From Hyphomicrobiales bacterium (GTDB taxonomy: Bacteria; Pseudomonadota; Alphaproteobacteria; Rhizobiales; JACESI01): a DNA stretch of 64,000 bases. The translations under genes and the position numbers were made by a program. The notes under the pieces are model-generated. The model worked only from the letters and a program-made list of their open reading frames with translations, did no database searches and was not told the origin of the DNA. Shown here piece after piece: positions 1-64,000 of this stretch. Location: positions 150,795 to 214,794 of the forward strand of contig JACESI010000005.1 of the NCBI GenBank assembly GCA_013911885.1. The letters are read 5' to 3'. The stretch's first letter is position 1. Every line of letters begins with the position of its first letter.

Positions 1-84
1 TTGGGGTGGCATCATCAGGTCGGCATCATCAGGTCGGCATCGTCGTTTGGGCATTGCCACGGCGCTGCATCGCAGAGGGCACAA

Positions 85-390
85 ATGGTCGCGCGCATCT
101 TCAAACCAGCCAAATCCGCTATGCAATCCGGTCGCGGGAAAACCGAGGACTGGGTTCTCGAACATATCTCGGAACAGCCGCGCGGTCGCGATCCCCTGAT
201 GGGTTATACGTCTTCCACAGAAACCGAAAACCAGGTTCGGCTCAGCTTCGACACGCTCGAGGAAGCGGAGAATTATGCAGTGCGCAACAATATTGCTTAT
301 GTCGTCATGAAACCAAAAGAACGCGCGATCAAGCGCGTCGCCTATTCAGACAATTTCAAATACGGCAGAATGACGCCCTGGACCCACTAG
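85..390 (+). CDS. ETC complex I subunit-like small protein (NDUFS4/PF04800-type)
   Basis: ORF 1..390. The internal ATG at 85 gives MVARIFKPAKSAMQSGRGKTEDWVLEH...YSDNFKYGRMTPWTH, typical of the conserved alphaproteobacterial NDUFS4-like protein. Confidence 0.8.
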   Translation: MVARIFKPAKSAMQSGRGKTEDWVLEHISEQPRGRDPLMGYTSSTETENQVRLSFDTLEEAENYAVRNNIAYVVMKPKERAIKRVAYSDNFKYGRMTPWTH

Positions 391-415
391 GCCGTCCTGC
401 ACCGGCGCGGAATTA

Positions 416-492
416 GGCCCCGTAGCTCAACTGGATAGAGCACCCGCCTTCTAAGCGGGATGTTGCGTGTTCGAGTCACGCCGGGGTCACCA
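416..492 (+). tRNA. tRNA-Arg (anticodon TCT)
   Basis: Hand-folded cloverleaf. Acceptor GGCCCCG/CGGGGTC, anticodon loop CTTCTAA, T-arm GCGTG-TTCGAGT-CACGC, encoded CCA. Confidence 0.9.
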
Positions 493-571
493 TCTCAAGT
501 GAATAAAGAGCGATTGCCAAATACGATTGGTCGGGATGGGATCGGCATTGTCCGAGGGATTGTTCACGCCC

Positions 572-1792
572 TCAGAGTTTTCCCTGAAAGACGGCGCCTG
601 CCTTCACGAGGGATGCAATCGTGTCGTCGTCATAGCCGATTTCCGCGAGCACGGCTTTGCTATGCTCACCAAGGATCGGGGCAGGGCGCGTCACGCTACC
701 GGGTGTCTGCGAAAATTTGACCGGCAGACCGAGCGCCTTTGTCCGGCCCGCAATCGGGTGGTCCGTTTCAACGACCATGTCGCGTGCGCGCGTGTGTGGA
801 TCGGCATGCATTTCGGCAATGCTCGATACCGGCCCGGCCGGAAACCCGCCCCGCTGCAAGAGATCAAGCCATTCAGCCGAGGTTTTTTTTCGGAAGATCG
901 CATTGAGGACGGTCTCGAGCTCGCTTCGGTGGGCCATGCGGTCGGCATTGCTCAGAAAGCGTGGGTCAGCTTTCAGTTCCGCCGCGTCGATGAGATCAGC
1001 CAGTCTCTCCCAGTTTGCCTGATTGGCGGCACCAAGGGTTATCCAGCCATCCGATGTCTCAAACGCCTGATAGGGAGCGTTGAGGGGGTGGGCGGAGCCC
1101 ATCGGCTGCGGCGAGACGCCAGTCGCAAAGGCGATTGCCGACTGCCAATAGGTATGGGTGATGGCTGCCTCATAAAGCGAGGTATCGATGAATTGGCCGC
1201 GGCCGCTCGTTGCGCGGCTGTGGAGCGCTGCACAGACACCCATCGCGGCTAGGATGCCGGCCGTGGTGTCCGATACCGGTGCGCCAACCTTGACCGGCGG
1301 GCGGCCTGATCCTTCGCCCGTGATCGCCATGAGGCCGGACATGCCCTGAGCAATCAGGTCAAAGCCGCCCCGGTCGGCATAAGGTCCGGTGTGGCCGAAA
1401 CCGGAAATCGCAACATAAATCAAGCCGGGGTTGCTGACGCGCAATGTCTCGAATCCGAGGCCGAGCTTTTCCATCGTCCCTTTCCGGTAATTCTCGATCA
1501 CGACATCCGCGTCGGAGAGGAGACGCTTTAAAACCGCAATACCATCCCGGTTCTTGAGGTTGAGCACGATGCCGCGCTTATTGCGGTTCATCATCATATA
1601 GGCGGCACTCTCCCCCTTGATGACGGGTGGAACCATGCGGCGCGTGTCGTCGCCTGTGGGCTTTTCGACTTTGATCACATCCGCGCCCATATCCGCAAGC
1701 ATCAGTCCGCAGACGGGACCGGCCATGATATGGGCAAGCTCGATGACGCGCACGCCTGCGAGGGGCCCTGAGCGCCTTTCAGCGACGTTCAT
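572..1792 (-). CDS. Family III CoA-transferase (CaiB/BaiF type)
   Basis: 406-aa ORF with PLAGVRVIELAHIMAGPVCGLMLADMGADVIKVE and later motifs typical of family III CoA transferases. A 4-nt overlap with the upstream hydratase gene suggests an operon. Confidence 0.85.
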   Translation of the reverse strand: MNVAERRSGPLAGVRVIELAHIMAGPVCGLMLADMGADVIKVEKPTGDDTRRMVPPVIKGESAAYMMMNRNKRGIVLNLKNRDGIAVLKRLLSDADVVIENYRKGTMEKLGLGFETLRVSNPGLIYVAISGFGHTGPYADRGGFDLIAQGMSGLMAITGEGSGRPPVKVGAPVSDTTAGILAAMGVCAALHSRATSGRGQFIDTSLYEAAITHTYWQSAIAFATGVSPQPMGSAHPLNAPYQAFETSDGWITLGAANQANWERLADLIDAAELKADPRFLSNADRMAHRSELETVLNAIFRKKTSAEWLDLLQRGGFPAGPVSSIAEMHADPHTRARDMVVETDHPIAGRTKALGLPVKFSQTPGSVTRPAPILGEHSKAVLAEIGYDDDTIASLVKAGAVFQGKL

Positions 1793-2565
1793 CGCCCCTC
1801 CCAGTGCGGTTTGCGTTTCGCGAGAAAAGCTTCCATGCCTTCCTTGAAGTCACGGCTCATATAAGTTGCGAGAATGAGATCATCACCTTCCGCGTCCGGT
1901 CCCTCGACGCGAAGCCGCCGCAGGCCCTCCTTGGTGGCGCGCAGTGTCAAGGGCGCCTGATCGGCCAGAAGATGGGCGAGGGCGTCAGCGCGTTCGAAAA
2001 CCGCGGCGGGGTCTGGCAGTACTTCACTCACAAGATCGATGGCGTGCGCCTCTTCCGCCTCAATCAGCCGTGCGGTGAAAAGGATTTCACGCAGCCTGCC
2101 ATAGCCGACCAGCGCCGCAAGACGGTTGAGATTGCCAATGGAAAGGCAATTGCCGAGCGTGCGGGCGATTGGAAAGCCGAATTTGAGCCTTGCATCGGTG
2201 ATACGCAAATCGCAGGCTGCCGCAATCGCGGCACCGCCGCCGGTGCAAGCGCCGGTGATTGCGGCAATTGTCGGAAGCGCGCAGCGCTCGATATCGCCGA
2301 GCATCTGGTCCATCCGTTCTTCATAGGCGAGTGCGTCGGCCTCGGTCTCAAAGGCGCGGAACTGTGTCATGTCGGTTCCTGCTGCAAAGGCTTTCTCGCC
2401 AGCGCCGCGAATGACGAGGACCTTGACCGGGCCGTGCGGGTCGCAGTCCCTGCATAATTGTGCGATGCCGTCATACATGGCAAAGGTGAGGGCGTTGCGC
2501 GCCTCTGGCCGGTTCAGGATGATATGGCCGACAGGCCCTTTGACTTCATAGATCAGGTCGCTCAT
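1789..2565 (-). CDS. Enoyl-CoA hydratase/isomerase family protein
   Basis: 258-aa ORF: GHIILNRPEARNALT...VIRGAGEKAFAAGTDM...AITGACTGGG, crotonase-fold signatures. Confidence 0.85.
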   Translation of the reverse strand: MSDLIYEVKGPVGHIILNRPEARNALTFAMYDGIAQLCRDCDPHGPVKVLVIRGAGEKAFAAGTDMTQFRAFETEADALAYEERMDQMLGDIERCALPTIAAITGACTGGGAAIAAACDLRITDARLKFGFPIARTLGNCLSIGNLNRLAALVGYGRLREILFTARLIEAEEAHAIDLVSEVLPDPAAVFERADALAHLLADQAPLTLRATKEGLRRLRVEGPDAEGDDLILATYMSRDFKEGMEAFLAKRKPHWEGR

Positions 2566-2729
2566 TCGGGTGATTGTAATCGTCTGTTTTGATTTTACAA
2601 CCGGTTCGGTATCGGCAGCCCCAACGGATCATCGGGCCAATAGATGCGATGATACGAAAGCAATGAAGGCGCCGCAGTTGCGGCGCCTTCATTGCTTGGG
2701 TCAATGCAAAATCGGGAATGAAACCGACA

Positions 2730-4139
2730 TCAGCAAGAGTAATAAAGATCGTACTCGATTGGGTGCGGCGTCATTTCGTAACGTGCATTCTCTTCCCATT
2801 TCAGGTCCATATAGGCTCCGATCTGGTCAACATCGAAGACGCCGCCGGCGGTAAGGAATTCATGGTCGGCTTCGAGCGAGTTCAGCGCTTCACGCAGCGA
2901 ACCGCAGACGGTTGGAATACCTGCAAGTTCTGCTGGTGGCAGATCGTAGAGGTCCTTGTCCATGGCTTCGCCTGGATGGATCTTGTTTTTGATGCCGTCG
3001 AGGCCAGCCATCAGCATGGCCGAAAAGGCGAGATAAGGGTTCGCGCTTGGATCCGGGAAGCGGACTTCGACGCGTTTTGCTTTCGGGTTGCTGCCGAAAG
3101 GAATGCGGCAGGAAGCCGAGCGGTTGCGTGCCGAATAGGCAAGCAGAACCGGCGCTTCATAGCCTGGCACAAGACGCTTGTAGGAGTTTGTCGATGGGTT
3201 CGTGAAGGCGTTGAGCGCTTTTGCGTGCTTGATGATGCCGCCGATATAGAAGAGGCACATGTCGGACAGACCGGCATATTGCGAACCGGCGAACAATGGT
3301 TTCCCATCTTTCCAGATCGACTGGTGCACATGCATGCCGGTACCGTTGTCGCCATAGATCGGCTTCGGCATGAAGGTCGCCGTCTTGCCATAGGCATGGG
3401 CGACGTTGTGGATGCAGTATTTGTAGATCTGGAGATGGTCGGCGACCGTTGTCATCGGCGCGAATTTCATGCCGAGTTCGTGCTGAGCGGCAGCCACTTC
3501 ATGGTGGTGCTTCTCGATGAGAACGCCCATTTCGCCCATGACGGAGAGCATTTCGCTGCGGATATCCTGACCGGAATCGATCGGGTTGACCGGGAAATAG
3601 CCGCCCTTGACGCGCGGGCGGTGACCCATATTGCCGGCTTCATAGTCGGAATCGGTGTTTGATGGCAGTTCGATCGAGTCGATTTCAAAACCGGTTTTGT
3701 AAGGATCCGTTGAGAATTTGACATCATCGAAAATGAAGAATTCGGCTTCAGGACCCATGAAAATGGTATCGCCAACGCCGGACGATTTCAAATAGGCTTC
3801 CGCCTTTTTCGCAGTCATGCGCGGATCGCGGTTATAGGCTTCTCCGGAATCCGGCTCAAGTATATCGCAGAACACGGCGAGTGTAGACTGTGCATAGAAG
3901 GGATCGAGAACAGTTGTCTCGGTGTCGGGCATCAGTACCATGTCCGACTCGTTGATCGCTTTCCAGCCAGCGATAGAGGAACCGTCAAACATCACGCCGT
4001 CCGCGAACATGTCTTCATCGACGCAGGACGTATGCATGGTGACATGCTGCATCTTTCCGCGCGGGTCGGTAAAGCGCAAGTCGAGATACTTGATATCGTC
4101 ATCTTTGATGGTCTTCAAAACATCGGCTGCAGTTTTCAT
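2730..4139 (-). CDS. glnA: Glutamine synthetase type I
   Basis: ORF 2730..4217. The conserved N-terminus [29 protein letters not shown] starts at 4139, giving 469 aa. GS-I motifs run throughout. Confidence 0.95.
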
Positions 4140-4269
4140 TCGTTCAGTCCTCAATGCTCTTGTTACGCCTCGTCGCGACATGCGATCCGGGTGTTTGAAT
4201 AAACCACGTTGCCTCAAAAAGAAACTGTGGCGTTGAACAATTTATAGGCATGCCTTTTGCCTGTTCAGA

Positions 4270-4704
<435 letters not shown>

Positions 4705-5067
4705 TCATTTAGAGTTTGAATTCAGGTCTGGATATTCAATCTTTATCGAAAGGCGTCACGGTCGATTCCGCAATCACAGCAAAACGGCTATGGAAATTTT
4801 GCTAAAAAAAAGGGCATATGATTAAGTAACAATCAGCAATAACGTCATGACAGGCAGATCGCTGCAAAATATTTGTCCAACCCCAGGAGCGCTCGGCAGA
4901 GTGATTTCTGTCCCGCCGCGGCTGAGAATGAGCCAGACCTTTTGCCTAGCTTTTTCGTTTGACCGCGTCTTGCAGGGTGTTATAGAGGCATGTTTTTGGG
5001 ATAAAGCACTTCGGAAACGTCCTTCCAACGTCCTTCAATCGGCCAGTTGGATAAGATGGGCGGTCAA

Positions 5068-5152
<85 letters not shown>

Positions 5153-5203
5153 TGAAACAAAGCGGCAGAATCCGCTTAAGCAGAAATTGATAGGGAAACG
5201 ATA

Positions 5204-6550
5204 ATGCAAGTCACTGAGACACTCGCGGACGGTCTGAAGCGCGAACTGAAAATCACGATCGCCGCCGACGTGCTGGAACAGAAGCTCATGGAGCGTATGG
5301 TGAGCATCAAGGATCAGGTGCGCATCAACGGTTTCCGCCCCGGCAAAGTGCCGCTGTCCCATATCAAAAAGACCTATGGTCGTTCCTTGATGGCGGAAAT
5401 TGTTCAGGAAACAGTGAGCAAGACCACAGAAGAAACGCTTGAGAGCCGCGGTGAGCGCGCCGCCATGCAGCCGCAGATCGACATGACCGAAGACAGTGCG
5501 GAAGCAGAACTCATCCTCGAGGGCAAAAAAGATCTCGCGATTACCATGACCTATGAGGTCATGCCGGCCTTCGAGATCGGCGATCTTTCGGGCATTACGA
5601 TCGAAAAGCCGGTTGTGGCAGTGGCCGATGAGGAAGTCATGGAACAGATCGAGCGGATCGGCGAACAGAGTAAACCGTTCAAGGAAAAAAAGGGCAAATC
5701 GAAATCCGGTGATCGGATAACCATGTCTTATCTCGGCAAGATCGGCGGAGAGCCGTTTGATGGCGGCGCCGATGAAAACGGTCAGCTTGTTCTGGGCTCC
5801 GGTCAGTTTATTCCCGGCTTCGAAGATCAGCTGATCGGCAAGAAGGCAGGCGACGAGACAGTCGTCAAAGTGCAGTTCCCAGAAAATTACGGCGCGGCGC
5901 ACCTTGCAGGAAAAGAGGCGGAATTCGACGTTGTCGTGAAAGAGGTTGCCGAACCCGGCGAACTTGTGATCGACGATGACTTTGCCAAGAATCTCGGCCT
6001 CGAATCGCTTGAGCAGCTGAAAGGCATCATCAAAACGCAAATCGAAAGCCAATATGCAAACGCGAGCCGTCAGAAGGTGAAACGCCAGCTTCTTGATCAG
6101 CTTGATGCGAAATATGATTTCGAATTGCCGCCAACAATGCTCAGCCAGGAATTCGATGGTATCTGGGCGCAGGTCCTCAAAGACCTAGAACAAGCTCAGA
6201 AAACATTCGCCGACGAAGACACAACGGAAGAAAAAGCGCGCGAGGAATATTCAAAGATCGCAGCCCGTCGCGTCCGCCTCGGCCTGGTGCTTGCCGAAAT
6301 CGGTGACAAGAACAAGATTCAGATTACAGAAGACGAAATGCGCTCGGCGATCATGCGCCAGGCCCAGCAATATCCGGGTCAGGAGCGCGAGGTCTTCGAA
6401 TTCTATCAGAAAAATCCGCAGCAGATTGCGGGCCTTCGCGCGCCGATTTTTGAAGAAAAAGTCGTGGACTACATCCTGGAACTTGCCAAAGTCACGGAAA
6501 AAAGTGTGACCAAGGATGTCCTTATGGCGGATGAGGAAGACGCGGCCTGA
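5204..6550 (+). CDS. tig: Trigger factor
   Basis: 448-aa ORF beginning MQVTETLADGLKRELKITI with an FKBP-type middle domain (GFRPGKVP, FIPGFEDQLIG). It sits upstream of clpP-clpX. Confidence 0.95.
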   Translation: MQVTETLADGLKRELKITIAADVLEQKLMERMVSIKDQVRINGFRPGKVPLSHIKKTYGRSLMAEIVQETVSKTTEETLESRGERAAMQPQIDMTEDSAEAELILEGKKDLAITMTYEVMPAFEIGDLSGITIEKPVVAVADEEVMEQIERIGEQSKPFKEKKGKSKSGDRITMSYLGKIGGEPFDGGADENGQLVLGSGQFIPGFEDQLIGKKAGDETVVKVQFPENYGAAHLAGKEAEFDVVVKEVAEPGELVIDDDFAKNLGLESLEQLKGIIKTQIESQYANASRQKVKRQLLDQLDAKYDFELPPTMLSQEFDGIWAQVLKDLEQAQKTFADEDTTEEKAREEYSKIAARRVRLGLVLAEIGDKNKIQITEDEMRSAIMRQAQQYPGQEREVFEFYQKNPQQIAGLRAPIFEEKVVDYILELAKVTEKSVTKDVLMADEEDAA

Positions 6551-6839
6551 CGCTTTTTTCCAACCAGGATCAGGCATTAAGGTTAAACCATGAAAGGTAT
6601 TGCAGGCGCCGCGTCTCTCGGGCTTGCTGGCCTTTCCTTTCGTGGGGCGCATTCCTAGTATCACGTGATGCGAATCGCTGCAAAGGCAGTCATTAGTCTG
6701 CCTTTGTCCGCTTGTGATCGACTGTTATTTTCCGGCGTCTCGATTCGTCATCTTGTTGTTTGAGCATTGAGTACCGATATTCAGGCATGAGAAACCACCA
6801 GGGAAAAAGAGCGCATAAGGCGCTATCGCAGGAGAAGTT

Positions 6840-7469
6840 ATGAATAATCCGATCGAAACCTCTATGAATCTCGTCCCGATGGTGGTCGAACAGACCAATC
6901 GCGGGGAGCGGGCTTACGATATTTTCTCCCGCCTGTTGAAAGAGCGCATCATTTTCATTGCAGGTCCGGTCGAAGATTCGATGGCGACCCTCGTCTGCGC
7001 CCAGCTTTTGTTTCTTGAAGCTGAAAATCCGAAAAAGGAAATTTCGCTCTATATCAATTCGCCGGGCGGAATTGTGACCTCCGGCATGGCGATTTATGAC
7101 ACGATGCAGTTCATCAGACCGAAAGTGTCGACCCTGTGTTTCGGACAGGCTGCCTCGATGGGATCGCTGCTTCTCGCCGCGGGTGAGCCGGGCATGCGCT
7201 ATGCTCTGCCGAATGCGCGGATCATGGTGCACCAGCCCTCGGGCGGCTTCCGTGGTCAGGCTTCCGACATTGAACGCCACGCTCAAGACATTGTGAAACT
7301 GAAGAAGCGGCTCAACGAGGTATATGTTAAGCACACCGGCAAGCCTTACGATATCGTCGAGCGCACACTCGACCGGGACCATTTCATGACCGCTCAGGAA
7401 TCGCTCGAATTTGGTTTGATCGATGAAGTTTTTGAGGCTCGTTCACCTGTGGACGAAGGCAAGAAATAG
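6840..7469 (+). CDS. clpP: ATP-dependent Clp protease proteolytic subunit
   Basis: 209-aa ORF: [28 protein letters not shown]...[14 protein letters not shown]...MVHQPSGG. Confidence 0.95.
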
Positions 7470-7623
7470 GATCAGATTTCACGGAAACCCGGCTAGTCTA
7501 GCACGGAAACTAGATTTTCATCGGATTTCGCGTGTTAAGTTCTCTTGAAGTCTTTGACGTTATCGTGTTTCGTTAAAGTTGAATTATGACCCTCTCTCCT
7601 AGATCAGGGGGTCTTGGAAGGAA

Positions 7624-8898
7624 ATGAGCATGAGCAAAGTTACCGGATCCGGCGAAACGAAGAACACGCTGTACTGCTCTTTTTGCGGCAAGAGCCAGCA
7701 TGAAGTCAGAAAGCTGATCGCGGGTCCGAATGTATTCATCTGTGATGAATGCGTGGAGCTTTGCATGGACATCATCCGCGAGGAGAACAAGTCCTCCCTG
7801 GTGAAGTCGACCGAGGGCGTGCCTTCGCCGTCGGAGATCTGTGCTGTTCTCGATGATTATGTGATTGGCCAGTATCATGCCAAGCGCGTTCTCGCCGTTG
7901 CGGTTCACAACCACTACAAACGCCTCAACCATGCGGCAAAGAACAACGACGTCGAACTTGCCAAGTCAAATATTCTCCTGATCGGTCCGACGGGATGCGG
8001 CAAGACGCTGCTTGCTCAAACGCTTGCGCGCATTATCGATGTTCCCTTCACCATGGCGGATGCCACGACACTGACCGAGGCCGGCTATGTTGGCGAGGAT
8101 GTTGAGAACATCATCCTGAAACTGCTTCAGTCCGCAGACTACAATGTCGAGCGCGCGCAGCGCGGCATCGTCTATATTGACGAGATCGACAAGATTTCCC
8201 GCAAGTCGGACAATCCGTCGATCACCCGCGACGTGTCGGGTGAGGGCGTTCAGCAGGCTCTCCTGAAAATCATGGAAGGCACGGTCGCAAGCGTTCCGCC
8301 CCAGGGTGGCCGCAAACACCCTCAGCAGGAATTTCTTCAGGTCGATACCGCAAATATCCTGTTCATCTCGGGCGGTGCCTTTTCCGGTCTCGACAAGATC
8401 ATCGCGGATCGCGGAGAGGCGACGTCCATCGGCTTCAATGCTCATGTGGCGGCGCAAGATGATCGCCGCATCGGCGAATTGTTCCAGAAGGTTGAGCCGG
8501 AAGACCTGTTGAAATTCGGCCTCATTCCGGAATTTGTCGGACGCCTGCCCGTGGTTGCAACGCTCGAGGATCTTGACGAAGCGGCCTTGATCCAGATCCT
8601 GTCCGAGCCGAAAAATGCGCTCATCAAGCAATATCAGCGCCTGTTCGAGATGGAAAATGTCGAGCTGAGCTTCAATGATGAAGCGCTGCGTGCCATCGCC
8701 TCGCGTGCCATTGAACGCAAGACCGGCGCAAGGGGCCTTCGCTCGATCATGGAGTCTATTCTTCTCGACACCATGTATGACCTTCCAGGTCTTGATGGCG
8801 TCGACGAAGTGGTGATTTCCGGTGATGTCGTCAATGGAAAGTCAAAACCGCTCTATATCTACAGCGAGCGCCGCGAAGACACCGGCACCAGTGCCTGA
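7624..8898 (+). CDS. clpX: ATP-dependent Clp protease ATP-binding subunit ClpX
   Basis: Zinc-finger N-terminus [32 protein letters not shown] and Walker A GPTGCGKT. The ATG at 7630 is an alternative start with better spacing to GGAAGGAA. Confidence 0.95.
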
Positions 8899-8992
8899 TT
8901 GATTATTCGCGATTGCGGACGGTTTTGCTTTCAACGCACGGTACCGATTTGTTCATGGAATTTCGGTCGGATCGATGCTTATCGGTGCCTGA

Positions 8993-9025
8993 CCCTTGAA
9001 CATGTTCATCGTGGATACCAGATAT
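8993..9025 (+). promoter_or_regulatory. Candidate sigma-32 (RpoH)-type promoter upstream of lon
   Basis: CCCTTGAA (8993-9000), 17 nt, CCAGATAT (9018-9025). This resembles the CCCTTGAA / CCCCATNT heat-shock consensus and lies about 100 nt upstream of the lon start. Confidence 0.35.
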
Positions 9026-9123
9026 TTGTAACATGATGGGGCTTTCGCGGGTTGAGCAAATCAATCAAAGTCGGTCAGATATAAACGAGGCCCGACATAC
9101 GGGCCTTCAAGAAAGGATGGCGA

Positions 9124-11535
9124 ATGGCCGATACCACCATAGGTCTTTCGAGCGAAAACTCACTTTTCCCGGTCTTGCCGCTGCGCGATATTGTTGTGTT
9201 TCCGCATATGATCGTGCCCCTGTTCGTCGGTCGCGAGAAGTCGATCCGCGCGCTTGAGGAAGTCATGCGCGCAGACAAGCAGATCCTGCTCGCAACCCAG
9301 ATTCAAAGCAGTGACGACGATCCGTCACCGGAGGCAATCTATCCGATCGGAACGCTCGCCTCGGTTCTTCAACTCTTGAAGCTGCCGGACGGCACCGTGA
9401 AAGTTCTGGTCGAGGGCAAGGCCCGCGCTCAGATCGATCAGTATAGCGACCGTGTCGAATTCTATGAAGCGCATGCATCCATCCTCGAAGAGGAATTGGG
9501 CGATCCGTCGGAAGTCGAAGCGCTTTCGCGTTCCGTCGTTGCGGAATTCGAAAGCTATGTGAAGCTCAACAAGAAACTCTCACCCGAGGTGATCGCGGCG
9601 GTGGGCCAGATCGACGATTATGCGAAACTCGCTGATACGGTTGCCTCGCATCTCGCAATCAAGATCCCTGAAAAGCAGGAGATCCTGAGTTTCACCAGCG
9701 TGATTCAGCGCCTTGAACATGTGCTTGGTATGATGGAGAGCGAGATCTCGGTTCTGCAAATCGAAAAGCGCATCCGCTCGCGCGTCAAGCGCCAGATGGA
9801 AAAGACCCAGCGCGAATATTATCTCAACGAGCAGATGAAGGCGATCCAGAAGGAACTGGGCGAGGGCGAGGACGGCAAGGACGAATTGCAGGAACTCGAA
9901 AGCCGCATCGAAAAGACCAAACTTTCCAAGGAAGCGCGCGAGAAAGCAAGCGCCGAACTCAAGAAGCTGCGCCAGATGAGCCCGATGTCCGCCGAGGCGA
10001 CCGTGGTGCGCAATTATCTCGACTGGCTCTTGAGCATCCCGTGGTCTGTCAAATCCAAGGTCAAGAGCGATCTTGGCTTTGCCGAAGATGTTCTCAACAC
10101 CGATCATTACGGGCTTGAAAAGGTCAAGGAACGCATCCTCGAATATCTCGCGGTGCAGTCGCGCTCAAGCAAGCTCAAGGGACCCATCTTATGCCTTGTC
10201 GGGCCTCCGGGTGTGGGCAAGACGTCGCTCGGGAAGTCGATCGCGAAGGCGACGGGTCGTGAATTCGTGCGCATGTCGCTTGGCGGCGTGCGGGACGAAG
10301 CCGAAATCCGTGGTCACCGGCGCACCTATATAGGCTCGATGCCTGGCAAGGTCATTCAGTCGATGAAAAAGGCAAAGAAATCGAACCCGCTCTTCCTGCT
10401 CGACGAGATCGACAAAATGGGCATGGACTTCCGCGGCGATCCATCCTCGGCACTTCTTGAAGTGCTCGATCCGGAACAGAACAGCACATTCGGTGATCAC
10501 TATCTCGAGGTTGATTACGATCTGTCCAATGTGATGTTCGTCACGACCGCCAACACGCTCAACATTCCCGGTCCGCTGATGGACCGCATGGAGATCATTC
10601 GCATTGCCGGTTATACCGAAGAGGAAAAACTGGAAATCGCAAAGCGCCACCTCATACCGGAAGCGATCAAGGATCACGCCTTGAAGCCGGAGGAGTTTTC
10701 AATTGATGATCCGGCGATCCTGATGACTGTCCAGCGCTATACGCGCGAGGCGGGCGTGCGCAATCTCAAGCGCGAACTTGCAACCCTGACGCGCAAGATC
10801 GTGAAAGAGATCATCACGTCGGATAAAAAAAGCATCGCGGTCACGGTTGCCAATCTCGAGGAATATCTCGGTGTGCCGAAATACCGGCATGGCGCGGCGG
10901 AAGGTAAGGATCAGGTCGGCGTCGTGACCGGTCTTGCCTGGACCGAGGTGGGCGGCGAACTCCTCACCATTGAGGGTGTCATGATGCCGGGCAAAGGCAA
11001 GATGACAGTCACCGGCAACCTCAAGGATGTGATGAAGGAATCGATTTCGGCGGCGGCGTCCTATGTCCGCTCGCGGGCGGTCGATTTCGGCATCGAACCG
11101 CCGCTTTTCGAGCGCCGAGATATCCATGTCCACGTCCCTGAAGGGGCGACACCAAAAGATGGGCCATCTGCCGGCATTGCCATGGCAACGGCGATCGTCT
11201 CTCTGATGACCGGCATCAAAGTGTCGAAAGACATCGCGATGACGGGCGAGGTAACCCTTCGCGGAACGGTTTTGCCCATTGGCGGACTGAAAGAGAAACT
11301 CCTCGCGGCCCTGCGCGGCGGCATCAAGAAGGTTCTCATACCGGAAGAGAACGCGAAGGATCTCGCTGATCTGCCGCAAAGCGTGAAGAACGGCCTTGAA
11401 ATCGTCCCCGTTTCGGTGATGGACGAGGTTCTGGCTCATGCGCTTCTTGAAAAACCGGTTGCCATCGAGTGGACCGAACCGGACCCGAGCAAGAAGATTG
11501 AGGATGATATTGATCTGACGCTTACGGCGCATTGA
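9124..11535 (+). CDS. lon: ATP-dependent Lon protease
   Basis: 803-aa ORF: LPLRDIVVFPHMIVPLFVGREKS, Walker A GPPGVGKTS, catalytic PKDGPSAGI. Confidence 0.95.
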   Translation: MADTTIGLSSENSLFPVLPLRDIVVFPHMIVPLFVGREKSIRALEEVMRADKQILLATQIQSSDDDPSPEAIYPIGTLASVLQLLKLPDGTVKVLVEGKARAQIDQYSDRVEFYEAHASILEEELGDPSEVEALSRSVVAEFESYVKLNKKLSPEVIAAVGQIDDYAKLADTVASHLAIKIPEKQEILSFTSVIQRLEHVLGMMESEISVLQIEKRIRSRVKRQMEKTQREYYLNEQMKAIQKELGEGEDGKDELQELESRIEKTKLSKEAREKASAELKKLRQMSPMSAEATVVRNYLDWLLSIPWSVKSKVKSDLGFAEDVLNTDHYGLEKVKERILEYLAVQSRSSKLKGPILCLVGPPGVGKTSLGKSIAKATGREFVRMSLGGVRDEAEIRGHRRTYIGSMPGKVIQSMKKAKKSNPLFLLDEIDKMGMDFRGDPSSALLEVLDPEQNSTFGDHYLEVDYDLSNVMFVTTANTLNIPGPLMDRMEIIRIAGYTEEEKLEIAKRHLIPEAIKDHALKPEEFSIDDPAILMTVQRYTREAGVRNLKRELATLTRKIVKEIITSDKKSIAVTVANLEEYLGVPKYRHGAAEGKDQVGVVTGLAWTEVGGELLTIEGVMMPGKGKMTVTGNLKDVMKESISAAASYVRSRAVDFGIEPPLFERRDIHVHVPEGATPKDGPSAGIAMATAIVSLMTGIKVSKDIAMTGEVTLRGTVLPIGGLKEKLLAALRGGIKKVLIPEENAKDLADLPQSVKNGLEIVPVSVMDEVLAHALLEKPVAIEWTEPDPSKKIEDDIDLTLTAH

Positions 11536-11557
11536 TCAAAACTGTAGTCCCGTCAGG

Positions 11558-11586
11558 AAACCCGGCTCGAGCAGCCGGGTTTTTTG
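11558..11586 (+). terminator. Rho-independent terminator after lon
   Basis: AACCCGGCT-cgagc-AGCCGGGTT followed by TTTTT. Confidence 0.75.
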
Positions 11587-11725
11587 ATTTTCCGCTCGGG
11601 TGGAGTCAAAAAATCCTGAAAAAAGCAACATAAAATACCGGAAACCCTTGTTTTAGGCAGCGATTCCCAGCAGTGTCCATCCCCGGAATAGACCACCACT
11701 TACCAAGATATGAAGGAAATGACTC

Positions 11726-12001
11726 ATGAACAAGAACGAGCTGGTTGCTGCCGTGGCAGACAAGACTGGTATGACCAAGGCTGCGGCTGGTGAAGCTGTC
11801 GACGCGACATTTGACGCCATTGCGGCAAGCCTTAAGTCGGGCGACGAAGTAAAGCTTCTGGGCTTCGGCAATTTCAGCGTAACCAGCCGGGCGGCGACGA
11901 CGGGCCGTAACCCACGCACAGGCGAGACGATCAATATCAAGGCGTCCAAAGCTCCAAAATTCAAGCCCGGCAAAGGCCTGAAAGACGCAATCAACGGCTG
12001 A
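11726..12001 (+). CDS. hupB: DNA-binding protein HU
   Basis: 91-aa ORF: MNKNELVAAVADKTGMTKAAAGEAVDA...GRNPRTGETINIKASKAPKFKPGK. Confidence 0.9.
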   Translation: MNKNELVAAVADKTGMTKAAAGEAVDATFDAIAASLKSGDEVKLLGFGNFSVTSRAATTGRNPRTGETINIKASKAPKFKPGKGLKDAING

Positions 12002-12037
12002 TAAAGCTGCTTTTTACGGGTGTTCGAAAGACGTTTT

Positions 12038-12070
12038 GACGAGGCTTTGGCAACAAAGCCTCGTTTTCTC
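12038..12070 (+). terminator. Rho-independent terminator after hupB
   Basis: GACGAGGCTTTG-gcaa-CAAAGCCTCGT followed by TTTCTC. Confidence 0.7.
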
Positions 12071-12184
12071 TTGCGCTTCTCACGATCGTCGTTGGAAGAT
12101 CAACGGACAGAGAGCGACGAAGGCAAGTTTCTTCAGAAAAAATCTTGCGTTCGGCAAGCATTTCAGGCTATGCCCATCGCGGTC

Positions 12185-12260
12185 GGGCGGTTAGCTCAGT
12201 TGGTAGAGCATCTCGTTTACACCGAGAGGGTCAGCGGTTCGAGCCCGTTACCGCCCACCA
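12185..12260 (+). tRNA. tRNA-Val (anticodon TAC)
   Basis: Acceptor GGGCGGT/ACCGCCC, anticodon stem TCTCG/CGAGA with loop TTTACAC, T-loop GGTTCGAGCC, CCA. Confidence 0.9.
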
Positions 12261-12272
12261 GTATCCCAGATA

Positions 12273-12324
12273 CTGCATCCAGCCATCGCATCCAGATATC
12301 GCATCCAGACATCGCATCCAGACA
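12273..12324. repeat. 13-bp tandem repeat, 4 copies, in the tRNA-Val/tRNA-Asp spacer
   Basis: ctgcatccagcca / tcgcatccagata / tcgcatccagaca / tcgcatccagaca, head to tail, with partial copies on both flanks. Confidence 0.85.
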
Positions 12325-12525
12325 TTGCGATAAGGGTATCGCGAAAATGCGGGCTCCGCTTGCGCAGACGGACATCCTTATCTTTCTTTACCCTTATTCT
12401 ATTGCGTGCCCGGGGGGTGGCAAAAGGCCATGAAAAATTGTTGATGCAGGCGCGTCTCGGTGCTTGACTTGCGAACACGGTTCCCGTAACCCACACGAAC
12501 GCGTCAGCAATGATGCTTAAAATGC

Positions 12526-12602
12526 GCGGGTGTAGCTCAGTCGGTTAGAGTGCCGGCCTGTCACGCCGGAGGTCGCGGGTTCGAGTCCCGTCACTCGCGC
12601 CA
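12526..12602 (+). tRNA. tRNA-Asp (anticodon GTC)
   Basis: Acceptor GCGGGTG/CACTCGC, anticodon stem CCGGC/GCCGG with loop CTGTCAC, T-loop GGGTTCGAGTCCCGT, discriminator G, CCA. Confidence 0.9.
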
Positions 12603-13115
12603 TTTTCTCTCGAAATGCGCAATAATACCCGTGATATTGTGGTCGCCGAAGCCGGCCTGATCGGCCTCCTGGAAAAGCGCATGCAATGTCGATGACAACG
12701 GAACGGCGGCGCCTGCCATACGGGCCAGGGCAGTGACATAGCCAAAATCCTTGGCCACCAGATCAATCGGAAACATTGGTGCAAAGGCCTGCGCGTTCAT
12801 GCTGGCGGCAGCCGCTTTTGCAGCGGGGCTGAAAACGGGCGTTTCACCGAGTATCGCTGATGCCGTCGCGCGGGGAATGCCCAGTTCTTCACCCATATCC
12901 CAAAAGGCCGACGACGCCTCATCGTCGCGCAGCATGGATAGAACAAGATCGGCGCCAGCCGCCGCCTCACGAGGACTGGCAGCAAGGCGCGCCCCCGCCG
13001 CTATCAGATCCACCGCGCGGTCGGGCATGCGATTCCACACGCGCAGTTCATGGCCCTCTGCGAGCAGGCGGGTCGCCATGCGCGATCCCATCGCGCCTAG
13101 TCCTAAGAATGCAAT
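12591..13115 (-). pseudogene. 3-hydroxyisobutyrate/6-phosphogluconate dehydrogenase-family oxidoreductase remnant (internal deletion, no canonical start)
   Basis: The Rossmann N-terminus (TQ)IAFLGLGAMGSRMATRLLAEGHELRVWNR...ADLVLSML joins directly to the C-terminal helical domain FPIDLVAKDFGYVTALARMAGAAVPL. It is about 170 aa, against roughly 290 expected. Codons upstream of the GLGAMG motif up to the stop at 13134-13136 contain no ATG/GTG/TTG. The stop codon overlaps the 3' end of tRNA-Asp on the opposite strand. Confidence 0.7.
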
Positions 13116-13248
13116 TTGGGTGACTGGCTTGTTTCAATCCTGTCAGGTCGAGGGCGCTGTTTGTGAAAACGCGAGTGCGTTCAGTTCGATAATGGATCGC
13201 CCAGAAAACGCAATAAATTATCGGTTTTGCAAATCATTCGTGCCATAA

Positions 13249-14224
13249 ATGCATGAAATGGATATTGCTCAACTCGCCTTGCTCGCTGATGTTTACCGCG
13301 CAGGCGCCTTCGCGCCCGTTGCGCGCACGCGCGGGCTCGCACCTTCGTCCATCTCGCGCGCCATCGCGGTCATTGAAGAAGAGATCGGTGCGCTTCTCTT
13401 CCAGCGCACGACTCGCGCCCTGACGCCCACCGATGCGGGTGAGGCCTTCTATTTACGCATCGCGCCCTTGGCCGAGGAATTTGAAGCCGCCCGCGCTCGA
13501 CGAGACGCGAGACAGAGCCTCGCGGCCATCAGTTCGGCTTCGGATCACGGCATCAGCAAGTTTTGGGCAAATCGTGCTCGCACCCCGGCTCAAGGCCTTT
13601 CGGGCGTTATATAGTGATCTGGCGATCGATCTTGTCTTGTCTGATGATGTTGTCGATCTCGTTGCTGAGCGAATTGATCTCGCGATCCGGCATGGGAGCC
13701 TTTCAGACACTTCGCTGATCGCGACGAAACTGAGCGATGTGTGTTATCGCCTTGTCGCGAGCCCTGATTATCTCTCTGGCGCACCGAAACTGAGCGCACC
13801 GCGCGATCTTGTCCATCACGCCACCATTGCTTTTGCGTATCAGAATTTTCGCACGCAGTGGACGTTTACTCGGGCGGGAAAGACTGAAAGCGTGTCGATT
13901 CCGCCGCAGATTACACTCAGCAACGCCGTGGCACTGCGTGAATGCGCGTGTCAGGGCCTGGGTCTTGCTCTGCTTGCCGACTGGACTGTGGCGCCTGACA
14001 TCGAGTCCGGACGGCTCGTGGAACCACTCGCCGATTGGTCCGCCTCAGGTGCTGACCAAGGCAGCGCAATTTGGCTGATCTGGCCGAGCCGACGTTTCGT
14101 TCCGGCGAAAGTGAGAGCTTTTGTGGATTGGTTGATGCTTGAGACTCAGGCCGACAAGGGCCGTAATGGTCAGCACGCGAGAGCGTTGATCAATCGTGCC
14201 GCTTCGGGTTGCGATGGCCGATAA
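13249..14224 (+). pseudogene. LysR-family transcriptional regulator, frameshifted
   Basis: The HTH half (ORF 13249..13614: LLADVYRAGAFAPVARTRGLAPSSISRAIAVIEEEIGALLFQRTTR) and the effector-binding half (ORF 13433..14224: LDETRDRASRPSVRLRITASASFGQIVLAPRL...) are in different frames. The switch falls in gccgcccgcg at about 13486-13495. It is divergent from the dehydrogenase remnant. Confidence 0.8.
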
Positions 14225-14294
14225 CGAAAGTGCTACGCGACAATCTCGGCTCCAATCATTCTGACCGATCATGGCGTTAATCTCGCCGTCATAT

Positions 14295-15794
14295 TTAGGA
14301 TTTCCGGGATTTCAGGAAGCGATCACCGATCGCAGGCGCAAGCGACCACAGAATGAAAACAAGCGCCAATCCGAGAATGGACGCACTGATCGGTCGTGTC
14401 AGGAAAACAGTCCAGTCCTGATGTGAATTTGCCATCGATGTCAGGAAATAACGCTCCGCCAGCGGCCCGAGGATGACCCCCAGTACCAGCGGTGCCGTTG
14501 GAAAGCCGATCCGTTTCATGCCCCAGCCAAGCACGCCGAAGGCAAGGCAGACATAGACATCGAAGATGTTGTTGCGCACACCGTAAGCGCCGATGACGCT
14601 GAGCACGATGATAAAGGCCGCGAGTATCGCCGGTGGCGTGCGCATCAGGGTTGAAAATGCCTGCGCCACGCCAAGACCCGCACCGATCATCAGAATATTG
14701 GCGAGGATCATCGCAGCAAAAATCGTATAGACCATGGCCGGATCGGTGATGAAGAGAAGTGGGCCCGGATTGACCCCATGCAGCATCATCGCGGCCAGCA
14801 TGATGGCGGTTGCAGCACTTCCGGGAATGCCGAGGGTGAGAAGCGGCACCATTGCGGCGCCCGTTGTCGCATTCTTTGCAGCCTCCGGCGCGGCGAGCCC
14901 GTCATCAATGCCGCTTCCGAAATCATTGCCATGTCTGGAGACCTGTTTTTCGATGCCATAGGCAATCACCGCGCCCGGCGTTGCGCCAGCGCCCGGAATC
15001 ATGCCGATCATGCAACCGATGCCCGTGCCGCGCAGGATCGCACCCTTGACGCCCCACAGGTCGGTGAACCGGGCGCCAATCGGCTTGCCGTCCGATTTTT
15101 TCGGGCGCAAATCCCGGCTTGTGGCGAGAAGGTCCACGACCTCGCCAATAGCGAACAGCCCGATCATGACGACGACAAAGCGGATGCCGCTTTCCATTTC
15201 TGCGATACCGAAGCTGAAACGCGCCTGACCATAGAGCGGATCAACCCCGACCGTGCCTACAAGAATGCCAAGAAGCAGCGAGACCATCGTGACGACGGGC
15301 TGATCCTTTGCAATTGCAATGACGCTGACGAGGCCGAGAAGCGTGGCCGCAAAGAACTCCGGCTGCGAGAATTTCAATGCGAAACTTGCAAATGGCGCGG
15401 ATAGAAATGTGAGCACAAGGGCGCTGACCAGACCGCCGACGGCAGACGCTGTGACGGCGATGGCGAGGGCGCGTTTGACTTCGCCGCGTTTTGTCATCGG
15501 ATAACCATCCCAAGTGGCGGGCAGGGATGCAGGCGTGCCCGGAACATTGATCATGATGGCGGAGATCGAACCGCCGAAAACACCACCGACATAAATGCCG
15601 CCAAGAAACAGCATGGATTGGGTTGGTGCCATGACATAGGTGAAGGGCAGCGCCATCGCCATCGCGTTGACGAAGGAAATGCCGGGCAATGCGCCCGCCA
15701 CCACGCCGACCAGCAGCCCCGTCACAATGGTCATGAACGACCAGAATTCAAACGCAGCCAGAAAGCCGCCGCCAAGGAGTTCCAACGCGTTCAT
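14295..15794 (-). CDS. tctA: Tripartite tricarboxylate transporter large permease TctA
   Basis: 499-aa polytopic membrane ORF with the TctA-family pattern, following tctC and tctB. Confidence 0.9.
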   Translation of the reverse strand: MNALELLGGGFLAAFEFWSFMTIVTGLLVGVVAGALPGISFVNAMAMALPFTYVMAPTQSMLFLGGIYVGGVFGGSISAIMINVPGTPASLPATWDGYPMTKRGEVKRALAIAVTASAVGGLVSALVLTFLSAPFASFALKFSQPEFFAATLLGLVSVIAIAKDQPVVTMVSLLLGILVGTVGVDPLYGQARFSFGIAEMESGIRFVVVMIGLFAIGEVVDLLATSRDLRPKKSDGKPIGARFTDLWGVKGAILRGTGIGCMIGMIPGAGATPGAVIAYGIEKQVSRHGNDFGSGIDDGLAAPEAAKNATTGAAMVPLLTLGIPGSAATAIMLAAMMLHGVNPGPLLFITDPAMVYTIFAAMILANILMIGAGLGVAQAFSTLMRTPPAILAAFIIVLSVIGAYGVRNNIFDVYVCLAFGVLGWGMKRIGFPTAPLVLGVILGPLAERYFLTSMANSHQDWTVFLTRPISASILGLALVFILWSLAPAIGDRFLKSRKS

Positions 15795-15810
15795 CTCGTT
15801 CCTTCTTTTG

Positions 15811-16410
15811 TCAGTAGATGCCGATTGTTCTCAGCAACCCGATGCTGAAGCCGTCGAAAGGCCCCTGTCCGCGCGGGAGCGGCATCAGGGCAAGCCCCAT
15901 GAACAGCCAGAGAAGGCCGAGCGTTCCCATGAGCGCTACCGGAACCACGATTTTCCAATCGCGCAGCCCGCCATAGATGCACCAGAGGGCGATGAACACG
16001 ACAGTCGCGATTGCAAAACCGATCTTGGCCAGAAGAAAGCCATAGGCAATGATCATGAAAAGCCCGACGAGTGCCTTGCCGAAATGATATTTTTCTTCTT
16101 CAACCGGTGCCTGCAACAGGGGCGTGCTGCTGCCCCGTCGCAACGCCCAAAGGTCGATGGCAATCCACAGGAGGGCGAAGAAAGCAAGGCCATAAAGCAT
16201 CGTATTGGGCCATGCCGCAGGCCCGAGGCCGATATCGCTTGATCGCTGAACGGATTTGAACATCTGCCCCGGCAACACAACCGCGAGGATGAGAATCCCT
16301 ATTGGCACCAGTGTTGGAAGCCGGTCACGTATAGTGCTGATACCGGAGGACGACGGCCCTCCGGTCTTTGTGGTGAATGCGGCGATCCGCGTTTCTTTCT
16401 CCCGATCCAT
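15811..16410 (-). CDS. tctB: Tripartite tricarboxylate transporter small permease TctB-family protein
   Basis: Hydrophobic ORF of up to 199 aa between tctC and tctA. The start is uncertain because the family is usually about 150 aa. Confidence 0.7.
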   Translation of the reverse strand: MDREKETRIAAFTTKTGGPSSSGISTIRDRLPTLVPIGILILAVVLPGQMFKSVQRSSDIGLGPAAWPNTMLYGLAFFALLWIAIDLWALRRGSSTPLLQAPVEEEKYHFGKALVGLFMIIAYGFLLAKIGFAIATVVFIALWCIYGGLRDWKIVVPVALMGTLGLLWLFMGLALMPLPRGQGPFDGFSIGLLRTIGIY

Positions 16411-16422
16411 CGGATGTGTCTT

Positions 16423-17370
16423 TTATTTTGCGAGCTGGTTTGCGATGAGATCGCGGAAATCCCGCACCATGGCCTGCGCCGCATCGCCGGTAATGGGGGT
16501 GATGCAGGTATAGGTCTTGGCGCAGAAGGCCTTCCAGTCGTCTGATGCCGTCGCCGTTGCCACCGCAGCCTCGAGTTTCGCAACAATATCCGCAGGGGTT
16601 GCGGCTGCGACAGCGACCGTGCGGTAATTGTCGAGGCCGGAAATGTCGATGCCGAGTTCTTTGGAGGTCGGAACATCCGGAAACTCCTTGTGGCGCTCCG
16701 CTGAGAAAACAACGACGGGCTTCAACTGTCCTGCCGCAATAAACTGAGCAACATCGCCCGGTTCCTCATAGATTGCTGCCGTATGACCGCCAATCGGCGA
16801 GGCATAGCGCTCTGCCGGAGCCTGAAACGGAACATTCTCCATTTTAATTCCGGCTTTTTCCAGAAGCTTCAGCGTTACGTCATCCTGTGTGCCATAGCCC
16901 GATGTCGCAACCGTGATCGCGGCCGGATTGGCCTTGGCGAAATCGAACAATTGCTGTGCCGTCTGGTGCGGGCTTGCTGCCGGAACGAACAGGAACGAGG
17001 GTGAACTCTGGACAACGGAGATGACCCGGAAATCCTCAGGTTTGTTGTCCCCCAGTCCTGACGCCCAGGAGGCAACGGTCAAGGAGATCAACGTGCCCAA
17101 TGTGTAGCCGTCGGCGGCGTTGGTGCGAAGCTTGGTCAGCCCCGCATTGCCGGAAGCGCCGGCAACATTTGAAACGGGAACGGCAATACCCAGCGATTTT
17201 TCAAGCAGTTTCGCCATCGTGCGGCCCATCAGGTCAGCGCCGCCGCCTGGTCCGAAGGTCACGACCATTTCGACCGGGCGGTTCGGATAGTCGAGGGCAG
17301 AAGCGGTATGGGTCATTGCTACTGCCAGGACGGCAGCGCATATAGCGGATTTTCCGAAAAGTCTTTTCAT
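16423..17370 (-). CDS. tctC: Tripartite tricarboxylate transporter substrate-binding protein (Bug/TctC family)
   Basis: 315-aa ORF with a signal peptide MKRLFGKSAICAAVLAVAMTHTASA, then YPNRPVEMVVTFGPGGGADLMGR, typical of Bug/TctC. Confidence 0.9.
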   Translation of the reverse strand: MKRLFGKSAICAAVLAVAMTHTASALDYPNRPVEMVVTFGPGGGADLMGRTMAKLLEKSLGIAVPVSNVAGASGNAGLTKLRTNAADGYTLGTLISLTVASWASGLGDNKPEDFRVISVVQSSPSFLFVPAASPHQTAQQLFDFAKANPAAITVATSGYGTQDDVTLKLLEKAGIKMENVPFQAPAERYASPIGGHTAAIYEEPGDVAQFIAAGQLKPVVVFSAERHKEFPDVPTSKELGIDISGLDNYRTVAVAAATPADIVAKLEAAVATATASDDWKAFCAKTYTCITPITGDAAQAMVRDFRDLIANQLAK

Positions 17371-17455
17371 GGTTTCCTCCCTTGTGAAAATGTTTCAGGC
17401 CTGATCAAAAGGCTCAGTCTATTGAAAGTCTCGGCGACGCACTCCCTCAAGTACA

Positions 17456-18982
17456 TCATGGTTTTCCTGTGATTTGGGCCAGTCGCAGGCGCTGGATTTT
17501 CCCCGAGGGTCCTTTCGGCAGTTCCTCCAGAAAATGGATCGTATCGGGTGACTTGAATTTCCCGAGCTTGCTCTTGCAAAGTTCAACCAGTGTTTCGCAA
17601 CTCACCTGCGCGCCGTCGCGCAGTGTCACGGCGGCCTCAACGCGCTCGCCATAGGTGGCGCAGGGGCGGGCGAAAGCCGCCGCCTCGATGACGTCGGGAT
17701 GCGAATAAAGCGCCTCATCGACCTCGCGCGGGGCGATATTCTCGCCACCCTTGATGATCAGTTCTTTCAGCCGCCCCGTGACGTAGACATAGCCGTCCTT
17801 GTCCATCCGGCCAAGGTCGCCGGTGCGCAGATAGCCATCGCTGGTCAGCGCCGCGTCGGTCGCTTCCGGGTTGCGGAAATATTCGAGCATGACATTCGGT
17901 CCGCGAACCGCGATTTCGCCCTCTGTTTCCGGCGGCAGAACCTGAAGTTCCTGTGACAGGATTGCGACAATGTTGCCGTAGGCAATGCCGGGCGAGCCGA
18001 TCTTGCGCATTCCCGGTGGTAGCGGATTGGAGAGAATTTGCGCCGCGGTCTCTGTCAGCCCCATGGTCTCGACGATGGGAATGGCAAAGCGCGTCTCAAA
18101 GGCGGATTGGGTTTCCACGGCCAGGGCGGAAGAGGCTGAGCGCCCGAAACGTATCCGTTCCCGCGTCGCCAGATCGGGGTCACGATCCCCGTGCAGTAAA
18201 TGCGAAATGATGGTTGGGACGACCGAGAACCACGTGATATCGAAATCCCGGCAGTCCGACCAGAACCGGCTTGCTGAAAAACGCTCGCAGACGACGACTG
18301 ACCCGCCTGAAACCAAAGGCGCGATGATTGTTACACAAAGGCCGTTGATGTGATAGATCGGCAGGACGCACAAGGCGCGGTCTGACGGCGACAAGGCGTG
18401 GGCGATGGTCGGTGTCCATCCGCCGGCAAGAAGGCTCGCGTGGCTGTGCAGCACGCCTTTCGGTCGCCCGGTCGTCCCGGATGTATACATCAGGATGGCG
18501 TGATCTTCGGGCCTGAGGTCTGCAAGGCCAGCCTTGCTGGCGGGCAAAGGCCATTCAATGGCTTTTCCGACGCGGATTGTTTCAATGGTGATATCATGCG
18601 CTGCCTTTGCGGCCTGATAGAGTCCGTCCTGTGTTTCGCCGAGAAGCAGGCATTGTGCGCCGCAATGACTGAGCGTATAGCCGATTGCTTCCGCGCCTGC
18701 GCCCAGATTGATGATCGCCGTGCGAAAGCCCCCATATAGCGCGCCGTAAAGGCAGAGAATAGCCATGCGACTGTTCGGCAGCATCAGCGCCACGCTGTCA
18801 CCTTTCGAAAGGCCCATGCCAGCGAGATGCGCCGCGATATCGGCAGCGTCCGCGCGCAGTCCTGCCCATGTCAGCGGCGCGTCATCCGGAAAGAGATGGC
18901 TGATCGTCGCCCCGTCGTGCGCCGCGCGCCGGTCAAGCCAGCTTCGGATGGTTCCCTGCGGGGCTGTGCCGACGTCGATCAT
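17456..18982 (-). CDS. AMP-forming acyl-CoA synthetase/ligase (class I adenylate-forming enzyme)
   Basis: 508-aa ORF: MYTSGTTGRPKGV, YHINGL, TGDLGRMDKDGYVYVTGRLKELIIKGGENI, PKGPSGKIQR. The start overlaps the stop of the upstream aldehyde dehydrogenase by 4 nt. Confidence 0.9.
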   Translation of the reverse strand: MIDVGTAPQGTIRSWLDRRAAHDGATISHLFPDDAPLTWAGLRADAADIAAHLAGMGLSKGDSVALMLPNSRMAILCLYGALYGGFRTAIINLGAGAEAIGYTLSHCGAQCLLLGETQDGLYQAAKAAHDITIETIRVGKAIEWPLPASKAGLADLRPEDHAILMYTSGTTGRPKGVLHSHASLLAGGWTPTIAHALSPSDRALCVLPIYHINGLCVTIIAPLVSGGSVVVCERFSASRFWSDCRDFDITWFSVVPTIISHLLHGDRDPDLATRERIRFGRSASSALAVETQSAFETRFAIPIVETMGLTETAAQILSNPLPPGMRKIGSPGIAYGNIVAILSQELQVLPPETEGEIAVRGPNVMLEYFRNPEATDAALTSDGYLRTGDLGRMDKDGYVYVTGRLKELIIKGGENIAPREVDEALYSHPDVIEAAAFARPCATYGERVEAAVTLRDGAQVSCETLVELCKSKLGKFKSPDTIHFLEELPKGPSGKIQRLRLAQITGKP

Positions 18983-20394
18983 TGCCCGACCTCCGCCCAG
19001 TAATTGCCGAAAATATCTTCAAGGGCTGGTTCGCGCGGCGGGATCGGACGGATAATTTTCGTGCGCTGCATGAAATGACGCCAATGCAGGTTGTCATCGA
19101 TTGAATTGCCGCCCCAACTGCCGCAGCCCATGGAGAGCGAGAACGGCAGTCCGTTTTCAAAGCTGCCGCCAGTTGCGAATGTGTGCGCCTGATTGACGAT
19201 AACCCGACAGGTCGGCATGGACATGCCGAGGGCGACCGGTCGATCGGCCCGCGCTGTATGAATACCGAGAGAATGGCCGGCACCCTGATGCGCCATGATC
19301 CGGCGGGTGATGCGAACCGCATCGTCATAATCGCGCGCCCGATAGAGCGCTGCGACCCGGCTCAGTTTTTCGCCGGAAAGCGGATGGCTGTTTCCGATGC
19401 CCGCAGTCTCGACCGCGACAAACTTGGTGCCAGTCGGCACTTTGCCGGACAGGTCGAGCTTCTCGATCATCACATCGGCATCCCGTGCGATCACTTCACG
19501 GTTCAGATGCCCTTCCGGCCAAAGCTTTTCGACAATACCCGACGCTGCCGCCGGTGGCAGATAGGCGCCGCCTTCCGCCGCCAGCGCATCGATAAAGCGA
19601 TCAAAGATCGCTTCCACCACGACAATGGCATTTTCCGACGAACAGGAAGTGGCATTATCGAACGTTTTCGAAAGCGTGATCTTTTTGGCGGCTGCGGCAA
19701 GATCAGCGGTTTCATCGACAATCACGGTGACATTGCCCGCACCAACGCCAATCGCCGGTGTGCCACTCGAATAGGCGCGGCGCACATTGTCCTGGCTGCC
19801 GGTCACGACGGCAAGGTCGGCGCATTCCAGAAGGCGCTGCGTATCGGCTTTGGTTCCGGGCGGAGGTACCATTTGCACAAGCCGTTTATCCTCGCCAATC
19901 TTGTCAAATTCCGCGTGGATGTAATCAAGCAGCAATGCGCAGCAGGCAACCCCCTTCGGCGACGGCGAGACGATGATCGCGTTGCCGCATTTGAGGGCGT
20001 TGATGATGTTGTTGGCGGGGGTTGCAGCAGGGTTGGTCGAGGGAACCACAGCGCCGATCACCCCGATGGGGCGGGCAATTTCGATGATCCCGGTTTCCGG
20101 ATCATCGGAAAGGATGCCGAAAGTATGCGCATTCTTGATATCCCGCATCAGGCCAAGGGTCTTGCGGTGATTTTTGGTGATCTTGTCCGCAACATTGCCA
20201 AGCCCGGTGCTTTGTACAGCCAATTCGGCAAGCGCGCGGTTGCGCTCCGGTTGCATGATTGCCCATGCCGCCGCCTGCGCCGCCCGGTCAAAACGCGCCT
20301 GACTTCCGGCTGTCTCATAATTCGCCTGGGCGATCCGGGCCTGTTCGATCAGATGATCAACCGGATTTGGCTCGTTTCGGATTTCAGGCCGCAT
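18979..20394 (-). CDS. CoA-acylating aldehyde dehydrogenase (SucD/EutE-like)
   Basis: The 761-aa ORF 18979..21264 is trimmed to the ATG at 20394 (MRPEIRNEPNPVDHLIEQARIAQ..., 471 aa); the upstream part is antisense to lacI. Motifs: VPSTNPAATP, SSGTPAIGVGAGN, TFDNATSCSSE (catalytic Cys), SMGCGSWGGNS. Confidence 0.85.
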   Translation of the reverse strand: MRPEIRNEPNPVDHLIEQARIAQANYETAGSQARFDRAAQAAAWAIMQPERNRALAELAVQSTGLGNVADKITKNHRKTLGLMRDIKNAHTFGILSDDPETGIIEIARPIGVIGAVVPSTNPAATPANNIINALKCGNAIIVSPSPKGVACCALLLDYIHAEFDKIGEDKRLVQMVPPPGTKADTQRLLECADLAVVTGSQDNVRRAYSSGTPAIGVGAGNVTVIVDETADLAAAAKKITLSKTFDNATSCSSENAIVVVEAIFDRFIDALAAEGGAYLPPAAASGIVEKLWPEGHLNREVIARDADVMIEKLDLSGKVPTGTKFVAVETAGIGNSHPLSGEKLSRVAALYRARDYDDAVRITRRIMAHQGAGHSLGIHTARADRPVALGMSMPTCRVIVNQAHTFATGGSFENGLPFSLSMGCGSWGGNSIDDNLHWRHFMQRTKIIRPIPPREPALEDIFGNYWAEVGQ

Positions 20395-20438
20395 ATCATT
20401 TCCCGCGCGGTTTTGCTGCTTGCATCCAACGGTAAGCC

Positions 20439-20466
20439 ATGAAAATAGTATTGCAAATGTTTTCAT
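20439..20466. promoter_or_regulatory. Imperfect 28-bp palindrome in the divergent lacI / operon control region (candidate operator)
   Basis: ATGAAAAtagtaTTGCAAatgTTTTCAT has 7-bp perfect outer arms around a central TTGCAA. It lies between the aldehyde dehydrogenase start (20394) and the LacI gene. Confidence 0.3.
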
Positions 20467-20547
20467 AAAACGACCAGAAATTGCTATATTATGATTATAA
20501 AATAATCCTATAAGGTTGATATTATCACCGTCGCCCAAGTTGCGCGT

Positions 20548-21546
20548 GTGTCCCCTGCGACGGTTTCGCGTGCGCTTAACCATCCCAATCTCGTCAGTCC
20601 GAAAACCCGCAAGCGGGTCGAGGATGCCATCCGCAAGACCGGCTATATCCGCAATCGGGCGGCGCAGGCGATGCACGGACGGCGCAGCGCCACCATTGGC
20701 CTTGTGGTTCCCACCATGAACTTTTCGATTTTCGCGGAGCTTGTTCAATCCTTCAACGATGCCGTGACCGAACTCGGCTTCACGCTTCTGCTTGCAACCC
20801 ACCGCTATGATCTCAAGACCGAGTATCAGCTGCTGCGCAAATTCCTTGAGCACCGGGTGGATGGTCTTGCCCTTATCGGGCTCGACCATAATGTAGACAC
20901 CTACAAGCTGATCGAAACCCAGAATGTTCCGGCGATTGCGGCGTGGAGTTATTCGGATCATTCGGCGATTTCCTGTGTCGGCTCCGATAACGGCGAGGCA
21001 GGGCGTGTTGCGGCCCGGCATATCCTGTCGCTTGGCCATCGTCGGATCGGCTTCGTGTTTCCGCCAACAGAAGGAAATGACCGCGCAAGGAGCAGGCAGG
21101 CGGGAGTGATCGAGACGCTCCGCAGCGCGGGGGTCGAAGTCCCTGAAGCATGGGCGGTGCGCTCGCTCTACAGCATCGCCCAATCGAAAGCAGCGTGCCT
21201 TGATCTTCTCCAAAAGCCGCATCCGCCAACCGCGCTGATCTGCGGCAATGACATCATTGCGCAAGGGGCAATCTATGCCGCGATGGAATGCCGCATGCGC
21301 GTTCCGAACGATCTTTCGATCATGGGCATCGGCGATTTTGCCGGCTCATCCGATATGGTTCCGGCACTTTCAACGATTCGTATACCAGCGCAGAAAATTG
21401 GCCTTCAGGCCGGAAGCCATCTCATCGAAAGCATCATTAATCATGACCAGAGACCGATCCTCAGGATCAAGATCGACGCGGAACTGAAAAGCCGCAGCAC
21501 GACGGCGCCACCCCGGGGAGATCAGGCAAGCGGTTTTTACTCCTGA
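20548..21546 (+). CDS. LacI-family transcriptional regulator (start unresolved; HTH homology extends upstream to about 20515)
   Basis: The ORF from GTG 20548 reads SPATVSRALNHPNLVSPKTRKRVEDAIRKTGYIRN and then a periplasmic-binding-fold domain. The in-frame upstream codons encode (KVD)IITVAQVAR, which is HTH helix 1, but contain no ATG/GTG/TTG after the TAA at 20503. Confidence 0.8.
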   Translation: MSPATVSRALNHPNLVSPKTRKRVEDAIRKTGYIRNRAAQAMHGRRSATIGLVVPTMNFSIFAELVQSFNDAVTELGFTLLLATHRYDLKTEYQLLRKFLEHRVDGLALIGLDHNVDTYKLIETQNVPAIAAWSYSDHSAISCVGSDNGEAGRVAARHILSLGHRRIGFVFPPTEGNDRARSRQAGVIETLRSAGVEVPEAWAVRSLYSIAQSKAACLDLLQKPHPPTALICGNDIIAQGAIYAAMECRMRVPNDLSIMGIGDFAGSSDMVPALSTIRIPAQKIGLQAGSHLIESIINHDQRPILRIKIDAELKSRSTTAPPRGDQASGFYS

Positions 21547-21705
21547 TTGCGGTCCGCATCGTGTGACTGATCGCATCGCGGCCCGACTGCTCTATTTGAC
21601 CGCCATTTCTATAACGGCGCATTGCTTATGGCAAAACCGCTTGCCGGGTGTGAAACGCTTATTTCAGAATTATTGTTCTGTTAATCTGAGCGTATACGGC
21701 TCGAC

Positions 21706-21965
21706 CCCGGCTTCCGCCAAGCGTTCAGTCGGCAGCCTTCGCGACGAGTGTCTCAACGAGGAAATCTTCGACAGTCTGGCCGCCGCCCGCCGCGCCCTGG
21801 GGTCCTTTGGCGCTACGACTACAACAATGTCGGCCTCATTCCGCGCCGGGCAAACAGACCCCGGCCGAAGCGCACCGGACGATTGAGCAATCTGATGGCT
21901 CCGCGCCCGGCGCGCTTGCCTAAGCCGAAACCGACCACTGTCAAACCCAGGGACTCTCATTATGA
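21706..21965 (+). mobile_element. IS3-family transposase (OrfB) C-terminal remnant, degraded
   Basis: GSLRDECLNEEIFDSLAAARRAL, then (frameshift) WRYDYNNV, then (frameshift) RPHSAPGKQTPAEAHRTIEQSDGSAPGALA, then TAA, then AETDHCQTQGLSL. Only about the last 85 codons survive, and there is no intact IS. Confidence 0.8.
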
Positions 21966-22345
21966 ACGAGGGGCGACATGAACGAGGGCGACCGGGGGGC
22001 AGGCCATATTCAAGCTTCCAACGCACTGATGGGACGTCTTGATTTTGAATTGTCACATCAAGTCAATGAAATGATTGTGCTTTGTCTCTGATTATTTTTC
22101 AAATAAAAATTCACTGATTTTTCGAATCATATTAGTTGTGCCAGGCTATATTGATTTTCGTGATTAAAAAAACGGCATCATTGGCACACAAATATAAAGC
22201 AACAGCCGCTTTTACAAGCATGCAACTTTTTTCCCCTTAAATATGTTGCTGAGAAGGCACATTGATCAAGGAACTCTCCTCAGAAACGTCAATATTTGAA
22301 AACTACATTGATTTTTTGTTCAGAAAAGGATTCTCTATTGGTCGA

Positions 22346-22359
22346 TAGTGAATTCACTA
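22346..22359. promoter_or_regulatory. Perfect 14-bp palindrome upstream of the porin gene
   Basis: TAGTGAATTCACTA, 60 nt upstream of the ATG at 22420, inside an AT-rich promoter region. Confidence 0.3.
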
Positions 22360-22419
22360 GTTACCTGTGATGTTCCGGTTCCGGAAACCATCCTAAAATA
22401 TAAAAAATGGAGATGTCCC

Positions 22420-23226
22420 ATGAATAAACTGTTGGTCCAATCCCTCATCGGTATTGCGGCGATGATGGTTGCCAGCTATTCGTCAGCAGCGGATCTTGAA
22501 GCTGTTGCGGCGCCGGAAGCAGAAGCTGAGAGCAAGTCGTTCCTGCCCGGCGAATTCTCCGTCTCTGCCGGTGTTTATACAGACTATCGCTTCCGCGGCA
22601 TTTCACAGACAGACAGCGGTCCCTCTGTTCAGGCATTACTTGGTTGGTCCGTCGAGACTCCAGTCAAGGGTGTTAACTTCGATATTGGTCTTTTTGCTTC
22701 CAATATCAACTTCACGCCAAACGATTTGACCGGTGATCCGGATGACGGCTCGATTGAAATCGACTACAATGCCGGTTTCTCTGGCACGATCAAAGACATC
22801 AACTGGGCCCTTGCTGCCTATTATTACCATTATGCGGATGCCGATAGCTCTTTGAATTTCAATTATTATGAAATTGCTGTTTCGGTTGACAAGGACGTCT
22901 ACGAAGGTCTCAATGTTGGCCTGAACTACTTCGGTACTCCGGAATACTTCGGTGAAACCGGTACCGCTCACTGGATTCAGGCAACGGCTGCCTATGAAAT
23001 TCCGGGCTTGGACCTCATCCCTCTCTCAATTGATGGTTCGGTTGGCTACCAGTTTTTTGAAGGTGATGGCGATTATCTGACATGACACGTCGGTCTGACT
23101 GCCGCCGTGCATGAGCATGCATCGCTGGGTGTTCAATACATCGATACAAACACGACCGTCTTCAATGCAGACAATGTGAACATTGCAGATGCGGGTGTGA
23201 TCGGTTTCTTTACTGTGAACTTCTAA
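22420..23226 (+). pseudogene. TorF/Gcw_chp-family outer-membrane porin interrupted by an in-frame TGA
   Basis: GGAG RBS and signal peptide MNKLLVQSLIGIAAMMVASYSSAA. The family motif is SAGVYTDYRFRGISQTDSGPSVQ. A TGA at 23083-23085 falls in ...GDGDYLT*HVGLTAAV..., and the same frame then continues for 46 codons to a beta-barrel terminus GFFTVNF and a TAA at 23224. Confidence 0.75.
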
Positions 23227-23247
23227 GATTATATAGCGTTCAAATGA

Positions 23248-23282
23248 AAACCCCGGTGCTGAGCAAGGCGCCGGGGTTTTGT
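23248..23282 (+). terminator. Rho-independent terminator after the porin gene
   Basis: AAAACCCCGG-tgctgagcaaggcg-CCGGGGTTTT. Confidence 0.7.
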
Positions 23283-23356
23283 CCTATTATGCCCGCCTCG
23301 TATCACCCGGCTGATTTATCCTTTCCTGTTTTCGTGCAGCGGCATATGAATTTCTC

Positions 23357-24097
23357 ATGGAGTGGACCGAAGAAGCCCTTATCCTCGGTGTGCGAAAACA
23401 TGGCGAGACCAGTGTCATTCTGGAAGTGATGACGCAGGCGCGCGGGCGCGCGCGCGGGCTCATTCGTGGCGGGCGCTCGCGACGGCTTCAGCCGGTCCTT
23501 CAGGCGGGAAATCGCGTTCGGGTCACCTGGCGCGCGCGGCTCGAAGATCACCTTGGCGTCTTCACCATCGAGCCGGTTGAATTGCGCGCCGCGCGGTTGA
23601 TGGAAACCGGCGTCGGTCTTCACGGTATTCAGGTTCTTGCAGCCCATCTTCGGCTGTTGCCGGAACGCGATCCGCATCCCGCCCTTGTTGAGGCGGCGGA
23701 AGTTGTCATCGGCAATCTCGATGATGCAATGGTGACGGCGGTTCTTTTGATCCGCTTTGAACTTGCCCTTCTTGATGAACTCGGTTTCGGACTTGATCTG
23801 TCGGTCTGTGCCGCGACAGGGGGAAGCCAGGATCTCGCCTATGTCTCACCGAAGTCGGGGCGGGCGGTGAGCCGGGCTGCGGGCGCGCCTTATCATGATC
23901 GAATGTTGCCGCTGCCAGCCTTTCTGCTGAGTGGTAGAGCGCCTCAAGCCTTTGCCGATATTGCCGATGCGTTCCGGCTGACCGGTTATTTCCTCCACCG
24001 CCATATCTATGATCCGCGCAGTGTGAAGCCGCCCCTTTCGCGCGAGACGCTTTCGCGCGATATCGAACGGGTCATCTGCGGGAATTCAGCGGGATAA
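23357..24097 (+). CDS. recO: DNA repair protein RecO
   Basis: 246-aa ORF: MEWTEEALILGVRKHGETSVILEVMT...RGGRSRRLQPVLQAGN. Confidence 0.9.
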   Translation: MEWTEEALILGVRKHGETSVILEVMTQARGRARGLIRGGRSRRLQPVLQAGNRVRVTWRARLEDHLGVFTIEPVELRAARLMETGVGLHGIQVLAAHLRLLPERDPHPALVEAAEVVIGNLDDAMVTAVLLIRFELALLDELGFGLDLSVCAATGGSQDLAYVSPKSGRAVSRAAGAPYHDRMLPLPAFLLSGRAPQAFADIADAFRLTGYFLHRHIYDPRSVKPPLSRETLSRDIERVICGNSAG

Positions 24098-24155
24098 AAC
24101 CGCACAGCGGTCCGTTTTCCTTGAGTGCGCGGAGCGGATCGGCTAACCCAGAACC

Positions 24156-26444
24156 ATGGGAAATGAGATGATTCCGCCGGGTGGCGGCGAGGGTAAGGGG
24201 ATCGAGGCGATCAACCTCAAGACGGCGCTCGAAGAGCGCTATCTTGCCTATGCGCTATCCACCATCATGCACCGCGCACTGCCGGATGTGCGGGACGGGT
24301 TAAAGCCCGTCCACCGCCGCATTCTGCATGCCATGCGCGAATTGAAGCTCGAACCCGGTTCCGGATTCAAGAAGTCGGCGCGTGTTGTCGGCGATGTCAT
24401 CGGTAAATTCCACCCCCATGGCGATCAATCGGTCTATGACGCGCTGGTGCGTCTCGCGCAGGATTTCGCTGTGCGTTATCCGCTGGTCGACGGCCAGGGC
24501 AATTTCGGCAATGTCGACGGCGATAACGCCGCCGCCATGCGCTATACGGAAGCCCGGATGACCGAAGTCGCCCGCCTCCTCATGGAGGGCATGAGCGAAG
24601 ATGCGGTCGATTTCCGCGAGACCTATGACGGCGAGGATGAGGAACCGGTGGTTCTGCCCGCCAATTTTCCGAACCTTCTCGCCAATGGCTCAAGCGGCAT
24701 TGCGGTTGGCATGGCGACCAATATCCCGCCGCACAATGTGGCCGAGCTTTGCGACGCGGCCCTGCATCTGATCCGTCATCCCAATGCGGGAATCGAGAAA
24801 CTCATCGAGTTCGTGCCGGGTCCTGATTTTCCGACCGGCGGCATCTGCGTCGAAGACCGGAGTGCGATTGTCGAAGCCTACCGCACGGGGCGCGGCGGCT
24901 TTCGGGTCCGCGCGCGTTGGGAGAAGGAAGACACGGGCCGCGGCAGTTATGTGATTGTTGTCACCGAAATTCCCTATCAGGTCCAGAAATCGCGACTGAT
25001 CGAGAAAATCGCCGAACTGCTGATGCAGCGCAAGCTGCCGCTCCTCGCTGATATTCGCGACGAATCGGCGGAAGACATCCGCGTGGTGCTGGAACCGAAG
25101 AGCCGCACCGTCGATCCCGTTCTTCTGATGGAATCGCTCTATCGCCTGACTGAACTTGAAAGCCGGATCTCGCTCAACATGAACGTGCTCTCGCGCGGTC
25201 TGGTGCCGAATGTGCTGGGCCTGCGCGATGTCCTGCGGGAATGGCTCGACCACCGCAAGGAAGTGCTTCTGCGCCGTTCCGCCCACCGGCTCGACAAGAT
25301 CAACCACCGGCTTGAGGTTCTGGCCGGATATCTGATCGCCTTTCTCAATCTTGATGAGGTGATCCGCATTGTCCGCCAGGAGGATGAGCCGAAGAGCGAA
25401 TTGATGACGAGGTTCGCTCTCAGCGATATTCAGGCTGAGGCGATCCTCAACATGCGCCTGCGCTCGCTCGCGAAGCTCGAGGAAATCGAAATCCGCCGCG
25501 AGCATGATGCACTAACCGCGGAAAAGGCGGAACTGACCGCCCTTGTTGCCGATGAAAACCTGCAATGGCAACGCATTTCCGAAGAAGTGCGCTCGGTCAG
25601 AAAGACATTCGGGCCAGACACCCTGCTCGGGCGGCGGCGGACGTCTTTCAGCGAAGCGGCAGAGGTTGATTTTGCCGATATCCAGACCGCGATGATCGAG
25701 CGCGAGCCCGTCACCGTCGTGGTCTCGGAAAAAGGCTGGATCCGTGCCATGAAAGGTCATCTTGCCAGCACGGAAGGTCTCCAGTTCAAGGACGGCGACC
25801 GCCTCAAAGTGGCAATTCAGGCAGAGACCACCGACAAGATCATCGTCTTTACCACGTCCGGCAAATTCTACACGCTCGCTGCCGATAAACTTCCGGGTGG
25901 GCGCGGCCATGGCGAGCCGCTCCGCATCATGGTCGACATGGAGAACGATCAGGATGTGGTCGCCGTGTTCAGTCATGATCCAACGCGCAAACTCCTGATC
26001 GGCACGGTTTCCGGCCGTGGATTCCTGATCAATGAAAAAGATGTCATCGCGAACACCCGCAAGGGCAAGCAGGTTCTCAACGTCAAATTACCGGACGAAG
26101 CCTATATCTGCGTTCCCGCGACCGGCGATCAGGTGGCCGTGATCGGCAGCAACCGGCGCTTGCTTGTGTTCCCGATGGCTCAAATACCTGAAATGACGCG
26201 GGGGCAGGGCGTTCGGCTTCAGAAATACAAGGACGGCGGCATTGCCGACCTTCGGGTCTTCTCCGCGGCGGAAGGACTTGCATGGACGGACAGCGCCGGG
26301 CGGCGCTATGAGCGCTCGATGAACGAGCTTCAGGAATGGCTGGGCGAGCGCGCGCAGGCCGGACGGATGCCACCGACAGGCTTTCCGAAAAACAACAAAT
26401 TCGGCACTCCGCTGTTTACCGGCGACATTACCGATATCAAGTGA
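24156..26444 (+). CDS. parC: DNA topoisomerase IV subunit A
   Basis: 762-aa ORF: [32 protein letters not shown]...[21 protein letters not shown]...AAMRYTE. The length and C-terminal domain fit alphaproteobacterial ParC rather than GyrA. Confidence 0.9.
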
Positions 26445-27333
26445 AGGCAACGGCCGCCGGTCGGCTGCGCAGGCGCAGGAGACTGTGCACAAGGATAGCG
26501 CCGATCACGATGGCGCCACCAATCAGTGTGTTCGTGCTCAGCGTCTCATCAAAAAGGCTCCACACCATCAGCGGTGCAAGCACCGTCTCGAGGAGATAGA
26601 ACATCGCAACCTCGGGCGCCGAGATATAGCGCGGCGCGAGCGCGAACATCGCCATGGCAAGCGGTGCCACAAACACTGAATTCAGCACAAGAAACGCTGG
26701 TTCCTGCAAGGTGAAGCCACCGATCATCACAAATGGAACAGCCACGAGCGCCGCAAGCAGTCCGGCGAGGGCAGGTGAATAAACGAGGTTCTTGCCGCTG
26801 CGACGAATGAAGACCGTCTCTGCCGCCAGCATGACCGCACAAAGCAGCGCCATGAGATTGCCGAAAGTGTTTGCCCCGCTGTTCACAACAAGATCATCGA
26901 TAGTAATGATGAGAATGCCAACAAGGGCTACAAACACGGTGAGCCATGTCATCAGCGGGTGACGCTCGCGCAGCACAAAAGTCGTAAAGACAATCGCAAC
27001 GAGGGAACTGAATGCCGTGATGAAAACCAGATTGGCTGTTGTCGTGTAGTAAATCCCGAGCACGAAACCAACGGTTGCGATCATGTGAAGGATCGCGAGG
27101 ATGACCGTATCCCAGCCATCGATAAAACGGGCATTGCTGAGCTTGAGCGCCTTCAGAAGGCGGTAGACGGCATAAAGGACAGCGAACATCAAAGGCCCGC
27201 GCACCAGCATGACCGTCCACGGGTCGCTCCCCGCAAGACGCACGAGCGGAATGTCGCATGCAATCAAAACGCCGCCGAGTGCGGCAATGGCGAGACCTTT
27301 TTTATGGTCCGTGATGGGAGGGGAAGGGAGCAT
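26437..27333 (-). CDS. DMT-superfamily (EamA-like) transporter
   Basis: 298-aa, roughly 10-TM hydrophobic ORF with duplicated EamA-like halves. Confidence 0.75.
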
Positions 27334-27364
27334 TATCTTTCCGCAGGGATCGCAGCCTTGTTCA

Positions 27365-28195
27365 TCAGGAAGCGATCGGGCTGCTGCTCCCTTTCGGATG
27401 GTGGGTTTCCCAGCCGCGCGCAGTCAAAATCTCGTGCGGATTGAAGCGGACCTTGTAATCCATTTTCGGAGAACCATCGACCCAGTAGCCAAGATAGAGA
27501 AATGGCAGGCCATGTCGGCGCGAGCGGGCAATATGATCGAGGATCATGTAGGTGCCGAGACTGCGCTTTTCCGATTTTGTGTCGAAAAAAGAATAGACCA
27601 TCGACAGGCCATCATCGAGAATATCGGTGAGCGCCACGGCAAGCAGTTCGCCGTCGCCGCGACCGCTGATGCCGCTGTCGGGACCACGTCTGCGGTATTC
27701 GATCACCATCGTATCGACATGGCTGTCCTCAATCATCATGGAATAATCGAGAACGCTCATATCCGCCATGCCGCCCTCGCGATGGCGGCTGTCGAGATAC
27801 TGCCGGAAGAGACTATATTGTTCCGAGGTCGGCGAGGGCGCGATTTCCCGCCCGATCAGGTCCTGGTTGCGAGCGATCGTGCGGCGCATGGATTTTGATT
27901 CGCGAAAATCACTCGTCAGAACCCGGATCGACATGCAGGCGCGGCACATTTCGCAGGCCGGACGATAGGCAATGTTCTGAGACCGTCGAAAACCGCCCTG
28001 GGTCAGCATATTGTTGATATCGGAGGCGTTATCGCCGATCAGATGGGTGAAAACTTTTCGTTCCATCTTGCCCTTCAGATAGGGGCAGGCGGATGGTGCG
28101 GTCAGATAAAATTGCGGAACGTCCTTTGGATATCGTGACACGGCGACGTTTTGCCTCTCATGGGCTGAAACAGCCATTTGGCAAAATGGTATCAC
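27365..28195 (-). CDS. bpt: Arginyl/aspartate-glutamate leucyl-tRNA--protein transferase (Bpt)
   Basis: [26 protein letters not shown]...[24 protein letters not shown]...YLGYWV. The true start may be the ATG at 28177. Confidence 0.85.
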
Positions 28196-28258
28196 CTATT
28201 TTGAATAATTCAATCGCAGCCTTGCGCTTACGGCGCTGGCCGCGCGCCGCAAAGCGCC

Positions 28259-28768
28259 TTATGCACCATCAAATTTGTTGGAAAGCGCGTCGCGGTTCAC
28301 GACAATGGTGCCGGATACGAAATCATGCAACAAACGGCGCCTTTTCGTGAACAGCCCGATGAGAACGACAAAGGGCGTCAGGACCGTCGCGAAAAAATAA
28401 AATGCGACCGCATGAAAGATCGCCATAAGGGCATAGACCTTGCGTCCGTCGAGCATGCGAACCTCGAGACCGAGCGCGCGCATGCCGGGGGTCGCTGACC
28501 TGTCGCTGCCCATGGTGAAGGCCACATAGCCAAGAACGAGCGCGATCATTGCCGGGGGCATGAGCGCCGGCATCACGATCCACAACAGGCCGAGTGTCGG
28601 AATGCCGAGAATCAATAAAACCACCCACATCACGGTCACGAGAACGGCGAGAATTGAAAAGTCGATCAGGAACGCGATGAAGCGTCGCGACAGCACGCCG
28701 TCGAAAAGGGCGGCATTGCCCGGTTGATCGAACAGGTCACTGTCGGTTACGGAAACCTGGGCCATCAT
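28259..28768 (-). CDS. RDD-family membrane protein
   Basis: ORF 28259..28963 is trimmed to MMAQVSVTDSDLFDQPGNAALFDGVLSRRFIAFLIDFSIL..., because the longer version overlaps hemB. It has three TM segments and an RDD-like pattern. Confidence 0.7.
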   Translation of the reverse strand: MMAQVSVTDSDLFDQPGNAALFDGVLSRRFIAFLIDFSILAVLVTVMWVVLLILGIPTLGLLWIVMPALMPPAMIALVLGYVAFTMGSDRSATPGMRALGLEVRMLDGRKVYALMAIFHAVAFYFFATVLTPFVVLIGLFTKRRRLLHDFVSGTIVVNRDALSNKFDGA

Positions 28769-28880
28769 TATGCTATCCTCATCAATACGCACTGCTCCGC
28801 ACGAGAGGAGGCGCTTCAACACCCGACATGTGGGGATGCAGGAGGGCGAAATCAAGCCATCCCTTGGTGCTCTTGATACA

Positions 28881-29927
28881 TCAGGCTTGCTTGCGCAGGA
28901 TCTCAGCCACCTTCGGTGCGAAATAGGTGAGAACGCCGTCCGCGCCCGCCCGCTTGAAGGCAATCAGGCTTTCCATCATGGCCCGCTCCCCGTCGAGCCA
29001 GCCATTGGCAGCCGCGGCCATGATCATCGCATATTCGCCGGAGACCTGATAGGCGAAGGTAGGCATGGCGAAAGTGTCGCGCACGCGCCGGATGATATCG
29101 AGATAGGGCATGCCGGGCTTGACCATCACCATGTCCGCTCCCTCTTCAATATCAAGGGCAACCTCGCGCAGCGCTTCATCCGTATTGGCCGGGTCCATCT
29201 GATAGGTGCGCTTATCGCCAAGAAGGGTGGCATTGGTCCCAACCGCATCACGGAAAGGGCCGTAAAAGGCAGAGGCATATTTCGCCGCATAGGACATGAT
29301 CTGGATATCTTCAAATCCGTCATCATCGAGTGCTGCGCGGATTGCCCCGATGCGCCCGTCCATCATGTCGGAGGGTGAAATGATGTCGGCTCCCGCATCT
29401 GCCTGAAGCAGGGCCTGCTGGCAAAGAATATGCACCGTTTCATCATTGAGGATCGTCTCGCCATCCATGACACCGTCATGACCGTGGCTCGTATAGGGAT
29501 CGAGCGCGACATCGCTCATCAATCCGATCGGAATGCCTTCAGCCCGAATCGCACGGCACGCCGTGCAGACAAGATTGTTGCCATTGAGTGCTTCGGAGCC
29601 TTCCGGATCACGCTTGTCGGGGTTGGTGTTCGGGAAAAGCGCGATGATCGGAATACCAAGCAGCGCCGCCTTCTCCGCCTCGCGCACGGCGTGGTCGACC
29701 GTATGGCGGAAAACCTGCGGCATTGAGGGTATCGGTGTCGAACTTGCGGTTCCATCGGTAAGAAAGATCGGCCAGATCAGATCATCGACTGTGAGGGTGT
29801 TTTCGCGCACAAGCCGACGCGCCCAGTCGGTCTTGCGATTGCGCCGCATCCGCCGCCGGTTAACGATGGCGTTGACGTCTGGTTTTCCGCGACCTTCCGG
29901 GTTGAGCATGGTTTTCCTCAATAGCAA
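28881..29927 (-). CDS. hemB: Porphobilinogen synthase (delta-aminolevulinic acid dehydratase)
   Basis: RRMRRNRKTDWARRLVRENTLTVDDLIWPIF...MVKPGMPYLDIIRRV...AYQVSGEYAM. Confidence 0.95.
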   Translation of the reverse strand: MLLRKTMLNPEGRGKPDVNAIVNRRRMRRNRKTDWARRLVRENTLTVDDLIWPIFLTDGTASSTPIPSMPQVFRHTVDHAVREAEKAALLGIPIIALFPNTNPDKRDPEGSEALNGNNLVCTACRAIRAEGIPIGLMSDVALDPYTSHGHDGVMDGETILNDETVHILCQQALLQADAGADIISPSDMMDGRIGAIRAALDDDGFEDIQIMSYAAKYASAFYGPFRDAVGTNATLLGDKRTYQMDPANTDEALREVALDIEEGADMVMVKPGMPYLDIIRRVRDTFAMPTFAYQVSGEYAMIMAAAANGWLDGERAMMESLIAFKRAGADGVLTYFAPKVAEILRKQA

Positions 29928-30119
29928 TGATCAGGCAAGCTAGGCCAATTCTGGCGCCCGCCTTAACATACCGACAGGCGGGTGTGGTAAAATTTGCAAC
30001 GCGCGATAGTATGGCGTTTCGCGCTTGATCGGCAAAACTGGTGTGAGTACTTAGATCGCACGGCAAGGCATGTTATGGTTCAAATGAGATCGCGATCAAG
30101 ACGATAAACGGGAACACGG

Positions 30120-30608
30120 ATGGATATCATTCAAAACACCGATGAGCGGGCAATTCGTCAGCACGCGGCCTCCGCCTCGCATCTTGCCATGGAAACGCTG
30201 TTTGCCACGTGCCTCAAGATCGTGGCGATCTTCGTTCTTATGTTGAGCATAATCGTCTGGTCGCGCGTTCTCGGATATCACTCGCCGGATATTCAGGCGG
30301 TGTTCGCAGCCGATCATGTCGCGGGGCTTCTTCTGGGCGCGCTCGCAATCTTGATGCCGGTGCTGAGTGTCGGGCTCTGGCTGCAAATGAGTTGGGGCCT
30401 GATCCTGTGGGCGATGATCGGCGGCGGCCTCGTCTTGATGAATGCTTTCTTCACCGCCATTCCAACTGAGATTTACATATTCGGTCTGATTTTCGGACTT
30501 CTTTTCATTGCCTACTGCGCCGCCCTTGCGGTTCATGCCTGGTACCTGACCATGAGCCATAAGCGCGAACGCGCCAGGGAACTGGAATTATCGCCCTCGG
30601 ACCAGTAG
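30120..30608 (+). CDS. Hypothetical integral membrane protein
   Basis: 162-aa ORF with four predicted TM helices and a charged C-terminus. I assign no function. Confidence 0.55.
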   Translation: MDIIQNTDERAIRQHAASASHLAMETLFATCLKIVAIFVLMLSIIVWSRVLGYHSPDIQAVFAADHVAGLLLGALAILMPVLSVGLWLQMSWGLILWAMIGGGLVLMNAFFTAIPTEIYIFGLIFGLLFIAYCAALAVHAWYLTMSHKRERARELELSPSDQ

Positions 30609-30752
30609 ATTCATGTTCTATTTAATATAGTTTTCGTATATCCGGATTCTCGATAAATTAACCGATAGTTTTAAGCCGATTTTATTTGCACTCGCGTAGT
30701 CTGCCTTCAATCAAGATGCCAAAGAGCGTCAACAGGTGGAAGGTGCAAACAC

Positions 30753-31265
30753 ATGAGTAACATGATCGGAAAAGCCGAAGTCAGCCGCAGCGTTGAAAGT
30801 GTTGAAGACGTTCGCCCACATTATCTTGAGGCCTTGCGCCTGGTCGAGCGGCTGCATCGTCGGCTCCTCGATGTCATCAAGGATGAATTTGATCGCAATG
30901 GCCGCGCGGATGTCAACAGCGTTCAGGCGTTGCTGCTCTTCAACATCGGAGACTCGGAACTGACCGCAGGCGAACTGCGCACCCGTGGCTATTATCTCGG
31001 ATCAAACGTCTCCTACAACCTGAAGAAACTGGTTGAGGCAGGTTACATCTCGCACCAGCGTTCCCGCATGGATCGTCGCTCGGTACGCGTCAGCCTGACT
31101 GACAAAGGGGCCGATATCGCGAAAATCGTCAAGGACCTTTATGAGCGTCACACGAAGTCAATCGAGAAAGTCGGCGGGATTGGTTCCGAGGAATTCGAAA
31201 ACCTGAACAAATCCCTGATCCGTCTCGAGCGTTTCTGGACCGACCAGATCCTTTATCGCCTTTAG
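30753..31265 (+). CDS. ldtR: MarR-family transcriptional regulator (LdtR-like by synteny)
   Basis: 170-aa winged-helix ORF (LLFNIGDSELTAGELRTRGYYLGSNVSYNLKKLVEAGYISHQRSRMDRRSVRVSLT), immediately upstream of an L,D-transpeptidase gene as in the Liberibacter/Sinorhizobium ldtR-ldtP pair. The symbol rests on synteny only. Confidence 0.65.
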   Translation: MSNMIGKAEVSRSVESVEDVRPHYLEALRLVERLHRRLLDVIKDEFDRNGRADVNSVQALLLFNIGDSELTAGELRTRGYYLGSNVSYNLKKLVEAGYISHQRSRMDRRSVRVSLTDKGADIAKIVKDLYERHTKSIEKVGGIGSEEFENLNKSLIRLERFWTDQILYRL

Positions 31266-31323
31266 GTCGTTTAAGGTCAGACGCGCCATATCGGCGGACA
31301 AGTCATCGCGAAAAGTACGAATC

Positions 31324-31352
31324 AAAGCCCCGACTGTGTCGGGGCTTTTTGT
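31324..31352 (+). terminator. Rho-independent terminator after the MarR gene
   Basis: AAAGCCCCGAC-tgtg-TCGGGGCTTTTTGTTT. Confidence 0.75.
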
Positions 31353-31548
31353 TTGACTTCTGCTCTGTGCCTTCACTCAAGGTAGTTAGTGGTCGAACCG
31401 CGCCTGGTTGCGACCGTCTTTCTGTTACATTTTGATAACGAAACGGGAAAAAACGATAACAATCCGGTGACAGGCGGAACAACATGCTGCATCTGCGAAT
31501 TGTCGGGTTGGAATGGGTGTGATAATCCCTATCTTCTTCACAGATTGC

Positions 31549-31572
31549 ACACATTTCATGTGTTAAACACAT
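31549..31572. promoter_or_regulatory. ACACAT/ATGTGT triple motif upstream of the L,D-transpeptidase gene (candidate operator)
   Basis: ACACATttcATGTGTtaaACACAT, 33-56 nt upstream of the GTG start at 31605. Confidence 0.3.
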
Positions 31573-31604
31573 CATTAACCAAATCAGTCATCGGGAGCGA
31601 ACGG

Positions 31605-32876
31605 GTGTTCGATAGATTTTCACGGCGCACTTTCTTGGCCGCTGCGGGTGCGGCACTGGTCGGCACCAGTCTGGCGCGGGCTCAGGCGATTTCCCAGCCA
31701 GTTTATGCGGCCTCGGATGACGCCCTCGGATTGTTACCGGAAGGAAACAGCGCCGAATGGTCTGATGGATTTGATTCATTTTCGAAAGCCCGACAGGTTC
31801 GCAGCTTCGATCCGACCCTCTCAGTGTCCGCGGTCAGCGACGTCGAGCGTGCCCTTGGCGAGTATAGTCAGATCGTGAACAGCGGCGGCTGGAACGTTGT
31901 TCCGGTGGGCCAGCCCCTGCGGCTCGGCGCGCGCGGCAGCAACGTCCTGGCCTTGCGCCAGCGCCTTGCGAAGTCAAACGATCTCGATTCGAATGTCACC
32001 GGTTCGGATGTGTTCGATTCTTATGTCGAGGCGGCAGTCAAAAACTTCCAGGCGCGTCATGGGATGGCGGTTGACGGCGTGATCGGTGCACTCACCCTTT
32101 CCGCGATGAATATTCCGGCGGATATGCGCTACCGCCAGCTTGAAACCAATCTGGTGCGTCTGCGCTCCTTGTCCGGGTTCCTCGGTCAGCGCTTCGTCAT
32201 GGTCAATGTTCCGGCTGCCGAAATCGAGACAGTTGAGAACAACCGCGTCTATTTGCGCCACACAGCCGTCGTCGGCAAGATCGACCGTCAGACACCGATC
32301 CTGAACAGCAGGATTCATCAGGTCAATTTCAATCCCTACTGGACGGTTCCGGCAAGCATCATCCGCAAGGATCTTATCCCGATCATGCAGAAGGAACCGA
32401 ATTACCTCACCGAACACACGATTCGCATCTATGCACCCGATGGCCGTGAGCTTAGTCCGAGTGAGGTCAACTGGAATAGTGACGAGGCGATCAATTATCG
32501 GTTCCGTCAGGACCCGGGCGAGAACAACTCGCTCGGTCAGATGCGGATCAACTTTGACAATCCGCATCAGGTCTATCTTCACGATACGCCGAACAAGAAC
32601 CTCTTCGGCAAGGAAGTGCGGTTCCATTCATCGGGTTGCGTGCGCGTTCAGAACGTGCGCGAATTTGTGCAGTGGCTGCTTGCGGAAAATGCTGGCTGGG
32701 ACCGGGCGCATATTGATGAAGTCATCCGCTCGAATGAGAGGATCGACGCGAACCTTCTCAATCCCGTGCCGCTCTATCTGACCTATATTACCGCATGGTC
32801 GACGCCGGCAGGTGTCGTGCATTTCCGGGATGACATTTATGATCGCGACGGTCTTGGCCCCATCGCGCTTCGCTGA
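31605..32876 (+). CDS. L,D-transpeptidase (YcbB-like) with a peptidoglycan-binding domain and a Tat-type signal
   Basis: ORF 31389..32876. The GTG at 31605 follows GGGAG and gives VFDRFSRRTFLAAAGAALVGTSLARA (twin-arginine). The PG-binding repeat is LRQRLAKSNDL...AVKNFQARHGMAVDGVIG and the YkuD catalytic motif is HDTPNKNLFGKEVRFHSSGCVRV. Confidence 0.85.
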   Translation: MFDRFSRRTFLAAAGAALVGTSLARAQAISQPVYAASDDALGLLPEGNSAEWSDGFDSFSKARQVRSFDPTLSVSAVSDVERALGEYSQIVNSGGWNVVPVGQPLRLGARGSNVLALRQRLAKSNDLDSNVTGSDVFDSYVEAAVKNFQARHGMAVDGVIGALTLSAMNIPADMRYRQLETNLVRLRSLSGFLGQRFVMVNVPAAEIETVENNRVYLRHTAVVGKIDRQTPILNSRIHQVNFNPYWTVPASIIRKDLIPIMQKEPNYLTEHTIRIYAPDGRELSPSEVNWNSDEAINYRFRQDPGENNSLGQMRINFDNPHQVYLHDTPNKNLFGKEVRFHSSGCVRVQNVREFVQWLLAENAGWDRAHIDEVIRSNERIDANLLNPVPLYLTYITAWSTPAGVVHFRDDIYDRDGLGPIALR

Positions 32877-32915
32877 TTTTGCAAGGAGCTGAGGAATCGG
32901 GCACCCTCATACGAA

Positions 32916-33179
32916 GTGCGCTCAAAGGGGTATGGCGTGGGTGACGGGACTTTTCTGATCGAATTTCTGCAAATCGGACCGCAGATAAAAGTAACCGCGA
33001 TAGACCCTGATTCCGGCATCGAGGTGTCGATCATCGCCCCGTTATCAGCAAGTAAGGCTGAGATGTCCCGTGTCGCTGCCAATAAGCTGAAACGCCGGAT
33101 CGCAAAGCTCGCCGAAAGTCAGGACGAAAAGCCCCTTCCATCAGAGGGTGGAGATTCCCGTGGCGGCTTGTTGATCTGA
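32916..33179 (+). CDS. Small conserved hypothetical protein upstream of glyA
   Basis: 87-aa ORF (...FLIEFLQIGPQIKVTAIDPDSGIEVSIIAPLSASKAEMSRVAANKLKRRI). It resembles a small family commonly found next to glyA in Rhizobiales. The start is uncertain. Confidence 0.5.
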   Translation: MRSKGYGVGDGTFLIEFLQIGPQIKVTAIDPDSGIEVSIIAPLSASKAEMSRVAANKLKRRIAKLAESQDEKPLPSEGGDSRGGLLI

Positions 33180-33458
33180 GCTATCGTCTGCCTTTGCCAC
33201 CCGGAGCAGAGATGGCCACGCTGCGGCGATCCTGTAAAACAGAAACTTCAAACTGAGCGCGCCGACACACAGCACTGTTGGTCTTGGGCCGGAGCTATGA
33301 TAGAGGACCGTCCTCAAAGCCGCGGTCCGGGATCGGTCGCCTTAGCGGACCAGCGCCAATCTGGTGTTTTGCCGCAAGGGACCTGCCGACCATCCGCGCG
33401 AAATTATGGTATCGTCCGCCGGCAAAAGCTGCTCGCTGCTTTGCTCAGGAAAGAATCG

Positions 33459-34787
33459 ATGGAGACTGGCATGGCCGCATTTGAAAAACCCCACGAAACC
33501 GCTGACCACAAGGCGTTCTTTTCCGATCACATTGCGACGCGTGACCCGCTGGTTGCTGATGCGATCGCGCGGGAGTTCAAGCGTCAGTCCCAGGAAATCG
33601 AACTGATCGCATCGGAAAATATCACATCGCGCGCAGTGCTTGAGGCGCAAGGCTCGGTGATGACCAACAAATATGCCGAGGGCTATCCCGGCAAGCGTTA
33701 TTACGGCGGCTGCCAATATGTCGATATCGTTGAGGAAGCGGCGATTGAGCGAGCGACGCGGCTTTTTTCATGCGGTTTTGCCAATGTCCAGCCAAATTCG
33801 GGAAGCCAGGCCAACCAGGCCGTCATGCTCGCTCTCCTGAAGCCGGGTGACACGATCCTCGGCATGAGCCTCGACGCTGGCGGTCATCTGACCCATGGCG
33901 CAAAGCCCAATCTCTCGGGCAAATGGTTTAATCCCGTCCAATATGGCGTCAGGAAGGACACTGGACATATCGATTATGATCAGGTGCGCTCGCTTGCACA
34001 GGAACACAAGCCGGCTCTCATCATCGCGGGTGGCTCTGCCTATAGCCCGATCATCGACTTTGCAGCATTTCGCACCATTGCCGATGAAGTGGGCGCTTGT
34101 TTTCATGTCGACATGGCGCATTTTGCCGGTCTCGTTGCCGGTGGCGCGCATCCGAGCCCGTTTCCCCACGCTCATGTGGCAACAACGACGACGCACAAGA
34201 CACTGCGTGGTCCGCGCGGCGGCATGGTGCTCACCAATGACGAGGCGATTGCAAAGAAAATCAATTCCGCCGTGTTTCCCGGTCTTCAGGGCGGCCCGCT
34301 GATGCATGTCATCGCGGGCAAGGCGGTTGCCTTCGGCGAGGCGCTCCGGCCTGAATACAAGACCTATATCCGTGCGGTCTGCGACAATGCGAAGGCGCTT
34401 GCAAGCAACCTGAAATCAAATGGATTCGACATTGTCTCCGGCGGTACCGATACGCATCTCATGCTGGTTGATCTGCGACCGAAGGGGCTGACCGGGGCAG
34501 CCGCCGAAAAAGCGCTCGGGCGCGCCAATATCACCTGCAACAAGAACGGCGTTCCGTTCGATCCGGCGCCACCGACGGTAACTTCCGGGATTCGCCTTGG
34601 CACCCCGGCGGCAACCACGCGCGGCTTCGGTGTTGCGGAATTCAAGTTTGTCGGCGATCTCATTACCGAAGTTCTCGATGGCCTGAAAAACAATGGCGAG
34701 GACGGAAATTCGGCGGTTGAAGCGGCAGTGAAGAAAAAAGTGATTGATCTCACCGGGCGTTTCCCGATTTATGGCGATCTTGCATAA
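33459..34787 (+). CDS. glyA: Serine hydroxymethyltransferase
   Basis: ORF 33297..34787. The ATG at 33459 follows AGGAAAGA. Motifs: [37 protein letters not shown]...[14 protein letters not shown]. Confidence 0.95.
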
Positions 34788-34807
34788 ACCACACGGAAAT
34801 CCACCCG

Positions 34808-35302
34808 ATGCGCTGTCCTTTCTGTTCGAGCGATAACACGCAGGTCAAGGATTCGCGCCCGAGCGAAGACAACACCGCGATCCGCCGCCGTCGCATCTGT
34901 GCGGATTGCGGCGGTCGTTTCACAACCTTCGAGCGCGTGCAGCTGCGCGAACTGACCGTGATCAAGCGGTCAGGACGCAGGGTGCCGTTTGATCGCGACA
35001 AGCTCACCCGTTCGGTTCAGGTGGCACTGCGCAAACGCAATGTCGATCCCGAGCGTGTTGACCGCCTGGTCAGTGGCATCGTACGTCAGCTTGAAAGCGC
35101 CGGTGAGGCGGAAATTGCCTCCGATCAGGTCGGCCATCTCATCATGGAACGGCTGAAGGAATTCGACGATGTCGCCTATGTCCGCTTCGCCTCGGTCTAT
35201 CGCAATTTCCGTGAAGCCAAGGATTTCGTGGCCGTCCTCGGCGAACTCGCCCAGGATGAGGAAACAAAACAGGCAATTGACGACAAGGCGGACACCGAGT
35301 GA
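34808..35302 (+). CDS. nrdR: Transcriptional repressor NrdR
   Basis: [44 protein letters not shown] (zinc ribbon) followed by an ATP-cone. Confidence 0.95.
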
Positions 35303-36552
35303 CGCCGTGGGGGGTTCAGCGACAAGTGCCGGAAGCAGATGCACCTCCAGAACGGAGCGGGAAACCGCTTTCAGACCCGTATCCGCATGACTATGCGCTG
35401 GAAAATCCGGCTGAAAATGCGGAAACGCTGAGTGCCCTTGATCGCCGTTTTCTGCAATCTGCCATCCATCTTGGCAGGGGCAGGATCGGTCTGACCGCTC
35501 CAAATCCTTCAGTCGGGGCGCTGATTGTGCGATTCGAGGCCAAGGGACCAGTGGTTGTCGGGCGCGGCGTGACCGAGCGCGGCGGCCGGCCGCATGGTGA
35601 GGTCCTGGCTCTGGCCGAGGCGGGAGAGGCCGCTCGTGGTGCGACCTGCTATGTCAGCCTCGAACCCTGCGCCCATTATGGCCATACACCACCCTGCGTC
35701 GATGCGCTGCTTGCCGCCGGCATTGCCCGCGTCGTCATTGCCATGGACGATTCGGACCCGCGCGTTTCAGGCCGGGGAGCGCAAATCCTTGAACAAAACG
35801 GTGTTCGCGTCTTCCGCGATGTTCATCTATCGCTCGCACAGCGCGCCAATCTTGGCCATGTCCGCCGGATCGGATCCGCTCGCCCGGCAGTGCTTTTGAA
35901 AATGGCGATGTCCTCCGATGGCGCAATCGGGCTCGCTGATCGCGCTCCCGGCCAGGGCTTTGTCGCGATCACCGGCGCGGTGTCGTTGCGGTTTGCCCAT
36001 GCGATGCGCGCGCGCGCGGATGCGATCATGGTCGGGGTTGGCACGGTTCTCGCCGACGATCCGAAATTGACCTGTCGATTGCCGGGCATGGCGGATTGGT
36101 CGCCGCTGCGGGTTGTGCTCGACAGCACAGCGCGGATGCCGCTTTCCGCGCGGATGCTGGAAAGCATCGCTGCCACGCCCGTGCGTCTTTATGTAACCGA
36201 TGCTGCGCCTTTAGAGCGGGTGGCTGCGCTTGTTGACAGGGGGGTCGAAGTGATCAGTCTGCCCTCCGAGAATGGCCATGTATCGCTTTCTGGCGTGATG
36301 CGGGATCTTGCTGAGCGCGGATGCACCAATCTCATGGTCGAAGGCGGGCCAACCCTTGCTGCCACCATTCTGGAGCAGGGTTTTGTCGACCGGGCCGCTT
36401 TGTTTCAAAGCCGAACGCCGCTTGGGGATGGAGGGATTGCCGCTCATCCATCAGGCGAGCGGCTGGAAGCGGTGCTTCAGCGGTACGGTTTCACGCTGCA
36501 TGAACGCCTGTCACCGGGTGAGGACAGTCTCATGCTCTGGGACTGCGTCTGA
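35299..36552 (+). CDS. ribD: Bifunctional riboflavin biosynthesis protein RibD (deaminase/reductase)
   Basis: Deaminase motif [10 protein letters not shown]...[16 protein letters not shown], then a reductase domain. The GTG start overlaps the nrdR stop (GTGA). The N-terminal roughly 45 aa are not conserved, so the start is uncertain. Confidence 0.9.
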
Positions 36553-37199
36553 TGTTTACCGGTCTCATCAGCGATTGCGGGCGCATCATCGCCGTCACCG
36601 AACGGGATGCCGGGCGCCTTTTCAGAATCGCAACCCGCTATGACGCTGCGGAAATAGCCGAGGGCGCATCGATTGCCTGCAACGGCGTTTGCCTGACGGT
36701 GGTCGGCAAATCGGAGGCAGGTCAGCCGCACTGGTTTGAGGTCGAGGCATGGGCGGAGGCGCTCGCGCTGACCAATGCGGCAGATTGGGCGGAAGGCAGC
36801 GTCATCAACCTCGAGCGCTCACTCAAAATGGGCGACGAACTGGGCGGCCATATGGTGAGCGGCCATGTTGACGGCCGGGCAAGGGTTGTCTCTGCAAGCC
36901 GGGAAGGCGAAGCCCGCCGCTTTGTGCTCGAAGCGCCTGATGAACTGATGCGTTACATTGCCCCGAAAGGTTCGATTGCCCTTGATGGCACCTCGCTTAC
37001 CGTGAATGCCGTTGAGGGCAACCGCTTCGATGTGCTTTTGATTCGCCACACGCTCAACGTGACGACCTGGGGTGATATCGTGCCGGGCAAATCGGTCAAT
37101 ATCGAAGTCGACCAGCTCGCCCGCCATGTTGTGCGCCTGCTCGATCATTATCAGAACACCATGGCGGCAAATGCAGGCGGCAAGGCTTCTTCCGATTGA
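36552..37199 (+). CDS. ribE: Riboflavin synthase
   Basis: [12 protein letters not shown]...SIACNGVCLTV...GGHMVSGHVDG...SIALDGTSLTVN, the duplicated lumazine-binding repeats. Confidence 0.9.
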   Translation: MFTGLISDCGRIIAVTERDAGRLFRIATRYDAAEIAEGASIACNGVCLTVVGKSEAGQPHWFEVEAWAEALALTNAADWAEGSVINLERSLKMGDELGGHMVSGHVDGRARVVSASREGEARRFVLEAPDELMRYIAPKGSIALDGTSLTVNAVEGNRFDVLLIRHTLNVTTWGDIVPGKSVNIEVDQLARHVVRLLDHYQNTMAANAGGKASSD

Positions 37200-37277
37200 A
37201 GATGATTATTCTGGACAAGTCCCCATCGCTGTGGTGGATGCTGACACCACGCCGATCCGACAAAGGTAGCGAACCTC

Positions 37278-37739
37278 ATGGCTGACCAAACACCCCATCT
37301 ATTGATCGTCGAGGCCCGCTTTTATGAAGCAATTGCCGACGCACTGAAGGAAGGCGCGATCGAAGCCCTCGAAGCGGCGGGCGCTACTTTCGATGTGATC
37401 GCCGTTCCAGGCGTCCTTGAAATTCCAGGCGCAGTCGCGATTGCGGTCAATGCCATGGACCGTGGCAATGTGGCCTATGATGGTTTTGTCGCCCTTGGTT
37501 GCGTCATCCGCGGAGAGACCACCCATTACGAGATCGTATCAAATGAATCAGCCCGCGCGCTCATGGATATCGGCGTGAGCGAGGCCTTGCCGATCGGCAA
37601 CGGCATCCTGACTGTTGAAAACGAAGCGCAGGCCTGGGCACGGGCCCGCAAGACCGAGAAAAACAAGGGCGGCGAGGCTGCCAGGGCAGCGCTGGCGATG
37701 ATCGGCGTCTGCGAACAATTGCTGGATATGCCGTCATGA
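37278..37739 (+). CDS. ribH: 6,7-dimethyl-8-ribityllumazine synthase
   Basis: 153-aa ORF: [16 protein letters not shown]...[10 protein letters not shown]...[14 protein letters not shown]. Confidence 0.9.
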
Positions 37740-38239
37740 TAACGGAAAACGCCAAGCAGACCACCGACCGCAGCGCCTCGCGCCCGGCAAATAAACGCGG
37801 TGTGGCCCGTCTCGCAGCCGTTCAGGCGCTCTACCAGATGGAACTCGGTGGCGCTACCCTGCCACAGGTCGTTGCGGAATATGAAGCAAGCAGGCTCGGT
37901 CAGCTGATTGACGGCGAACAATATCTCGATGCCGATGTGGCTTATTTCCGCGGGATAATGAGCGGTGTCGTGGCAGGCCAGCGCGAGATTGATCCGGAAA
38001 TCCACGGTGCACTCACGCCCGACTGGCCGCTTTCCCGCCTTGATGTCACGGTGCGGGCGATCCTGCGTTGCGGTGTCTATGAACTCAGGGCACGCAAGGA
38101 TGTTCCGGCGCGTGTGATCCTGTCTGAATATGTCGATATCGCCAAGGCCTTTTATGACATTGATGAACCGCGTCTCGTCAATGGTGTGCTCGATCATATC
38201 GCCCGGCTGTATCGCAAGGACGAAGTAGACGGAAAATAG
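37736..38239 (+). CDS. nusB: Transcription antitermination factor NusB
   Basis: 167-aa ORF: [19 protein letters not shown]...ILRCGVYEL...[10 protein letters not shown]. It overlaps the ribH stop. Confidence 0.9.
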
Positions 38240-38245
38240 CCTGCA

Positions 38246-39235
38246 ATGACGGAAGATATCGGAGAATTTGATCTGATCAGCCGCTATCTGAAGCCGCTCG
38301 TAGCGCTTCCGGGTGCGCTTGCGCTCACAGATGATGCAGCCACGATCAAGGTGCCCGCCAGCAAGCAGCTCATCATGAGCAAGGACGTCCTTGTCGGCAA
38401 TGTTCATTTCTTTGAAAACGATCTGCCCGATCTGATCGCGCGCAAGGCCCTGCGCACGAACATTTCTGATATTATCGCGAAAGGCGCGCATCCATATTGT
38501 TATGCGCTCGGTCTTTGTTTCCCGGGCCAGGCATCCGAAGACTTCATTGCATCCTTCGCCGAGGGGTTGGCCGCCGATCAGGATATATACGGGGTGTCGC
38601 TTATTGGTGGCGATACGACGCGTTCGATTTCCGATCTCATGATCTCGGTCACGATGTTCGGCCTTGCAGGCAAGCGCGGAGCGGTCACACGGCTTGGGGC
38701 GGGGCCAGGTGAGGCGGTTTATGTTTCCGGCACTCTTGGCGGATCCGCCGTTGGCCTCCAAACCCTTCTCGACCGGCCGCGCTTTGAAGGACTGTCAGAA
38801 GTGCTGGTGAGTGACCTTCAGTCCGAATATCTGCTACCGCAGCCGCCATTCGGCCTGCAGAAGATGATCGCAGCCCACGCCTCCGCTTCGATGGATATTT
38901 CCGACGGTCTGTTTCAGGATGCCGGCCATCTCGCGCGGGCAAGCGAGGTTACAATCATCATCGAGCAGGAACAGATTCCGATGAGCACAGCCCTCCAGCT
39001 TGCCCTTGAAAGCGACCCGGATCTGCTTGAGACAGCGCTGAAAGGCGGCGATGACTATCAGTGCCTGATGACAATTCCGCCGGATCATCAGGCGCTTTTC
39101 GAGAGCGACTGCGCCGATGCGGGAATTATGGTGAGCCTTATCGGAAAGACGATCGCTCGGGCGCGCTTGCCCGTGATGTTGCGCCATCATGGCGAGGTGG
39201 TGGAAAATCTTCCGACCGGCTATACCCATTTTTAG
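38246..39235 (+). CDS. thiL: Thiamine-monophosphate kinase
   Basis: 329-aa ORF: GEFDLISRYLKPL...DDAATIKVP...GGDTTRS...SMDISDGL. Confidence 0.9.
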   Translation: MTEDIGEFDLISRYLKPLVALPGALALTDDAATIKVPASKQLIMSKDVLVGNVHFFENDLPDLIARKALRTNISDIIAKGAHPYCYALGLCFPGQASEDFIASFAEGLAADQDIYGVSLIGGDTTRSISDLMISVTMFGLAGKRGAVTRLGAGPGEAVYVSGTLGGSAVGLQTLLDRPRFEGLSEVLVSDLQSEYLLPQPPFGLQKMIAAHASASMDISDGLFQDAGHLARASEVTIIIEQEQIPMSTALQLALESDPDLLETALKGGDDYQCLMTIPPDHQALFESDCADAGIMVSLIGKTIARARLPVMLRHHGEVVENLPTGYTHF

Positions 39236-39276
39236 CGAGCCAGATGCTGTTGATTGTCGGGTGATCTCGCGCCTGA

Positions 39277-40617
39277 ATGTTGCGCAAGGTTGAGGAAAAG
39301 CCGTCAATGACGAATGCCGATGAGAAGGACGGTCAGATAGCGCCAGGCAGCCCGAACGGCCCGAACGGCCCGAACGGCCCGAACGGCCCGAACGGCCCGA
39401 ACGGCCCGAACGGCCCGAACGGCGATGATGCCCGTGCCCTTCACAATATCGTCGTGCTCACACTCGCTCAGTCTTTCAACTATGCACTGGCACCACTTGC
39501 GGTTGCGATCGGGGGATTGACGGGGAGTTATCTTCTTGGGCCCGATAAGACCTTTGCCACGCTGCCGATCACGTGTTTCGTTCTCGGCCCGCTTTTCGGA
39601 GCGCTACCGGCCGCACTACTGATGCGGCGTATCGGGCGGCGCGGCGGGTTCCTGATCGGCTCTGCCCTTGGCTTTTTCGGCTGCCTGTTTGCGACAATCG
39701 CGATCCTTGATGGCTCTTTCACCGGGTTTTGTGCCGCACTCGGCATGATCGGCGTCTCCATTTCCTTTGCCCAGCAATATCGGTTTGCCGCTGCTGATTT
39801 TGGCTCACCGGGCCTGCGCACGCGCGGGCTTTCATGGGTCATGGGGGGAGGGCTGATCGCAGCAGTGCTCGGGCCGCAAACCGCGATCCTTCTCGGGGAT
39901 TATTTTTCACCCATCCTTTTTGCCGGCTCCTATGCAGGCGGCATGGCGCTTTCGCTCATCGGCTTTATCGTGCTTCTGTTCTTGAAGCCTTTGCCGGTTT
40001 CTACCGGGGATACGGCCAAAATCGAAAAGCCCGCTCGCCCTCTCGGGGAAATCGTGCGCCAGCCCTTGTTTTTGACGGCTCTCGCCTGCGCCGGAACGAG
40101 CTACATGTCGATGACGCTCGTCATGACAGCAGCGCCGATTGCGATGATATTCTGCGGCTACTCGCCTGAACAATCGACAACCTCGATCCAGTTTCATGTG
40201 CTGGCGATGTTCGCGCCGAGTTTCTTTACCGGCTCGCTTATTGTTCGGTTCGGCCATGCACCGGTCATCGCCACGGGGCTTATTCTGTTTCTTGTGGCCG
40301 CCGTGATCGGAGCAAGCGGCATTGATCTCAGCCATTTCAGGCTGTCCCTGATCGCTCTCGGCCTTGCCTGGAATTTTGGCTATATCGGCGGCACAAGCCT
40401 TGTCACCAAAACCTATGAACCGCATGAGCGCAGCAAGGTGCAGGGCCTTTTCGACAGTCTCGTGTTTGGCTCGACCGCTCTCATGTCGCTTTTATCCGGT
40501 GTTCTCATCAATGCCGCCGGCTGGCAAAGCGTTCTTGCCATTGTCCTGCCGTTGATAAGCCTTGGCGGTCTTGTTCTGTGGCAGTCACGGGCGCGCTTCC
40601 GGCGGCTTGCAATTTAA
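39277..40617 (+). CDS. MFS transporter with an N-terminal (Pro-Asn-Gly)x8 repeat
   Basis: 446-aa ORF with about 12 TM helices and an MFS loop motif LLMRRIGRRGG. The ATG at 39307 is an alternative start. Confidence 0.8.
   Translation: MLRKVEEKPSMTNADEKDGQIAPGSPNGPNGPNGPNGPNGPNGPNGPNGDDARALHNIVVLTLAQSFNYALAPLAVAIGGLTGSYLLGPDKTFATLPITCFVLGPLFGALPAALLMRRIGRRGGFLIGSALGFFGCLFATIAILDGSFTGFCAALGMIGVSISFAQQYRFAAADFGSPGLRTRGLSWVMGGGLIAAVLGPQTAILLGDYFSPILFAGSYAGGMALSLIGFIVLLFLKPLPVSTGDTAKIEKPARPLGEIVRQPLFLTALACAGTSYMSMTLVMTAAPIAMIFCGYSPEQSTTSIQFHVLAMFAPSFFTGSLIVRFGHAPVIATGLILFLVAAVIGASGIDLSHFRLSLIALGLAWNFGYIGGTSLVTKTYEPHERSKVQGLFDSLVFGSTALMSLLSGVLINAAGWQSVLAIVLPLISLGGLVLWQSRARFRRLAI
39352..39423 (+). 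repeat. Perfect 9-bp tandem repeat (CCGAACGGC)x8, in frame within the MFS gene
   Basis: Eight identical head-to-tail copies read directly from the sequence. They encode PNGPNGPNGPNGPNGPNGPNGPNG. Confidence 0.95.
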
Positions 40618-40829
40618 CCCTGTTACGAGGCTTATCCGCAGACAAAGCGGCCCCTGACCAAAAGTAGGCTTGATTCACTGTAGCCTTTCTTTAAAGGTTT
40701 CAGCCGATTGAGGCGCCGGTTAAACTTGGCAGGTCTGCCTTTACAAAAATGTTGCCTGATTTTTCCCAAGCGAGAGTCTTTGGGGGGATAGAACCTTGGC
40801 GACATGGCAATTTGGAGGAACGACACACA

Positions 40830-42971
40830 ATGAATTCAGTTTTACTTTTCGTCATGTTCGGCGGACTTCTGTCCATTGTTTATGGCATCTGGGCGATCAG
40901 GTCGGTTATGTCGGCAAGCCCGGGCAATGCGCGGATGCAGGAAATTGCTGCCGCCATTCAAGAGGGTGCAACCGCATATCTCGCGCGCCAGTACATGACG
41001 ATTTCGATGGTTGGCGTGGTCGTCCTCGTCATCGCCTGGTTCCTTCTTGGCCCGATCGCCGCGATCGGTTTTGCAATCGGTGCGATCCTTTCCGGTGCTG
41101 CCGGCTTCATCGGCATGATGGTCTCCGTGCGCGCCAATGTCCGCACCGCCCAGGCTGCTTCGCACAGTCTTGCCGCCGGTCTCAACATTGCCTTCAAGTC
41201 CGGCGCGATCACCGGCATGCTGGTTGCAGGCCTCGCTCTTCTCGGCGTGACGGTCTATTACTGGGTTCTGACCGACGGAATGGGCAATGCCAATACCAGC
41301 CGCACCGTGATTGACGGTCTGGTCTCGCTCGGCTTTGGCGCTTCGCTGATTTCGATCTTTGCCCGTCTTGGCGGCGGTATTTTCACCAAGGGCGCGGATG
41401 TTGGCGGCGATCTCGTCGGCAAAGTCGAAGCCGGTATTCCGGAAGATGATCCGCGCAACCCGGCAACCATTGCCGACAATGTTGGCGATAATGTCGGCGA
41501 CTGCGCGGGCATGGCCGCCGATCTTTTCGAAACCTATGCGGTCACGATCGTCGCGACCATGGTTCTGGCGTCGATCTTCTTCACCGGCGAGGTTGCGACC
41601 CTTTTGATGTCGCTCCCGCTTGTGGTTGGTGGCGTCTGCGTGATCACCTCGATCATCGGCACATTTTTCGTGAAGCTCAGCGCCAACAATTCGATCATGG
41701 GCGCGCTCTACAAAGGCTTCATTGCTTGTGCGATCCTCTCTGCCATTGCGCTTGCGGGCGTCGTCTTCGGCTGGATCGGCGGCGGCACGGAATTCACCAC
41801 CTCGACCGGCACGTCCTTCACCGGTGCCGATCTTTACTGGTGCGTTATGGTTGGCCTCGTCGTCACCGGCCTCATCATCTGGGTCACCGAATATTACACC
41901 GGTGTCGGCTATCGTCCGGTGCGTTCGATCTCGCAGGCCTCGGTTACGGGCCATGGTACGAACGTGATTCAGGGTCTTGCCATCTCGATGGAGGCCTGCG
42001 CGCTGCCGGCCATTATCATCATCGGCGGCATTCTGATCACCTACAGCCTTGCCGGATTGTTCGGAATTGCAATCACCGTGACCGCCATGCTGGCTCTGGC
42101 CGGTTTCGTTGTGGCGCTTGATGCCTTTGGCCCGGTTACCGACAATGCCGGTGGCATTGCCGAAATGGCCGACCTGCCGAGTGAGGTACGCACGACCACC
42201 GATGCGCTCGATGCGGTCGGCAACACCACGAAGGCGGTCACCAAGGGCTATGCGATCGGTTCCGCCGGTCTTGGTGCACTTGTGCTTTTTGCGGCCTATA
42301 CGGAAGACCTCAAGTTCTTCTCGAAAGGGGCAGCGGAAGGCTCGGTGTTCTTCGGCATCAATGCGGATACGCTGTTTAACCTTTCCAACCCCTATGTCGT
42401 CTCCGGTCTCCTGTTCGGTGGCCTGCTGCCTTATCTTTTCGGTGGCATGTCGATGACGGCGGTCGGGCGGGCTGCGGGTGCGGTCGTCGAAGAAGTGCGC
42501 CGCCAGTTCAAGGCGGATCCCGGCATCATGGCTGGCACGTCGAAGCCGAATTATGCACGCGCTGTGGACATGCTGACCAAAGCCGCGATCCGGGAAATGA
42601 TCGTGCCATCGCTGCTGCCGGTTCTCTCGCCGATTTTCGTCTTCTTCTTCGTGAAGGCGATTGCGACCCCTGCGGATGCCTTCGCGGCGCTCGGTGCGAT
42701 GCTTCTCGGCGTCATCATCACCGGTTTTTATGTGGCTGTTTCAATGACGGCGGGCGGCGGCGCCTGGGACAATGCCAAGAAATCCTTTGAGGATGGCTTT
42801 GTCGACAAGGACGGCGTCAGGCACATGAAAGGCAGTGAGGCGCACAAAGCATCCGTGACCGGCGATACGGTGGGCGATCCTTACAAGGACACGGCTGGGC
42901 CAGCGGTGAACCCCATGATCAAGATCACCAATATCGTGGCGCTGCTGCTGCTTGCGGTTCTGGCGCACTAG
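40830..42971 (+). CDS. hppA: Membrane-bound proton-translocating pyrophosphatase
   Basis: ORF 40749..42971. The ATG at 40830 follows GGAGGAA. Motifs: [54 protein letters not shown]. Confidence 0.95.
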
Positions 42972-42998
42972 ACGAACGCTCCTTTACTCAGGACATCA

Positions 42999-43026
42999 AG
43001 CCCGGCGGCCCCCGCCGGGCTTTTTC
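42999..43026 (+). terminator. Rho-independent terminator after hppA
   Basis: AGCCCGGCGG-cccc-CGCCGGGCTTTTT. Confidence 0.8.
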
Positions 43027-43038
43027 GTTGATACTCTC

Positions 43039-43057
43039 TGGTCAATAAACTTGACCA
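43039..43057. promoter_or_regulatory. Perfect inverted repeat TGGTCAA-N5-TTGACCA upstream of the GntR/FadR-type regulator (candidate operator)
   Basis: TGGTCAAtaaacTTGACCA, 60 nt upstream of the ATG at 43118. It is related to the TGGT...ACCA cores used by FadR-subfamily GntR regulators. Confidence 0.45.
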
Positions 43058-43117
43058 ATGAGCGGCCTTCACCCTAGGTTTGGGTTTGAATGATACACCT
43101 CAGGTGATGACAGAGCG

Positions 43118-43912
43118 ATGAGTGACCAAACGGCATCGGGCAATGTCTTCGGCAAGATTACACAGGCGCGGGCGGCCGAGCAGGTGGCGCGTCGGATCGA
43201 GGTCCTGGTGCTTGAAGGCGTGCTGCACAGCGGCGAGCGGCTTCCCGGCGAACGCGAACTAGCGCGCGTTATGGATGTCTCGCGGCCGATCCTTCGCGAA
43301 GCATTGCGAGAACTTGAGATCAAGGGCATTCTCGAAACCCGCCACGGGCAGGGCACGGTGGTTGCCGACATCGTGGGTTCGCTGTTTTCACAGCCGATCG
43401 AGAGCCTCATTCAGGAATATCCCCGCACCCGTGTCGATTTTGTCGAGTTCCGGAGCGAGGTCGAGGGGTGGGCGGCAGCGCTTGCGGCAGAACGCGCGAC
43501 CCGCGACGATATCAGTCTCCTTGATGAGGTCTTCACCCGCATGGAGGAGGCGCACACCCTTGCGGATGTGGCGCGGGAGGCGGCATGCGATCTCGATTTT
43601 CACATGATGATCGCCGATTGCGCGCATAACATCATTCTTATCCATACATTGCGCTCCTGCTATCACCTGCTCAGCGATAACGTCCTGCTCAACCGCGCCC
43701 GCATCTATGCCTTTCCTGGCGCGCGCGAACGGCTTCTTGATCAACACCGCGCCATCCGGGATGCGATCATTGCGCGTAATCAAGGTGCCGCCCGCGCTGC
43801 GGCTCAGACGCATATGCGCTATGTCGAGACCACGATGAAGAATGTCGACCGGGAAAACCTGTGGCAGGAAAATGCGGCACTGCGCCGAACCATGGCAGGT
43901 CGGACCGACTGA
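43118..43912 (+). CDS. GntR-family transcriptional regulator, FadR subfamily (FCD domain)
   Basis: 264-aa ORF: RLPGERELARVMDVSRPILREALRELEIKGILETRHGQGTVV, then an all-helical FCD-like C-terminal domain. Confidence 0.85.
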   Translation: MSDQTASGNVFGKITQARAAEQVARRIEVLVLEGVLHSGERLPGERELARVMDVSRPILREALRELEIKGILETRHGQGTVVADIVGSLFSQPIESLIQEYPRTRVDFVEFRSEVEGWAAALAAERATRDDISLLDEVFTRMEEAHTLADVAREAACDLDFHMMIADCAHNIILIHTLRSCYHLLSDNVLLNRARIYAFPGARERLLDQHRAIRDAIIARNQGAARAAAQTHMRYVETTMKNVDRENLWQENAALRRTMAGRTD

Positions 43913-44061
43913 ATGAGTGTTTTGCAGCGCTTCAGCAAACCGGCTCTACAGGCGCATGCCCAGCTTCAAAGGCGATCGCCTGGAGTTTTCATTGTAAGCG
44001 GCAAAAGCCGGGAGCATAATCGCCGCATATTGGCGATCAACACGATAAGGGGAGAACCACA

Positions 44062-45225
44062 ATGGCTGTGATCACCGGATGGGCGCATTCAAAATTCGGC
44101 AAACTTGAGGAGGAGACGCTGGAAAGCCTGATCATCGGCGTCGCACGGGATGCGCTTGCCCATGCAGGGCTTGAGGCGAAAGATGTCGATGCGATTTATC
44201 TCGGCAATTTCAATGGCGGCTTTACCGATCAGGATTTCGCGGCCTCTCTCGTCTCGCTCGCCGATGATGCGCTGCGCTACACACCGGCAACCCGGGTCGA
44301 GAATGCCTGTGCGACCGGCTCGGCCGCAATCCACTCGGCGATCCATGCGATTGATGCGGGGAGGGCGAAAACCGCCCTCGTGATCGGCGTTGAGAAAATG
44401 ACCGGCGTGCCGACCAAGATTGCAGGCGATATCTTGCTGCGCGCGTCCTACCATACGCAGGAGGCCGCGATTGATGGCGGCTTTGCAGGTCTTTTCGGCC
44501 AGCTCGCCCAGGCCTATTTCCAGCGTTATGGCGACCAGTCGGCAGCCCTTGCGAAGATTGCCGCCAAGAACCATGCAAATGGTGTCCACAATCCATATGC
44601 GCAGATGCGCAAGGATCTCGGGTTCGAGTTCTGCAACACGGTCTCCGAGCGGAACCCGCTTGTCGCCGGACCATTGCGCCGCACCGATTGTTCGCTGATT
44701 TCCGATGGTGCGGCGGCTCTCGTTCTCACCGATATCGACCGGGCCTGGTCTGCACCGCGCGCGATCGGCTTTCGCGCGGCAAGCCATGTCAACGATTTCC
44801 TGCCATTGTCAAAGCGCGACAAGACCGAACTTGCCGGGGCTGGCCACGCCTGGCAGAAGGCGCTCGAACAGTCCGCGCTCACGCTTGACGATCTCAGTTT
44901 CGTTGAAACCCATGATTGTTTCACCATTGCCGAACTGATGGAATATGAAGCCATGGGCCTTGCGGAGAAAGGGCAGGGTCACCGCGTGATCGACGAGGGA
45001 ATCGTTGCGAAGGACGGCAGGCTTCCGGTCAATCCGTCTGGCGGGCTCAAGGCAAAAGGCCACCCGGTTGGTTCAACCGGCGTTTCCATGCATGCGATCT
45101 CCTGTATGCAGCTAACCGGCGAGGCGGGCGACATGCAGATCCGCGACGCCAAACTCGCTGGAATCTTCAATATGGGCGGGTCTTCGGTCGCGAACTATGT
45201 GAGCATTCTCGAGCGCCTTCGTTAA
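44062..45225 (+). CDS. Thiolase-fold protein (SCP-x / lipid-transfer-type acetyl-CoA acetyltransferase-like)
   Basis: 387-aa ORF: RVENACATGSAAIHSA (active-site Cys region), VETHDCFTI, NPSGGLKAKGHPVGSTG. Confidence 0.8.
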   Translation: MAVITGWAHSKFGKLEEETLESLIIGVARDALAHAGLEAKDVDAIYLGNFNGGFTDQDFAASLVSLADDALRYTPATRVENACATGSAAIHSAIHAIDAGRAKTALVIGVEKMTGVPTKIAGDILLRASYHTQEAAIDGGFAGLFGQLAQAYFQRYGDQSAALAKIAAKNHANGVHNPYAQMRKDLGFEFCNTVSERNPLVAGPLRRTDCSLISDGAAALVLTDIDRAWSAPRAIGFRAASHVNDFLPLSKRDKTELAGAGHAWQKALEQSALTLDDLSFVETHDCFTIAELMEYEAMGLAEKGQGHRVIDEGIVAKDGRLPVNPSGGLKAKGHPVGSTGVSMHAISCMQLTGEAGDMQIRDAKLAGIFNMGGSSVANYVSILERLR

Positions 45226-45866
45226 ACGGGACGGCGAGGCTCCAAAAAGGCGCGAAGCTCTGCGTTTTCTTCCTGAAGCGCCGCAATCTGGCGTTGCAGA
45301 TCCATGATGCCGCGCTCCACATCGGCGGCATCGAATTTCAGGGGAATATGCTGCGGGCAGTTGCGGTCCCAGGCGGTGATTGAGAACAAAATCGCCCGCT
45401 CCGGCGTCGCGCTGTAATCTTTCGGCATGAGGCGGGCGATCAGGGCGCTATCGTCCTCGACCACGCGCGCGGTGCACCAGATCTTGAGCCGCTTGCGCCG
45501 CGCATAATTCATGATGAAGAGATGGGCCTTCGGGTTTTCCGCAAGATTGCCGACGCTGATATATTGCCGGTTTCCCGAATAATCGGCGAAACCGAGGGTC
45601 TTGTTGTCGAGCACCTGCAGGAAGCCTTTCGGGCCACCACGATGCTGGATCGTCGGCTGCCCATCGGCGCTTGCCGTTGCCATGAAGAAACTGTCGGCTT
45701 CAGCCAGAATGGCTGCGATATCCGGGGTGATGCTGCTGTCAAAATCCCGGCTCTCAGCCATGCGCTGGTACCCCGCGCGCGAACCGCGCTTTTCCTGCTC
45801 GGCCTTGACCTGAGGCGAGAAGGCGATGTCGGACGCATAGACGATGCCCTTCGCTGTTTCGCTCAT
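45222..45866 (-). CDS. Pyridoxamine 5'-phosphate oxidase-family FMN-binding protein
   Basis: ORF 45222..46025 is trimmed to the ATG at 45866, after GAGAGGA. Motifs: FFMATASADGQPTIQHRGGPKGFLQVLD...DYSGNRQYISVGNL. It has a short coiled-coil-like C-terminus. Confidence 0.75.
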   Translation of the reverse strand: MSETAKGIVYASDIAFSPQVKAEQEKRGSRAGYQRMAESRDFDSSITPDIAAILAEADSFFMATASADGQPTIQHRGGPKGFLQVLDNKTLGFADYSGNRQYISVGNLAENPKAHLFIMNYARRKRLKIWCTARVVEDDSALIARLMPKDYSATPERAILFSITAWDRNCPQHIPLKFDAADVERGIMDLQRQIAALQEENAELRAFLEPRRPV

Positions 45867-46342
45867 CGCTGAAATCCTCTCTGACTGTGTTTCCCTGTGG
45901 GATCCGGTTCGGCATCTGGGCCGGCATGCAAGGATATCACGGAATCCGAATCGCAAGTCCACTGGATTACGATCAGCAGCGATGCTCTGGCATCTTACCA
46001 AAAATTTTTGCCGAACGCTTGACAAACGCCGCGATCGGGCGCAGCATTTATATAGACGCCACCAATGGAATTCTTGCTAAATCAATGGTTTAGCAGATAT
46101 TTCTCATGTACGCCTGATAATGAAAAGTCGGGATATGTGACGATGGCGGAAGTCAGGAGGAACCATGAGTCCACCACAGCATGATGTCTGATCATCTCGC
46201 AAGAGAAGGTCACGGACCGTGCCCCACCCGGGGTAAAATCTCGTCGTGAACACGGCCCGGAACTTAAATCACATTGTTGGAACAAAGAACGGTGCGACCC
46301 TGTCGCAGCGTATGAACAATTCGCTAAAACGACTGTATATCC

Positions 46343-46392
46343 ACCCCGTCGGCGCTCACACAGATAGCGCGACGGGGTCTTGGTTTTTGGGG
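46343..46392 (+). terminator. Strong intrinsic terminator with no annotated gene upstream
   Basis: ACCCCGTCG(G)CGCT-cacacagat-AGCGCGACGGGGT forms 13 bp with one bulge, followed by CTTGGTTTTTGGGGG. Confidence 0.6.
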
Positions 46393-46461
46393 GTTTCGTT
46401 TCGGCCTGACGGTTTCGGCGTCGTTCTGCCCGCACTGATCAGATGATTTTTCTGACAAATG

Positions 46462-46489
46462 AAAACGGCGCCAGTTTGGCGCCGTTTTT
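46462..46489. terminator. Bidirectional intrinsic terminator
   Basis: AAAACGGCGCCA-gtt-TGGCGCCGTTTTT, with A-run and T-run flanks on both sides. Confidence 0.6.
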
Positions 46490-46576
46490 GGTTTGATCGC
46501 TGCATGACATTACCGTTCTGTCGGTTTCGCCCGCCGATCCACCAGCTCAACTCTTTGAAAGGGTTCGCTTTTCCTC

Positions 46577-46613
46577 AACAAAACAACCCGACTGAAGTCG
46601 GACTGTTTTGTTT
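46577..46613 (-). terminator. Hairpin terminator immediately downstream of nrdJ
   Basis: AACAAAACAaCCCGAC-tgaa-GTCGGacTGTTTTGTT, starting about 10 nt after the nrdJ stop codon (46625-46627). Confidence 0.6.
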
Positions 46614-46624
46614 CGGGCGAACCA

Positions 46625-49600
46625 CTAGCTGCATCCGCTCGTTGAGCCACAGGTGTCGCATTTCAGGCAGGTGCCGTTGCGCACCATTGTGAAGTTCGCG
46701 CATTCCGAGCAGGCTTCGCCTTCATAGCCCTTCATTCTTGCCTGGGCGCGGCGCTCGGCCTGATCCATCGGTTTCGGCAATGGCTCGGTCTCTTCATAGG
46801 AGCGCTGGTCCGGTGACTGGAACCCGGAATTTACTTCCACCTCGACTTCATAATCCCGCTTGAAGGCGGTTGCGGCTGCGGTAGCGCCTATGCCGCCCAT
46901 GGAGAGAGTAGTGGACGTGCTGATGGCGCGGATATTGCCGCCATCACCTGCCTTGGGTGCGCTGCCTTTGTCCCGGCCTGCCGGGTCTTTGCCCATCGGC
47001 TCCTTGTTCGACAGGAGACGCAGCGACTGGCCACGGACGAGACCGCGCGAGACGACATGGCCGGCATCGCCATTGTCTGCCTGGCCCTTGCCGAGGGATG
47101 TATTGCTGAAGTCGGATGTATCGACATGGGCAAGATCATGGCGACCGAGATAGGAGACCGCCAGTTCACGGAAGACATAGTCGAGGATCGAGGTCGCATT
47201 CTTGATCGCCTCATTGCCCTGCACCATGCCCGCCGGTTCGAACCGGGTGAAGGTGAAAGCCTCGACATATTCCTCGAGCGGCACGCCGTATTGCAGGCCA
47301 AGCGAGATCGCGATCGCGAAATTGTTCATCATTGCGCGGAAGGCAGCACCTTCCTTATGCATGTCGATGAAAATCTCGCCAAGGCGACCGTCGGCATATT
47401 CCCCGGTCGTGACATAGACCTTATGGCCGCCGACGCGCGCTTTCTGGGTATAGCCCTTGCGGCGGTCCGGCATCTTTTCGCGCTCGCGGATGGCGCGCTC
47501 GATAATCCGCTCGACAATCCGTTCGGTCACTTTCTCGACCTGCGCGGTCTGCGGCATGGCGGCGAGTTCCTCGATCACGTCTTCCTCGTCCATGTCGTCA
47601 TCGGCAAGAAGCGAGGCGTTGAGCGGTTGCGAGAGTTTCGAGCCGTCGCGATAAAGCGCGTTCGCCTTGAGCGCCTTCTGCCAGGAACGCAGATAGGCTT
47701 CCTTGCATTCTTCCACGGTCGCGACATTCGGCATGTTGATCGTCTTCGAGATCGCGCCGGAAATAAACGGCTGGGCGACCGCCATCATGTCGATATGGCT
47801 GTTCACCGAGAGGAAGCGCTTGCCGATCCGTCCGCACGGATTGGCGCAGTCGAAGACCGGATAATGCTCTTCCTTGAGGAAGGGCGCGCCTTCGAGCGTC
47901 ATCGTTCCGCAGACATGGTTATTTGCGGCCTCAATGTCCTTTTTCGAGAAACCGAGACCGGTCAGAAGGTCGAAATTGAAGTCATTGAGCTGCTCGTCCG
48001 AGAAGCCGAGCGTCTCGCGGCAAAAAGCTTCGCCGAGCGTCCATTTGTTGAAGACAAATTTGATGTCGAAGGCAGAAGCGAGGCCTTTTTCGACCGCGGC
48101 TATCTTGTCGTCTGTGAGGCCTTTGGTTCGCAGCGACGAATGATTGATCGCCGGCGCCTGTGCAAGCGATGCGTGGCCGACGGCATAGGCTTCGATTTCC
48201 GCGATCTCGCTCTCGCTGTAGCCAAGCGTACGCAAGGCTTCCGGCACGGCGTGGTTGATGATCTTGAAATAGCCGCCGCCAGCGAGTTTCTTGAACTTGA
48301 CGAGGGCGAAATCCGGCTCGATCCCGGTCGTATCGCAATCCATGACGAGGCCGATCGTGCCGGTCGGCGCGATCACCGTGGTCTGGGCGTTGCGATAGCC
48401 ATGCGCTGCGCCGAGTTCGACCGCGCGATCCCAGGCGGCGCGCGCATGCGCGATCAATTTCTCATCCGGGCAATCGCGTGCCGATAAAGGCACCGGGTTG
48501 ATGTGCAGCGCTTCATAGCCCGCAGCCTCCCCATAAGCCGCCCGGCGATGGTTGCGCATGACCCGCAACATCGCCTCGCGGTTTGGTTCGAAGCCCGGGA
48601 ACGGACCCATTTCCCTGGCCATTTCCGCCGAGGTCGCATAGCACACACCGGTCATGATCGCCGAAATCGCACCGCAGATCGCGCGGCCTTCATTCGAGTC
48701 ATAAGGGATGCCTGACGTCATCAGAAGGCCGCCGATATTGGCAAAACCGAGACCGAGGGTGCGGTATTCATAAGACAGTTTGGCGATTTCCTTGGACGGG
48801 AACTGCGCCATCAGCACCGATATTTCAAGCACCATGGTCCAGAGCCGCACGCCATGCTCGAAATTCTCGATTTCGAAGGCGCCATCCGCAGCACGGAAGC
48901 GCAGAAGGTTGAGCGAGGCGAGGTTGCAGGCGGTGTCATCGAGGAACATGTATTCCGAGCACGGGTTCGATGCGCGGATTTCGCCTGCGGCCGGGCAGGT
49001 GTGCCAGTCATTGATGGTGGTGTGATACTGGATACCAGGATCAGCGGAAGCCCAGGCAGCGTGGCCGATCTGTTCCCACAGATCGCGCGCAGACAGCGTC
49101 TTTGTCACCTTGCCAGAGGTGCGCCCGGTCAGATTCCAGGTGCCGTCACTCTCAACTGCCCGCAGGAAATCATCGGTAACACGTACCGAATTGTTCGAAT
49201 TCTGGCCCGCAACCGTGAGATAGGCCTCGGAATCCCAGTCTGTGTCATAGATCGGAAACTCGATGTCCTTGTAGCCCTGTTTCGCGAACTGGATGACGCG
49301 CTGGATGTAGTTTTCCGGGACGAGCGCCTTTTTCGCGGCTCGGACTTCACGCTTCAGGGCTGTGTTCTTTGTAACGTCAAAGCAATCATCGCCCGAGCCC
49401 GAGCAGTTGACGCAGGCTTTCATGACCGCCTTGAGATGTTTCGAGGCGATCTTGGAGCCGGTGACGAGGGCTGCGACCTTCTGCTCTTCCTTGACCTTCC
49501 AGTTGATATATTCCTCGATATCAGGGTGATCGATATCGACCACGACCATTTTCGCCGCACGGCGCGTGGTGCCGCCGGATTTGATCGCGCCGGCCGCCCG

Positions 49601-50386
49601 ATCACCAATCTTGAGGAAGCTCATCAGTCCCGACGAACGACCGCCACCGGCAAGGGATTCGCCCGAACCGCGCAGATGCGAAAAGTTGGAACCGGTGCCG
49701 GAGCCGTATTTGAACAGGCGCGCCTCACGCACCCAAAGGTCCATGATGCCGCCTTCATTGACGAGATCGTCGGCGACCGACTGGATGAAACAGGCATGCG
49801 GCTGGGGATGTTCGTAGGAGGATTTCGATTTGGTCAGCTTGCCGGTTTCAAAATCGACATAATAATGGCCCTGGCTCGGACCGTCGATGCCATAGGCCCA
49901 GTGCAGACCGGTGTTGAACCATTGCGGGCTGTTCGGCGCGCAGCGCTGGGTTGCGAGCATGAAGCGCAACTCGTCAAAGAATGCCTGTGCATCGGCATCG
50001 CTGTCAAAATAACCGCCTTTCCAGCCCCAATAGGTCCAGGTTCCGGCAAGGCGGTCGAATACCTGCCTTGCGTCGGTCTCCGAGCCATAGCGCTCGGCTT
50101 CGGGAAGGGCGGCGAGAGCCTCCTTGTCGGCAACGGAGCGCCAGAGGAAGGAGGGAACATCGTTCTCCTCGACCTTTTTCAGACATGCTGGAACGCCGGC
50201 CTTGCGGAAATATTTCTGCGCGAGAATATCGCTTGCAACCTGGCTGAACTGATCTGGCACCTGAATATTTTCAAGGCGGAAAACCACGGTTCCGTCCGGG
50301 TTCTTGATCTCGCTGGTTGCCGCGCGGAAGGCAACTTCCGCATAGGCTGACTGACCTTGTTTTGTATATCGACGTTCGATGCGCAC
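46625..50386 (-). CDS. nrdJ: Vitamin B12-dependent ribonucleotide reductase (class II)
   Basis: ORF 46625..50419. The GTG at 50386 follows GGAGA and gives [21 protein letters not shown]. The sequence is class II RNR throughout, with a Cys-rich tail [28 protein letters not shown]. Confidence 0.95.
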
Positions 50387-50674
50387 GTTTTTTCTCCACT
50401 TGCCCCGACCTGCCCGCAATGGCGATCAATGGCTTTTAAAAAAATGCCGAATGCTCATCCGCCGGTCGCTGACCGGCACATCCAAGCGCTTCGACGTACC
50501 CCATTGGCCAAATGGCCAAATATTTTATCCAGACATCCTCTTGACCTGAATGCCATCATCGACCTGCGCTTGACCGTCCACATTGCAAGCCGACAATGTG
50601 TTTGAATTGCAGCGAGGCGTTAACGCGAATCGCTTTTTCATACATTCGTCTGGCAGAAGTCAGGATTTCTCCAA

Positions 50675-50721
50675 TTCCTAAATGTAGTATTAATTTTCCA
50701 AAAAATCACTACATTTTGTGG
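50675..50721. promoter_or_regulatory. Tandem NrdR boxes upstream of nrdJ
   Basis: ttcCTAAATGTAGtat (50675-50690) and tcaCTACATTTTGtgg (50706-50721). Both fit the core C-w-A-t-A-T-a-T-w-G of acaCwAtATaTwGtgt, and their centres are 31 bp apart. Confidence 0.6.
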
Positions 50722-51186
50722 TCTCTATGTGATCGGTCCACATTTTTTGAGCATTGCCGCAATCTGAAAAGGTTGAAGGTTTTCATCAAATCATTGTTTC
50801 CTCGACGCGAAAGAACAGCCGCAAAAAGCGTTGCCGCTCTGCGCCATCCTTCCGTGAGGACTTTGGTGCATAGTGAAAAAATGTAAGCCCACCCAATGGG
50901 CAACGCTAAAGTGAATCGGAAAGCTGCGTCAAGCGCTTGTATCTTTTGATATTGAATTGGCTAAATGTGGTGGTTGTTCTGAGGATAACGGGGATATCAT
51001 GGCGCAATCGCACGAGGGGCCCTTGCATCGGCAAAACATGGCGGGGATGAAGGGCTTAGCTGGCTAACCGGCCTCTTTCCCGGTCGGCTTACTGATTACA
51101 GCCGACCAAGAGGAAACTGGACTTTCCCGACCGAATTGGTGATAAGTCTTGTGAAATCGGCGGATTCTTGACCGGGATAGGGTCGC

Positions 51187-51567
51187 ATGAAAAATTTCCT
51201 GTTGCAGTTTTTTACCTGGTGGAGCGGGCAAACGCTTGGCACACGCCTTTATACATGGCGCAACGGGCGCCATGTCGGCTCTGATGAAAGCGGCAACATG
51301 TATTATCGAAATGCCGACGATACCCGCCGATGGGTGATTTATGCCGGGACGGTTGAAGCCTCCACGATTGCGCCTGGCTGGCATGGCTGGATGCATCACA
51401 AGGTCAAGCTCGCGCCAAGCGAGAATGCTTATGTTGCCCGCGAATGGGAGAAACCGCATCAGCCAAACCAGACCGGCACGGCGAATGCCTATCGTCCTGC
51501 GTCTTCAATTCTCAAGGCGGAGCCGAAGCCTGCAACATCCGGAGACTATGAAGCGTGGACTCCGTAA
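51187..51567 (+). CDS. NADH:ubiquinone oxidoreductase subunit NDUFA12-family protein
   Basis: 126-aa ORF: FFTWWSGQTLGTRLYTWRNGRHVGSDESGNMYYR...RWVIY...PGWHGWMHH. Confidence 0.85.
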   Translation: MKNFLLQFFTWWSGQTLGTRLYTWRNGRHVGSDESGNMYYRNADDTRRWVIYAGTVEASTIAPGWHGWMHHKVKLAPSENAYVAREWEKPHQPNQTGTANAYRPASSILKAEPKPATSGDYEAWTP

Positions 51568-51716
51568 CCCGTTCCCGCACAGACGATCGGTAAGGCAGGC
51601 GGATTTCACGCCATGCGACACCAAATCGCCGTTTTGAGCGGGCCATGCTCCGCAACAAATACCAACCACGACACAAAGCAGCGCCATTGAAACCGATCTT
51701 CATTCCTTTGCCATTT

Positions 51717-52238
51717 ATGAAAACGGCGATCGCGCTGCCATTTTTCATCATGCTTTTTCTGGCGCTCACACCAAACCGGGCGCAAGCGGAAAAAATCGAG
51801 AATGAGGTCGCCGTTTTCGCCGGTCTCGACAAGATCACCGGGCGCATCATCCGTTTCGATGTGAAGGTGAACGAGACGGTACAATTCGGCGCGCTTCAGG
51901 TGACCCCGAAAGTCTGCTACACACGACCGGCAACGGAAACGCCGCAGACGACAAGCTTCGTCAAGGTGGATGAAGTCACCCTCGAGCGCAAGATTCAGCC
52001 GCTTTTCAATGGCTGGATGTTTGCCGCAAGTCCCGGCCTTCATGCGGTCGAGCATGCAATTTACGACGTCTGGCTTGCGGATTGCAAAACCGCCGAACAG
52101 TTTTCGGCTGAACCGGTAACACCATCGAATGACGCGCTTGGTGGGCGCGGTTTCCGCGAATTCACCCCCGCGCAGGGTATAGAGGCAGACGAGCCTGCCG
52201 CACCACCTGCGCCACTGCCAAATCCTGCCAGAACCTGA
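51717..52238 (+). CDS. DUF2155-type periplasmic protein
   Basis: ORF 51645..52238. The ATG at 51717 gives a signal peptide MKTAIALPFFIMLFLALTPNRAQA. Motifs: LDKITGRIIRFDVKVNETVQFGALQVTPKVCYTRPATE...GWMFAASPGL. The NDUFA12 neighbour is typical for this family. Confidence 0.8.
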   Translation: MKTAIALPFFIMLFLALTPNRAQAEKIENEVAVFAGLDKITGRIIRFDVKVNETVQFGALQVTPKVCYTRPATETPQTTSFVKVDEVTLERKIQPLFNGWMFAASPGLHAVEHAIYDVWLADCKTAEQFSAEPVTPSNDALGGRGFREFTPAQGIEADEPAAPPAPLPNPART

Positions 52239-52260
52239 GAGAACCTGCCAGAACCTGAGA
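52221..52260. repeat. 10-bp periodic tandem repeat (4 units) spanning the DUF2155 stop codon
   Basis: aatcctgcca / gaacctgaga / gaacctgcca / gaacctgaga. Confidence 0.8.
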
Positions 52261-52304
52261 AAGAAGCAGAAGCCGAGGGAAAACCGGCCTGCGGTCGGCG
52301 GGCT

Positions 52305-52976
52305 CTATGCCTTCTGATAGGCGTCGATGATGCCAAGCGCCTCTTTGCCGCTCAGTTCAGGACCGGCGGCATCAAAATCGCCCTTCCTGTCGAGGGCTGT
52401 CTCAAGCAACAGGTGATAGCGATGGCGGCTCACCGCTTCAGCGCCGAATGTTGCGAGGTGGTCGGTGGTGAACTGGGTGTCAAGAAGCGTGAAACCTCCC
52501 TTGATGAGGCGGGCTACAAGATGAACCAGCGCAATCTTCGATGTGTCACGGGCGCTTGAGAACATGCTCTCGCCAAAATAAGCCCCACCGAGATGCACGC
52601 CATAAAGCCCGCCGACAAGCCTGCCATCGTCGAATACTTCAACCGTATGGCAATGACCGTTCTCGTAGAGGGCGCCATAAAGCTCCCTGATCTGGCGGTT
52701 GATCCAAGTTGTTTCGCGGCCGATCTTCGCCCTGGCGCAACCGTCGATCACGGCCTCGAAATTCTGGTTGACGCGGACCTTGTAGGGCGTGTTGCACAAG
52801 GTTTTGCGCAGGCTCCTTGCAACATGAAACGTCGCGAATGGCAGAATGCCGCGCTCTTCTGGCTCGATCCAGAACAGCGTGTTGTCGTCAGCGCTTTCCG
52901 CCATCGGAAAAATGCCGCAGGCATAGGCCTTCAACAGCACGTTCGGTGTGATCTTCATGGCTGCGTTCTTGGTCAA
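52305..52976 (-). CDS. aat: Leucyl/phenylalanyl-tRNA--protein transferase
   Basis: [33 protein letters not shown]...[30 protein letters not shown]. Confidence 0.9.
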
Positions 52977-53003
52977 TACGCCGTCCGCCTCAGCGCGCCG
53001 CGT

Positions 53004-54359
53004 TTAGGCGCGGCTTTCCTTGTCGCCCTCGAGATAATGCTCAAGCCAGTGGATATCATAGTTTCCGTCCTGAATATCTCGCTCCCCCAAGAGATCATGA
53101 AACAGCGGAATTGTTGTCTCGATGCCGTCGATGACAAATTCGTCGAGGGCACGGCGCAACCGCATCAGGCAATCGACCCGATCACGGCCATGAACAATCA
53201 GCTTGCCGATCAGGCTGTCGTAATAGGGCGGAATCTTATACCCCTGATAGACGCCGGAATCGACCCTGACGCCAAAACCGCCCGGTGGATGATACTGCGT
53301 GATCGTGCCGGGTGAGGGCGCGAAAGTGCGTGGATTTTCGGCATTGATCCGGCACTCGATGGCATGGCCCTTGAAGATGACCTGATCCTGCGTCACCGAA
53401 AGCGAGCCGCCTGCGGCAATCCGCAATTGCTCATGAACGAGGTCGATGCCGGTCACAGCCTCGGTCACCGGATGTTCAACCTGAAGGCGCGTGTTCATTT
53501 CAATGAAATAGAATTCGCCATTCTCGTAGAGGAATTCGACCGTACCCGCGCCGGAATAGCCAAGGCTTGCGACGGCATTCGCGCAGATCATGCCGATCCG
53601 TGCGCGCTCATTGTCGTTGAGGGTTGGGGAAAGAGCCTCTTCCCAGACTTTCTGGTGGCGTCGCTGAAGCGAGCAGTCGCGCTCGCCGAGATGGATCGCC
53701 TTGCCCTTGCCGTCGCCGAAGACCTGAATTTCGATATGGCGCGGTGTATTCAGATATTTCTCGAGATAGATCGCATCGTCGCCAAAGGCTGCCTTCGCTT
53801 CGCTTTTTGCCGTTGAAACGGCAGAGGCAAGGTCTTTTTCTGTGCGCGCCACTTTCATGCCACGCCCGCCACCGCCAGAGGCTGCCTTGACAAGCACGGG
53901 ATAACCGATCTGCGATGCAACGCGCTTTGCTTCCGCAATATTGGTGATCGCGCCTTTGGAACCCGGAACCACTGGAATACCGAGTTTTTCCGCCGTGACC
54001 TTGGCCGTGATCTTGTCGCCCATGATCGAAATATGCTCCGCCGACGGGCCGACAAAGGTGACATTATGGGCGGCGAGAATTTCGGCAAAACGCGCGTTTT
54101 CCGACAGAAAGCCGTAACCCGGATGAACGGCATCGGCGCCGGTGATCTCGCAAGCCGCCAGGATTTCAGGAATTTTCAGATAAGAATCGCGCGCCGGAGG
54201 TGGTCCAATGCAAACGCTCTCATCGGCGAGGCGCACATGCATGGCGTTTGCATCCGCAGTCGAATGGGCAGCAACGGTTTTAATGCCGAGTTCCTTACAC
54301 GCCCGCAGGATGCGAAGAGCGATTTCCCCCCGGTTTGCAATCAGAAGTTTTTTAATCAC
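53004..54359 (-). CDS. accC: Acetyl-CoA carboxylase biotin carboxylase subunit
   Basis: ORF 53004..54416. The GTG at 54359 gives (M)IKKLLIANRGEIALRILRACKELGI. ATP-grasp motifs are present throughout. Confidence 0.95.
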   Translation of the reverse strand: MIKKLLIANRGEIALRILRACKELGIKTVAAHSTADANAMHVRLADESVCIGPPPARDSYLKIPEILAACEITGADAVHPGYGFLSENARFAEILAAHNVTFVGPSAEHISIMGDKITAKVTAEKLGIPVVPGSKGAITNIAEAKRVASQIGYPVLVKAASGGGGRGMKVARTEKDLASAVSTAKSEAKAAFGDDAIYLEKYLNTPRHIEIQVFGDGKGKAIHLGERDCSLQRRHQKVWEEALSPTLNDNERARIGMICANAVASLGYSGAGTVEFLYENGEFYFIEMNTRLQVEHPVTEAVTGIDLVHEQLRIAAGGSLSVTQDQVIFKGHAIECRINAENPRTFAPSPGTITQYHPPGGFGVRVDSGVYQGYKIPPYYDSLIGKLIVHGRDRVDCLMRLRRALDEFVIDGIETTIPLFHDLLGERDIQDGNYDIHWLEHYLEGDKESRA

Positions 54360-54369
54360 GCCGTCTGCC

Positions 54370-54852
54370 TTATTCGATAACGATGAGAGGCTCGCCGTAT
54401 TCCACGGGTTGAGCATCGTTGATCAGGATTGCCACAACTTTTCCATCCCGCTCGGCGGGGATCTGGTTCATGGTCTTCATGGCTTCGATGATGAGAACGG
54501 TCTGACCCGTCTTGACGCTGTCGCCAACACTCACGAAAGGCGGCGTGCCCGGTTCCGGCGAGAGATAGGCCGTTCCGACCATGGGTGACTTGAGCGCGTT
54601 CAAATTGCTCGCGGGAGGGGCTGCCAAAGGTGCATCGGCCGGCGCTGCCACAGCCACCGGCGGCTGGTGTTGAACCAAGGGCTGGGGAGCGGCATGAACC
54701 ACGGTCTGGATCGGCGCTGGACTGCGCGAAAGCCGGATACGGAAGGTCTCGTGCTCGATTTCGATTTCGTTGAGATCCGTCTCGGACAGAAGTTTCGCGA
54801 GTTTGCGGATCAAGTGGTGGTCGATTTGATCAGAAGAGGACATGGAATTCAC
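54370..54852 (-). CDS. accB: Acetyl-CoA carboxylase biotin carboxyl carrier protein
   Basis: 160-aa ORF with a Pro/Ala linker and the biotinylation motif IIEAMKTMNQI. Confidence 0.95.
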   Translation of the reverse strand: MNSMSSSDQIDHHLIRKLAKLLSETDLNEIEIEHETFRIRLSRSPAPIQTVVHAAPQPLVQHQPPVAVAAPADAPLAAPPASNLNALKSPMVGTAYLSPEPGTPPFVSVGDSVKTGQTVLIIEAMKTMNQIPAERDGKVVAILINDAQPVEYGEPLIVIE

Positions 54853-54931
54853 TTTTCAAGGGTTGAATGTCTGTCGCGTGCCTATCGAATTCATAAGAAG
54901 TGCTGGCCGGTGCTTCATGCTTTCAACAGAA

Positions 54932-55369
54932 TCATGTGGTGAGGTGATCGCGGATCGCCTGTAGAGCCAAGCTATAGCCAGAAGTTCCAAGGCCCACAAT
55001 AGACCCCTTTGCGACGGGTGCTATATAGGAGTGATGGCGGAAGGTTTCACGGGCATGAATATTGGAGATGTGCACTTCGATCACGTTGCAGCGGCTGCCG
55101 ATGATCGCATCATGCAACGCAATCGACGTATGCGTATAAGCGCCCGGATTGAACACGACCCATGAACCGGTGTGCCCGGCTTCCTGTATCGCGCTCACGA
55201 GTTCGCCTTCATGATTGGACTGCCGGCAGGAAACGGCAAGACCGAGGCGCTGTCCATCACGGATGCATTGCGCCTCGAGATCAGCAAGCGTTACCGATCC
55301 ATATACACCGGGTTCGCGCGTGCCGAGAAGATTGAGATTGGGTCCATTCAGGATCAGGACGTCTTGCAT
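54932..55369 (-). CDS. aroQ: Type II 3-dehydroquinate dehydratase
   Basis: LILNGPNLNLLGTREPGVYG...QSNHEGELV...NPGAYTHTSIALHDA...EVHISNIHARE. Confidence 0.95.
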   Translation of the reverse strand: MQDVLILNGPNLNLLGTREPGVYGSVTLADLEAQCIRDGQRLGLAVSCRQSNHEGELVSAIQEAGHTGSWVVFNPGAYTHTSIALHDAIIGSRCNVIEVHISNIHARETFRHHSYIAPVAKGSIVGLGTSGYSLALQAIRDHLTT

Positions 55370-55515
55370 CGGGTAATTTTACCAGTCGTAGCGGGTTGCA
55401 AGCAACACACGAAAGCCGTTCTTTCAACCATGGCAGGCGGGAAACTCAATGATCTGTTATAAGGCGATCTGCCACAAAATCAAAACGGCGAGGGGGCTTC
55501 TCCCCGGTTTGTCGA

Positions 55516-56340
55516 TCAGGAACAAATGGTCTCGCCACATTTGCGCAGGGCTGCAATTTTCTGACGCAATGATTCCACGCCAACCGCGCCTGGCAGGATC
55601 TCCTTGCCGATGACGAAGGTCGGCGTTCCCGTCAGCCCGAGTTCTGTCGCAATGTCATAGACTTCCTGAATACCATCATTGATGGCGGGATCCTCCAGGG
55701 CCTTTTTGATTTCCTCGACATTGATTTCGAGCCTTGCCGCGATCGAAAGGGCTACGGCCTCATTGACCTGCCCGTTTACCGACAGAAGCGCACGATGGAG
55801 CGCGTGATATTTTTCAGGCGCGGTCTTGAGAACAGCAAGCGCGACCCTCGCCGCTTCCTGCGAACCTTGTCCAAGGACCGGGAATTCCTTGAGGATGACC
55901 CGCAAATCACCGTCATTCTTGATCAATTCATCAATATGCGGCATCGCCTGACGGCAGAAACCGCAATTGTAGTCGAAGAATTCGATAAGGGTGACAGTGC
56001 CTTCGGGATTGCCGATGATGGCGTGGTTGTCGGAGCGCATCAGCACACTGTCTTCGCTCTCGATCAGATTACTGCGCGAGGCCTGCTGCTCGGCGTTACG
56101 GCGGCTATCGAGAATTTCGAGCGCCTCGATGATCACTTCCGGATTTTGCAGAAGATATTGACGTATCATATCCCCGGTCAGCTTTGGGACTGCGAGGTCA
56201 TTCGTTGTTATCTCGACCGGGGACTGGCTGTCCGGTGTTTTCTGATCTGCTGAAGCAGACGGCATGAGACAGGCAATGATGACCAGCGTCATCGAGGCGA
56301 ACGCCAGGGCGTTTCTGCGCAAGTGATAAAAAAGGCGCAT
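55516..56340 (-). CDS. DsbA-family thiol:disulfide oxidoreductase
   Basis: 274-aa ORF with a signal/anchor segment and a thioredoxin-fold CGFC active site (FFDYNCGFCRQAMP). Confidence 0.85.
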   Translation of the reverse strand: MRLFYHLRRNALAFASMTLVIIACLMPSASADQKTPDSQSPVEITTNDLAVPKLTGDMIRQYLLQNPEVIIEALEILDSRRNAEQQASRSNLIESEDSVLMRSDNHAIIGNPEGTVTLIEFFDYNCGFCRQAMPHIDELIKNDGDLRVILKEFPVLGQGSQEAARVALAVLKTAPEKYHALHRALLSVNGQVNEAVALSIAARLEINVEEIKKALEDPAINDGIQEVYDIATELGLTGTPTFVIGKEILPGAVGVESLRQKIAALRKCGETICS

Positions 56341-56400
56341 GAGGATTATCCGTTCGCTTGATATGAAGTGAGTGCATTATTTCTGAAGAGCGTTAAGAAC

Positions 56401-57789
56401 TCACAAATTCGGATTGCGATAGGAAAGAATATCGTCTGCCTGCAACCAGCCGGGTGAACCGCGATCAAATTTTTTCTGAGCCCGCACGGCCTGGACCTTT
56501 GCGCCGGAAATATCGCCGAAATAGAACAAGCCGTTCGCGGTCGCAAGGGTGGCGTCGGCGTCGCGTCCTTCACGGCTATAGGCGATGGCGAGCTGGCGAT
56601 AGGCGATGCCAATGCTCGGATCCCGACTGAGGGCAGAGGTCAGCACGCGGATCGCTTCCTTGTTGTTGGCCTTGTTTTCGCTTGCAACCAGGGCATGGCC
56701 GAGCAGCGTCTGGATCAGCGGCTGCCCGGGCGCGAGAGCAAGGGCTTTTCGCAGCGGTGCGATTGCATTTTGCGGTTGGCCACCATCGAGATAGGCCTGT
56801 CCCTTCAACTCCCAGAAATAAGGATAATCCGGTTTGCGCGCGATCAGGGCATCGATTGCCTTTTGCGCCGTGACGACGCTGCCAACGCGATAGCCGACAA
56901 TGGCTCGGGCATATTCGGCAGGCAAGGAGTCGTCGGACCGGGGATAAAGGCGACCAACCATCTGCGGGAGTTCGGTGAAGGCGGCGAGCTTTGCCTGCAT
57001 CAGGGCGTGGCGCTCGATCAGCGCGGGCGGATCCTTACGATCCTTGAACTTGCTTTTCTCAACAAGGGTTTCGGCAAGCGCAATGCGGTCGCGCGGCAAG
57101 GGATGACTTTGGGCATAGGGATCGATTCTGCTGCTTGCGACCGGCAACTGGTTCTGAAGCGCGCGAAAGGTGGTCAACATGCCGCTTGCCGACTGGCCGG
57201 TTTTTTCAAGAAACGTGATTGCCAGTCTGTCCGCCGCGGTCTCCTCGGTGCGCTGATAGGCAAGAAGGGAGCGCTGGGCAATCGAAGCACCACCCTGTAG
57301 CGCGCCGATACCGCCCTGTGCGGCGGCGGCATTGCCGCTCGCAGCTCCGGCAACCACGGCTGCGCCCGCCAGAATCTGGGAAACGATCGCGATCGTTCGT
57401 GCGCCGGCGACCGCAGAGCGGAGCCGGATAAGATGCCCGCCGGCGAGGTGGCCCGTCTCATGGGCGATAACGCCGATGACCTCGTTCGGTGTTTTTGACT
57501 GCTTCAGGGTTCCGGTGTTGATGAACATGCGCTTGCCATTGGCGACGAAGGCATTGAATTCATCCGAATTAACGAGACTGATATTAATGAATCCGGACTG
57601 AATTCCGGCTGCCTTGAAAATCGGCGCTGAATAATCGCGCAGCAACGCCTCGATTTCAGCATCCCGGACTATTGGCGGTCCACCGCGCTGGGCCGAGGCG
57701 GGCACGGTTGTCGCGCTGAACGCAATGAGGCCGGACAGCAGCGTGGCCGACGCTTTGCGTCGGGCGAGAAGGAGTGCGGATGGTTTCAA
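56401..57789 (-). CDS. M48-family metalloprotease with TPR-like C-terminal domain
   Basis: 462-aa ORF with a signal peptide, a zinc motif IAHETGHLAGGH and a helical repeat C-terminal half. Confidence 0.85.
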   Translation of the reverse strand: MKPSALLLARRKASATLLSGLIAFSATTVPASAQRGGPPIVRDAEIEALLRDYSAPIFKAAGIQSGFINISLVNSDEFNAFVANGKRMFINTGTLKQSKTPNEVIGVIAHETGHLAGGHLIRLRSAVAGARTIAIVSQILAGAAVVAGAASGNAAAAQGGIGALQGGASIAQRSLLAYQRTEETAADRLAITFLEKTGQSASGMLTTFRALQNQLPVASSRIDPYAQSHPLPRDRIALAETLVEKSKFKDRKDPPALIERHALMQAKLAAFTELPQMVGRLYPRSDDSLPAEYARAIVGYRVGSVVTAQKAIDALIARKPDYPYFWELKGQAYLDGGQPQNAIAPLRKALALAPGQPLIQTLLGHALVASENKANNKEAIRVLTSALSRDPSIGIAYRQLAIAYSREGRDADATLATANGLFYFGDISGAKVQAVRAQKKFDRGSPGWLQADDILSYRNPNL

Positions 57790-58007
57790 GTCGACATTCC
57801 GTTTCCGTAAAAGGTCCGGGGTTTTGTCAAGATTGGCATTTCCTCTGACCGAAACGCAATCCTGATCTTATCTCAGCATTCTTTTGCCGTTCAGAAGGGC
57901 ATCATTCGTTTTTGCGGGTTAGAATGGCTGAAATGTGGCTGCTCAAACCTGTAGACTTGGTTATAGCTTCCCGTATCCCACCCACCAAGTGCCTTATCGA
58001 GTGTCTC

Positions 58008-59174
58008 ATGCCCTTTTCTGCCTCAAATCGAAGTGATATCAGCGCCTTTCTTGCCATGGACGTGCTCAGAAATGCGAATCGGGCCGAAGCCGCCGGGCAA
58101 TCCGTGATTCATATGGAAGTTGGCCAGCCGGCAGCGCCCGCGCCGGCAATGGTTCTCAGGGAGGCCGCGCTCTGGCTTGCCAGGGGCCGTCTCGGCTATA
58201 CCGATGCGCTCGGTCTCAAGCCCCTGCGCGAGCGGATTGCGCAGCACTATCAGGATGCGTATGGCGTTCAAATCGACCCTGAACGCGTGGTGGTCACGAC
58301 CGGCTCCTCCGCCGGGTTCATACTTGCTTTTCTCGCCGCTTTCGATATCGGCGACGCCGTCGGCCTGCCAAGTCCCGGTTATCCCGCTTATCGCAATATC
58401 CTGAAAGCGCTTGGGCTGCGGGTGATCGAAATCGAGACGAGGGCGGAAGACCGATGGACCCTGAGCGTCGAGAATTTGCGTCGCGCTCATGAAGCGCACA
58501 CACTCAAGGGCGTTCTGGTTGCAAGCCCCGCCAATCCGAGCGGCACAATGCTGACCCCGCCCGCTCTTCGCGATATCGCGACCTGTTGCGAGGATTGGGG
58601 CATCCGCTTCATTTCAGACGAAATCTATCACGGTCTCGTCTTCAGCGGCGAAGCGCGGACCGCCGCCGCACACAGCGACAGCGCGATCATCATCAATTCT
58701 TTCAGCAAATATTATTGTATGACCGGCTGGCGCATCGGCTGGATGATCCTGCCGCCGGAGCTTCTGCGGCCTGTCGAACGGCTGGCGCAAAATCTCTTCA
58801 TTTCCGCCCCGGAATTGTCGCAGCGCGCGGCGCGCGTTGCCTTCGATGCAAAGGCGGAACTCGAGGAAATCAAGAAAGGCTATGCCCGCAACCGGGATAT
58901 TCTGCTGGCGCGGCTTCCGGCCATGGGTCTTACAGATTTCCTGCCGGTTGACGGCGCGTTTTATGTTTACGTGAATTGTCGGGACTTCACCAATGACACG
59001 CAGGCATTCACCGCGCGGATGCTCACTGAAACCGGCATCGCAGCGACCCCGGGGGCTGATTTTGATCCTCAGAACGGGCACACCTATATCCGCCTCTCAT
59101 TCGCCGGGGCTGAGGCCGATATGATCGAGGCAATGGACCGGCTCGCGCCCTGGCTTCATCGACAATGCGTCTGA
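58008..59174 (+). CDS. Pyridoxal phosphate-dependent aminotransferase (class I/II)
   Basis: ORF 57912..59174 is trimmed to the ATG at 58008 (MPFSASNRSDISAFLAMDVL). Motifs: GYPAYRNIL, SPANPSG, NSFSKYYCMTGWRIGW (PLP lysine), IRLSFA. Confidence 0.85.
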   Translation: MPFSASNRSDISAFLAMDVLRNANRAEAAGQSVIHMEVGQPAAPAPAMVLREAALWLARGRLGYTDALGLKPLRERIAQHYQDAYGVQIDPERVVVTTGSSAGFILAFLAAFDIGDAVGLPSPGYPAYRNILKALGLRVIEIETRAEDRWTLSVENLRRAHEAHTLKGVLVASPANPSGTMLTPPALRDIATCCEDWGIRFISDEIYHGLVFSGEARTAAAHSDSAIIINSFSKYYCMTGWRIGWMILPPELLRPVERLAQNLFISAPELSQRAARVAFDAKAELEEIKKGYARNRDILLARLPAMGLTDFLPVDGAFYVYVNCRDFTNDTQAFTARMLTETGIAATPGADFDPQNGHTYIRLSFAGAEADMIEAMDRLAPWLHRQCV

Positions 59175-59182
59175 AACACAAA

Positions 59183-59209
59183 ACCCCGGGCAGAACCCGG
59201 GGTTTTTTT
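59183..59209. terminator. Bidirectional Rho-independent terminator between the aminotransferase gene and rne
   Basis: AAAACCCCGGG-caga-ACCCGGGGTTTTTTT. Confidence 0.8.
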
Positions 59210-59290
59210 ACTTGTTTGACAAGATCTGCAAGGCAGCGACACAAAGCTTGGCGTCAGGTTTTCCCGCTGCCGAGCGCGGCACTCAATCCC

Positions 59291-59623
59291 TCAAAAGAAC
59301 GTCCTGCGCTGCCACCAGCCGACCCGTCCGGATTTCGCATCCTTTGCCTCCATATTCTCAGGCTTGTCTGCTGCGACTACGGCCTGCGAGGAGTTTTCGG
59401 CTTCGGGAGCGACTTCTTCCGGGATGGCTTCCGGTTCTGCTGCCTTGGTCGTTTGTGCGGCTTTTTTCACTTTCGCCGCTTCGGCTCTTGCTGCTTTCGC
59501 AGCCTCGGCTTTTTCTGCTTTGGCTTTTGCGGCTTCCGCTTTTAGTTTTGCGGCTTCCGCTTTGGCAGCCACAGCCGCGGCTGTCTTTTCTGCTTTTGCC
59601 GCGGCGCGCCCGGCGGCGGCAAT
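59291..59623 (-). pseudogene. rne: Detached C-terminal tail of RNase E (same frame, downstream of the TAG), carrying the GWW motif
   Basis: The same reading frame continues straight after the TAG at 59624-59626: IAAAGRAAAKAEKTAAAVAAKAEAAKLKAEAAKAKAEKAEAAK...KDAKSGRVGWWQRRTFF-stop. The ORF track lists it as 59291..59572 from an internal GTG. Confidence 0.75.
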
Positions 59624-62098
59624 CTACCGCTTCGTGGGCGCTGCGACCGGCTCGTTTTCCTGCGGCAATTCGAATGCGGGCGCTGTGTCCGCAGCCGCCG
59701 CATCAGGTCCTGCTGCGGCTTCCGCCACTTCAATAGCGGTCGGCTGATCAACGGTGTCGCTCTGCGATTCCTCGCTCACGGCATCCTCGCTCGCGGCATT
59801 GCCAACCAGCACTTCGCCATTGCGTTCCCGCTCACGACGGCCACCACGCCGGCCACGCCGACGGCGTTTGCGCTTTGGCGCTTCACCGCCATTTTCGCTG
59901 GCTTCAACCTCCGGCTTCGTTTCGCCGGGCTCGTCATCGGCGGCGATGTTGTCATCCTCAGCGGCAGCTTCGGGTTCCGATCCGCCACGCCGACGGCGGC
60001 GGCGCTTGCGCGTCACGCCATCGCTGGTTGCGTCTTCACGTTCATTGCCGCCTCGGGCATTTCCGGCTTTGGCACTTGCCACATTGTCATTGCCGGATTC
60101 GCCATGTTCATCCGATTCGATCAGTTTGCGTTCTTCCGCTTCGGCTGCTGCATCAAGCTCCGCATCGCGGGCAAGCTGCATGTCGATATCACCGGATCCG
60201 GACGCAACGACCGCCACATTGCGCGGTGTTTCGGATTTCTCGCCACGGGTGATCACGCAATATTCCCCGAGAATGCTGTCATCGGCCTCAATGCGGATCG
60301 TCAGGCCGTAGCGGCTTTCAAGTTCCGAAAGATGAGCGCGCTTGTGGTTCAGCACATAAAGCGCGACATCGGTCTTGGTGCGCGCGATCAGATGATGGCT
60401 TGAACTGACATTAAGCTGATCTTCTATTGCTCTGAGAACATAAAGCGCGATCGAGGCGGGCGCGCGAATGGCGCCGGTTCCTTCGCAATGCGGGCAGGGC
60501 GTCATGGTGCTTTCAAGAACGCCGGCACGCAGACGCTGGCGCGACATTTCAAGAAGGCCGAAATGCGAGATGCGCCCGACCTGGATGCGCGCGCGATCAT
60601 CCTTGAGGCATTCCTTGAGCTTGCGTTCGACCGCGCGGTTGTTGCGGTTCTCCTCCATGTCGATGAAGTCAATCACAATCAGACCAGCAAGGTCGCGCAG
60701 TCGCAATTGCCGTGCGACTTCCTCAGCGGTCTCCAGATTGGTGCTGAGCGCGGTGTCCTCGATCGAGCTTTCGCGCGTTGAGCGGCCGGAGTTGACGTCG
60801 ATCGAGACGAGCGCCTCGGTCTGATTGATGACGATATAACCGCCGGATTTCAGCGTGACGCGCGGCGAGAACATGGCATCAAGCTGGGTTTCCACGCCGT
60901 ATTTCGCAAAAACCGGCTGCATATCCTTGTAGGGCTGAACATTCTTGGCATGGCTCGGCATCAGCATGCGCATGAAGTCCTTGGCCTCGCGATAGGCCTC
61001 GTCGCCCGCGACCAGAACCTGATCGATATCCTTGTTGTAGAGATCACGGATCGAGCGCTTGAGCAGGCTTCCCTCTTCGTAGACGAGAGAGGGCGCGGAT
61101 GATTTCAATGTCAGATCGCGGACATTTTCCCAAAGCCGCATCAAATATTCGAAATCGCGCTTGATTTCGGTCTTGGTGCGGCTCATGCCCGCGGTACGCA
61201 GGATGACTCCCATGCCCTCGGCGACATCAAGATCTTCGGCAATGCTGCGCAGGCGCTTGCGATCGGCCTGGCTGGTGATTTTGCGCGAAATGCCGCCGCC
61301 ACGATCGGTGTTCGGCATAAGCACGGCATAGCGACCGGCAAGGGAGAGATAGGTCGTCAGCGCCGCCCCTTTGTTGCCGCGTTCTTCCTTGACCACCTGA
61401 ACCAGAATGATCTGGCGGCGCTTGATAACTTCCTGAATCTTGTATTGCTTGGCACGCGTACGGACACGGCGCTCCGGAACTTCTTCCATAGCGTCCTCGG
61501 AGCCGACCGATTCGACCTTGTCCTCTTCGCGCACTTCTTCCTGATCATCGTCGTGGCCATCATCATCGCCATCAACATCCGAATTGCCGCCCGAATTGAC
61601 ATCGACATGGCGCTTGGTGTCAGCGCTATCGCGTTCTTCGACGTCGGCTTCGGCGTCTGGTCGGGCGGCATCGCCATTCTGCTCGACGATATCGGATTGA
61701 ACCGCGTCATCCGCCTTGGCGGCTGCGGCTTTCGCGGATGGGCGCCGGCGTCGCGAGCGCTTTCTCGCCGGTTCGGCCGGTTCATCATCGTCCCGGTCTG
61801 ATTCCTTGTGGGCCGCCGCCTCTTCATCAAGCAGCGCCTGTCGGTCTGCTACAGGGATCTGATAATAATCCGGATGAATCTCGGAGAAGGCGAGAAAGCC
61901 GTGGCGGTTGCCGCCATAATCGACGAAAGCCGCCTGTAGCGACGGCTCGACCCGGGTTACCTTGGCAAGGTAGATATTGCCCTTTAGCTGTTTGCGGTTG
62001 GCTGCCTCGAAGTCAAATTCTTCGACACGGTTTCCGCGCACCACGACAACCCGGGTTTCCTCCGGGTGGGTGGCATCGATAAGCATCTTGTTATCCAT
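59624..62098 (-). CDS. rne: Ribonuclease E (reading frame up to an in-frame TAG)
   Basis: 824-aa ORF: MLIDATHPEETRVVVVRGNRVEEFDFE, an S1 domain, a catalytic core (VLMPNTDRGGGISRKI..., DFIDMEE, CPHCEGTG zinc link), then an Arg/acidic-rich scaffold. It ends ...EPVAAPTKR-TAG. Confidence 0.9.
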   Translation of the reverse strand: MDNKMLIDATHPEETRVVVVRGNRVEEFDFEAANRKQLKGNIYLAKVTRVEPSLQAAFVDYGGNRHGFLAFSEIHPDYYQIPVADRQALLDEEAAAHKESDRDDDEPAEPARKRSRRRRPSAKAAAAKADDAVQSDIVEQNGDAARPDAEADVEERDSADTKRHVDVNSGGNSDVDGDDDGHDDDQEEVREEDKVESVGSEDAMEEVPERRVRTRAKQYKIQEVIKRRQIILVQVVKEERGNKGAALTTYLSLAGRYAVLMPNTDRGGGISRKITSQADRKRLRSIAEDLDVAEGMGVILRTAGMSRTKTEIKRDFEYLMRLWENVRDLTLKSSAPSLVYEEGSLLKRSIRDLYNKDIDQVLVAGDEAYREAKDFMRMLMPSHAKNVQPYKDMQPVFAKYGVETQLDAMFSPRVTLKSGGYIVINQTEALVSIDVNSGRSTRESSIEDTALSTNLETAEEVARQLRLRDLAGLIVIDFIDMEENRNNRAVERKLKECLKDDRARIQVGRISHFGLLEMSRQRLRAGVLESTMTPCPHCEGTGAIRAPASIALYVLRAIEDQLNVSSSHHLIARTKTDVALYVLNHKRAHLSELESRYGLTIRIEADDSILGEYCVITRGEKSETPRNVAVVASGSGDIDMQLARDAELDAAAEAEERKLIESDEHGESGNDNVASAKAGNARGGNEREDATSDGVTRKRRRRRRGGSEPEAAAEDDNIAADDEPGETKPEVEASENGGEAPKRKRRRRGRRGGRRERERNGEVLVGNAASEDAVSEESQSDTVDQPTAIEVAEAAAGPDAAAADTAPAFELPQENEPVAAPTKR

Positions 62099-62858
62099 AG
62101 AGTTTGGTCTCCACGATCATCAGACAAGATCGACCGGCCCGATGCCCTTTCAGGCAGCGGAAAATGCGATAACGCGGCTATTCTTGCAAGGAGATCGGTT
62201 GGGTGAAAGGCCATGGCGACGGCGACGAAATCCTGTCTCAGGGCGATTCTTGCAGTGAGAACACTGAAAAGACCAAGTGCCGCAACGATTGATGCAACAT
62301 CGGTTGCAAAAATCGGAAAGAAAGATACGAGCGCGTCGTTTGGCAAAATAAAACCTGTTGGGACTTTACGTCCCGTTGTGTAGCTTTCGGCGGAACGAAG
62401 CCGCCTGTTATGACAGGGATTTTCGGGGGTGTCTCCAAGTCGGACCGGTTAAATCGATAAGGAAATACCGATCTGATAAACGGCCTTTAGCGGCTCCACG
62501 GAGATCTGGTTATCTGGCCCAATAACGAAACGATCTACGGACAGTCCCTGCCAATTAAGGAACAATACTGCCTAAACAATTCTGTCCCGAAAGGCAGGCG
62601 GAAACATGACTTTCAATATGCCGTGCCACCGCGAAAAGGGTCCGCTCGTCTTCGTTAAAAGGCCGACGCCAAACAACGCCGAAAATTTGTCAATTTCATT
62701 CTTATGTCTGAATCTGAATTTATTCAAGTGATAGACTTGCATTCTGCCCGATTGGGCATGATGCGAACCATTGAGCGAGCCTTGTTGCGAAATTGTGGTG
62801 CGTGGCTGAGGTTTTTGCCAGGGACGCAGGGCTACAATCCGGCGTATTCTTTCGATAT

Positions 62859-64000
62859 ATGACCATGATGGCGAATCGTTCTTTCTTCCCTATTCTTCGA
62901 TCCGGTGTCTTCTTGATTGCCTTGCTCCTCTTCGCATCCGGGAGAACAATAGTGAATGAGGCAAGGGCTGTATCACAGGATGTTGTGAAGAATGGCCCCC
63001 AAAGCCCGCAATCGCCAGCGACCAATACCGTCCTCGATGAGGCTCAGCCTGCGCCTGAACCACCGACCAGACTTCCGGGCAAGGTTTTTCCCGAAGTCAC
63101 CGGGATTCATGTCGTTGGGACAGAAACCATGGTGCGTCTGGTACTGGATGTGACCGGCAAGGTTGAACCGACATCGTTCCTCCTCGGTGCACCCCACCGC
63201 ATCGTGATCGATCTTGCCGACACGGCGCTCGCCCTACAGAATGATCGCGGCAATGGCGCGCCCGGTTTCATCAAGTCCATGCGTTACGGCACCACCAGCG
63301 AAGGCGGACTGCGTTTCATCATCGAGACAGACGGACCGATCATTCTTGAGCGCAGCTTCTCCGTCCCGGCGAACGGCGGGGAAGGCGCGCGTGTTGTCTT
63401 CGATATACAAAAGAGCGATGAGCGCGCCTTCCGTATCGCCATTGCGCGGCAGGCGGAAGAGGAAAGGCTGCGCGCTGAAGCAGCAAACAAGCCCGCCGCA
63501 AAAGCCGATATTGCTATCGCCCCGCGCAGGAAACGGATCGTCATCGACCCCGGTCATGGCGGCAAGGATGGCGGCGCCAAAACCAAGGATGGACGCGAGG
63601 AAAAAGAGCTTGTCCTCGATTTTTCACTCGATCTTGCCGGTGTGCTCGGACGAAGCGGGAAATATGATGTCATTTTGACCCGCTCGGATGATCGCTTCGT
63701 CCCGCTTGCCGAGCGGGTGCGCCTTGCACAGACCGCGCGGGCTGATCTGTTCATCTCGATCCATGCCGATTCCCTGCCTGAGGATCGGCGGGTGCGCGGG
63801 ACCGCGGTCTATACGATCTCCGAACATGCCTCCGATGCCATGGCCGCCCGTCTGGCGCAGCAGCAGAACCAGGTTGATTCCGTCGCTGGTATCGAACTCA
63901 AGAACGCTCCGGATGTGGTGGTCGACATCCTGTTCGATCTCACCCGGCGCGAGCAGAGCAATCTGTCGATCCTTTTCGCGCGGCATTTTTATGAATCACT
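62859..64000 (+). CDS. amiC: N-acetylmuramoyl-L-alanine amidase (AmiC-like, AMIN domain), 3'-partial at the window edge
   Basis: It is absent from the ORF track because it runs off the window. My own translation from the ATG at 62859 has no stop. It gives a signal/anchor segment, an AMIN-like region (GIHVVGTETMVRLVLDVTGKVEP...HRIVIDL) and a catalytic domain (IVIDPGHGGKDGGA...RADLFISIHADS). Confidence 0.85.
   Translation, partial: MTMMANRSFFPILRSGVFLIALLLFASGRTIVNEARAVSQDVVKNGPQSPQSPATNTVLDEAQPAPEPPTRLPGKVFPEVTGIHVVGTETMVRLVLDVTGKVEPTSFLLGAPHRIVIDLADTALALQNDRGNGAPGFIKSMRYGTTSEGGLRFIIETDGPIILERSFSVPANGGEGARVVFDIQKSDERAFRIAIARQAEEERLRAEAANKPAAKADIAIAPRRKRIVIDPGHGGKDGGAKTKDGREEKELVLDFSLDLAGVLGRSGKYDVILTRSDDRFVPLAERVRLAQTARADLFISIHADSLPEDRRVRGTAVYTISEHASDAMAARLAQQQNQVDSVAGIELKNAPDVVVDILFDLTRREQSNLSILFARHFYES

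Follow-up and report, generated by a model that had tools for sequence, protein, structure and literature searches.

The five co-directional genes between positions 20394 and 14295 of the 64,000-nucleotide stretch of Hyphomicrobiales DNA analysed here (the window) can be assigned with high confidence to sulfoacetate utilization, as a sau operon of the 'sauS-sauT plus TTT importer' type. Sulfoacetate, an organosulfonate of wide occurrence, originates from breakdown of the headgroup of plant and algal sulfolipid and from taurine. In the predicted scheme, a SauZ-type TctC would capture periplasmic sulfoacetate and pass it to TctB and TctA for uptake, SauT would convert sulfoacetate, ATP and CoA to sulfoacetyl-CoA with release of AMP, and SauS would reduce sulfoacetyl-CoA with NAD(P)H to sulfoacetaldehyde. 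Two enzymes encoded elsewhere in the genome would complete the route, Xsc by turning sulfoacetaldehyde into acetyl phosphate and sulfite, and Pta by forming acetyl-CoA from acetyl phosphate; a SoeA homologue and TauE-family proteins, likewise encoded elsewhere, are candidates for sulfite handling. A LacI-family repressor would act at a 28-bp operator within which the predicted -35 box of sauS is situated. The pathway probably runs in the degradative direction, since established knowledge of both families, AMP-forming ligases and importers that depend on a binding protein, points to degradation.

An earlier note, made from the same DNA, had described a module that imports a carboxylate, activates it with CoA in an AMP-forming step and releases it reductively as an aldehyde, in the manner of SauT/SauS, and this mechanistic reading was right. 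Its view that the substrate was unknown does not hold, because orthologues with a defined substrate have already been characterised (the SauS equivalog and the sulfoacetate-binding TTT type; PMC10413351, PMC12625764). The operon is well supported and ordinary, and it settles no open question. Its assignment makes it possible to rename many public records that now read 'aldehyde dehydrogenase family protein', 'AMP-binding protein' or 'tripartite tricarboxylate transporter', and identifying uncultured marine bacteria that consume sulfoacetate helps the bookkeeping of the sulfur cycle.

Gene content and operon layout

The locus comprises the following features (positions are those of the window).
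18979..20394, minus strand: sauS, acylating (CoA-dependent) sulfoacetaldehyde dehydrogenase by NF047625 equivalog score, 471 aa
17456..18982, minus strand: sauT, predicted AMP-forming sulfoacetate-CoA ligase, 508 aa (Pfam, two-way best matches, tree)
16423..17370, minus strand: sauZ-type tctC, predicted periplasmic solute-binding protein of the TTT importer, 315 aa, with signal peptide (PF03401)
15811..16410, minus strand: tctB, predicted small membrane subunit of the TTT importer (SauX or SauY), 199 aa (PF07331)
14295..15794, minus strand: tctA, predicted large permease of the TTT importer (SauX or SauY), 499 aa (PF01970, 464 bits)
20491..21546, plus strand: LacI-family regulator gene, divergent, with TAA at codon 5 (20503-20505) and otherwise full length (Pfam LacI and Peripla_BP_1/3/4)
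20439..20466, no strand assigned: predicted 28-bp operator, ATGAAAATAGTATTGCAAATGTTTTCAT, with a LacI-type 14-bp core palindrome at 20452-20465 (conservation)
20429..20456, minus strand: predicted sauS promoter, with -35 TTGCAA at 20451-20456 (within the operator), a 16-nt spacer and -10 TACCGT at 20429-20434 (conservation)

All six ORFs that had been proposed for the LacI-linked locus, five co-directional and one divergent, are present at these positions. The reported 4-nt overlap of the sauS stop and sauT start was seen (ATGA, 18979-18982), and intergenic gaps of 12-16 nt apply to tctC-tctB (12 nt) and tctB-tctA (16 nt) but not to sauT-tctC, where the gap is 85 nt. The gene products carry, respectively, the Pfam domains Aldedh, AMP-binding plus AMP-binding_C, TctC, TctB, TctA, and LacI plus Peripla_BP, so that a complete TctC, TctB and TctA set is encoded together (PF03401, PF07331 and PF01970). 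Terminator-like sites were absent from every intergenic gap of the five-gene operon, the 85-nt sauT-tctC spacer showed no significant fold (z -0.45) and no RNA element, and two tRNAs were the only RNA elements detected across the region. The same gene order is repeated in dozens of genomes, and the arrangement is therefore far beyond chance. The five-gene operon is intact, and its genes are probably co-transcribed.

The dehydrogenase is, by its profile score, a SauS equivalog and thus an acylating sulfoacetaldehyde dehydrogenase. It scored 681.2 bits against the NCBIfam equivalog NF047625 AcylSulfactDhSauS (cut-off 600; model positions 5-464 of 464), compared with 338 bits for the next-best family, and a genome-wide profile search found no other protein of this genome above the NF047625 cut-off. 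Orthologues from identical or near-identical loci scored 684 and 681 bits against the same model. SauS shares 54% identity with its Caballeronia counterpart, which is encoded in an IclR-sauS-sauT-MFS locus and scored 800 bits; the TSCSSEN cysteine motif is conserved, and the segment NATSCSSEN is identical in the two proteins. The nearest solved structures are all acylating (SucD, the aldehyde dehydrogenase domains of AdhE, and acetylating acetaldehyde dehydrogenases). Both the profile score and these structures place the enzyme with the CoA-acylating dehydrogenases, as had been proposed.

[quoted passage not shown] NCBIfam has no SauT model; the assignment is based on homology to sauS-linked ligases. 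With the Caballeronia SauT-type ligase as query, sauT was the top match in this genome (350 bits versus 231 for the next paralogue), and with SauT as query in five betaproteobacterial genomes the top match was the sauS-adjacent ligase (392-453 bits versus at most 204). Identity to sauS-adjacent ligases of Burkholderiales-type loci is 40-47% (40% for the Caballeronia ligase). A phylogenetic tree, in which the few outgroups are placed on long branches, joined SauT to the sauS-linked ligases and apart from its own-genome paralogues, in a clade that includes a Paraburkholderia protein named 'putative sulfoacetate--CoA ligase' in its source. Profile and phylogenetic searches of the kind proposed in the earlier note yielded a dehydrogenase that passes the SauS model and a ligase that groups with sauS-linked ligases. 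The nearest solved relatives of SauT are oxalate- and malonate-CoA ligases. Among the at least 120 matches listed for the Caballeronia query, the names given were Caballeronia, Paraburkholderia, Trinickia and other members of the Burkholderia group, and Cupriavidus necator SauT was not among them.

The TctCBA importer and its genomic neighbourhood

Neighbourhoods were surveyed in other genomes for the best 80 of 129 TctC relatives (55-83% identity), using an alignment-based contig scan. In this set, SauS was encoded in the fetched flanks of 66/80 loci, SauT in 63/80 and SauCD in 6/80; several of the loci without SauS lie on contigs just 3.4-4.9 kb long. A survey of this kind had been suggested as a way to find the aldehyde-consuming step; xsc lies directly 3' of tctA in 10 of these 80 loci, in most cases with pta and a SoeA homologue behind it. 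Among the best 80 of 129 relatives, then, the TctC clade shows genomic linkage to SauS together with SauT or SauCD. TctA is 63-91% identical to the TctA proteins encoded beside SauZ-type TctC in the surveyed loci (best 80 of 129), TctB is 55% identical to the same-position orthologue of Sulfitobacter alexandrii, and TctC is 57% identical to an Azospirillum TctC from a cluster with pta, sauS, sauCD, a soeABC-like trio and xsc. Taken from these relationships, TctCBA is very probably a SauXYZ-type sulfoacetate importer. No deltaproteobacterial TctC was found among the best 80 of 129 relatives, down to 55% identity, and relatives at 42% identity occur in other, unrelated contexts. The representative of the 50% cluster of TctC is 52% identical and lies on an uninformative 2.4-kb contig.

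Regulator, operator and promoter

The divergent LacI gene that had been noted exists and ends at 21546, but an ORF read from GTG 20548 leaves out the first helix of the helix-turn-helix, and the ancestral ATG lies at 20491. Orthologues of the regulator start ATG-AAA-AAA-CAR-TCN-TAT-AAR, and the position of CAR (Gln) reads TAA here, giving an in-frame stop at codon 5 (20503-20505); GTG 20548 is the first canonical start past this TAA, and the product from there would be truncated accordingly. Both LacI domains (the N-terminal helix-turn-helix and the effector domain) are encoded, with the TAA separating the ancestral ATG from the helix-turn-helix, and the ORF is otherwise undamaged, its product sharing 53-69% identity with the LacI encoded divergently at sau loci of Rhodobacterales and other bacteria. 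A deletion within the helix-turn-helix was ruled out, since the alignment with orthologues shows a complete motif.

A LacI-type regulator had seemed slightly unusual for a non-sugar module. In the alphaproteobacterial version, on the contrary, it is the normal regulator, present in 37 of the 80 surveyed loci (best 80 of 129 TctC relatives) and in five plasmid loci. LacI is unmentioned in the texts of PMC10413351 and PMC12625764, and the words 'regulator' and 'GntR' do not occur in PMC10413351. The 28-bp operator is found in 43/43 examined sau loci that have a linked LacI gene, always equally far from the start of the regulator, with a mean information of 1.80 bits per position versus 0.46 and 0.36 in the flanks (41 distinct sequences), and it provides a simple marker for the alphaproteobacterial sau version. 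The operator is unique in this genome, even with six mismatches allowed, and there is no second copy near xsc or anywhere else in the genome. At a fixed offset from the operator lies a TAnnnT hexamer in which the T, A and final T are conserved (2.0, 2.0 and 1.7 bits) and the neighbouring positions are not, a pattern suggesting a sauS promoter whose -35 box lies inside the operator. This promoter was not listed by a consensus promoter scanner, the single call of which (plus strand, 20462-20490) does not exceed what chance would give.

From these data, the LacI protein is predicted to be the repressor of the sau operon, and because of the stop at codon 5 the operon may be constitutively expressed in this genome. 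On balance we favour a broader reading, in which the protein is an undescribed repressor that responds to sulfoacetate (or sulfoacetyl-CoA), takes the place of the IclR-type regulator of Burkholderiales and Azospirillum, binds the 28-bp operator over the -35 box, and moves with sauS-sauT while importers are swapped (two unrelated TTT types and an MFS type), with the interruption leaving expression constitutive here.

Genomic setting and alternative readings

The genome, from an uncultured Hyphomicrobiales lineage, is small (2.75 Mb). The earlier note had remarked that Xsc was missing from the window, which is confirmed; xsc and pta are adjacent on the same contig, ~50 kb upstream of the operon (C14:114708-117496), and both products exceed their equivalog cut-offs (Xsc, 961 bits, cut-off 676; Pta, 343 bits, cut-off 311). 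Other parts of the genome encode three TauE-family proteins and a homologue of SoeA (60% identity). Within the family, Xsc is universal (9/9 genomes) and SauS is found in 4/9, so the presence of Xsc alone does not tie it to the operon. A TauA-like binding protein and a MocR-type regulator are encoded near xsc and suggest a taurine-type input.

The segment from 12.0 to 23.3 kb, an 11-kb patch that holds the operon, breaks synteny with a same-genus genome. A simple tRNA-flanked island was rejected, as both sides break and the flanks are 171 kb apart in the same-genus genome, which indicates rearrangement at the junction instead of a clean insertion. The LysR gene next to the operon's regulator region is broken into two ORFs, and a neighbouring dehydrogenase gene has lost its central part; given these decayed neighbours and the interrupted regulator, the locus could be heading for loss. 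It is nevertheless unlikely that the operon is a recently acquired island, now decaying, that no longer works as a regulated pathway. The codon-5 TAA, the damaged neighbours, the synteny break and the small genome size are all compatible with such decay, but the five structural genes are full length when set against orthologues and contain no internal stops, the regulator ORF past its TAA is undamaged at the identity given above, and loss of a repressor would lead to constitutive expression and not to loss of the pathway.

Two further readings concern the substrate and the direction of the pathway. The reactions could run oxidatively, from taurine-derived sulfoacetaldehyde via sulfoacetyl-CoA to sulfoacetate for excretion, but this is hardly probable at all: it is established for these families that the AMP-forming ligase reaction is effectively irreversible and that TTT systems work as importers dependent on a periplasmic binding protein, and the Xsc of this genome would consume the aldehyde directly. 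These points outweigh the reversibility of SauS-type enzymes, the reverse route with ADP-forming SauCD proposed in other bacteria (PMC10413351), and the TauA-like and MocR-type genes near xsc. The same logic of import, activation and reduction could instead serve another acid, such as malonate (to malonate semialdehyde), oxalate (to glyoxylate) or 3-sulfopropanoate. The solved ligase relatives (oxalate-CoA and malonyl-CoA synthetases), the lack of a curated SauT model, a TctC specificity that is unreadable from sequence and the 42%-identical TctC relatives in unrelated contexts leave some room for this alternative, which we consider quite improbable given that the dehydrogenase lies over the SauS equivalog cut-off, that sulfonate-specific neighbours (xsc, mostly with pta and a SoeA homologue) occur in the 10/80 loci (best 80 of 129) described above, that the characterised SauZ rejects 3-sulfopropanoate and isethionate (PMC10413351), and that malonate- and oxalate-pathway genes were absent among the genes examined in the window and in annotated plasmid loci.

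Comparison with known systems

The cluster type is already published, in 2023 and in 2025, and the operon here does not differ in kind. The sulfoacetate TTT importer SauXYZ and its link to SauS/SauT in alphaproteobacteria were described by Liu et al. 2023 (PMC10413351, Fig. 6), who showed that the SauZ-type TTT binds sulfoacetate and that its homologues in alpha- and gammaproteobacteria are genomically associated with SauT and SauS, Xsc being encoded either close by or at another site; clusters termed 'hybrid', with sauST plus TTT, were reported from sponge-symbiont MAGs in 2025 (PMC12625764). Like the hybrid clusters in both papers, the operon encodes a SauS-type dehydrogenase, an AMP-forming SauT-type ligase and a TctC/TctB/TctA importer, and as in many of their members Xsc is encoded elsewhere in the genome. 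The LacI-type regulator and 28-bp operator add to the published description of the hybrid clusters, and the regulator is interrupted in this genome.

The Bilophila wadsworthia cluster, SauXYZ-SauS-SauCD-TauF-IseG, resembles the operon by its description in having a TTT importer with a sulfoacetate-binding TctC (SauZ) and a SauS that reduces sulfoacetyl-CoA (PMC10413351). It differs in using the ADP-forming, two-subunit SauCD and in converting the aldehyde to isethionate for glycyl-radical cleavage, whereas an AMP-forming SauT and the TPP enzyme Xsc are predicted here. Cupriavidus necator H16 sauRSTU with xsc/pta (Weinitschke et al. 2010, as summarised in PMC10413351) shares, according to that summary, the SauT, SauS and Xsc route, sauS before sauT and a divergent regulator, and differs in its importer, the single-gene MFS protein SauU in place of a TTT system. 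The Caballeronia NK8 locus has an IclR-type regulator and a ligase 40% identical to SauT here, and in Azospirillum, whose sau locus also has an IclR-type regulator, a single cluster combines pta-tctCBA-sauS-sauCD with xsc and a soeABC-like trio.

The Rhodobacterales LacI-sau loci have the same LacI regulator, operator and sauS-sauT pair but other importers. Ruegeria, Alisedimentitalea and Tateyamaria encode a second TTT in the order tctA-tctB-tctC, with a TctC just 33% identical to the TctC here; this second TTT type is also carried by three same-genus genomes. On a Paracoccus aminovorans plasmid, only a few genes separate LacI-sauS-sauT-MFS from xsc, pta and a gene annotated as encoding a putative sulfate exporter, and a Sulfitobacter alexandrii plasmid locus has the same architecture as the operon described here. 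To these systems the present analysis adds the rule that the alphaproteobacterial version carries a LacI-type regulator, the near-invariant 28-bp operator, the codon-5 TAA and the 11-kb non-syntenic patch.

Layout of the predicted sau operon

ORF listing and translation recovered the five co-directional genes and divergent regulator described in the earlier note, including the 4-nt overlap between the dehydrogenase stop and the ligase start.

20394 to 18979, minus strand: dehydrogenase gene (sauS), Pfam Aldedh
18982 to 17456, minus strand: ligase gene (sauT), Pfam AMP-binding and AMP-binding_C
17370 to 16423, minus strand: tctC, Pfam TctC
16410 to 15811, minus strand: tctB, Pfam TctB
15794 to 14295, minus strand: tctA, Pfam TctA
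20439 to 20466: 28-bp element, predicted operator, single copy in the genome
ending at 21546, plus strand, divergent: regulator gene, Pfam LacI and Peripla_BP

The reported gaps of 12-16 nt hold for tctC-tctB (12 nt) and tctB-tctA (16 nt); the ligase and tctC are 85 nt apart. A terminator scan found no terminator-like sites at any operon junction, the fold of the 85-nt spacer was not significant (z -0.45), and the only Rfam matches were two tRNAs upstream (12185-12257 and 12526-12599).

Predicted import and activation of sulfoacetate

By profile score, the operon's dehydrogenase is predicted to be SauS. It reaches 681.2 bits on the NCBIfam equivalog NF047625, ‘acylating sulfoacetaldehyde dehydrogenase’ (cut-off 600), and is the only protein of the genome to pass; its second-best NCBIfam model is AdhE (338 bits, cut-off 951). 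Orthologues reach 684 bits (Sulfitobacter alexandrii) and 681 bits (Paracoccus aminovorans). The SauS of Caballeronia, encoded at an IclR-sauS-sauT-MFS locus, reaches 800 bits and shares 54% identity and the cysteine motif with the window protein. The earlier note had allowed that the dehydrogenase might cluster with non-acylating enzymes; its closest solved structures are all CoA-acylating.

For SauT there is no NCBIfam model; the window and Caballeronia ligases match only generic ligase families there, every score being below its cut-off. Queried with the Caballeronia ligase, this genome returns the window ligase as best match (350 bits, 40% identity; next paralogue 231 bits). The window ligase in turn finds a best match of 392-453 bits (43-46% identity) in each of five betaproteobacterial genomes, more than twice the second-best (≤204 bits), and at the two loci with converted coordinates (L101 and L079) this match is the sauS-adjacent ligase. 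In a maximum-likelihood tree with few, long-branched outgroups, all sauS-linked ligases group together, apart from the genome's four paralogues, and with a Paraburkholderia protein named ‘putative sulfoacetate--CoA ligase’ at source. The closest solved relatives are oxalate-CoA and malonyl-CoA synthetases, in keeping with sulfoacetate or another small di-acid as substrate. By the tests run, the window ligase is a predicted SauT orthologue.

The TTT importer is predicted to be of the SauXYZ type. SauZ, the TctC protein of Bilophila wadsworthia, binds sulfoacetate with a Kd of 0.13 uM (Liu et al. 2023, PMC10413351) and does not bind isethionate or 3-sulfopropanoate; among its close alpha- and gammaproteobacterial homologues, SauT is mostly and SauS nearly always adjacent, with Xsc nearby or elsewhere (PMC10413351). 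We searched a set holding a single genome for each species, using an alignment of the window TctC and relatives, and inspected 10-kb flanks of the best 80 of 129 relatives (55-83% TctC identity). Among these, SauS was near TctC in 66/80 loci, several of those without it being short contigs (3.4-4.9 kb), SauT in 63/80 and the ADP-forming SauCD in 6/80. At 42% identity, TctC relatives have different neighbours (TauE in one case, an amidohydrolase in another), so the clade boundary falls between about 42% and 55% identity. Two TctC cluster representatives, P0249 (908 aa) and P0250 (619 aa), carry a C-terminal SauZ-like TctC domain (48-50% identical) and may be either genuine fusions or artefacts of merged gene calls.

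The mechanism proposed in the earlier note, of import, CoA activation and reduction, was right. The substrate, left unnamed there, is very probably sulfoacetate, as SauS exceeds the NF047625 cut-off and a SauZ-type TTT system has been characterised (PMC10413351).

Downstream enzymes

As the earlier note observed, the window has no aldehyde-consuming enzyme. The genome does encode one: Xsc (C14:114708-116486, 961 bits, cut-off 676), directly followed by Pta (343 bits, cut-off 311), lies ~50 kb upstream of the sau operon on the same contig, C14, of which the window covers 150795-214794. The suggested neighbourhood survey also located this step, with xsc directly after tctA in 10/80 loci (best 80 of 129), in most followed by pta and a SoeA homologue. 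On an annotated Azospirillum plasmid, a single cluster encodes the full route (IclR, pta, tctCBA, sauS, sauCD, a soeABC-like trio and xsc; TctC 57% identical to that of the window). Outside the operon, our genome encodes a SoeA homologue 60% identical to that cluster's copy, and three TauE-family genes. Xsc occurs in 9/9 genomes of the taxonomic family and SauS in 4/9, all of one genus; in this picture, C2 sulfonates would converge on a core Xsc hub that the sau operon feeds as an accessory. The region C14:121600-124400 (16638-19438 of the contig piece L018), a few kilobases downstream of xsc-pta, encodes a TauA-like binding protein, at 177 bits under its cut-off of 304, together with a MocR-type regulator; the pair suggests that taurine-type sulfonates also feed this Xsc. 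On a Sulfitobacter alexandrii plasmid (L015), an SDR-family oxidoreductase gene (15137-15931) lies directly 3' of tctA in an identical sau operon; this putative enzyme might reduce sulfoacetaldehyde to isethionate.

Regulation

A divergent LacI-family gene adjoins sauS-sauT in 37/80 survey loci (best 80 of 129), mostly from Rhodobacterales-type alphaproteobacteria, and also on plasmids of Sulfitobacter, Paracoccus, Ruegeria, Alisedimentitalea and Tateyamaria; where the locus is betaproteobacterial or from Azospirillum, the flanking genes include IclR-type homologues in its place. A 28-bp element, ATGAAAAC-R-TTTGCAA-NN-CT-R-TTTTCAT, recurs, with constant spacing to the regulator start, at 43/43 LacI-linked loci. 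Its information averages 1.80 bits per position (41 distinct sequences), against 0.46 bits in the 40 nt on one side and 0.36 bits in the 45 nt on the other, and its TGAAAAC-R-TTTGCA core is a typical LacI-family palindrome. The element includes a TTGCAA, and a TAnnnT hexamer is kept 16 nt downstream of it. We infer that these two form the -35/-10 pair of a predicted sauS promoter, which a bound repressor would cover; a consensus promoter scanner did not report it.

The LacI-sauS-sauT core also occurs with other transporters. On the Ruegeria, Alisedimentitalea and Tateyamaria plasmids, and in a same-genus genome (G003), its partner is a second, unrelated TTT system ordered tctA-tctB-tctC (TctC 31-33% identical to that of the window); in Paracoccus aminovorans (L017) the partner is an MFS transporter. 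The operator is present at L017 as well as at all three plasmid TTT loci.

In this genome the regulator appears to be interrupted. Orthologues begin M-K-K-Q-S-Y-K-V-D; the window gene reads ATG (20491) ATT ATA AAA TAA (20503) TCC TAT AAG GTT GAT, and in the orthologue alignment the in-frame TAA (20503-20505) is a Gln codon (CAA or CAG) in relatives. The defect thus reads as a codon-5 nonsense change after the ancestral ATG at 20491. The helix-turn-helix is complete apart from the stop, and the other 346 codons are open, with 53-69% identity to orthologues. Initiating translation at the following canonical start codon, GTG 20548, would leave helix 1 out. Repression is likely lost, unless a non-canonical codon allows translation to restart. 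An identical truncated product is predicted from a contig assembled from a public sequencing run; as that run may come from the same sample, it lends weak support.

Origin of the locus

ParC, whose best named matches are MAGs (83% identity), points to an uncultured Hyphomicrobiales lineage. It is 68-69% identical to ParC of Salaquimonas, Anderseniella and Marivita; in contrast, the sau proteins match their Marivita and Salaquimonas counterparts at 72-89% identity. A different version (SauS 61-64%, SauT 54-55%, TctC 31% identical), with its genes in the order of the second TTT type, is found in three same-genus genomes. In the ligase tree, the window copy falls within a set of Rhodobacterales sequences, to which the same-genus copy is external. 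The operon is most simply explained by lateral acquisition. Synteny with a same-genus genome is broken on both sides of 12.0-23.3 kb (~11 kb), and the flanking blocks map to two places 171 kb apart there. This stretch, apparently a patch that was acquired laterally or rearranged, starts at two tRNA genes and holds decayed genes, the sau operon and its regulator. In a LysR gene, the helix-turn-helix (13249-13614) and the substrate domain (13433-14224) lie in separate ORFs, and the adjoining 3-hydroxyisobutyrate-dehydrogenase-like gene (both within 12591-14224) has lost its middle part, with Pfam matches at its two ends only.

Relation to known clusters

The cluster type is already published (PMC10413351 and PMC12625764), sauST clusters with a TTT importer being termed ‘hybrid type’ in the 2025 study (PMC12625764). 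The regulator, its operator and transporter swapping are modest additions to it.

Follow-up and report, generated by a model that had tools for sequence, protein, structure and literature searches.

A premature amber codon, probably a very recent nonsense allele, separates the PNPase-docking GWW motif from RNase E in a Hyphomicrobiales bacterium

The GWW peptide of Caulobacter RNase E binds a hydrophobic pocket on the PNPase core, and mutating either tryptophan disrupts binding (PMC3376730). When GWW is deleted from the Caulobacter chromosome, RNase E pull-downs no longer contain PNPase but still contain RhlB and aconitase, and the GWW-deletion strain could be constructed and grown (PMC3376730); a second study reports that loss of PNPase recruitment in vivo led to an accumulation of decay intermediates (PMC10412687). 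Here, we describe an rne locus of an uncultured Hyphomicrobiales bacterium, found in a 64,000-nucleotide stretch of DNA that was analyzed as a whole (the window; all positions are counted from its first letter). As in Caulobacter crescentus RNase E (Hardwick et al. 2012, PMC3376730; PDB 4AID/4AIM), the reading frame ends with a GWW core and basic residues (GRVGWWQRRTFF here, compared with KPRRGWWRR in Caulobacter). The residues that flank the core are unlike those in Caulobacter, with a Q and a TFF extension typical of Hyphomicrobiales, and, unlike in C. crescentus, an amber codon further upstream severs the motif, here a predicted docking site, from its enzyme. The elements of the locus are as follows:

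59627–62098, minus strand: truncated rne coding sequence, from the ORF list and Pfam, with its ATG at 62098 and encoding 824 amino acids.
59624–59626, minus strand: premature amber TAG at codon 825, CAG (Gln) in the relative L081 and TAG also in Logan SRR12009694.
59294–59623, minus strand: detached tail of 110 codons, predicted to be untranslated 3′ sequence of rne now, collinear with residues 827–936 of the 936-residue protein P0002.
59294–59320, minus strand: GWWQRRTFF, the predicted PNPase-recognition microdomain, invariant in the 18 aligned nearest homologues, with GWW in 70 of 73 related genes.

The 824-residue rne product has ...ENEPVAAPTKR as its C-terminus, with the TAG directly 3′ of the final codon; on the plus strand the TAG reads CTA, and its T is the plus-strand A at 59626. 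The product is laid out as a split S1 domain, an RNase E/G catalytic domain, a thioredoxin-like small domain, and most of a disordered Arg-rich/acidic C-terminal region. Pfam matches to RNase_E_G (PF10150; E = 4.6e-102, profile positions 1–269 of 270) and RNase_E_G_Thio (PF20833; E = 7.6e-26, profile positions 1–85 of 86), together with a partial match to the N-terminal S1 domain (residues 39–81), place it in the RNase E/G family by domain content, and its orthology is seen in 60–84% identity to Hyphomicrobiales RNase E and in neighbor genes shared with L081. Judged by these matches, the truncated product keeps complete catalytic and small domains, as well as the Arg-rich segments of the disordered region. 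The positions that an earlier note on this DNA had assigned to the rne end, the TAG, the open tail and its stop, and the GTG at 59572 all hold, the 18-bp repeats that it mentions are present, and its reading of a single nonsense codon as the only lesion in rne holds as well.

Beyond the TAG, the same frame stays open for 110 codons. The tail reads IAAAGRAAAKAEKTAAAVAAKAEAAKLKAEAAKAKAEKAEAAK...DAKSGRVGWWQRRTFF and is made up of a lineage-specific Ala/Lys/Glu-rich segment, an acidic linker, and then the GWW motif, ending ...SGRVGWWQRRTFF-TGA with the TGA at 59293–59291. At the local base composition, a 110-codon open stretch after the stop has a chance of ∼0.017, and because the stretch also ends in the conserved C-terminal motif of the family, the open tail is not a chance effect. 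The GWW core and its basic residues fall in the last ∼15 residues of the reading frame, as is the case for a GWW microdomain, and the covalent link to RNase E is missing, with the TAG at 59626–59624 splitting the motif from the 824-residue product. The GWW of the tail is the sole C-terminal GWW among all six frames of the window; the same six-frame scan rules out any other GWW-bearing ORF within the window. The pnp gene does not lie in the window.

At 90% identity, the 824-residue protein clusters with one other protein, the 936-residue P0002 on Logan contig SRR26831658_7484 (L081); this is the sole close relative found in public data, and the spread of the TAG is thus judged against one sister strain. 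P0002 runs uninterrupted through codon 825, from ...PTKRQIVAAER... to ...GWWQRRTFF; it reads ...ENEPVATPTKRQIVAAERAAAKAEKT... and has the same final residues as the tail (...SGRVGWWQRRTFF). In the alignment with L081, TAG and CAG at codon 825 differ by a single C-to-T transition in the coding strand, at 59626. Over the 2.8 kb of the rne alignment there are 37 substitutions and one in-frame 3-nt indel, and the 12.6 kb of shared collinear neighborhood contain 251 substitutions and just 2 internal indels (one intergenic, one in frame), from which we conclude that both assemblies are clean and that the two strains are ∼98% identical. Neither the window nor L081 shows an error of the frameshift or homopolymer type over these 12.6 kb. 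The tail itself differs from P0002 at only 8 positions in all (5 synonymous and 3 non-synonymous differences), with no indel and with the GWW motif unchanged. On this comparison, the tail is the authentic C-terminus of RNase E, in agreement with what had been proposed before, as the 98%-identical relative reads straight across the TAG position; the earlier identification of the alphaproteobacterial PNPase-docking motif in the tail likewise finds support in the Caulobacter work (PMC3376730) and in the 70 of 73 related genes.

A wider survey of RNase E gives the same picture. Among 73 complete RNase E ORFs extracted from 80 related Hyphomicrobiales genomes, 70 have GWW in the last 40 residues, and a GWWQRRxFF end is present in 18 of the 21 nearest homologues, the exceptions (P0003, P0004, and P0023) having abnormal ends. 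In an alignment of these 18 homologues the conserved part consists of the last ∼10 residues only, and the region of codon 825 is a variable linker. The CAG in L081, together with the GWW ends in 70/73 and 18/21 genes, indicates that a sense codon and an uninterrupted tail are ancestral, and the TAG would then be a derived C-to-T transition private to the lineage of the window. The comparison of orthologues that the earlier note had put forward as a check has thus been carried out, with CAG in the closest relative and with related RNase E proteins mostly ending in GWW. A degradosome rewired as a feature of the lineage does not survive this comparison: a closely related genome carries a sense codon at this position, an outcome that the earlier note had itself named as refuting, and the TAG is therefore a strain-private mutation and not a feature of the lineage.

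Among named RNase E proteins, those of Hyphomicrobiales MAGs are nearest, and those of Roseibium and Stappia rank next at ∼70% identity; a scan of genome contigs found no representative genome closer than ∼72% identity over the catalytic half. In JGI metagenome contigs, neither a 30-nt pattern across the stop (with N at the variable bases) nor a query with the C-terminal 176 residues of the protein found a match; with both the pattern and the protein scans empty, these contigs appear to hold no further close relatives. It should be noted that homologue searches with C-terminal queries, with or without the low-complexity part, gave zero matches, even to the window's own protein (P0001), the word index being seemingly blind in this region; the relatives were obtained through an exact-sequence cluster look-up and a full-length query.

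The organism might truly carry CAG, with the T introduced by an error in the reads or in the consensus of a metagenome assembly. The window belongs to a metagenome scaffold of third-party origin (ENA ERZ23491067), where the 824-residue product has its one record (HARO18-1_SAMN15220988_METAG-scaffold_7, 223,929 bp); the CAG in the sister strain and the lack of decay in the tail are also what an artefact would produce. Moreover, detached GWW tails are seen in other public assemblies, and P0004 and P0023 are without a GWW tail. In L012 (a Microflora Danica MAG) and L060 (Nitratireductor aquibiodomus NL21), the RNase E ORF likewise ends early, with an intact GWW-ending segment downstream that lies in another frame. 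However, the lesions in L012 and L060 are frame changes in a low-complexity region, a typical error class, and may be sequencing artefacts, whereas the lesion in the window is a clean in-frame transition, present in two assemblies, in a sequence free of frameshift- and homopolymer-type errors relative to L081 over 12.6 kb. A few percent of the RNase E gene calls in public data apparently lack GWW (3/73 and 3/21 here), probably mostly through artefact, and surveys of degradosomes should inspect the downstream frames before GWW loss is scored.

The second assembly bears directly on this question. When the aminotransferase, AroQ, and AccB proteins encoded next to rne were looked up by exact match, the source scaffold and one contig, SRR12009694_1217700 from Logan, came back, and nothing else. 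This 8378-bp contig matches the window over 53548–61925 with 1 mismatch, at 56055, and has the same CTA/TAG at 59624–59626, its rne gene call stopping at the identical base. This assembly was made by a different pipeline, has the same TAG, and departs from the window at a single position out of 8378, which makes a consensus error peculiar to one assembler unlikely; it should be kept in mind that the two TAG assemblies may share one read set, in which case their agreement would exclude an artefact of the assembler but would leave room for reads that are systematically wrong at this base or for a population that mixes C and T. A base-call error, one of the explanations raised by the earlier note, accordingly loses ground through the second assembly and keeps some weight at the level of the reads. 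Taking both sides together, we assign an artefact of sequencing or consensus a small, though appreciable, probability, and we infer that the reads back TAG as the dominant allele.

Given a real TAG, its effect would be blunted if the codon were read through. UAG could be suppressed by a suppressor tRNA or by near-cognate tRNA-Gln, with useful full-length RNase E being made from a downstream frame that is entirely intact; in bacteria, Gln is the residue mostly inserted when a near-cognate tRNA decodes UAG, and the ancestral amino acid would thereby be restored. However, basal stop readthrough is typically well below 1%, and TAG ends at least three other genes at their normal termini, i.e., those for an H+-PPase (profile matched to 645 of 645), a class II RNR, and aat, which makes it an ordinary stop in this genome. 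None of the 4 tRNAs in the window (Arg-TCT, Leu-TAG, Val-TAC, and Asp-GTC) has a CUA anticodon, and no suppressor tRNA was found within the window. The stop is, in addition, not conserved: the closest relative has CAG and the other related ORFs are uninterrupted, so this is not a programmed recoding site. We therefore regard functional readthrough as very improbable; reassignment of TAG and programmed recoding are ruled out by the normal TAG termini, the ordinary tRNAs of the window, and the unconserved stop.

The tail might, alternatively, be translated on its own as the second half of a split gene, from the GTG at 59572 (its first in-frame GTG) or from another internal start, giving a free GWW peptide that binds or competes for PNPase. 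A 93-codon ORF with a GTG start is indeed present, and the addition of free GWW peptide drives PNPase out of RNase E condensates in vitro (PMC10412687). Against this, none of the three in-frame starts shows Shine-Dalgarno pairing (−0.9 kcal/mol for GTG 59572, −2.1 kcal/mol for GTG 59470, and −1.5 kcal/mol for ATG 59353, compared with −6.4 kcal/mol for the rne start and a background mean of −2.6 kcal/mol), and the ATG at 59353 is ACG in L081. No promoter-like site is found in 58900–59900, the gene caller calls no ORF there, and the 93-residue product is missing from the protein collection. With no ribosome-binding site at its starts and with the split arrangement absent from all relatives, the tail does not have the marks of an independent small ORF; separate expression from GTG 59572, as envisaged by the earlier note, would have to begin at a start that lacks a ribosome-binding site, and we consider a split gene very improbable.

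Two further elements of the region bear on how the stop arose and on the extent of the transcript:

59525–59563, minus strand: two exact 18-nt copies with 21-nt spacing, a heptad-like coding repeat (KAEAAKL/KAEAAKA), in frame and inside the tail.
59180–59206, no strand assigned: an A-tract, a 12-bp GC-rich hairpin, and a T-tract, resembling a bidirectional intrinsic terminator, between the convergent rne and aminotransferase genes.

Exactly two copies of the 18-mer TTTTGCGGCTTCCGCTTT are present, at 59525–59542 and 59546–59563, with zero occurrences expected by chance. Two exact copies 21 nt apart near the stop could, in principle, have given rise to the disruption by rearrangement or repeat-mediated slippage, as had also been suggested. 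However, both copies keep the reading frame, lie 61–101 nt downstream of the stop, and are unchanged in the relative whose rne is uninterrupted; all of 59501–59606 matches L081 exactly, and the lesion itself replaces one base and involves no indel. The alignment with L081 refutes a repeat-mediated rearrangement, and we give it a next to negligible probability.

The terminator-like hairpin sits ∼85 nt past the TGA of the tail, and the minus-strand RNA folds as AAAACCCCGGGU-UCU-GCCCGGGGUUUU, followed by GUGUUU. From the TAG to the TGA, no terminator-like site was reported on the rne strand, with the five remaining matches within 58900–59900 all falling on the opposite strand; because the terminator follows the TGA and none is reported on the rne strand ahead of it, the rne mRNA still appears to contain the tail. 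A search of Rfam around rne gave nothing credible at the gathering or E-value threshold.

We conclude that the TAG is probably genuine: a CAG-to-TAG nonsense allele of very recent origin, by which RNase E would be uncoupled from PNPase. A recent truncation, the first of the causes named in the earlier note, is the favored one, in view of the CAG in the relative, the intact tail, and the same TAG in a second assembly. That the event is very recent follows from a tail without decay and a stop that is absent from a strain only 2% different. In the sequence of events that we envisage, one C-to-T transition in the sampled population would have changed codon 825 of rne from CAG (Gln) to TAG, such that translation would end 111 codons early, while the N-terminal catalytic half and the greater part of the disordered scaffold would be kept. 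The product would lose the Ala/Lys/Glu-rich segment and the extreme C-terminal GWWQRRTFF, i.e., the PNPase-binding peptide of alphaproteobacterial RNase E, and the 333 nt downstream would become the untranslated end of an rne mRNA that still ends at the original hairpin. The tail would be intact only because too little time has passed for its decay.

The predicted effect on the degradosome is modeled on Caulobacter: PNPase would no longer be recruited to RNase E and its condensates, the other partners would stay bound, and the cells would be viable but clear decay intermediates less well. The allele may thus be expected to encode an RNase E that is uncoupled from PNPase but compatible with viability. 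That GWW has been conserved over the long term implies that such a truncation is deleterious, which lowers the prior of its fixation in a healthy population; the TAG probably represents a variant of mildly deleterious effect rather than a stable trait of the lineage. On a different interpretation, the allele is adaptive and selected, a natural PNPase-uncoupled RNase E that dominates the population because PNPase release is advantageous in the habitat; small amounts of the intact tail might then also arise through reinitiation or readthrough with Gln and act as a tunable competitor or a partial rescue. The one point that speaks for adaptation is that the allele is the assembled consensus in two assemblies, and we think it hardly likely.

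With a recent, probably deleterious nonsense allele as the preferred reading, the gene is best annotated as rne with a premature stop or as C-terminally truncated RNase E, and the 333 nt downstream as a remnant of the C-terminus of rne itself rather than as a separate gene. Beyond annotation, the importance of the allele is small. C-terminal truncations of E. coli rne such as rne131, caused by nonsense or frameshift mutations, delete the scaffold, leave the essential catalytic half, and are viable; these alleles remove the whole scaffold, and in E. coli PNPase is bound by a different, non-GWW microdomain. The locus described here appears to add a natural case to a type of lesion already known, in a gene that is well understood, and not to represent a new system. 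Like the engineered GWW deletion in C. crescentus (PMC3376730), it is predicted to encode an RNase E that has the catalytic domain and the other partner sites and lacks the site for PNPase; unlike that deletion, it is a natural allele, found in an uncultured Hyphomicrobiales bacterium, and removes 111 residues rather than about 10. If confirmed by reads, it would be the natural counterpart of the Caulobacter laboratory GWW-deletion strain and would show that a wild Hyphomicrobiales population can carry the loss of PNPase docking for at least a short while.

The Ala/Lys/Glu-rich part of the tail that the premature TAG detaches from RNase E (window 59458-59563, minus strand; tail codons ∼21-55) is made of periodic repeats, families D1-D3, with a period of 21-24 nt, corresponding to 7-8 residues. 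This repeat part is restricted to the window's lineage, and the nearest relatives carry a conserved KKLTPAEKRAATIAKKKAA segment at roughly the same place. Two further differences within rne itself emerge from the comparison with L081, the close relative whose RNase E gene is uninterrupted. At window 59679-59685 (minus strand; rne codons 805-807), in the variable linker ∼55 nt upstream of the TAG, there are 5 substitutions in 7 nt, ACAGCGCCC in the window vs ATGCCGATC in L081 (i.e., Thr-Ala-Pro vs Met-Pro-Ile); judging from the clustering in the sequence, this looks like one multi-nucleotide event rather than independent point changes. An in-frame 3-nt (GAT) indel is found at window 61568 (rne codon ∼177), in a poly-Asp tract that reads GDDDGHDDD against GDDDDGHDDD in the window/L081 comparison. 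The tract belongs to an acidic insertion that lies after the Pfam S1 match (residues 39-81) and before the catalytic domain, whose match starts at residue 252.

On the 5′ side, ∼850 nt (window 62099-62951) separate the rne start from a divergently transcribed AMIN/amidase gene. Neither the ORF list nor the gene calls place a convincing ORF in this interval, and an Rfam search of it returned no match, with the curated rne leader families all unmatched; the interval is long enough for a structured rne 5′ leader.

The Logan SRR12009694 contig shares the TAG with the ENA scaffold, and window 56055 is the sole position at which the two assemblies differ over 8378 nt. This position falls in a DsbA/ScsC-like gene (55516-56340, minus strand), where the mismatch changes Glu96 to Lys, and it is probably a within-population polymorphism that the two assemblers resolved differently.

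Farther along the minus strand (window 51609-54422), a single reading frame runs through accC, aat, and then an open stretch of 232 codons, with one stop codon at each junction, first TAA and then TAG. A Pfam search with the 232-codon frame gave no match; on the strand opposite this frame, the gene calls include DUF2155 and NDUFA12 genes. Because accC and aat are distinct, complete genes, the shared frame appears to be coincidental and does not point to more nonsense lesions.

Apparent loss of the GWW tail is also seen in further public RNase E genes. In two related genomes, an intact segment ending in ...GWWNRRSSFF or ...GWWQRKSFF lies downstream of an early stop, in a different frame:

L012 (a MAG), 5461-5670, intact GWW-ending segment
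L060 (Nitratireductor aquibiodomus NL21), 5326-5770, intact GWW-ending segment

Two homologous proteins, P0004 and P0023, likewise have ends without GWW. All four losses may stem from erroneous frameshifts within low-complexity sequence, and, if so, apparent GWW losses would be a trap for comparative surveys.
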